From NCBI GenBank assembly GCA_951406725.2, contig OX597819.1, positions 1,674,001-1,738,000 of the forward strand: a stretch of 64,000 bases of DNA, read 5' to 3'. The notes beneath the pieces were generated by a model that was not told where the DNA came from, ran no database searches, and saw nothing but the letters and a program-made list of their open reading frames with translations. Position numbers and translations under genes: made by a program. The DNA is from Octopus vulgaris. Taxonomy: Eukaryota. Below, one piece after another: positions 1 to 64,000 of the stretch; position 1 is the stretch's first letter; each line of letters starts with the position of its first letter.

Positions 1-586
1 GAACCTCGAAGAAGAGTACGAGTACGGTGACTTTAATTTTGTGACGCAATGTATCACAGGTTGCCGAGGTGATATTAACGTAATCTTTATTCATTCTATA
101 TCACAGTTGTGATAACTGAATTATCGTAACCAGCCACATTTTAGGCCTTTATGTTATGGAGACTATAATTACACAAATTAGTAATTAAATGTCTAAATAT
201 CTCAGATAAGTTGTAGTTATTAAGATAACATGACTACTTGATGATCATTATTAAAGGACTGATTAAACTATTGTGTAATTATATATTGTAAATAATTACT
301 GAAGGTTAGCTATTCAGCTACTTATCCACGAATGCGGATAAATTAAATAGTGTGACCTTTTTCTGATCAGAGGTATGCAATAACAGTTGGTCAGCATAGT
401 TGATATGGAGAGTGAAAGACAATTATACCTTATTTTATGGGTTCTGGGATTACGAATAGAAATGTCAGATTTCAGCTCCAATTCAAAATGTAAAAGGCCG
501 CAACTAAATATTTTATAGCGTTTTGTCAATGGTCTAATTATTCTGTCAATACACCATACACCATACCTATAGATATGATTAAAATA

Positions 587-700
<114 letters not shown>

Positions 701-1700
701 GCATGTGTTTCGTCTCTGTGTGTTTAGCATGGTTGTTTTTATGCATATAACACGTAGTCCCCAAGCAGTGTCCGATTCAAATATGCATCAGAATCTTAGA
801 GAGAATGAAATTTCAACAGTTAGTGCAATAAATACATTTAGATAGATTCAATTTAGAGTATATGAGGCCCCTTTATTACATTCTGTTGAAAAAGTGCATT
901 CATTACCATATTTTTTAAACTCTTCTCAAAACCATCGAATTTCCCAATTTGTTGAACACTTTCCTATGTTCATTATGGTGGAAACAACAGATGAGTGAGC
1001 ATAAGTTATAAGTGAATTAAGATTTTAAAAAAAGTAATGATGCTTTGAAACTTTGAATCTTATAATGTAAGTCTGAATTTTTAGAATCAAGTAGTGTACG
1101 ATATATTAGCTTTAACCAAATCTGACGACATTTAATAAATTCAGAACATAGAAAACAATGAGGATGCTAATTTTACTGCCCTACTTTGTGTTCGCATCTA
1201 AAAATATATAATACAAAAATTATTGTTATTTATATGCTTAATTCACATAAATCTAATAACGAGGTATCTTTAATATATTGATATAATTTGGACTGCTACT
1301 CTATCTGCGTGACTCCATTAGCAAGTGTTAGCATTAATTCAAAGTACAGTTTTTGAATTAAAAGTCATTAATATTGTGGTTTAATGTAAATAGAATATTA
1401 CATTGAAAAAATAAATGCAACTAGAGAAGCTAATCTAAATGAAAATGAACAGAAGGCGATATTCATTACGAAATTATCTTTGTATCACTGGTTTGATATA
1501 TTTTCTTTAATTTAAAAAGCATGTATAGAAATTGTGTAATAAAAACAAACGTGAAATATAAAAAATATAATAATCTTACCAGGATTTCCTCGAAGGTTTC
1601 AAATCTTTTGATTGGAAGTCATGAAACAAAACCAACTGTATTTCTTGAGTTTAATTGTGAGGAAGAACCAGTCAGAAATAAATAATTAAATAGATAGATC

Positions 1701-1747
<47 letters not shown>

Positions 1748-1748
<1 letters not shown>

Positions 1749-1880
1749 CCTTTCTACTATAGGCACAAGGCCTGAAATTTTGGGGAGGGTAAGTCGATTG
1801 CATCGACCCCCGTGCGTAACAGATACTTATTTAATCGACCCCGAAGGGATGAAAGGCAAAGTCGACCTCTGCGGAATTTG
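1748..1880 (-). mobile_element. 5'-truncated tRNA-derived SINE (same family as 46668-46898)
   Basis: Reverse complement of the family core gaggtcgactttgcctttcatcctttcggggtcgat; flanked by (TAA)n. Confidence 0.9.
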
Positions 1881-1915
<35 letters not shown>

Positions 1916-1917
<2 letters not shown>

Positions 1918-2727
1918 AATAAAAAAAGGACAGGAAGAAGAATTACGCAATAAGGGACTGCACAATCAATTCCACAACAGAAGTTGCTGGAAAAATAGAT
2001 GGGATTGGCTGATGAAAGGAACCCTAAAAAAAGAAACCGTGAGATCTGTACTGACAGTGCAGGACTAAGCTTTGGCCACGAACTGGAGGGTCAACCTGAG
2101 GAATGAGCAAGTGTTTCTACTGTGCCGCATCTGCAATAGAGTGGGTGAAACCATAACACATATCACGAACAAATAACCTAGACTTGCCCAAAACCACTAA
2201 AAGCTGTGGCGACACAGTCATGTGCGAAAGTGCTACATTGGAAAAGTAGGAGATAGAGAGAGGCAAGACATGGTATGATCACAAACCGCAGAAAGTGGCA
2301 GAGACTAGCAAAATCCTCTGGGATTTCCCAATCTAACCAGATCAAGTGCTAGAGCATAACAGACCAGGCCTAGTGGTGGTGGACAAGGTACACCACATAT
2401 GCTATATAGTCGATGTTGTATGGCCCTTTGACCCACGAATAGTCAAGAAGGAAGGCGAAAAGATAGGTAGATACAACCCTCTAAAGTACGAAATAGCCCG
2501 GCTACGGGAAATGAAGAAGGTGAAGATAGTGCCAATTATTGTTGGATCCTTCGGAACAGTATCAGAAGACATCAAGAGGAATACAAAGGAAATTGGAATA
2601 GAGTGCCTCCTTGGCACAGCCAGAATAATTCGGAAAGTCGCAGATAGCTGAAAAGAGCGAATAGCATTGTACCGCAGGCTGCAGGTAGTAAGCCCGCTAC
2701 GCATGCAAAACATGTGATAAAGTGGTG
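1916..2727 (+). mobile_element. 5'-truncated R4/Dong-clade non-LTR retrotransposon: CCHC zinc finger + restriction-like endonuclease + 3' UTR, decayed
   Basis: Translation gives WDWLMKGTLKKET, CRIC..VGETITHI, WYDHKPQKV..KILWDFPI, HNRPGLVVVDK..CYIVDVVWPFD..EGEKIGRY, VPIIVGSFG, LLGTARIIRKV, with internal stops. Both ends lie in TAA repeats. Confidence 0.9.
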
Positions 2728-2746
2728 ATAATAAGAATAATAATAG

Positions 2747-3006
<260 letters not shown>

Positions 3007-3023
3007 TAATAATAATAATAATG

Positions 3024-3572
3024 ATGCAGTACCAGGCAGTGGCTCTCATGGCTTCTGATCTTAACTGATTGGAAGTGTTATCATGTACATTGTTTTGTCT
3101 TGGTATAAAAGATGGGCTACAGCAAATATTCTGCTCAATACCACAGATTTGCTTGTCAATTGTTTGACCTTAACCAGTTGAGCATGTCCCTTAGTGGCTG
3201 ACGATATGTGCATCTCTGATCACGAGCAGAAGTAGTGGGGGAGCATCATAGCCATGTGTTGATAGGGATTCTTTGGAGTTTGAATAGTTCACCTCTGGAA
3301 ACATGGGTGGTTCTTTCAACATCCTTAAACAACCCTTATTCAGGGACCTTTTGAGCGGGATGGGCTACTCAACCTGAAGAAAATTCTAACTGGGCCCCAC
3401 CTGCAAGGTCATGTGCTGTTTATCTTGATATGAGATCACCATGTCGCGCACATATGGTTGTGATGCATGTGCCTGGTGTACCTTTATCAGACGGGTAGTC
3501 ATGATGGGTATATTGGGCTTCGTATATTTTACCCCAGTGTCCACTTTGATGGCATGAACTGCTCTCTCACTC
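3024..3572 (+). mobile_element. ~550-bp non-coding (TAA)n-inserted retroposon, copy 1
   Basis: atgcagtaccaggcagtggctctcatgg...ctgctctctcactc(aat)n recurs five times in the window; flanked by (TAA)n. Confidence 0.9.
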
Positions 3573-3921
3573 AATAATAATAATATTCAAAATTCTAATT
3601 ATTGCTAAAGAATGACACATTGCATGGCTTAAATCTTAAAATATACTGTATAAAATTTCTCAAACACACATTAACCTTAGCAACAATTCATAATATTTAT
3701 GTTTAGAATAGAATCGGTAAGTGGAAATTTAAATATAAACTAGAAATTAAATGCAGACCAGTCTCAGTCCAGAAAATGAACTCTTAATGTTTACTGTAGC
3801 CTGCAGCCCCACCCGCCAACATTTCGATTTCAAAAGTTTCATCATAACAACGAATTACCCGTCTATCCTATGATGTCGTATGAATAAATGCACAAGCAAG
3901 ACCCCTCATGTATACATACAT

Positions 3922-4007
<86 letters not shown>

Positions 4008-6615
4008 GTGTGTGTATGTGTGTGTGTTTGTATATCTCTGTCTCTCTCTATATATAAACAAATTAGCTTATACACATACAAACACGCAATTATATCAATA
4101 CCAATACAAATGGTACTGAATCTTCTGATGTGGAGAAAATGTAACGTCTTTTGTAAAGAATTATCTTAATATCGAGCAAGTTAAGGTTGTTGATAATTTA
4201 ATGATCCTATTAATTCGTATGAGACTCTATACTCACGATTTACATTACTTTGTGTACTACTTTTATTTAAGTGCAGATTAGTTGCTGAGTCAGTTAAAAG
4301 GATGTATTCACACTTGTATGCAAGGAATGTCATGTCTAAGAATAAAGAACTTGTAGCTGATAAGCGGACATTTTCCAAGAATCCTGTTGTCGATTGTAAA
4401 ATCTTATCAAAATATTAGTGATTCAATCTACTACCGGATGAAAGGAGTGTCTATGTCATGTATTAATATACAATTATGGATCACACTTTTAGATATTTAC
4501 TTATTTTAGACCAAAAATTCACACATTCAGACATATACTTGGAAAGCAGATTAGTTGAAACTTCTTGACAAGATAGTTAAAATCTATGTCAACAGTATTT
4601 ATTCGAACGCGTAAACGTAAATATTTGAGACCTGACGTTAGCAAGTGAATAACACAAAAGAACATCAGCAAATATATGTCAGGTACGAAACAAATAAGCT
4701 GAAAATCATCTTAGAGCACAGCACAGAAAAAGCAACTGAAAGAAATACAAACACCGTTTTAAATATAAAAGGTAACATTATAGATTTTGATAGACATGTT
4801 GATGACATAAGTAAGTGTATCGGCATTAGATATCAGAAAGGAATTCAAAGCTTCATGAAATGACTAGTCCACTAGCAGTGATTTAATAGAAGGATCAAAG
4901 ATTTGTGATATATTTTATTAACTGTGATCAATAAATTAAAAGTATTTCACCCAAATATGGCTCAGATCTGTGACATCAATATTTATGCAGAAATTAGCTT
5001 GTTATCCTGTAGTATACATTATTAAAGGTGTTATCTTTTTATTATGGAAATCATTTTTCATTGCTACTTTGCATAATAAATGGAATAACTCTACAAATGT
5101 ACAGATGAATCAGATTAACTGATGCGCTGTGCAACTTGTTACATGTGAAATTTTGAGTACATGAATTTTCGAAATGCCAATATTTTGTGTCATCTAGAGA
5201 CTTCGTGATGCAATTGCTTATCTTTACAGCTGTCTAGGCAAATAATCTACAAAGAAACTAAGTAAACATAATTTGCTGATTACGTTAATGCATTCAGTTC
5301 AACCTTTCCATTCAGTGTAGACCGCGTTTCTTTATAGTCCCATTATGAAGAAAACCCTCATTTAAAGTCTTAAAAACTAGGGTAACATTGTAACAGTATC
5401 CAGAAGTTAAATTCATTAACGCTGATAGTCATACCGAAAATGTGCAAAGCGAACACACATAGTTAATTGGTATTTTAAGAATATTTTCTTATGAGGTTAC
5501 ATACTATGCTTTTGATTTGCTTTCTGTTCCCCGTTTTGTGGAGGTATGATTTACAGAAATGTAAACTTCAAGAAAGTCAAATTTTGATATTCTATCAATA
5601 AACCAATTTAAAAATAGGAATAAATTCGATAAATGTTTGAAGAACCTACAATTTGAAAAAGCATTATATGAAAGTCGACTTTGGAGATTAGCAATAAAAA
5701 CAGAGAAGTAAGAAATACTTTCAAAATCAGAAAAAGTATTGTCAGGTAATATTTTTGGCAGTAGTTTCTTGCTAGATAGAGGAAAGAATAAACCGAGCAA
5801 AATAATCTTATTGTTAATAAAATAATTTATACTTACTGTGTCTTATAATCTTAAAGAACGTAATGCTACCTTTTTCAACTCATGTATATGTAACCCAAAC
5901 TAACTATACAAAATCAAATGATGCACAGTAGTGTGCAACTTTTTGATAATGGAATATGAAAAAAAAATTCAAATGAGAAAAGATAATGTTTAAATCTAAA
6001 AATATCCAACAAGCAATCAGAAATCAATATAAAGACGTATATGAAAAGAGAGGCAGTATAATAAAATCTATGATGAGATAATACATTTAAGAGTATAACA
6101 AGTATGGAATCATTTCATTTAAATTAAAGTAATTAAAATATTTCCGCGGAAAATTAATTACTATTGTGCGAATTAAAGTTTAAAGCTTTCGCGTAATGTT
6201 AGTATAAGACACTGTTTTAATTTGGTAATTATAAATAATAACGAACGCGATAGAGAATGTATCAAAGAAGTACATGGAGTCATTTTATCAGTGAAGGAGA
6301 CTCTGTGTGTGTGTGTGTGAGTGGATGCTCCTCGCGTGCACGTGTGTGAGGGTGTATGTGAGAGAAAAAGATAGAGAATAGATCGTTTTAAGCAGTTTGT
6401 TCAGATCGAATTTCTGCATGACGTAAATTTGAGGATCAATATGGGGGAAAAAAATTTCCAAAAACAATCAGATCTTCGGGAAGGAAATATTAGGACGATT
6501 CAGAAGAGATGATGATAGATGCATCTTGTGAATTTAGTGGATAGTGTATAGTTCTCGATGTTGAAAATGGTGTAGTAGTATTAAGAGAAATGGAATCATA
6601 ACAAGTAATGTATAT

Positions 6616-6674
<59 letters not shown>

Positions 6675-9600
6675 TGAAAAATATTCAAAGAGAAATATAC
6701 ATTAGGGGTGGAAAAGAACATAACATGTTAGTGGTCTCATGCTTGCAGAATGTTCATATGTTAGGTTCAACTAGTGTTTCTGCTTAATATTCTAATACAG
6801 CCTTATATGTGTTTTGGTTGAATAATATTTCAGTAGTAGAAAATCTTGTCTTGGTGTTATAAACATGTGATTCTTATGATGACATCAGTGTTTGCAAAGC
6901 TTAGTTTTTGTAGAAAACGTACGTTTTAGCAGATGTTATCCACAAGTTTGGAAAGTATGGATGTTGTGAATGTGCGTCCTTATGTATTTACTGTATTCAT
7001 ACTTTCGAATGAAATGTTTGCTTCTTCATTCTATAATGTATTCTGGGTCCTTGTTCTTTGAAAATAAATATACAGTCCTGACGAATTTTGTTGAAATCTG
7101 TCGCAAAGGCGCCGGTGCGACAAGTGCTAAGGCGGAAAATAGTAATATCATGTACACGAGTGTAAATAAAATGATTAGATATATAGATAGAAGCATGTTA
7201 TCACGGAGAAGATAGCTTACCAAAATTCTAATGTACTCCGGTGATGAAACAAGTATGACCCTAAAGTGTATTTACGCACAAATCTAGAAAATGAAGGATG
7301 ATATATTGGGTATAGAGTTTTAAATGCAGAGGAGACTGCATTCATCCAAGTTCTTTAGTGCAAGATATTAGCACAGAAGGAATAAAATTAACTTCTACAG
7401 ACACTATGTTTGATCATAGGCGTACAAATGTGACAAAATGAAATGCTAGTTTATAACCAAGTATCTACATTGGAGTAGACACAAAATTAAGCTTCAATTG
7501 TTTAACCATCTTTTCGCTTTTAAACTGGAAATGGTGTGTTCAGAAGGATATTTGTTGCATGAATTGGACTAGAATTGGAAGACTAGACCTGGAAGTAAAT
7601 TTACGATAAGTATTTTGTCTACATAAACAATGTCTGAGGTCTGTTGATGTGCATTCAGTAAGAAACCAAAAATTTGGGGCATCATTTTGGAAGAGATGAC
7701 TTGTAGAGACAATTTTCTCCTTTGATTACTTGATGGTAGAACTCATATAACTATATAGTTAGAAAGAGTAAATGAGAGCAACCGATTTTGGGAGAAAGTG
7801 ATAAACGTCTTTCTCCTATGGAGCTTGTGTATCATGAGGATGGGGCAGTTATAAAAGGAAATATGAAGTTTAACGTCAGATTTCCATAGAAATATGTCTG
7901 TTAAAACATTCGGTCCATCCACATTGAATATTTATTATTCAATCGAATATTTATTATTAATTTGAAGTGAAATGAATATATATTTTTTTGCATACATTAA
8001 TGGAATTACATATTATACTTAATCGATCAAGGTATATAGTTCTCAGGGGGTAGTAAGGTAATCTCATAAATAATTACTTTAAAATTATTAGAAAAGTCCT
8101 TGAAAGCCATCTTTTAAATAACTATTTTGTTTAAATGACACTTTTGTGAAAAGGTAAGTAGTTTTTTTTTCCTTTGCAACAGTTTCAAATTTATCTACCA
8201 TTAACACTTTGATACACTAACTACGCTTCTCTGATAAATGTTCATGTTTTCCTACCAACTTGATGCTTTCCAAGTGCAGAAAGACTTCCAGTGACAAGAA
8301 CCGCTGATACATTTATGAATTGGAGTGTATTTAAAACTATATCGTTTGGTTTATGTACATTCTATTTTGATTTTACCACATTAATTTATCTACACGCCGA
8401 GCAAATCGAACATAAAATGGTAATATCAATAAAAATTAATTGCTTATTACATTAGTTTTCTGTATTGATATTGCCGTTTCTCATATATTATTCTATTATC
8501 TTTATTTACTACTCACTTCATTACCCAATTTTACTATTATTTTTAAATTATCAAACAAAATATATTAAGCACTTTTTTTATAAAATGATTGTGGTTCACA
8601 GATTATCAATTGCAGCATGTTAAATTATCGTTTGCGATTCTCTGCATTAAGACTGATACATTAATTATATTTTATGGAAGATCATCAAAATTTAATTCTT
8701 AGAACCTACAGTTCTAAGAACAAAATTAGTGAAAGATATGAATGGCAATATTTATTATACAACACTTTTATATATGAAGATAACTAATGAAAATTAGTGA
8801 ATATTCTGTGTAAATAGAATTTAAAGTAAGCCAAACGATTTAGTAAAGCAATCTAACTGGATTGTATTGTGATTGTCTATTGAAAGTACATTTGGGAAAG
8901 AATAATTAGACAACTTTTCAATTAAATTCATACTGTCATATGATTTTTTTCCGAAATGTACATCATATAGTCAATTTTTTAAAATTGAAATATATTCAAT
9001 TGACCTTTGCTTTCTTATTAGCACTTGAGATGCTCATTATCTAAACTGTAATTTATCCTATTTCTTAAAAGAAAAATAGGAGCTTTAATTTGTAAATATA
9101 TTTTCTTCAAAACTGTATTCACTTTGTGCTCATATAATCTTAATGCTCTTCTCTTTCATATATTGGATTCAGAACCCATTTCTTTCACATATTCTTCTTT
9201 GTCATTTCTGTCTTTTATTTCTTTTAAAAATTATTTCGAATTAATATTAAACATTTCTTTGAAAGCGGGACGCTAAATGGCTCCCAAACAATGATTTCAA
9301 ACAGAAATATTTATGAGCTCTAATAATTTCACTTGTATTTAAGATATATAATTTCATTTATTAGCTTTCTTTTCGGTTTACCTTCCTCTTTTGTTTTAGT
9401 TTATTCAAACAAAAGGATGTTTTATAAAAAAATGGGATTTGGCTATAGCATAATGCTATATCTGTTTTATTATCTGAATAGCTCCGATTAAAAATTACAA
9501 ATTATGTTACTAAAATGTTTCATTATACGTAAAGTAAATATTCTTTTTTGAGGATTGTAATACTTCATTTTCTTAAAAAGAAGAATTTTAAGAAATGAAT

Positions 9601-11079
9601 ATTTTTTAGGCTTTAATTTTTAGTATTAGTACCGAAGTATATAATTCTATTTCTTGCAAATACAAAACATCAACTATTAACGAGGCGCGAATGCGATATA
9701 ATTGTTCCTTGTAAATGCAGCTTTCTACGAGTTACGTTATATAAGATGCTAAATAATTGCCCTATTCCTTTCCACCAAATACTTTTCATATCTCTATGCA
9801 GATGAGATAAAAACGTAGCCTAGCTTGTTAGTACATATTAGCAGGTAGGAATATCAATATTATCATATACTATCGCAAACTATACAACTCTGACATTATA
9901 ATTAGACTATAATAATGAACGAGAAATATTTAAATTGATATCTATATCAATCAATTTTTGTCAAATGCAGTTCACAATAATATAAAATTAAACATTAACT
10001 CCGGTCTAAACAGTTAAGCAAGAAATCACATTTACTAAACAGACATATGAACACCTAACTTAAACACATCCGGCAGAAATCGTAATATATGAAAACTAAA
10101 GCGAACGAACGTTTAACACCAACTCATTCAATAACGAAAGAGTAGCAGTTTATTACAAGATTTGAACCCTAATTTCCGCACAGGTTGTTACAATGTAGAA
10201 AGGAATCAAATAGATGCTCGACTAAAATAAACATATTTTTTTGTCTTTACTGTACACCATAGCACGATTTGAAACGTTACTTAAAATATGTGCGATTACT
10301 CAAATAGATTATTACTGTAATTCTCTTGTATGAAACTCTGAAAAATAGGACAGTTTATATATATAGAATACTTTTGTGGTAAACCTACAGTGCAAGGAGA
10401 AGTGAAAGATTTAGCTGGGGTATTATAAGTGCATTTATTTCATGGGGCATTAACTAAGAAAGCTCGAAGCAAATTCAAAAGAAAGTGCAAATTAGTTAAA
10501 GCCTTTATTAAAAAAAAACTGGAATATCGATAAAAGAGATTTAAATATCTTTGATGGTAATACTTATGAGAGAAAGCAGTCTTTAGTTTACGATTATGGT
10601 GTAGGAGATCAACAATGTATATATCGTATATCCAAAACATTTAGCATTAAGAATGAAGCAAACATTATAAAGTGTGCGGTCGTTAGATCATTGGTAATTA
10701 ATAATGGTTTTTGTTTTAGTCTTGAGAGCTGACACTCAAAATAGAGGGTGGAGGAGGGAAAGAAATTTACATAAAAACGAATTTCTGTTTTGGGGGATAG
10801 TCATCTAAGAAAGCCAAATACAATTCAGAATTACTCCAAGGACAAGTGCTTTGTCACAACTTCAATCAATGGCCTACAGTTTTATATAAAGACAAGCCTT
10901 ATTCAATCAGGCCATATTCACTTCTGTCTCATCCTTTCACCAAATTTACTCTAAAGAAGTCCCTATCCGGACACGCCTTCCCGTTCGAGTGAAATTTAAA
11001 AAACTGGTAAGAAAAGGAAAAAAAAAATGTCCTCATATCATTTATATCAATACAACGAATTGTATTTATATCAATACAA

Positions 11080-11550
11080 CCAGAGTTGGGCAATTCTTGC
11101 AAAGTCTGTGCGTATGCATAGATACGATCAAGTAAATTTTTGTGTCCAATATGTAATATGCTTTGACACTTCAGCGTCAAAACAAGTTAAGTGTACAAAT
11201 CATTAACCAAGTATAAACCATTATCCAAGTATATGACAACGGCCTGGAAGCAATTATCTGAAATATGCTTATCCTGATTGGAAAAAAATAAGTCAAACTG
11301 TCCAGACATAATATAAACTGTATAATGGAGTACTAAATTCATTGTGCTTAAATAGAAATATTTGATCCCTTCTGAACAAAAATACCACCTGGTGTGAGAT
11401 CAGAGTCAATCGACCTAAAAAGATCTCACTAATGACAGAACAAACATGGTGTGGGACATAAAAGTGAATACACCAGTGGTAACTAGAGCACAAAATATAA
11501 TGAAAAAGAACGTGAAAAACCATAACATGGTTCACAACTCTAATTAACAA
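11080..11550 (+). mobile_element. Decayed R4-type RLE domain fragment
   Basis: Degenerate translations AILAKSVRMHRYDQV, NCPDII and VWDIKVNTPVVTRA; ends near a (TAA)n tract. Confidence 0.55.
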
Positions 11551-11588
11551 TGCTGTTAATTACAAACACACTTCTCTGCACAAGACAC

Positions 11589-11644
<56 letters not shown>

Positions 11645-11743
11645 TATTATTATTATTATTATTTGCCCTAGGAGTCGGGAAGACGCTCGGCAAGAAATGG
11701 AAGCAAATTTGAAAGAAGAAGGAAAAAAAACAATAATAATAAT

Positions 11744-12248
11744 TACCAGGCAGTTTCTCATCTTTACTGAATAGAAGTGTTTTGTACATAGTTTTGTCTT
11801 GGTATAAAAGATGGGCTACAGCAAATGTTCTGTTCAATACCACATATTTCAGTGTCAGTTGTTTGACCGTAACCAGTTGAGCATCTCTCTTAGTGGCTGA
11901 CGATGTGTGCATCTCTGACTATGAGCAGAAGTAGTGGGGGAGCATCATAGCCATGTGTTGGGGAGAATTCTTTGGTGTATAGATAATTCACCTCTGGAAA
12001 TATGGGTGATTCGTTCAACATCCTTAAACAATCCTTATTTCAGCAGAATGAGGCTACTTGACCTGAAGAAAATTCTAACTGGGTCCCACTTGCAAGGTCA
12101 TGTGCCGTTTATCTTGATATGAGATCACTATGTCGCGCACATATGGTTTTGATGCATGTGCCTGGTTTACCCTTATCATGATGGGTGTACTGGGTTTCGA
12201 ATATTTTATCCCAGTATCACTTTGATAGCATGCACTGCTCTCTCACTC
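11744..12248 (+). mobile_element. (TAA)n-inserted ~550-bp element, copy 2 (older, small deletions)
   Basis: Colinear similarity to 3024-3572; same 3' end ctctcactc(aat)n. Confidence 0.9.
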
Positions 12249-12255
12249 AATAATG

Positions 12256-12313
<58 letters not shown>

Positions 12314-12329
12314 TAGGACTAACATTGGA

Positions 12330-12490
12330 GCGGAAGCGGAAGTAGATTACATCGGCCCTAGAACTCGACAGGTATAAATTTCATTGACTCTGAAAGGACA
12401 AAAGGCAAAATGGATCTCGGCGGAATTTGAATTCAGAACGTAAAGGCAAATAAAATGTTGCTAAGCATTCTGCTCGGTGTGCTAACGATT
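12330..12490 (-). mobile_element. Diverged SINE
   Basis: aaaggcaaaatggatctcggcggaatttgaattcagaacgtaa...gctaagcattctgctcggtgtgctaacgatt is the reverse complement of the SINE head and core. Confidence 0.75.
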
Positions 12491-13700
12491 TTGATTATAT
12501 GGAACTATAAGAAAAAGACAAATTGACCTCGTAAAATATGATGATATAATCTATTATTCTTATATTTTGAAGACACTCAGAATACTCAAAATACTCAAAA
12601 TAATATCAGTGCAGTGATATGAGTATGCATGGGAAGTCGGGAAGCGGAAATAGCAAGCGGTAGACAGCTGTTAAAATATCATCGAAGGTGATAGAGTATC
12701 ACCTCTACTGTTTGTTTTTGCTGTCATACCACTCATCCTATAACTGAGCAAAGGAAAAGACCAGGAGACAGTTAACTTCATGCTGTACACTTATGACACA
12801 AAATTACATGGCAAGAGCGAGAAGGAATTGTATACCTTTGTCACTATTGTGTGAATGCTTAACAATATGCTACTTCCAATTATGGAATACTTGAAATGAA
12901 GAAAGTGCAATACTATTAAATTTACTGAATATTTCTGCTTAACGAGAAGTGAACGATTGACACAAATGATGGATATAAATATCTGGGAGTCTTGGAAGCT
13001 GATGACAAAAAGCATAGAATAATGAAAGATGGAATTAAAGAGTTAGGAGGTTACTAAAATCCAAACTCATTGCTATTGAAATAAATGCCATCAATGCAAT
13101 AATATGAAGATCTGTATGCATCACAATGTACCACTACAGAATAGCTAAGTGAACAAAGGAGGACCTTCAGAGCGTAGATCGGCAAAAAAAAAAAGATATT
13201 GCTGACGATACTCAGTACCTTACACCCACGAACAAGTGTTGAAAGATTTTATTTTTAACTGACAAAATGAAAGAAGAGGATTGATAAGCGCAGAAAATAT
13301 TGTGGAAGTAAAAATATAGTTCAAGAAAACGTTGCTGAGAGGGAAGAGACACTTCAGGTTACAAAAAAAGAGAGTAGATAGGTGAGGGAAGGGTTTCTTA
13401 AAGTAGTCAAGAGAATTGAGATCAGAGGTAGCTTCAATGGCTAATGAAATGGTTGTTAAAGAGAGAGACAGACGTGATACGTCAGGAAGAACAGAAATAA
13501 GGAAGACATTTCGGTTGAATGTAGAATGTATTGTGAAAGAGAAAAGACGGCATATAGTCTCCCACTGTAAAATTATTTCTGGACGAGCTTATGAGAACTG
13601 GATAGAGGACAAGGTTGCTACATACTGTGAAATAACAGAAGTTACATTGTATGGAATATACAGATATGCCATTAAACAGCAGATAAGAAGACGCGCAGTA
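12490..13700 (+). mobile_element. Decayed R4/Dong-clade reverse transcriptase through CCHC region
   Basis: EGDRVSPLLFVFAVIPL (QGDxLSPLLF), NFMLYTYDTKLHGKSEKEL (YxDD), GYKYLGVLEADD, LLKSKL..NAINA, HIVSHCKIISGRAYENW..DKVATY; many stops and frameshifts. Confidence 0.85.
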
Positions 13701-14841
13701 TTTTCTACATCTTAAATAACAAAAGTATTTTTTTATGCAATACTAAGTAACGGTAATGAAGCAGAATGGAATTGATTAGTTAAAAAATCACAGCTTAAGT
13801 TTTGAGCTAAAACTTTATGTCATTTAGAAACGTTCTCATCATGCAAATCCTAATCACTTCCATAAATTAAGAAATACATGAGTGCAGACATAAGAATACT
13901 CTAAAAATTTCTAAATATTGCGAAGGAATTATCACGACTCATGATTTCCAAGATATTCCAAAGATGTGATATATGAAAGGAAAGTTTAGATTTCACATAA
14001 TAAAAATAATTCTAACATTGACCAAAGATTGTCAGGGCTTGTAACTAAGTAAAGCATAGTCTTTTTTCCGCTGCTCTTCTGATTCTGCAAATCAGCCGTC
14101 AAAGTTAATAAAAAAATTTCCAATAACAAGAACATATAAATTTAGCTCGCATAAACTCTGAAATAAATACAGTAACATGAGCAAGACTAAAATTTGGAGG
14201 TAAATGAAGAAATTCCTTTCGTGTGGATCTCATTACATACAACTGATACTGACTTTTTATGTTATAGAGCATGATTTCAGACAAAATATATTGTTAAAAT
14301 AATATGAAACATATGAGTGAGGAAAACAAGCATATGGAACAAATTAGAAATGAACTTTTGAAAAACTATAAATAACGAAACTATCCCGGTATGTACAACT
14401 GATACTTGTGAATATCATGCGCAAAATGTTCTGTTCAAATAAGACACATGCATAAAAAAACGCACACACATAATTGTACACGTACGAAAATGAGACAGAA
14501 TGTCCAGACATGACAAAACAAATCGAAGTTTTTAATAGAAACTATTGGTAATTTATTTTTGAATACAAAAGAAAGAAAAACAGAAATAAAGTTAAAGCCT
14601 ACGCTTTTTGAAAATAAATAAACGACGTCAGTTACTAACTCATTCAGCAACAGAAACACTATCAACCCGACGAACATGTATGAAAGATTTCGTCCCGAGA
14701 TTTTATTGCAATCATTATACGGGAGTCATATAACATATATTTTAAATACGGTGCCCCATCAAAATTCTAGATCCGAGCAGAAATGCCTGTCAGAATCCGA
14801 AATCAAAATATCAAAATGGGACCAGTATTAAAGTGGTTTAA

Positions 14842-28992: not shown

Positions 28993-29567
28993 TACATACA
29001 GTAAGTTTACCCTATACCTGCTGCCCAATAAAAGAGCCTGTCTTACTCCTTTGACATTGAAGAGAAATCCAAACGACCAAGAGAAAATTATAAATCGGTT
29101 TGCGTCACTGATTGTTATTTCAGGTAACTAGGGTGGTCAGTCTTAGCGACAATAGTTTATACATTGTATGTTCCAAGTAATAGAGAAGATGCTTGCGTCA
29201 GAAAGTCGAAACTTTTTACGGCGTGACATTTCAGTATCGACATTGATCACGCGTTCAGGTAGCCACCTTGATAGTGTCAATTTATATATAACTGCATGAC
29301 ATGCATGGCTACCGAGTGATAGTAAGCTGTTTCTGTCAAATGTACCTAAGCAAGCAGGACTCTAGATGGTATTCCAGGTTTATCAGAATCCAATGACTTG
29401 AAGTTCAGTAACAGAAAGTATTTCTCTGGATAATAATAAGACAGGTCAGTTTTCCTCTTGATGGATACTGGAGCTTGCTGGAGTATGTATTGTTTCTCAG
29501 GAAGAAACACTCACACACACATGCACACCCATATATACATAACGTAACCCCATCCCATATATATACA

Positions 29568-29672
<105 letters not shown>

Positions 29673-29715
29673 GCGGCATATAAATCTTTAAATATATGTT
29701 TGCTTCCAAGCTTCC

Positions 29716-29902
29716 CAGGCGGAAAGTTGGCAGAATCGTTACGGCGTCAGGCAAAACGCTTAACGACACTTCGTCCGTCTTTACGTTGAGCTCAAATGCT
29801 ACCGAGGTCGACTTTGCCTTTCAACCTTTCTAACGCTAGGGTCGATGTAATCGGCTAACCCTCCTACGAAAATGCTAGCCTTGTGCCAAAATATGAAACC
29901 AA
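29716..29902 (+). mobile_element. SINE, near full length
   Basis: ggcggaaagttggcagaatcgtta head; accgaggtcgactttgcctttc core; ccttgtgccaaaatatgaaacc tail. Confidence 0.85.
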
Positions 29903-29949
29903 CATCAGTCTCTCACACCCTTGCTGTGGTCTTTTAGATACGTTAAATT

Positions 29950-31250
29950 CTCTGACAAATTTTGATTTTATGTCACACCTTTATGTCCCATGTGAATGGC
30001 AAATATGTGAGCTGAAGTTGTGTTGTTTTCGTTAAATTTAATCTTGTTATTGTTCTTTTGCTTGCTTTAAATGTTGCCTCACTTGTGTGTTGTTGCCTCA
30101 CATTGTTTTACTGCAGAGGTGTTTGTGAAGGTGCTGTGATTCAGTTCATTCATTCTATTAAACGTGAAGTGATCCAAACTTGCTTCGCGTATTCGTTGCG
30201 ATGTCTGTAGGCTGGCATTATTTAGGTGTTTGTGTTGCCGAGAAAGAAATCTTACTTCAGCTTTTGTGTTTCTATAAGGCAGATAGACTGTTTAGATATT
30301 TCTCCTTTTCATTGTGTTTCTGCTGGTGTTTTGTGATCGCTAACATATTCTGTGCGCCATTTTTTTATATGGTGGGCTTGGTTGACATTTTGGTGACTTG
30401 ACGAATCTGCCTCTCTTTTCTCCTGGTTTGCGTTTCAAAGTTTTGTTTCATATAATTCTTTTATAAATCTATAGGCTAATTCATTTCTGGTTACAGATAG
30501 CAGGGATAAATATCATACATTGGAATTTGTTGTTAGCACACTAGGTCTAGATTCGTTCTTGTCTAGATTCTTTTTTCCTCTTCAACTTGTACCGGAATCT
30601 ATCGGGAATCACATTCTATTTGCATGAATCCAAATTATAGTTTCTTCAATCCAAATTATAATTCATCAATCCAAATTATAGTTCATCAATCCAAATTATA
30701 GTTTCTTGGGTTCTCTAAATGCTCTCGCTGTTTGAAAACCTTAGGATATAGTCAACCAGCTTTGTTTATATACAAGGACTGCATGCAATAAACGAAATCT
30801 TGAGACTAGTTTGCTGGCTGGACACATATGAGATACATTCCTCATCACCCATATTTGATATGCTGTCAAGGCGTTTGCTTTTGCATTTGTGGATATAACA
30901 GAGCTCTAGCGGACAAGGTGACTTGAGACGATACGGCAGAAGGATTTATTTCTTGCCTTTAAAACTTCTAGCCATAGTTGGGTATTTAAAAACATTTTTT
31001 TGTTATTGAGGTGTTGAGATAGGTAAAGGAAAGCCAACTTGATGCTTTAAGGAATGAAGTTTGCTATCTGCTAGGTGCTTTCCACAGTGTGTTTTCTATT
31101 TCCTGAATATACAGTACAATACAAGAGAACACAGAAGAAGCAACTGACCATATATTGCTACCAAATTATGCCGTAAATAAGGAGGTCAATAATTTTGAAT
31201 GCCTACCTGAAACTGAAAAAAACAATCTTTCACACAAATTAAATAGCAAT
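29950..31250 (-). mobile_element. Possible decayed R4-type pre-RT region
   Basis: Minus-strand translations resemble HNxxAEW...QEWxEI...PGxDxIxNxWxKxLxSLH; heavily decayed. Confidence 0.35.
30627..30707. repeat. 20-21-bp minisatellite x4 (aatccaaattatagttcatc)
   Basis: Directly visible tandem units. Confidence 0.9.
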
Positions 31251-32693
31251 TAGACCATAACAGCAACAACAAGAATGGCTCACAGGATTATACATACATC
31301 AACAACAACTATAGATTTTGTTTTGACTCGTGACTGCTAGAAATGCAAGGAAAAGAAGTAAATATCCACATTCTATCAAGGCGTTATACAGAAAATCAAT
31401 AGTTCAATAAAAATATTTGAGATAAATTTCCTTGTACACATCCAAAATATTTAACTTTACGATTCCAGAGATTGTAACGAACACAGGAAGTAGATTTTGA
31501 CTGTCCCACAGCCAACTATTAGAAGGAATCATTGATGGACTTGTGGCAAGTTTGTTGTGGCGTAACAGCATACCCACAATTCCCTTGCAACACCACCACT
31601 GTAGTACAAGATATGGATACAGTAGGATTATATTTAACTAAAGCCAACCTTACAAACGCACATGCGAGTATGCACATTAGTTGATAACATCAAACGCAAG
31701 AGTGCAAAGCCATTTTAAATGTTATAGAAAAAAAGGTAAAGAAAGTCCTGGGAATATAACCAGGTAACTCGATCACAAAAGGTAAATGTGTTTAAGGGCT
31801 TTAATATGACTTGCCCAAAATAAACAATGTTAGTTCCAATGCACAATTTCTGATCAAAATTCTTGCAAAATAAATTTAAAAACAGGCATTTATTGATTTC
31901 CATATAGCATTATTGCTTCCGTTATGGTTTTTAGTATCTAAAGCCATATATCATTTTACAGATGCATTTAAATCAGTTGAACTCTTTATTGTCACCCGAA
32001 CTCACGCGTTCGAGATATTTGATATATGTATACTCGCAACGAAAGTATTCGAAAAAATGCATTTATGAGTTATAAAGCTATTGTCATATAGACAAAAGCT
32101 GAAGTAAAACACCTCATCTGTTTTAAATCACAATAAATGCTCGTGCACTATGTAAATACCGGAATACACATGCGTCAACAGTATATATAGTACCTGAAGA
32201 AAATAAGGAATAAGTCATGAACATAATTCCGTCCTTTTTTAATTACACTTTGGTACGGATATTACCACACACGTCATACAATAAAATAATGCACTAAATA
32301 CGTTAGTTTTTGAATATATTATAGTCTTTTTGTCTGAGATCTTGTCCAACAAAGCAGTCGTTGTCGAATAGCATTAGTAACAATAAGTTTTACCAAGGTA
32401 AATGAAAGAAACCTTTACTAGGTATTATAATGATATTTTGTCACGTCCAGTTAGATATTTAATGTAATATAAAATATCTGAGTAAAATTGTGGAGGAATA
32501 GCGAGGTTTAATCTAATAAAACTGATTTTGAATGAAACCTAACTGCAGTGTGTGATAAAATATGATAGTTTTGTAAAAATAACACTTCTAGATTTATGCA
32601 GTCATATTTTTCAATGATGCCGTAACAATGATGGTGATTCCATATTAGATATCAAATCAATATGTATTGATTTGTATCAAAGGATGTCCCTAA

Positions 32694-32736
<43 letters not shown>

Positions 32737-34121
32737 AACATATATATCTGAATTGGTTATTAATAATAGATATATATTTCAAAAAATAATAATTATGAAA
32801 ATATTCGAAAATTCAATATTAACAAATTATCTAGTTCAGTATGTGATTGGAAAATATTTGATTTAATTAGGTATAATCTTATAAGCGCCTTGGCAGTTGG
32901 GTTGTTTTAAAAACTATCTGCATTTATCGTAATTTAAAGTATTATATTAGTTTATAATTTTAAATACATATTTACAATAATTATCTTAGAGCATTCTATA
33001 TTTAGAATCGGAGCTATTAGTATAAGTATTACAAATCCCATTTTCATGTTTTTTTATATTGTAGGCGCCATAATAAAGCATTTTTTAAATTGTAATTTTT
33101 CGTTGTGTTTGTACCGTTTTGAATTTTAGTATTATTCATGTTGTTAAATTAATTTTATATAAAGTTAATGACTTTTGTTTTGATTCAATCGTTTATGACC
33201 ATTTTTTTCAGTTCATTTTATTTGATTATAGCTGTTATCTCTAGGAATCGCATTTTTTTTCATTTGCTTGAATTTTTATTTGTCTTGTTTGCTTGCTTTC
33301 TTGCCGTTTTTTTCTGAATTAAAACTCCCCCTTTTTGTTTAGCTGAAGCATGGATATTGTAGTTTGGATTTATGTAAAGGAAAGCCTTTTGATATTGAAA
33401 TAATGTCAATATTAAAAACAGAGTTGATTATATATGTATTATTGCAATTCTTCTTCAGAAACAGAAGTGCTTAACTTTGCATTTCGATTTTTCCTGTTGT
33501 CATCATTCTAATATATTTTAACCAGTATTCCTTTTCTATTTATATATTTATTAATATTTAATTGTATTCATCTATTAACCCACAATTCTAATTTCAAGAC
33601 TCACTTCTGAAGAATGACAAACATTCCTTTACACAGGATTTCATTAGTTGAAAAACTCACTAACTTTAGTTCTCTTGCTTTGTATCAAAACATCAAATAT
33701 TTTATTACTAACAAAATTCGGCCATTGTTTAAACGTAAATTACGTTGCAACTTACTTAATATTTTATAACTACTTTCTGTTTAAGAGATACCAGTTGGAT
33801 ACAAAACAAGAGTGCATGCATGAGTAAAAGCAACTTGCATTTTTAATTTTCTATCAAATCCGACAAAGATAAATGTAGTAAAGACAGCTTAACTAATTAC
33901 TCATCAGATCATTGACAATTCGTATCAGCTTCTTGTAAATAGCTTTAAGACGAAAATAAACCAAACAACTTTTTTTCCCATTACATATTTGGAACAATAT
34001 TAAGCTGTAAGCAGAATTTCATAAGTATGCCTCTTATTTCTTTGCAAAGAAACTGTAATTGTTAAACTGCATTAATTACTCAAATTCATTTATATAATTT
34101 CAAGTTTATAACCATATACAT

Positions 34122-34157
<36 letters not shown>

Positions 34158-35469
34158 GTAATAATTACTTGGTTAATTAGTTAATTAACGCAGTCATATG
34201 TAAGAGTTCCGTTTCGCGAACAACAAACCGTTGGTATTTGTGTGCAACATTTATTGTTTAGATCATATATAAGTTGTATACTTTTCATTATATTCATTGA
34301 TTAAAAGACGCTGTCTAGTACTAATTTATCTCAGCCGGTTCACCCTGAAAATATCCTGCAAAGTTGTTTGGAACGTTTGTTATTCTTCATTTTTAATGTA
34401 GATATTGAGCGAGCGACGTTCTCAGAAATATCAGGAAATATAAGAAATCTAAATACGAAGAAAGTCTAAATTGACTACGTGGCAAAACAAATGCCTCAAA
34501 ATGAAGTAAATGACTGAAATATGTGCATCATATTTAGGGGGGAAATAATAATACAAAGGCCAATTATTTTCTTTGGAAAATTAATTGTAGCCAATAACAA
34601 AACTCTGGTCTTCTTTCGGAAACATAAATTGATAAATCATGAATTATAATGCTAAAACATTTAACATTTCAATACAGCTTATTAAATAATGAAGTTACTA
34701 TATAACTATTAACTTACTAATATTTATAATTAACATAATTCAAACAAATTTATAGTGCCTAGTTTAGATTGTTCCACTATTGGATATGAAAGATTAAATG
34801 TGTGTGCTTGTATTTGCATGCGATACCACTTATATTTTTGATGAAGTTTTTTTTTACTAAGCAACGTTTCATAGCATCGTGTCATAATTTCGTACATAAT
34901 CGGACAAATACACAGATATTTACACATAAACACACACAAAGATACTTATGTAAAAGCTGATCTCCTCTTCGTACAATTGATAATTATTACAAGTATGGAA
35001 AATATTTCTGAACTTCTTAATTTCATGAAACAACGTTTTGCAATCCCATGACTTGGTATTGATTCCAAAACCTATTAGCAGAGTTTTAGAAGTCTGTTTA
35101 ATTAATTAATTGATCAATTAATTAATGAAATAATAATAATAATAATAATAACAGTTATAATAACAATAACAACAACAACAACAATAATAATAATAATAAT
35201 AATAACAACAACAACAACAACAACAACAACAATAGCAATTAATTTTGAATAGCGACATCAACAGAGCTTCTAACAAAATACGTTTGATTTAATTAGGGAA
35301 CATCTTATTCATGCTCCCTTAACTTTACGATGTCTCGCGACAAATTTGTATCAGATGCAAACGCAATAAAACAATTGCCTTTCCTGAAACGATAAGCTAA
35401 AACATCAATTAAGTACAGTCTATGATGCATATATTGTTATGACTTGATTGAAATTATCATTATTATTTA

Positions 35470-36400
35470 CATGCTGACGATTGCTGGGTTAGCAGAACCG
35501 TTAACCTATACCGGGTAAATTTTGCCCTTCATCATTTTAGAGATGAAATAGAAAACCGGTCGTCAATCATTGGGGACGAGGTAATCTAGTAGTTTCTGAC
35601 TCCCTAATCTTCTGGTTTTGTGCATATGCTAGCAACTATAATTAATAACGTGGTAGATTGGCAGTAAAGTTAGTGCGTCGAACAACATGCAGTGCAGTAG
35701 TCCCAGTTGTTTACGTTATGAGTTGTAACTGGACCGGGGTAAACTTTGCCTTTGATCCATTGGAAATTGATAAAGTACCTGGCAAGTACAGCGGTTTATG
35801 AAATCGAGTTATCTCCTTCCCTCAAAGCCTTATCAAGATGTTGGATTGGCAGTAAAAGTAGAGTATTGAACAAAATGCAACATGGCATTTATTCCGGTTC
35901 TCTATTGTCTGATTTCGAATCTTACTGATGTCAAGTTTACCATACACTTTTTCTGGGTTTATAAATAAAGTACCAGTAACTGCAGTCGAGATAATCGACT
36001 TACTTTCTTTCCTTTATTTCAGATCTAGGACGTGAACTGGGCTCTTAGCGCTCTGACTTCATATTTCACCGATGTCGGTTTTCACTAAAGCACAAGTTGT
36101 ACCCATCAGCTGCTGAGTTCGATATAATCGACCGTTTGTATCCCCTAGAATACCCGGTCTTGTGCCGAAGTAGAAAAAATTATTCTTGCAAATGGATTGG
36201 CAGAATTGTTAGAGCATTGGGAAAAATTAGGTGTAGTATATCTTCCGACTCCTTACGTTCAGAGTTGAACTCCTCCGAGGTCAGTTTCCCTCCATCTTTC
36301 TGGGGTCGATAAAATAAAGTATCAGACAAGCACAGGAGTTAATTTTATTAACTAACCCCGCCCTTCAAATTACCTGGCATTGTGCCTAAATTAGAAATAA
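35470..36400 (+). mobile_element. Cluster of about five old same-orientation SINE copies
   Basis: Repeated degenerate ttggcag..gttag heads (35500, 35658, 35846, 36197) and tttgcctt..catc..gataaa..agtacc cores. Confidence 0.75.
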
Positions 36401-36589
36401 TTAATATTGTTATTAGTAGTAGTGTTATTTATATTATCATTATTATTGTTGTTTTCTTGTTATTGTTATTATTGTTGCTGTTCATTACCGTAGCTACAGA
36501 TGTTTGGAAGGTTCATGAGTTTAAGTCTTGTTTTCTTGTTTTAGCGGGTTGTGTTTGTTGATTTCATTGTTTCTATTTCGTTATTAAGC

Positions 36590-39500
36590 CGACCAAGACC
36601 GTACGGAAGAGGTTGACACTTTCTTTTACTCGACCTATGGGCAAACTTTTAAAAGGAAATATTTTTAAAACAAGGCAAACATTTTCAAAATGCCTACCTT
36701 ACAATTGTCTTTACTGGCCGGCCAGCAAGACAGATAGGTGAGAGATAATTTTGATAGTGGAACTGTTATTTGCAGTAAACATCACCCACCGCACAACACT
36801 CAGTCGTAGTTATTAATCAGCAATAGCAGCAGAGCGTCGGTAGCAACAACTACAATGTTAAGAGCAGCAGAAGCAGCGACAACAATAACAATAACAATAG
36901 CAATAACAGCAACAGTAACAAAACAATCAACATTGGTAACAGCGGCAGCAGCAGCAACTACGTATCAAAGAAAGCAGGTTGTATCGGGCATACTGCTGTC
37001 ATCCCCAACAAAATCACCACCGGTAGAGAAGAAAATTCATTGCAACCGTTGCCGACCCTGTAGCAATAAACTACAGTTGCAGCAATAGAACCAATACAAC
37101 AACAACGATGACTGCAACAAGAGTAACAGCAGCAGCACCGAAAGATCGGCTAATAATCATAATTTGCTAGTGTTGCTAATAGTTTTGATCAAGTTCCATT
37201 GAGACGAAAGAAAAGAAGAAAAACAGAAACGGTAACACTTCGAAGAGCAGAATGACACAACAGACAACGGTAACGGTTACACTCACAATAACGAATGAAA
37301 TCCATCACCATACAAGTATCACACACGATATTAACAAATACCACATTGATATACATAAGAATTAGAAAAATATCACATTAAACATTTCCCGACGAAGTAT
37401 GAGACTTCTCAGATAATATTAACAAAAGCTTTTGCAATGATTAACTTGTGGAAACACCCACAACAAGTCGTAGGGATGGAACACCTGTCCCTCCACAGGA
37501 GTAAGGTAAGTGAACCTTTATCACTTTCCTTCTTCTGTCTTACTTGGACTTATAGTGTGAGTGCTCGTGGTCTGGGGTCACTTGGAAGCAGGGCCCCCTG
37601 CACAACGACGACCTCAGGTTACGACATATAAATGCAATAGCTAACAAGATGAAAATTTTTGTGTCACGAGCAGGCACACCCATTTTTCGTAGCTATGAGG
37701 TGTACGCATCTCCAAGGAGTTGAATCTGCAGCGTTTCTTCGGGAAAGTGTGGATCTAGCGACACAGAGCACCTTCGTGAATCCAAAAGGTAAGTTTGTGT
37801 TACTAGACATGAGTAGCAGCGAAAGCCATACTTTCAGACTATTAGCCGTTTCTAACAATGGTGGGGCAGCTAGATTTCTTCCATCATCCAGAGGTTTTGT
37901 AAGGAACTTTCCGAATTGGATTGAGCAATTGGAACGCTTTCTTTACAAAAGCGCATGGATTGCGTGAGGTTAGGTTATAAGAAACAAAATACAAGTGCCT
38001 TGCAAACCAACTCAGATGTTTCCAACTCTTTAACAGTTAAAGACAGGAATTTTTCTAATTTACTAATATGGATAATGACATACTGCATCGGGTCATAAAA
38101 AACGTACCTAGAGTCTTTTGTAGAGACGCGGCAGATTTTTTTTATCAGTTCAAAGTGAAGTACATAGAGCTCAAATTTGTGATCTATACTGTTGACCTAG
38201 ATAGGCTTCATTGGCGTGAATACAGTTATTGGAGATGAAATATGTCCCGGCACACCAAGCTTACAACAACTATATTAGCAAATAAATTAAGCGTGAGTTC
38301 ACAGGGGAAATCATCTACAATAAATGGTATTTCCTTCTGAAAAGTGCGATTAGAGTAGAATCTTTGCGGTTTAGTAAGGAAGAAGCGACAATGTGTTTGT
38401 GGCGAAAATCACTCCGGACCAATACAGCGCAAAACTCGAAAGCTACATTGAAAGAATCAAGAAACGTTTACTAACACTAGACATGAAGAAAGCTGTCTGA
38501 TGGGCCCGAATAGCATACGCACAACGTAGCAACAAAGCCACAATTCAGTATTTGCTGAGCTATGATGTACACTTGCTACTCGATTCCAAGCAAATGTGTG
38601 TGTCTTTTTAGCAGTACTTTGCTCAAACTTTCTCGACAGCCTACCATGACCGGCGGTGAGGAAGTCGGAAAGGTGTTAAAATGCTGATAGCAGCCACGGG
38701 AACATAGGAAGTGAGCCTATCTGCACAAAGAGGAAATATCCTGGTTTGGATGGCCTATTCTTCCAGCTTAATCTACATATGCCAAACTTCTTTATACCCT
38801 CTTGGTAGGCATCTACCGCAACTATCTGCAGAACGGAAGAATCTCTTGTTCTGTGCAATGAGGAATACAAATACTACTGAGAAAGGACCCGAACAAGGAG
38901 GACTTCCCATAGCTCTGCAGCTCATTTTCAGCCCATAACTCTACAAAGCCCAGATTTAAAGATTTTGGTCCAGTTGTTAGTGAAGAATTTGTCGGTAGTC
39001 TTCTTGGTGATGTGCAAGCACGCGCTATCCCTTACATATCTCGTCATGACAACCTTTTACTCATGTGATACATCATAAAAAAGTGTGTGTTAGAAAGATG
39101 GCATAGATAGGACCTTGAAGAAATTAGATTATATCGAAAGCCTCCAATGGGGTCGACCACCAATACTCGGTGGTTGTTCCCATGGCAGCCGCATTTTCAG
39201 CGTTAGGATCACCTCAATGTACAATGATAACTGCTAGATAGTCATAGTGAATGGTCACCGACGGAAACTTTCAGTATCATGTACTCTGTCCGTCAAGGTT
39301 GTTTCTTGTCCTTTCTGTTTGTGGTCGACTTTTGAACCATTACACAAAATATTTGGAGCCATTGAGGAGCATCATTCGCAAAGTAGGTTGCGGAAGATTT
39401 GTGTCGGCATATGCGAAAGATATCATCATCATAGTGTCGGACACCAAGGACATCGAGATGATAAATACCGCATTAAGATGGTGACAGGAGCAAAAGTTGA

Positions 39501-39740
39501 TGAGGAAATGTCGGTGGATCTGCAACTGGGCACCCAGGAAAGTAACTCCATTCCGTCCCACAGCGTTGTGGAATGTTGGGCAAACAGAAAGGTTAAATTG
39601 CGCGGTGTTTGGTTTTGCCTTAGTATCTAAGTAGAGAATTGGTGCAATATGAAAAGCAGTGTGGTAAATTACGTCCAGGAATGGATCGAGTGAAAGCTAT
39701 GCTTTAAGAGTTGGGTAGAGGTAGCAAATGGTTACAACAC
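36590..39740 (+). mobile_element. Decayed L1/Tx1-clade LINE (ORF1 remnant, APE endonuclease, RT)
   Basis: VSARGLGS (NVRGL), PKGKFVLLDMS..FRLLAVS (APE), FQPITLQSPDLKIL, RAIPYISRHDNLLLM, KASNGVDHQY (KAFDRVDH), SVRQGC, VSAYAKDIIIIVS (YADD); many stops and frameshifts. Confidence 0.88.
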
Positions 39741-41124
39741 CACCACCATATATCCATGGTACTCTTGTCAAATTTCACATCTCACCGGACTGGATTATTT
39801 GCTATGTCTTTAATGCTACCATTGCATTTGAGATGAAAATAATTTTAAAGTAATTCCATGTTCTCTGAAGTTCGTATTTCAGATTCTGTAATTTTTCTAT
39901 TTTCTTTTGCTCTTTATGAAATTTATTAGTATCAAATTAGCTAGCAAAATTGACTAAGCAGCACACTATTTTCTCTTTATTGTATGTACTATTTCCTCGG
40001 TGTAAATGATCATTCAACCCATTCATCTGACATTTTATATCCAACCGTAAATTTACATAGTTGTTTTGAAGAACGTCATATAATTTTTCCACAAGTTCAA
40101 ATCCAAAACTTTTACACTGCACGATTGCAATGAGTTCCTCCATATCTCCAGTTTTTGTAAACCCTTTAATCAAGCAACTTTCATTTAAAGACTACAGTCA
40201 TAACCGTCTTTTCTCTTTCACCACCACAAATTCTAAAACCTCTCATCTTGGGAGCCTGAAGTATTTTGATAAAAACTACTGTGCATACTTTTCTCTTTCT
40301 ATCCACATAAAAGCCCTGCATTCCTGATGAAAAGAAAATTACATAGAAATTGGTTAAAGTCACTTAACTATGATACGAACTTGTAAAGAAATATTCTCTC
40401 AATGTTCGAGATCATCGAAAACAAGCTTTGACCAGAACACATACATACAGATACGATGTAACCCAAGTACTTATTATTAAACAAAACTCATATACTCATA
40501 TGAGATAAACAATCTTGGCAAGCCATACCAAACAATCCACCTAATAAAGTACACTTCATTTTTTAACCACAGCAGATTTCCAAACGCATTAACGAAATTA
40601 TTCAGTCATGACTACCGCTTACATCAAAACTTATTCAATTGATAACTATATCTTTAATTTCGTTTACAATTAAAGTTACACGCTCCATATACAAACAAGT
40701 TGTGAAAATTCCCTAATTTTTTACCGAAGCAATGTTCTTATCAACAAATCCATGCTAAGATGATACCAATATTTAGAAACATAATATCATGCATACCCAA
40801 ACAGACTTAACCACAAAACATATATTCAAACAAAGAGTAATTATAAACGAACAATTCTTATTGAAAATACGCTCTTTATCAACTAATACACGAAAAATAA
40901 ATACAATCCTACAAAAATAACCAAAAATGACTGCCCAGAAAAATTACGAACCAATCAGCGAACGCAAAACTATCCTTCATCAGACACAACCAAAAGACCA
41001 CATTCACTCCAATGAATACAATGTATATATATGCCAACAAACTGTGTTGTAACAGACCTCACCTGGTGGTCAGTTGAAAACTCGAACTGCGATGAACATA
41101 CAGTATGAATAAACTATATACGTA

Positions 41125-41915
41125 CATACACGCATGTATATATACATACATACACATACATACATACATTCATACATACATACATACATACATACATTCA
41201 TACATTCATACATACATACATACATACATACATACATACATACATTCATACATACATACATACATTCATACATACATACATACATACATACATTCATACA
41301 TACATACATACATACATACATTCATTCATACATACATACATACATACATACATAATACATACATTCATACATACATACATACATACCTACATTCATACAT
41401 ACATACATACATTCATACATACATACATACATACATACATACATTCATACATACATACATTCATACATTCATACATACATTCATACATGCATACATTCAT
41501 TCATACATACATACATACATACATACATACATTCATACATTCATACATACATACATTCATACATTCATACATTCATACATACATACATACATACATACAT
41601 TCATACATTCATACATACATACATACATACATTCATACATTCATACATACATACATACATTCATACATTCATACATTCATACATACATACATACATTCAT
41701 ACATTCATACATACATACATACATACATACATACATACATTCATACATACATACATACATTCATACATTCATACATACATACATACATTCATACATTCAT
41801 ACATTCATACATACATACATACATACATACATTCATACATACATACATACATTCATACATACATACATACATGCATACATACATACATGCATACATACAT
41901 ACATACATACATACA
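41125..41915. repeat. Long (CATA)n microsatellite interspersed with CATT variants
   Basis: Directly visible, ~790 bp; generates the 273-aa YIHT ORF. Confidence 0.97.
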
Positions 41916-42345
41916 ATCATACGTAACCATAAATAACCATAAATATTGCAGCTAAATTCGAAAATTCAGGTTGAAAGCATTTCTATGTACAATGTTGCGT
42001 ACACCGTAAAATAGTCTATTATACATGCAGAGGGCAAAGCACATTTAAAAGGACAACAAAATTCATAATTCAAATATTCAATTCCTACAGATATTTATAT
42101 AATTCTTACATAACATAATAAACTTAGTTATATAATAGTACATGATGTGAGAATCATGCTAACAAAGACATTTCTAATAAGATTTGCTAAAAAATAAAAC
42201 ATTTCTTATATAAAGAAGAATAAATAGTGGAGAGTAAAATGAAGAAATTTGAAAAAATAACGAAAGACAGTAATAATACGCTTATATAGCTGGAATTGTA
42301 ATTAATATAATTCATACAGACACTCTCCCATACCACTGTAATCGC

Positions 42346-42414
<69 letters not shown>

Positions 42415-42559
42415 CACCAGTATTACTATTATCATGATCATGATCATCGTCGTCGTCGTCGTCGTCATCATCATCATCATCTTCAAACCTTCTTTGTATT
42501 GTATATTATTTCAAATTCCAAGTACGTTTATGCTTGCATTGACTTACAGTTTCATTCTT

Positions 42560-43884
42560 TAAGCTTAATAGATTTCGGTCTGCGCTTAAAATCTTTAGAA
42601 ATTTATGCCTACATAAAAGACAGTCTTGTCTGTCTTCGTGGTATATTTGGTTGAATTCATAACACTCCATTCTATCCCATAAACTTTGCTTGTAGATTTT
42701 ATATCAAATATATATTCTGCACGAGAGACAGAGTTTTCAAGTTAGGGGTTTCTTCAAAAAAATAAATGAATACAGATCCTTTGTAATATTTACGAGCATT
42801 ATGTATCTGTACCTTTGGCACACAATATTTCAACTTCCATTTAGCGGATACACATCAGTTACTCTCATTATTGCATTGATTGCAACTTACTAGGCTAAAA
42901 TGTAATTCCAACACTTGTTTAGACTTCAGACACTTGTACGAAATATCACATTTTCAAAATTATTACTATCAATATTAGAAACAGCAATTGAGCAATTATT
43001 CCTCTGACCACTTAAGTTTTCTATTGCTCTAGGCATTCAGCTCTTAATAGGATTACAGGGTATGGAAGGGTACCCTATAAATTCTATTTACCGTTTTAGA
43101 TCCTAAGCCTGAGTTTGCTAGCTTTGCAAAATTAATATTACCACTCCTATTCAATTTGCCACTATTACAGTGGCAACAATGTTTGGGTGATTGGAGGAGG
43201 ACATTTTTATGATGCAAGTCGTAATTATGCCGTTGGAGAAAATTGTTTCAAGAATACTAGATAATACTTTTGAATTATGTATTCAGTCCCTTACGACGAA
43301 GATTACACCAGCTTAATGATTTTATTCTATAAGACAAATATTGAAGATAGTGCGTTTTTTCACATTTTGCTACATGGTTAGATCTAGTAACAGTTTTATT
43401 TCTATTAGAGTTCATAACACTTATTCTATTTTTACATGAACTATTTTACAATCTACTTCATATTAATATTATTGTCGGTGTTCCTAAACGTTCACTGTGT
43501 GTGTCTTCCTGCTTAGCAATGTTGTTTTTATTTATTAGTGATCTTACCAGATGCATTAGCAAATTAAGTAAGAAATTATTAAAATTTCCACCTGCTCGAC
43601 CAGTCATTATCTTTCTGAATATTATGTTAACCAGTTTACTTGTAGTGGAAAGATATTTCTTGATATTTATATACTTATCATATTTAAGTGTCTTTATAAA
43701 TGTATATTATGTATAGAGGTAACTTGTGAGGTGTTATTATGTAGGTAATTTTCTTCTTAGCATCACTTCTTAGCAAAGCTTGGTTATAACAGTCACATCT
43801 TGTTTTAGAATCTATTGGATGTTCCTTACAGAGTAGATTTCTTATGAATATATTTCAATCTCATTTTGGTCTATTAATAGAAAA
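42560..43884 (-). mobile_element. Old Penelope-like element (Neptune-type linker + GIY-YIG), continuing at 45318-45480 on the far side of a younger insertion
   Basis: YIHKKS..RNI, YNQALLRSDAKKKITY, ISWCN..FLQRHNY, CVYPLNGS.NIV, YYKGS, EYIFDIK..YGIEWSV..DCLLCR. The RT thumb-like segment LGATQNLNFG lies at 45340-45370. Confidence 0.6.
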
Positions 43885-43997
43885 GTGTACACTATTTACA
43901 CTGGACGGATATTTATCCTCATCAGGTGTCTTAGGGAGATTTCAAACCTGGGTTCTCATTCCTAAAGTATTTTTCGATATTATTATTATTATTATTC

Positions 43998-44067
43998 AGG
44001 TCACTGGAATCGAACTCGGAATCTTGGGGTTAATAGCCCTCGCTCTTAACCACTTCGCCATATGCCC
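43998..44067 (-). promoter_or_regulatory. tRNA-like Pol III internal promoter (A and B boxes) in the PLE terminal repeat
   Basis: Minus strand GGGCATA-TGGCGAAGTGG(A box, 44060-44050)-TTAAGAGC-GAGGG-CTATTAA-CCCC-AAGATTCC-GAGTTCGATTCC(B box, 44017-44006). tRNA spacing, but stems are imperfect, so not a functional tRNA. Confidence 0.8.
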
Positions 44068-45065
44068 CTGGGCAATGATTGAGTGAATTTTAGGGCTTAT
44101 AAATCCAATATTTTCCTATCCTTCTTTAATACTGGTTCCCATATGCTACTCATATCTGCACTCGGTCTGCTTAGGAGGTTGTTGTGTCCTTGAATAGGTG
44201 CTGCCTCTTTTAGTTTTCGTATTTTCCAGTGGTGTTCTCTCTTTATTATTTTAACTTCATTCCACAAGGGGAGGTGGTCTTCATTTTTCCATACATGATC
44301 AGCTATACCCGATTTATCAATATCTCCTTGTGTCACAGCTTTGCGATGTTCCTCTACCCTTATTTTGAGGGGCCCACATGTTTCGACTTTGTATAACCTA
44401 CCACAGCTGCATGAGATGGAGTACACGCAGGTTTTGGTCATATTCTCTTCTGTTAGTGGTTTTACTCGAAGGAGATATTTTCGAAGTGTTGTATTACTCT
44501 TGAATACTCTCCTATGTCATATGGGCCGCATATCTTTTGTATCTTTTCGGAGAGGCCTTTCACATAGACTAGACAGACTGTAGACAGTTTATTGGTTACA
44601 TCCTCTCTTTGCTTCGTAATTGGAGTAGATAGTATGTTTTTGGAGTATTTGTTGCTTAATAGATTGTTACTGAGCTTGATCATTTCTTCATGGTGGGTAT
44701 CACGATCGCTACTTATATTCTTTGCTCCATGTTTTAAGCACTGAGCAATCCCTCTCTTTACACTGTATGGATGGTGGGAATTGAAGTTAAGGTATCGTCC
44801 AGTGAAGGTGGGCTTCCGGTATACAGATGTCATGAATCCAAACTTTTGTGCGTGTTATTAATACGTCCAGGTATGCTAGCTGATTGTCTTTTTCCTTTTC
44901 CATTGTAAACTGTATGGATGGCTTTATTGAGTTCATAAGATTTAACAGCACTTGGACATCTTCCCGGTGGGGCCAGAGAATAAAAGAGTCATCAACATAT
45001 CGCAGCCATAGGGTTGGTTTTAGTAGTGCTGATCCTAAAGCCAAATATTCGATTCCAGGCAGTGA

Positions 45066-45136
<71 letters not shown>

Positions 45137-45183
45137 TCGAAAAGTACCTTAGGAATGAGAACCCAGGTTCGAAATCTCTCAAA

Positions 45184-45229
45184 GACACCTGATGAAGGCT
45201 GGAGGGTATATCAGCCGAAACGTTGTGTT
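45184..45229 (+). ncRNA. Minimal type I hammerhead ribozyme (intact core)
   Basis: Stem I GACAC/GUGUU; CUGAUGA(+A); stem II GGCUGG/UCAGCC; GAAA; palindromic mini-stem III AACGUU; predicted cleavage after GUU (45224). Confidence 0.88.
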
Positions 45230-45987
45230 AACAACAAACAAGATGAGGACAAATATCCGTCAAATGTAAATAATGTAAATAATGTACATAATTCCTCATC
45301 TCTTAAATATAGAACTGAATAGAAAAATATCAACCAAAATTTAGATTCTGTGTTGCGCCTAGTTAATGAAAAAATTCTTATAGATTTTTCAAGAGCAATA
45401 GGAATGCTATAACTTCTAAATGATTTATAGAGGTATTTCCTAAGTCTTTTAGTATCAGGGTATATCGTAATGATTTATGACCTTAGTAAGGATTAGGTGT
45501 ATACGATAGTTAAATCTAATGTCACAATACTAGAATGAGCTACAGTTATAGTTATTATTTTTTTAGTTACCAACAAGAGAAACTGTATTCTTAAACTGTT
45601 TAGTTTTGTTGTTATTGCCGTTATTATTTTAATTTTTATGTTAAACTTTAATTTTAGCTTTATTTTTAATTTCTTTTTTCCCCTTGCTACTATTGTGTCT
45701 TCTCTGGTCCATTTTTTCTTTCAATTTTGATTTCTCCTTTTTCTCCTTTCTTCTTTTTTAATTCTCTATATACAAGCCATTTTAAGTTTTTAAGCATATT
45801 TCAAGCATCCTTGATAATGTGATTCTTAAGCCTCATATAAATATCATAATTATATAATTACATAACTGCTTTTTATATTCTTACGTAAGGATTATTGAAA
45901 CAAATGTAGGAATTGTAAATTTGAAATATCTCTGAGTTTGTCTTCTATTATTCTTTCAAATATATATCTATATGTACAAATAGTGTA

Positions 45988-46028
<41 letters not shown>

Positions 46029-46667
46029 CAGAAAGGGAGGAATTTCGATTATCCCCACGTTTTGAGTTGTAATATATATAAGAAATTAAAGAAGGAAAAT
46101 GAGCACACTTTACATAGTTTTAGTATAATTTTAAATATATCTTATATTGAGTTTGTCGAACAGTTTTGCTTTCGCTATTTATGACATTGAAATTTATGTA
46201 AATACGTCGTATTTTGTTAAGAGAAATTTTATGATTTTGAAGGAGAACATTGATAAACTTTTAGAATTGAAATAAATGATATAAACTGTAACATTCAATT
46301 CACAATAGAATATATGAAACAACAGCTCCCATTTTTGGATATTATGTTAAAAAAGTCAAGAACCAAATTATAACTGACATCTATCATAAACCAACGAGAT
46401 CGAAGCAATATCACCTGTTTAGCTCATGCCACCCGAAACACATCAAAATAAATACCCCCTTCAATTTGGCAAATCCTTTTGCACAATAGTGTCTGATAGA
46501 ACTACTCTAGACCTCAGAACAGCACTAACTGAAAGACAATATGCACCCTCACTTATAGACGATGGAATTAAACGTGCCAAGAAATTAGACATGAAAACAC
46601 TAAGGACAACAAAAGATAACAGCACACCTCATCTCAAAACACTACTGTATATATTAACTATATTTAA

Positions 46668-46898
46668 GGCGGCGAGCTGGCAGAAACGTTAGCACGCCGG
46701 GCGAAATGCGTAGCCGTATTTCGTCTGCCGTTACGTTCTGAGTTCAAATTCCGCCAAGGTCGAGTTTGCCTTTCATCCTTTCGGGGTCGATTAAATAAGT
46801 ACCAGTTTCGCACTGGGGTCGATATAATCGACTTAATCTATTTCTCTGTCCTTGTTTGTCCCCTCTGTGTTTAGCCCCTTGTGGGTAGTAAAGAAATA
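46668..46898 (+). mobile_element. Full-length young tRNA-derived SINE with 14-bp TSD, nested in the PLE
   Basis: ggcggcgagctggcagaa head, gagttcaaattcc B box and core; tgtatatattaact at 46646-46659 and 46899-46912. Confidence 0.96.
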
Positions 46899-47886
46899 TG
46901 TATATATTAACTCACATCCCTAGAAACAATGAGGCATACAACATTATTGTGCAAAATCTTCTTTTACTAACATAAATGAAGATCATGAAAGCACATGTAT
47001 TAAGAAAATGCAAAAAGCAACAATAATCGCTAAAGAGACTGCTAACAAATGCGAGGTTTTACGCAACAACCACGAAACCAAGGGTTAAAAAAATGTGGAC
47101 GCCCAAACTCTTTTTCAAACAAGGAGAGAGGTTCACAATTAAAACCAACTTCTGTAATAACCTGCTCGGATTGTGGACATCACTATATAGGACAGACGAG
47201 TATGGCATTGAGGCGGAGAACCGCTCTACATAAAGAGCAGATCTGGTTACCGCAATACTGACAGATTCCTTTAAGTGAACACATAGAGGGATGTGCAGGT
47301 AACATCAAACCAAATTTCACAGTTCTCTCCTACCAAAGTTACAATTTCTTTACAAGAACGTTAGAATAAAGAAAATTTATTCATCGAAAAATGCAGAATA
47401 CATCTAAATATGCATGCATAACCAACTTTAATCTCTATTCATATTTTAATTCACGATTACATAACCATCACTGTACATATATCTCACCACTACTCTAGTT
47501 CTTTCATTTTTGTGTAAATATATATATATATATATAGCCCCCCTAACGAAAGATGAACAATTATCTCCCCTGTGCACAATAATAACGATAGCCAATTACT
47601 TCCCCTTAGATTTTTCTACTTGTTGAATCATTCATTCATAAACTCAACACACAACACGGACAAACAATTTCTTAAGAAAATACGTATTTAAATAATTTTT
47701 AATGTCATGATTAGCGAAGCGAAACCGGCTGAAAACACAATATAAGATATATTAAAAATTATATTAAAACTATGTAAAGTGTGTGCATTTTACTTTTTTA
47801 ATGTATATATATAATTATGTGACCGCGTGTGTATCGTTGGCGATTTTCTTTCTCCGTCTTCCCTTCCTTGGGCCTTTCCTTTTTCT

Positions 47887-47925
47887 ATGTTTCTGACGAA
47901 GAGCTCCGCTCGAAACGTTTATTCT
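47887..47925 (+). ncRNA. Minimal hammerhead ribozyme core in the PLE 3' repeat (stem I damaged)
   Basis: CUGACGA(+A)-GAGC-UCC-GCUC-GAAA-CGUU; the 3' strand of stem I (UAUUC) no longer pairs with 5' AUGUUU. Confidence 0.7.
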
Positions 47926-48015
47926 TCCTTCTTTCTTTCCTTTGCTGAGCGTCCAAGAAAACTATACTTGTTCCACGTCCTCGCGTTGTTGTGTTTTCTC
48001 TTTGTTTATGTTTGG

Positions 48016-48085
<70 letters not shown>

Positions 48086-48817
48086 TATATGATGAGCAGG
48101 TATCTACATGTGTGTATGTGATCGAAAAAGTTCCTTCCACCCTGTCTTTATATACACATTTACATTCACAGCGTGGCGCACGCGCACACGCGCACACACA
48201 CACACGCGCGCACACACACACGCACACACTTATAATATCTCATCTGTATACAAATATGTCACTACATTTCAATGATAGTAAGATGTAATTTGAGAAACAA
48301 TTGAAATGTCAAACGCAAACGCAAAGACATTGTATCGTTACCTCGAATGTATATGTGTGTGTGTGTGTGTGCGTACAGAAATTCACATGTATCTATATAT
48401 ACATATATAGATATGTGGGTGTTAATGTGTATGTATGTATGTATAGGCCGCTGAGGTTGCATGTCGAAAATTGAACTTCACTGCTAATTTACCAGCTTCT
48501 TTTATCCACTTCTGCAAGTGCTTTTCATCTGCCGCAAACAGCGTCCTAGTAATAAAAATATATATTCTCTTGCGACAACTAATTTGTCTTTATTATTGAA
48601 ATAGTACCACTGCAGCGATTATGCTGAACTAAATTCCGTAGAAGCATTATAAGAGTCACATTCTAAGTTGTAGCTGGTGAGCCAGTTAGCTATCCTGGAG
48701 ATTGCTTAGTTAGCAACTTCATTTTGATCGATAATAATTTGAATTGATTCTCTTCGAGTAGGATTTGGCTGCTAAATTTAAATGCTGTATTGTTCTAGCA
48801 TCAAATTCTTTTTTATG

Positions 48818-49072
48818 TGAAGGTATGTGGCCTATTGTTTAGGGTGCTGTAGTAACGTTCATAAAATCGACGTGGGGATTCCTGGACCGGGAGGGCATTG
48901 TGTTTTAAAGCAAAACCACTCATTTCATGTAAATAAATATCAGCAATAGCTGAAACGTTTTTCCTGCGATAGACCGGCGTTCTGTTATGAGAGCAGTGTT
49001 GTAATCACAATAACTTATACACCTTGAAACCCAAATGAAGTTTTGGATTTATGATTCTTAGGCCTCATGGGA
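48818..49072 (+). mobile_element. Diverged tRNA-derived SINE (second family)
   Basis: gaaggtatgtggcctattgtttagggtg (A-box-like), gattcctggaccggg, cctgcgatagaccggcgttctgt, gaaaccc..ggcctcatg. Confidence 0.55.
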
Positions 49073-49079
49073 AATCTAA

Positions 49080-49900
49080 ATCTAAGTCTAATACTGCTTT
49101 TTCACACATTCGTAGCGATAAATTATTAAATTCAGTTTTCCTATTAATTCACGAACACACTGGAACAATACTGATTGTTGATAAAAGATCTTTGTTGTTG
49201 GAGTCCATAGGAACTTGTTCTTTCACCAAGCTGTGGCAACTGATCAGCAAATAATCCTAAATTTTGATCACCATAAATTGTTGCTTCCATGTCAGTTGTA
49301 AGCTTCAATATTTTAACACTGCATTACAAACAAGGTATACCCAGTTTCCATCGGCTTTCGTTCCTTTTGCTGTAAGTGATAAAATATATCCTCATATCTG
49401 AAGTAACACATCCAACCGAAGTGTTCAGGTTTCTTATATTTTGTAGAGTCCTATTCAAGGCCTCCAAAGCTTTTTAGTAAACTCGCATCTGAAGCTATAA
49501 GTTCACATCTTTTAATAATTCCTTAATAATAACTTTACAGACGACATCATCATGTGTAGCTAAATCGTAAGGAAGTTTGAATGCAAAATGAACTGTGAGA
49601 CCTCCATGCAATAGCGTAGTAGCTATACCTGAAAAAGTTAATGCTACAGCAATATTATTTGGCTTTGAAACATATTCAGTAAGGAATTTAATAGAAATGT
49701 ATTTTCAGTTCCATTAAAAGCATCCCAAATGTAGATTCTTCCATTCTGTTGAGACTTACAACTCATTATATGTGAAAAAGCAATCGTTTTGATTTATACA
49801 TTCAGTTAAGGAGTTAATTTGGCTATAAGGTGGTCAGCATGTTTTGGATAGATTTGATTCTGAATTATGAATTACAAATTTGTAAAGATACTGGGTACGT
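49080..49900 (-). mobile_element. Helitron PIF1-like helicase remnant
   Basis: WDAFNGTENTFLLNSLL (Walker A DAPGGTGKTFLIN), IAVALTFSGIATTLLHGGLTVHFAFKLP, KALEALNRTLQNIRN, KGTKAD. Confidence 0.88.
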
Positions 49901-50510
49901 TTAGTTTGGCATTTTAGTGTATTAATATATATATATAGAAAAGGAGCATAGTTTGTTATTGGGAGAAAGATATTTTATTGGTGAAAAAGTATAAGATCAT
50001 ATAAAACAAATGATGTTTAACTTAATGATATTCAACTTTAAACAAGTGTTTAAAAATTCTGTTCTTAATCCTAATCCTCCACCTAGAGGTTCTCAGTGAT
50101 GCATATTCTTATATCACTATGTTTTCCGTTTGAAGTTTCATTCTTCTAATTAATTTTCATTCTTCGTTCTATGTATATTCCCATTTAACGTTAAATTTAT
50201 ATAATTTACGATACGCCAAGATACAATTCAATGATGCCCTTCTTACCTATCCTTCTATTTTATTTTGTTCTACATCGTTCTTTCCTTCTACCATGTTACA
50301 CAATTATTTTTCTTTGCCTTGTACATCCTTTCCCTTCTTTTGTATCCTTTCCTATTTTCTTTTTGTTTTCTGCACCGTTCCTCTTTTTTTACATCTCGTC
50401 TTTCTCCGTACCCTCTAATTTTATTTTCATTTTATTATTCGTTAAGGAATAGTATCTTACTCAAACATTATGTATCGATACATCTGTATATCTATATATG
50501 TGTACGCACA

Positions 50511-50561
<51 letters not shown>

Positions 50562-51121
50562 ACACACGGACGCACATATTGATATATGTCAGAATATTAA
50601 TTGTTATGAGGTTCAATTTGATCAAATTTTTACAAGTGTATCAAATTGAATTTTTTAGTCCTTTAACTGTTACTATATACTTATATACATATGCTCACAT
50701 AAACACACCATATATATAGAGTCAGTACATGTACATAAAGAGATCGCAAGAATACCTGATACATGAATACTGTAGATAAACTTACACTTGTTTTAAATAC
50801 ATATTTTCTACAGCTATGTCTTAAAACAGTATATTTCGTCTACGTAAAGAATGTAACTAAGAATACTTATACACGTCAAAGTAGGGGAGATTACTCCTTT
50901 AAGAGACGAACTAAGCATCTTAATTACTTTATGTAGCACTATCGGTGTTTCATGTAGTTCGGTGATCGGTCCCATTGATAATGAAATAGCATAGTTTTTT
51001 ATAGAGAGAACAGCATAATCAAATAATCTGATACGTTTAATGTCAATAAGATCTAAATTATTTATTCGGAATCTCTAACTGTGACTATTGAAGATGATAA
51101 AAAGGTAAAACAATATAAAAA

Positions 51122-51171
51122 CATCTTACAGATCTGTTTTGGGAATGACTGTCATCTCATCAGAAAAGATG
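51122..51171 (-). ncRNA. Decayed type I hammerhead motif downstream of the PLE GIY-YIG
   Basis: Minus strand CAUCUUUU-CUGAUGA-GAUGAC-A-GUCAUU-CC-CAAAAC (GAAA mutated)-AGAUCU-GUA-AGAUG; palindromic stem III ACAGAUCUGU. Confidence 0.5.
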
Positions 51172-51242
51172 CACCTTTAGGCGATCCGAAAAATAACTCT
51201 CTCTCTTTCTCTCTGCCAATCACCATATCTATCTTTCTATCC

Positions 51243-51392
<150 letters not shown>

Positions 51393-51439
51393 TTAATAAG
51401 CAACGTGCTGGCTAATGTATTATATGCAAGTCAGGCAGA

Positions 51440-51900
51440 CCTATAAGCTACATCTACATAAGGATTGAAATTATGTCGTATTCTTCTGTGATGCACAAAG
51501 GCCATAATACGGAACTACTTATGCATGATGTTGCTCAGCCAGTTATTTTCCATTTTATTTTTGCGATTATATCATTTTGTTTTAACTCCCATATGCGTTC
51601 AGACAGTGATGTTGCGTTTATTCTGTTCATGTCCTGGAATGTGTGCGTGTATCGTGTGTGTCTATCTATGAAAAATCCCGCTTGTAGCGCTGATGAATTT
51701 TTTCTTTCCATTTGAAATTCTTGTGATATTGCTGCTTTGCAGACTTTGTCCGTCTTTAGGCAGTTTTCACGTAGAGGGCATGTTCTTGTTTTGGGGCACT
51801 TGCATGAGTTTGCAGGTGTGTTTTGCGTGCACTTTGGCATGATATTTGTTTGGTGATCTATATCTATGGTGCGTTTTATGATTTTGTATTCCTGATCTAC
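51440..51900 (-). mobile_element. Penelope-like (Neptune-type) Cys-rich linker + GIY-YIG remnant
   Basis: CKCPKTRTCPLRENCLKTDKVCKAAI...FIDRHTRYTHTF..NATSLSERIWELK..IKWKI...PLCITEEYDII. Confidence 0.85.
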
Positions 51901-52729
51901 AATACAAAAAAATATTAAAATATCATCCTCATTTTCCATAGTCAAATATCTTCTAATGAAAGTTAGTTAAAAAATACCTAAAATGCGATTAACAGATAAA
52001 TTCAACAAATATAATCATAACGATACAAATTGCCCTTAAATACAGCAAACATAAAACAACAAACAGAATGTTGTGCATTTAAACATGCCCCTAATAAAAA
52101 TGAACTCTCGGCTACATACAAAGAAATATAGCAGCTAATTTAGAAGACAAAAAATAAGAGCCAACCGATGGGCATATAAAACAAACTAGGCAACGGGTGC
52201 ATACGAGTATAAACACAGTGGAAGTTATAAAATGAAGTGTTTCAAACTAAAGTCGTGAAGTAAATGGCAAATATAAATAAAATATGAATACACATATGTG
52301 CAAACACCAGTCATACAGACACACACGCACATATACGGCCATTAGCAATACAAATTCAATGTTGACATCGCTGTGAAAAATATACAAACTGGATACGCCA
52401 GAAAGTTTGACGCTGCATGCGAAGAAAATTAGCACCATATCTAATTAATTTCGAAAAGTCCGAAAATTTCCAAAATAGATTAATTTCTAAGACTATTAAA
52501 TGTTTGTCTTAGATGTAAGTTCTAAAAAGAAATTAAGGCTAAAATGCAGTGAAATTGAACCCACATTTTCTAGCAACCGAGACATGAAACCTGCACAGCT
52601 TACGCTTCATTGCAAGGCAAAAGTTTGACTATTTTAAAAATAGCGAAATCGTTGTGCATAGCTGTTAAATTGAAATTGTTCCCTGAAATTTTATGACATC
52701 TGAAGTAATACGCACACATATCGATGAGT

Positions 52730-53020
<291 letters not shown>

Positions 53021-53811
53021 CATACGCGCGCGCACCCCCATGTATATTACATGAGAAATTATTTCCGTTATTTCAACAATGCAAAGGGACATTCCGAGAA
53101 GCTTTGGTATTGCAAACATTGTTAGAAATGTGTGTGTGTAAAGGGATACCCATGTATGCATATATGCGGATGTATATATATATATATAACATATACGTAT
53201 ATATATAGGCATGAATGTATGTATATATGGGTGAATGGATATATCATCAGTCATAGATCAAAGTCTGAAAACGTGCAACCTGATACGGGTAACCATATAA
53301 GCTAGTTTAACCTGATGGGCCGTCGTTTGTCTGATGAGGAAGGTGGTTTATGCTTATTCTTATAATTTTATATGTGCATATATATGTGTATTTTACATGC
53401 ATTTCTAGATGCGCATAACAGGCAGTCGTATATAAAAACATGTAGTTTTAGTAATACCTGACAATTACGACATATATTGCTCGCTTTCACGTTAACGGAT
53501 TAAGAAAGTCGACAAGTTCTATATCAATGTAGAACAAGCATTCGCCACCGAAGTTTTTCATGGGTATGTAGTTATTGTATCCACACTCTTTCACGAGTAT
53601 AAGGCAAGACTCAATATTCTTGCTACACAAACGGACGGAAATCTGTCTGTGCATCGATCGGTATATTATGCGAGTACTTTAACACATATATTAAGTGGGT
53701 TAGCCAGAATTTTGTATAATAATTTTTTTTATTGCTTTCATCTCGTTTTCGAGATTAATTAGGAACGATTTGTTTTACAGAAAATCTATACCTTTTATCT
53801 ATATTTGCGAA

Positions 53812-54310
53812 TTAGTTGAAAAAATCTGGAGTTGGTTTTGGAAGAGAATCTTCTTTGTTATTTTGAATCTGTATGCGTGCATAAATATGTGTGTATATGT
53901 GTGTTTGTAAGTGTGAGTAAGTATGTGTGTATTGTGAATTTTCAATGGCTTGGTTAGGGGGAGAACAAAGAAGACGAAAAACAAATGAATGAAAAAGGAC
54001 AGGAAGAAAGAGAAAAGAAACGAAAAAGAGAGAAAGGGACATTTTTCTGAGATGGTTGAAACTGCATGACGAAACAATGCAATTTCAACTACATCAGGTA
54101 AAATACCCCTTTCTCTTTTTCTTTTCTTTCTGGGCTTCTCTAGCTCTTCCTGTCTTTCTTTCTTTTTTTTGTTTTTTCTCCCTTTAACCAAGCCTCCAAA
54201 ATTCCACCACACAAACATACACGCACAAATTCACACATATATAGGTACATTTAGATTCAAGACACAAAGAACATTCCCTTCCTACCTCAGCTCTAGATTT
54301 TATCAACTAA
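53812..54310. repeat. ~500-bp diverged inverted repeat (fold-back) with a ~10-nt spacer
   Basis: ttagttgaaaaaatctggag...ttgaatct pairs with agattcaa...ctctagattttatcaactaa; ggcttggttaggggg pairs with ctccctttaaccaagcc; centre gttgaaactgcat-gacgaaaca-atgcaatttcaac. Confidence 0.9.
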
Positions 54311-54311
54311 C

Positions 54312-54378
<67 letters not shown>

Positions 54379-57300
54379 ATAGGCATAACTTTTCTGCAAA
54401 AAATCTTTCCGGATGAATCTCGTAAACAAAATGAAAGCATTCAATAAATAATTATCTAAAATTCTGACCACCTCCATTTCGTAATACATGAAATTTGTGT
54501 ACCATTTCAGAAAACCTATACACACTCGCAAACACACGCACACGTACATGCACATACACATACATGCACACACTGCACACACACAAATATATACATATAT
54601 GTATGTATACCCACACACATATATTGATAGGATCATGCATACTTATACACACGCGCATATGCATATATGTGTTATACCTTTGAAATCGCGAGCACTGCTG
54701 ATAAATTTAATCCAGTACAACCTAACAAAAAATAGAAAGTAGTCGTAATGCTTATGTATGACGTATTCTAAAAAGTGGAAATTAATAAAATGGTGAAACA
54801 AATATTATCGAGTGATTTTCAATTATAATTTGGGCTGTTTAATTTTAACCATTTGGATAATATGACGTGGGTATTTCTAAGAATGTCTGCAATAACCAAG
54901 CTTCTCTGAACGCTCGTTTAATCCTTTGTGTTATTGAAATAAGATCAATAATTTCTCATATAAACAATGTTTTCGATGCAGATTGAAACGGAAACTACCA
55001 TGTCCATAAGCCGAGACGTGACTGATAATCAACCATTGGATTTTAAATGCAATACATTTTGCTTTTTCAAGCACAAAATAGTTATGGAAAGAGCTGTGTT
55101 CATATATTCTTTCAGATTTCATAAATGTGTGAATAAGTTGATAAAATAAGTTGAAATAAAGTTAGAAAGGCGTTTTCCGTCAAGCTAATATAAGATCTGA
55201 AACAGTAGATTGTTGAATTCGGATTTAGCATCATAGATTAAAGCTTTCCAATGACAATTACTGTTAATTATTTTCACTGTATTTTAGGGATTAACCATTA
55301 AAATTTATTTGCCATGCACTGAATTTATTGTTTTTCATTGATATATATATATATATATGTGTGTGGTATTATTATTTCACATATATTTCCGTATTTATTT
55401 TCCGTAATTTTTCATATTTATTTTTATGCGGATGCATCATATGGCTCGATAACAAAGCATTCATACCGACAGTATTATTTTATTGTTGCCAAATATTAGT
55501 TTTCTTTCATCAGTTTCAATTTTCCAAACAACGATTCAAGCCTATAGCTTTAGCCAAAATCATACCTTCGATAATTTCTGTCTATTAAATAGTGTTTCTG
55601 ATGGCATTTAAAAAAGTGTATGCCCTACATATTTCAAATGTATGTTCTATTTTCCAAAATTGCCCGAAGATCGGCGACGAGGAACTTAGAATAATAATTT
55701 GTAAAGGCTGAACTTCCGATAAATTACACATATGCAGCCACACAACGCACAAACACACACATACACGATCACGCGCGCGCGTACTCACACATACATACAC
55801 ATGCACACATATACATATATTATAAATTTCATCATAATTAAATACTTGAAGTTCCAGTGCATTGTGTGCATTGCGTGCATGTGTCTACTTGTACGTGCTT
55901 TTGGGCGGGTGAATGTGAATGAGCACATGTGTGTGTCAATACATAATATAAATATATGTATATACTAGCGTAAATATAAATTTATACATGTGAATTTCAT
56001 ACATATGTGGGTACATATATGTAAATACCTAGGACATAAAGATGTATACGTATATACATATATGCGTATATATATATATTATATATTATATATTTATACA
56101 TACATATAACACATATAGATACACATATATAAATATAGCTATGTAGTATAGAAATTGTATGTATATATATATAACTTATGTGTGCGTGCGTGCGTGTTTG
56201 TGTGCGTGTCTGTGTGCAAAGGGGAAGCTACGAGAGAGGGAGCATATAAAACAAAGGACGAGAATAAAATGTTATCGAGGGTAGAAGATATAAATAGGGT
56301 GTTCCCAAATGCTGTAAATATCTCCTCCCACAATTTTCCTTTGAAATATCTACTCTCCATTTTCATATAGTTTCTTGCTCACAGTTTTTTTTTTACTACA
56401 AAAAAAGGCCTTCTATATATTTATTGATGATAGTCCACCTACTCTCTACATTGCCTTGCTTCATCTCTTTCATCCTTGTTTCTCGATCAATGATCCCATT
56501 TTCCATTAATATTTCTCTCTTTAACAACTAGAATGATGAAACTTAATGTACTAATTCAGATCTGCAGACGACTTGTCTAATATATAAGCGTGTTATAACA
56601 CGCATGATATTGTTATGAATAAAAAAATTATACTGGATGTATTGAGTTATGAATCATACTTCGAATTATGGATCGCTTCATCAATTGATTAGATATACCT
56701 AATATAGGTGTGCATGCCCGCGTGCGCGTGTGTGCGTGTGTGTATGTGTGAGTGTTGTGGGTGTGTGTGTGCGTGCCTACAGGCGATATTAATGCATTTA
56801 TGTAAACAGACACACACACACACACATATGCATGTGTGTATTTGCGTTTGTGTGTGCCCTTGTAAACGGAATTGTAGGGGTGCATGTCAATTCGCATTGA
56901 TTTACTTGTCTTTCCTTTCTACTCTGAACCCGGCTAACGCAAATCAATCTCCCTCTAGTTTTTACTCCATTGATCCAATCCATAACTCTTAGACTCCAGC
57001 TCTCTAGCGAATAATATATAATATACTTTAACAATTGCAGTGTACAAAGTAATATTTGTCCTATGACACTCATCGATCGTAGGACTATTCCTTTTAAAAT
57101 CACATAAATAATTTTGCCCCCACCTTTTAAAACCTTAATAATTTAATGAATTCTCATTGCCGTGCAGTATCTAGAAAGTACAAACAATCACTTAAATTAT
57201 TAGTTGATATTAAATAACTTATCAAGAGCTAACTCCTATACTGGCAAGAAAAAGCCATACAACTTGTACATCTGAAAGCTCAGCTTCTCTAACGCTCGCA

Positions 57301-57822
57301 AGCTTAATAAACATCCCTAAAGGAAACTTTTTTCTTCAAAGACAGATATTTATAAAGACTTGTAAGGGTTCTTTGTAAGTAGAGAAGACATTTGATTAGA
57401 TAAATATATTGCCGCTTTTTTAAAATTTCAATTTGATAATATAAATTCATCACGCTATCGCAATGTCTCCTTTGACACACTCTAAAACTCTTACAGTTAA
57501 AACGTATTTTCATTATATACAACTACTGCACCACATACACTGCTTAGCTTTTATTAAGACAAAAACAATACCATAATTTCCAAATATCTTTATAATCTAC
57601 TTAATTTACCTTTGTATTTACATTACAATAATTACCTATTTACCTCATTCAATTATTCTTGATTTATAAACTATTTTAGTCTGGTATTCAGTCTCATCTC
57701 AGTATTAATGTACATCTACAATTTATCTAATATTCCTAAATTCCTAACTCTGAGAATTTAGACAGTCTTAATCCCTTTGTTTCAGTTAGTATATTTTGCG
57801 TTCCCCTACTTCGTTTCATCTG

Positions 57823-57964
57823 TTTCATTTTCTCTCATAAATCAACTTTATTATCTCTCATAAATTTATTTCGTTTTCTCTCGTAAATTTATTTCATTTT
57901 CTCTCGCACATCTATTTTATTTTCTCTCATAATTCAATTTCATTTTCTCTCATAAATCTATTTC
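57823..57964. repeat. ~23-bp minisatellite x6 (tttcattttctctcataaatcta)
   Basis: Directly visible diverged tandem units. Confidence 0.85.
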
Positions 57965-58065
57965 TTTTTCTTTTTCTTTCATAAGTTGATCATTCTATTC
58001 CTTTAATGTAATCAACCGCCTCCTTTTACCTTAATTTACTTCATCTAATTTTATTTTGCTCTATT

Positions 58066-58146
<81 letters not shown>

Positions 58147-58459
58147 AGCTATTTATTTAATAACCTAACATAATAATTTTCAACTTAACATGTTCATTTA
58201 ACATGTTCATTAACTATAATTTTTTTGTCCTTCATTGTTTGAACGTAATTCAAATTAATTTAAATTTACCAACATTCCCATCTATTAACTATCACCGTGA
58301 GATTTCCTTCTCTTTTTAATTCAGCTAATGATTTTCTCATCAAATTCTTTTAAATTTCCATTGAGTGAAAAGAATACTAAAAACAAATTTATGTCTCAGA
58401 TATATAAGTCATTTACGAGGTAAGCTTTCACATGTTACCTCTTTATTATTACTCGGTAA

Positions 58460-58526
58460 ATTATTATTATTATTATTATTATTATTATGATTATTATTAT
58501 CATTATCATCATCAATATTTTTATTA

Positions 58527-58578
<52 letters not shown>

Positions 58579-58672
58579 CATCATCATCATCATCATCATC
58601 ATCCTCATCATCATCATCATCATCATCCTCATCATCATCATCATCATTATCATCATCATCATCATCATCGTT
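58460..58672. repeat. (TTA)n/(TCA)n compound trinucleotide repeat
   Basis: Directly visible. Confidence 0.95.
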
Positions 58673-58749
58673 ATTAACTGTTTTACTTAGTCCCCATACC
58701 TTTAAATGCATAATTATTTTAATTTGTTGACGGATACTAAAATCTTGTA

Positions 58750-59350
58750 ACTTTTTCGCCTTTAGATACCGATTAAGATGGTTCTTTAAATACTCTCTTT
58801 TACTCTTTATACTCTTTTATAAATATATATTTATTTATACTCTTTTATAAATATATTTATTTGTTTTGAAACTCACATATGTTTCTCGGTTCTATTTTCA
58901 AACACTTGTTTCTTAACAAATATCAGACGCGAAATAACCCAATTTCCCTTTATTTCACGGTTTTGAACCAGTATACAAAAGTTATTTTCCAATCAGTGAG
59001 TAACTTGTATATTTTTCCAAAATGTTTCGACCACTACATTCTGCAATTTCCTATATATCTTTTATTTTCTCGGCAGTCAGTACCAGCGGTCACTAAATTT
59101 CAACTTCTTCTTTCTCATTATTCTTCACTCTGCAAAAATGAGATACAGTTTCTTTCAAGATTTGCTACGCTTACTCATAAGTTGTGTTCGGATCGGTACT
59201 TTCTGCTTAAGTTATTTCTATATTGTTCCATATTTACAAAACCTTTTTGTAACAATTTCTGTGGCAAATATCAATTTGAAAAATAAAACGATTCATTTCG
59301 AATAAATAATTCAACTAAGCTTCCCAATTTTTGATACCGTCATTTTGATT
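58750..59350 (-). mobile_element. Possible old Tc1/mariner-superfamily remnant
   Basis: FVKKQVFENRPRNICEFQNK resembles LKxxVYxxxPxxIxELK; upstream VANLERNC is HTH-like. Confidence 0.35.
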
Positions 59351-59589
59351 ATGGACTAAAACAGTACTTATAAACTAGAATATATACATGCATACCTGAT
59401 ACATGTTCACGAACATTCATACACAAATACGAACATATATACTTATTGTGTGTGTGTGTGATGTGTGTGTGTGTGTGTGTATGTGTGTTTGTATAAACTT
59501 ATTAGCGACAGAATCCGTATTAATACCAAAAGGTAATATATATCCCCTCTTAAAAGTGAATGCTGTGTTAGATCACAGAATACTACGAT

Positions 59590-60380
59590 AGTTAACATGA
59601 GAGAATCGCTCATATGGGATGTCTGAAATTGGTCGTTAAACACATTAACCATAAAGATTGCCTCATCAACGGCGATCTACTAATACACAACCTTTTCGTC
59701 TCAGAAACATTAAGCTGCAGACGTTTCTGACAAAACTGAACAACAAGAGACCCTTAGAAGGTCTCAAAATATACATGAGAACAAAACAGATGCTCTCTAA
59801 AAACGTAGTATACGATGCAATTGAGGAAATATAAGAATATGCCTAGTTAGGAAATATATACCGAAATATATACCGAAATAGGAACGATGAAATATTGCGC
59901 CAAGTAAAGGGAGGATTAAAGGGAGGATTTGCGTGGATTAAATATGTGTTGAAAACACAGCTGGACAAGACGCTGGGTTCCAATCTTTCCAATACACACA
60001 CCTACTCGTACTCTTATTAAGAATGTGTGACGTGGGATATTACAAAGAATGAATAAGAATGGTTAATTACAATACATAGAGTCATACAAAGTTTCGTGCA
60101 AGCAATATCGTTGCTCATTAATATCCGAAACGATGTAATTGAAAAAAGAGAGGGGTGAACAAAACGATTGCAGAATAGCGAAAGCACAACTTTACCCGGA
60201 ACGGATATATCGTACAACTGACAGACAACAGGTGGACTAGTACAGTTGTGAATCGGTATTCGAAAGATTGGAAGATAACCCTCTAAAGATCTCCACCAAG
60301 ATAGGGAAAACGATATAATCAAGCAATTCGAACCTAAAGGTAGAAGAACGGAAACTCTGATGTTTCGGCAAATTTGATAA
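59590..60380 (+). mobile_element. Decayed RTE-clade LINE (RT C-terminus/thumb)
   Basis: IEEI.EYA.LG, NDEILRQVKGG..AW, ECVTWDITKNE.EWLITIHRVI (GxETWxLTK..L..QR); stops and frameshifts. Confidence 0.6.
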
Positions 60381-60663
60381 TCAGGTCGATTAAGAGAGAC
60401 AGATAAAACAAAGATATTGTTTCCTTGTTTATTTCTATGGAACTATAAAATGCAAAGAAGTGAATGTCGTTTTATATTTTCCCGCTTGTGGGTAAATACT
60501 TTGGGTCTTTGTTATGCTAGATTGTCGGTTCATATGCCACTTGCCACTGATCCGTTAAAAGAGTAAATTTTTAGACGGTCTGTATAGTGTCGGTATTTCT
60601 TTAAGCAGACTTATTCAGTTTTAGAGCAAGTCTACAAGTAGTTGAAATTGTCACTGCTTCTAT

Positions 60664-60684
<21 letters not shown>

Positions 60685-60695
<11 letters not shown>

Positions 60696-60939
60696 GAGGG
60701 CATTATACATACATGCCAGCGGGCATTATACATACATGCCACACGCATGGTTTATGTATGATACATTCAGGCCTGCTGATGAGTACGTAAGTATGAAATC
60801 ACTGTGATACAGGTCTATATTTTTAAATGTCTTACTTTGAAAAATTGCACTCAGTGGGATTAGTAATATTTTTGGTAGAAATGACTGATTGTCCCTCTTA
60901 GCGTGTGGCATGTATGTATAATGCCCTCTATATATAAAT
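60685..60939 (+). mobile_element. ~255-bp TIR-bounded non-coding mini-element carrying a hammerhead ribozyme
   Basis: 60901-60939 is the exact reverse complement of atttatatatagagggcattatacatacatgccacacgc. The left arm (60685-60746) has the same sequence with an internal 23-bp tandem duplication. It sits at the end of a (TA)n tract. Confidence 0.8.
60770..60815 (+). ncRNA. Type I hammerhead ribozyme
   Basis: Stem I GGCCUG/CAGGUC; CUGAUGA; stem II GUAC-GUAA-GUAU (GNRA loop); GAAA; stem III AUCAC-U-GUGAU; predicted cleavage after AUA (60809). Confidence 0.9.
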
Positions 60940-61059
60940 TAATATGTTCAATAAGAAATAATTATTTTCGAAATTTATTCTCTTATGAGGTTTTCACGCT
61001 ATCTACCTGACAATTTCTTGTTAAGTTTTCCTTATTAAGTAGTTGTCCTTAATTGCTAA

Positions 61060-61159
<100 letters not shown>

Positions 61160-61499
61160 ATAAATGCATTAATATTCTATTTCTTGATTTGCAATCTTCA
61201 CATCATATAAGAGATTTCATAGTCATATATCTTCATTCTGCGTGTAAGCATGTCAATGTATGCACAATTAAAAGTGCGTGTGTATGAATATCGTGCTGTA
61301 ACAACTGTATGATCCACACCCATACAGACACACATCTATATACACACACACACACATATAGGGATAACAAATAATAAAATTGATTAAGTTTGTGAAAATG
61401 AATATAAAATCTCGCTTTCTCGAATTTTTACATAAAGAAAGAAAAATAGATAAAAATGAAGAGGTTGATAGTGCACTTTAAATCAGTTGAGACTTTCAG

Positions 61500-62880
61500 C
61501 TTATTGAGGCTTTTCAAATCAGAAATGTTTTCACTTGGTCTGTATAGTGTTGGTATTTCTTTAAGCAGACTTATTCAATTTTAGGGCCAGTCTACAAGTA
61601 GTTGAAATTGTCACTGATTCTATTTACTGACTTGTAATTTTCATATCATATAATCTGGCGGGAATGTTGCCATAGTATGGTGTTTCTTCAGCTCCTTACT
61701 GATGCTTGCGGCTGATTTTTGAGCTTTCAACGATTTGTTCCTTAATTTTTGAGCGAGAAAAGTAATGAATTGAAAGGTAGCTTTGAGGGAAGAAAAAATA
61801 TGTCATACTGAAATTGAATGTGTTGAAAAACAGGTTTACATTTTCCTCGAGGTTTCTTTTATATAATCTAAAATGCGATGCACCTAATTACTTTGCTTTG
61901 TTAATCCTGCTCTTTATTAATATCCGGGGATATTTTAGTAGTTTCAAAACGGTCATTTATTGTTCGTAGTCATGTATTGGTCACTATTACGTACATGTAT
62001 GCAGCTGTGCAATATAGGGTGTTCCGTTTAATAAATGGTGAAAGACAAGAAATGACGCAAAGATTGGTATTTAACGGTCGGTCTTTTTACAAAATATGCC
62101 TGTTTCTATACTCCCTGATATCGCATAATTTTACGAAGTGTCTAAGAATACAGAATCTTTTTCATCGACTCCATACTGAATCTGATGGACACATGGAGAT
62201 TGTTTATGAGGTTAAGATATTATGTGACTCTTCCTTTCAACAAAAATACTAGTGGTGGAGAAGACGTTTAAATTTCTCAGACATTCGTTAAAGTTTTGGT
62301 TGAAAATCGTGTATATTTCATGAAATACCGTCTCTTTAAAGTATCCAGTTAAAAGATTTATATAAGACAGTGCAACTATTTGATCCGTTGTTACTTCTAA
62401 TCTGCCTATATGCTTTTCCATCCAAGTTGAAAGTGATTGTTTCCAATATTAGTTATAAAGCTTTGATGATGAAGTTTATCAAGTTTTTATGTTTAAGTAC
62501 CTACCATTCAGATACTATTTAAGTAACGTTTTATGTGTGGTATATCGGTATTAATGCTAGCTAAGTTAATATTAGCTTGTTAATATTAGTATAATTTAGG
62601 ACAGTTGATGGGAAATATTTCAAGAAATCCATGTTTTGTTATACATAACGCGGGGCCTTTCGGCATTCATAGTTAAGAATAAAATCTGAAAAGTAATTTA
62701 GGCGACGTAGCGATGATTGTGGTCTCGAAACTATCGATATCAGTTTTTGATCAGCTGGTCTCAGTGTTTCTATGCATTGATTATTTTGTTCATCTAAAGC
62801 TTTCTGTACAGCCAAGCTTTTATCAATATTTGGAAATCTGTAGTAATTCTTTCCGTCGATCTTGATGTTATATGTATCTA
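61500..62880 (-). mobile_element. Old Penelope-like element, RT domain and downstream linker (probably continuing at 60480-60664)
   Basis: YYRFPNIDKSLAVQKALDEQNNQCIETLRPADQKLISIVSRPQSSLRRLNYFSDFIL..PRYV.NMDFL; FIIKAL.LILETITFNLDGKAY; VALSYINLLTGYFKE; INNLHVSIRFSME..FLD; PTLYRPS(E/K)N. Confidence 0.8.
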
Positions 62881-63298
62881 TATCTGCATGTGTGTATATA
62901 TTTTGTTTGTAAGTGCGTATGTGTATACGCATGCATGTGTGTGTGTTTGTGTGTTTGTGTGTGTGTGTGTGTGTGAGTATGCATGCTCAATGTTCGCATA
63001 CATGCTTGCATGCAAACTTGCATATACGTATACGCAGTTGCATATGAAGTTATACAACCGAACTCAATATATCAAATATCGTATTTTCAATTTTCATTCA
63101 AACCATTTTTTACCTGTCACATGACTTCTTTGACTTGTGGCAACAGCCGACATGTGAGCCATCTTTCTATAAAACCAAATGTACTCGCTCTTTTTAGCAG
63201 GTATTGATTCTCGAGCACAAGCCAAGTAGATATAAATTCTTAAAGAACAACGCAACATTTCTTTTGTTTTCATTTACTTATGCATATATATACCATAT

Positions 63299-63329
<31 letters not shown>

Positions 63330-63620
63330 CGAATATATATACATATATATATATATACACACATACACATACGTCTGGAGGAGATGGGAGTTCGAGTACC
63401 ATGGGAAACCTTAGACTTTTTCTATCAAAATGGGTTTTCAACCCAATATTTTCATGCTATTCTTTATAGTTTTGTGCTTCGGGATAGATTCTAAATAGAA
63501 TTCTTTGACGTTTCATTGAATGTTTATCAACTTCTTATGACATCAACAAACACACACGCACATACACACACACACATGCACACACACACGCACACACACA
63601 AACACAACTAACTATCTATA

Positions 63621-63683
<63 letters not shown>

Positions 63684-63690
63684 ATATCTA

Positions 63691-63753
<63 letters not shown>

Positions 63754-63906
63754 AAGTAACTAACTATCTATTCATCTATCTATTTAGCGAATTAGACATC
63801 AAATATATTAAATATATTAAATTCATCAAATACAAAATATGTTATACATGCAGAACGAGAGAAAGTAAATGGTAAAAACTTTCCGATGATGCATTTATAC
63901 GTGTAA

Positions 63907-63962
<56 letters not shown>

Positions 63963-64000
63963 GTGTGTGTGTGTGTATATTCATGAATAGGTTCACCTTA

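Follow-up and report, generated by a model that had tools for sequence, protein, structure and literature searches.

The window analysed here, a stretch of 64,000 nucleotides of Octopus vulgaris DNA, carries a 379-bp insertion at 60685-61063. It consists of two arms lying back to back, with the ribozyme-sense 3' ends pointing outward on both. Since (TA)n flanks the copy on both sides, no target-site duplication can be read. Aligned to a natural monomer of its repeat family, taken from locus L014 and numbered from the ribozyme cut site, the insertion reads 153 to 92 in inverted orientation, a 3-nt filler, and then 420-479 plus 1-277 in sense. The features are as follows.

60664-60684, no strand: left portion of the (TA)n target sequence.
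60685-60746, minus strand: left inverted arm, monomer position ~153 down to 92; the outer end is fixed site A, and both 23-bp units are present.
60747-60749, no strand: head-to-head join, a 3-nt filler.
60750-61063, plus strand: right arm, monomer position 420 via the predicted ribozyme cut site to ~277; the outer end is fixed site B.
60769-60816, plus strand: predicted type I hammerhead motif, with a 7-bp stem I, CUGAUGA, a 4-bp stem II, GAAA and a palindromic stem III.
60901-60939, plus strand: the "right TIR" of the earlier description; internal, ending at site A and read through by the right arm.
60940-61063, plus strand: tail between sites A and B, ~120 nt, overlooked earlier.
61064-61109, no strand: right portion of the (TA)n target, with (TG)n after it.

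A sequence-only reading of this DNA had described a MITE-like element of 255 nt, closed at 60939 by the second of two ~39-bp terminal inverted repeats. Family sequence continues past that point to 61063, so the right arm of the inverted repeat is internal rather than terminal and the proposed element end is wrong. The inverted repeat itself is real, and is perfect (39/39 bp) once one 23-bp unit is skipped; it also drives the strong fold of the 255 nt (z -9.65). The duplicated 23-bp unit that had been singled out in the left arm is there, but two units per monomer are the norm in the family (82/88 units counted), and it is the right arm that has lost one. The absence of coding capacity was described correctly: no ORF of at least 100 amino acids overlaps the copy, and none of the 4 flanking ORFs has a Pfam family above cut-off. 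The join between the arms occurs only once in the 2.8-Gb genome. With a single ribozyme and with monomer positions 278-419 absent, this sub-monomer copy would yield no monomer circle alone, and as a source of circles it is probably inert. The surrounding host DNA includes a duplicated local segment (window 60568-60664, 61174-61210 and 61528-61653), the first copy of which is split by a ~520-bp block of microsatellite plus element with TTCTATT at both sides. Elsewhere in the window, at 14891-15326, lie 2.4 tandem copies (97% matched) of a 184-bp unit that we take to be SINE-like.

The hammerhead was placed correctly by the earlier reading, including its core, its stems and a predicted cut after A60809. 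Stem I pairs 60770-60775 with 60810-60815, or 7 bp if A60769-U60816 is counted; CUGAUGA occupies 60776-60782 and GAAA 60795-60798; and stem II (GUAC-GUAA-GUAU) has 4 bp with a G-U pair at its base. Rfam family HH9 matched this motif at 17.6 bits (E 0.043, in a scan of 161 bases only), against a gathering score of 52 bits, and hammerhead families were absent among the 34 matches of a 6-kb Rfam scan. On its own the 46-nt motif is no more stable than its shuffles (z -1.18), and by folding energy the active structure lies above the ensemble by 3.3-5.5 kcal/mol. Falling below the Rfam cut-off and with its active fold above the ensemble, the hammerhead of this family is predicted to be a weak one. 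Stem I pairs differ on both sides between subfamilies (G-C/A-U, U-A/C-G and C-G/U-A/G-C), according to a script count over 27 motif types that had no shuffle control; to judge from the sequences, these two-sided changes favour a maintained hammerhead structure. A hammerhead from axolotl, in which U-U occupies the base of stem II, is described as cleaving weakly by itself but well when dimeric (PMC7229834), and by analogy the palindromic stem III here would permit dimeric cleavage.

A search of the octopus genome with the window element returned 1198 candidates, of which the 40 scored showed clusters of direct and inverted matches. The underlying unit is a tandemly repeated 479-bp monomer with one predicted hammerhead each, dispersed over many chromosomes. 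Genome-wide, exact hammerhead cores number 338 with the G-U pair and 24 with G-C (control 0); a stem III motif has 584 matches against 5 in the control, and a 15-nt tail motif from the stretch between sites A and B has 1551 against 5. The G-U pair had been attributed to CpG decay in an otherwise intact stem. The G-C loci, however, form a separate subfamily with its own stem I and ~78-92% identity per segment, and an A-U subfamily, also present, carries U at position 11.1. Taken together, the distinct G-C and A-U subfamilies indicate that U11.1 is inherited, and by the 338-to-24 count of cores the G-U pair is the family state rather than decay in the window copy. The monomer is poor in GC (164 G+C of 479, or 34%) and, folded as a circle, is far more stable than 40 shuffles (z -7.5). 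Arrays reach 31 cores and arm lengths range from 38 bp to about 15 kb. The array at L229+L230 (G000:C1:64639500-64655500) holds 31 ribozymes and 30 units of 478-483 bp, with variants common to subsets of units that suggest either later expansion or a mixed template. In every multi-unit arm that we mapped, the sequence upstream of the ribozyme is another monomer and not an ORF. A second hammerhead family, distinguished by a different stem III and a long stem II and likewise found beside TA runs, occurs at L029 (2220-2720, with 463-bp spacing), L039 and L136/L156.

The 77 loci whose anatomy we analysed comprise 35 among the first 100 listed matches to the G-U core, 18 G-C loci, 10 out of 19 additional stem III loci (the 9 left out are distant relatives or chance matches) and the 14 best BLAST matches, the window included. 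L090 and L218 each contained a separate fragment that was excluded, L075 and L076 were treated as a single locus, and 19 tail-motif loci were inspected outside the count. Choosing loci by ribozyme motifs biases the sample toward longer copies. Arm outer ends recur at two fixed places, site A near monomer position 150 and site B near 272, about 120 nt downstream. Two arms are present at 57 of the 77 loci and a single arm at 20 (12 A, 8 B). Where there are two, they always lie back to back, with their ribozyme-sense 3' ends running into (TA)n; the opposite arm order never occurs. The 57 two-armed loci comprise 48 A+B pairs, one doubtful A+A, no B+B, and 8 in which one end lies elsewhere. A+B therefore accounts for 48/49 loci with both ends at a fixed site (p about 9e-14 compared to independent choice), and for 35/36 when the 14 best-BLAST loci are removed. 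The inner ends lie scattered: the 43 simple loci have joins of anything between a 9-nt overlap and a 21-nt filler, and the lengths of the two arms are uncorrelated. The ribozyme cut site is crossed by 75/100 arms, and 39/48 B arms extend past site A. Among the papers that our literature searches listed, we found no account of the A+B shape in retrozymes or of octopus hammerheads, although supplementary retrozyme figures could show inverted copies.

The same footprint is left by Penelope-like elements (PLEs) that encode their own enzyme. One PLE family in this genome has intact 781-aa RT+GIY-YIG frames with a CX4CX2C linker, a motif that has been assigned to Neptune and Nematis (PMC8557442). 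Its copies have two fixed 3' ends ~38 nt apart in (TA)n, and pairs of the A+B type occur at L160 and L137. An autonomous copy at L155:433-5680 has an intact 781-aa frame and a 38-nt tail; an upstream 359-aa frame has no Pfam match, and a motif scan of this copy found no canonical hammerhead. Inverted 5'-truncated copies, a tail and a bias to (TA)n are described as PLE traits (PMC8557442), and the purified protein of a PLE both cuts and extends the two strands of AT-rich DNA, starting at two internal sites, one at each boundary of the "tail", and requiring no ribozyme cleavage (PMC11167929). The hammerhead family displays these insertion traits as well, namely an inverted 5'-truncated arm, a one-end tail and a microsatellite target, as do the autonomous PLEs.

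A PLE-like footprint would also be left if an autonomous PLE with an ORF, yet to be discovered, had given rise to the window copy as a pLTR, either solo or truncated at the 5' end, with the inverted 5' piece that is usual for such copies, and many Xenopus retrozymes do match PLE pLTRs (bioRxiv 10.64898/2026.07.22.740005). Our sampling of PLEs covered 150 of 6136 GIY-YIG candidates scored, which leaves room for such an element, with 50 GIY-YIG loci and 29 loci of a second PLE family checked for homology to the monomer. The pLTR of the 781-aa family has none. Monomer matches were found at 2/50 GIY-YIG loci, both as separate neighbouring insertions, with no homologous pLTR, and in the second PLE family 0/29 loci have a 3' region homologous to the monomer. 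Matches to PLE ORFs near family loci are few; those at L088 and L123 are set off from family sequence by TA runs, and at L261 the join is inverted. Given these results, and the monomers rather than ORFs upstream of the ribozymes, we regard the pLTR as an unlikely source of the window copy. The fallback offered by the earlier reading, a non-autonomous ribozyme-bearing element or a solo pLTR with an inverted end, was thus nearly right as to a non-autonomous ribozyme element with a PLE-type inverted end, and mistaken in that the unit is a tandem non-coding monomer for which no homologous autonomous PLE pLTR was found in the loci checked.

We consider it highly probable that the window element is a truncated two-armed copy of the 479-bp non-coding hammerhead repeat in (TA)n, likely written by a PLE RT/GIY-YIG enzyme. 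The endonuclease would cut both strands of (TA)n, and reverse transcription would be primed from each target strand at one of the two internal start sites, A or B. The template would be an uncleaved multimer or a circular RNA, and both cDNAs would stop at random points before being joined head to head. Weighing against this reading are the lack of a homologous pLTR among the PLEs sampled, a tail longer than that known from PLEs and the weakness of the predicted hammerhead. The frequent crossing of the cut site, together with the B arms that extend past site A, argues for a template other than a cleaved linear monomer; nor do the inner ends lying 15 nt or less from the cut site support one (9 observed versus 6.3 expected). 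Classic twin priming with adjoining inner ends was also rejected, as the inner ends lie within 20 nt of one another at 4/43 loci versus 3.7 expected and arm lengths are uncorrelated.

Several observations bear on the nature of the template. Of 66 variants private to a locus and spanned by both its arms, 19 are shared, 10 of these coming from the subfamily outlier L216, and some shared private variants are present in only part of the units. The two arms in the window differ in their number of 23-bp units. These data, with the subset variants of the 30-unit array, do not support a single monomer circle as template. Genomic copies hold no sign of fixed RNA edits, with 15 A>G against 16 T>C changes. 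In low-depth contigs of run X8, which we guess to be RNA, 18/32 changed places along L014:1186-1672 are A>G and 0 are T>C; the A>G changes are clustered, and all listed ones lie in the ribozyme-sense part. This pattern is a weak hint, from a comparison without matched DNA of the same individual, of edited transcripts (possibly A-to-I hyper-editing). One contig from the runs guessed to be RNA goes back on itself after 480 bases, as a tandem array would do too.

We offer, tentatively and as a possibility that we would rate below even chances, that the PLE enzyme acts as an asymmetric dimer in which one strand is primed only at A and the other only at B, with the two halves loading different RNAs. 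Locus L261:2630-6770 (G000:C1:43429630-43433770) is relevant here, and also supports insertion by a PLE enzyme. A decayed arm of the second PLE family, with an internal deletion and a later insert that is presumably mariner-like, meets a retrozyme relative in head-to-head orientation, and no TA run separates the two. The PLE arm ends at the downstream site of its family, and the retrozyme relative, 70% identical, ends at site A, the upstream one; this pairing, in what is one old locus, suggests that the halves can load different RNAs.

Processes acting on DNA alone, such as fold-back, template switching or unequal crossing-over in TA-rich DNA, could in principle build arrays and inversions with no reverse transcription. 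The variants shared by subsets of units in the long array look as they would after local expansion, and genomic copies have no trace of RNA editing. Such processes nevertheless leave unexplained the dispersal to many chromosomes, the pairing of two fixed 3' ends, one of each kind at a locus, the invariable outward orientation of the arms and the matching footprint of RT-coding PLEs, and we find an origin of this kind quite improbable.

Least credible of all, to the point that we give it hardly any weight, is a MITE, that is, a derivative of a TA-targeting DNA transposon with terminal inverted repeats that captured a hammerhead: the perfect 39-bp inverted repeat, the TA flanks and short hairpin-shaped look-alikes (e.g., L233, L238, L240, L243 and L250) are set against an element that runs 124 bp beyond the right repeat, a join unique in the genome, the same end on both sides in at most 1/57 two-armed loci, and relatives that are mostly tandem arrays with arms of no uniform length. 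The look-alikes themselves (with L246, L255 and L258, eight short, diverged two-armed relatives that lack the ribozyme) likewise pair an A arm in inverted orientation with a direct B arm, at differing joins, as inspected rather than counted. The sequence immediately before site A is also present in the B arm, which reads through it, so that any short A arm will resemble a terminal inverted repeat. Homologues had been proposed as the means of recognising a MITE by its fixed shared ends, and copy-specific inversions had been named beforehand as the outcome that would tell against one; the homologues are tandem 479-bp arrays with copy-specific inversions and no fixed shared ends. A ribozyme between true terminal inverted repeats, which would have been the new claim, is wrong.

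Insertion by a PLE enzyme, the reading that we prefer, has consequences beyond this locus. Mobilisation of retrozymes by PLEs has been proposed from their co-occurrence and from pLTR similarity, and is not demonstrated in the accounts that propose it (PMC7229834; bioRxiv 10.64898/2026.07.22.740005). The retrozyme insertion scars provide genomic support for it. The rule of one A and one B end, with the mixed PLE/retrozyme locus, makes precise predictions for the existing in vitro PLE assay. Should the asymmetric dimer be correct, retrozyme insertions would record the origin of the PLE "tail" and inverted arm, and the PLE family that moves this retrozyme superfamily could be named with no shared pLTR sequence. 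Annotators should be aware that short insertions of the PLE type look like MITEs.

MITEs of TA-targeting DNA transposons are short, non-coding and hairpin-shaped, with TA flanks, and the window copy is like them in these respects. Unlike them, its inverted repeat is not terminal, its ends are not shared and its family is tandem. The 5' inversions of L1 that arise by twin priming involve two primings, point their RNA-sense 3' ends outward and have arms joined by microhomology. In the octopus family, by contrast, both start sites are fixed, and B arms that extend past site A indicate that synthesis of the first cDNA continues beyond the second priming site.

By its sequence-level features the family fits the non-LTR retrozymes and not the MITEs: it has tandem hammerhead units, no coding capacity, low GC and a conserved hammerhead structure, with cleavage and RNA circles here only predicted. 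Metazoan non-LTR retrozymes are likewise described as short, non-coding tandem units with one type I hammerhead each (PMC7229834; bioRxiv 10.64898/2026.07.22.740005), of low GC and strong self-pairing, ranging from monomers to long arrays and co-occurring with PLEs. The octopus unit of 479 bp compares with 150-450 in PMC7229834 and 51-972 in bioRxiv 10.64898/2026.07.22.740005, and the weak base of its stem II resembles that of axolotl HHR_Amex2. We found no description of the two-armed A+B shape in (TA)n for these retrozymes in the text consulted, the words "inverted" and "microsatellite" occurring 0 times in the main text of PMC7229834 and once each in bioRxiv 10.64898/2026.07.22.740005. From EN+ PLEs the family differs in having no ORF, in a tail of ~120 nt versus 30-40 nt, and in showing no pLTR homology to the PLE families that were sampled in this genome. 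With those that carry a Neptune/Nematis-type linker (PMC8557442; PMC11167929) it shares partial tandems, an inverted 5'-truncated arm, a one-end tail and (TA)n targets, and, as our data would imply, two internal start sites downstream of the hammerhead and priming on both strands (PMC11167929).
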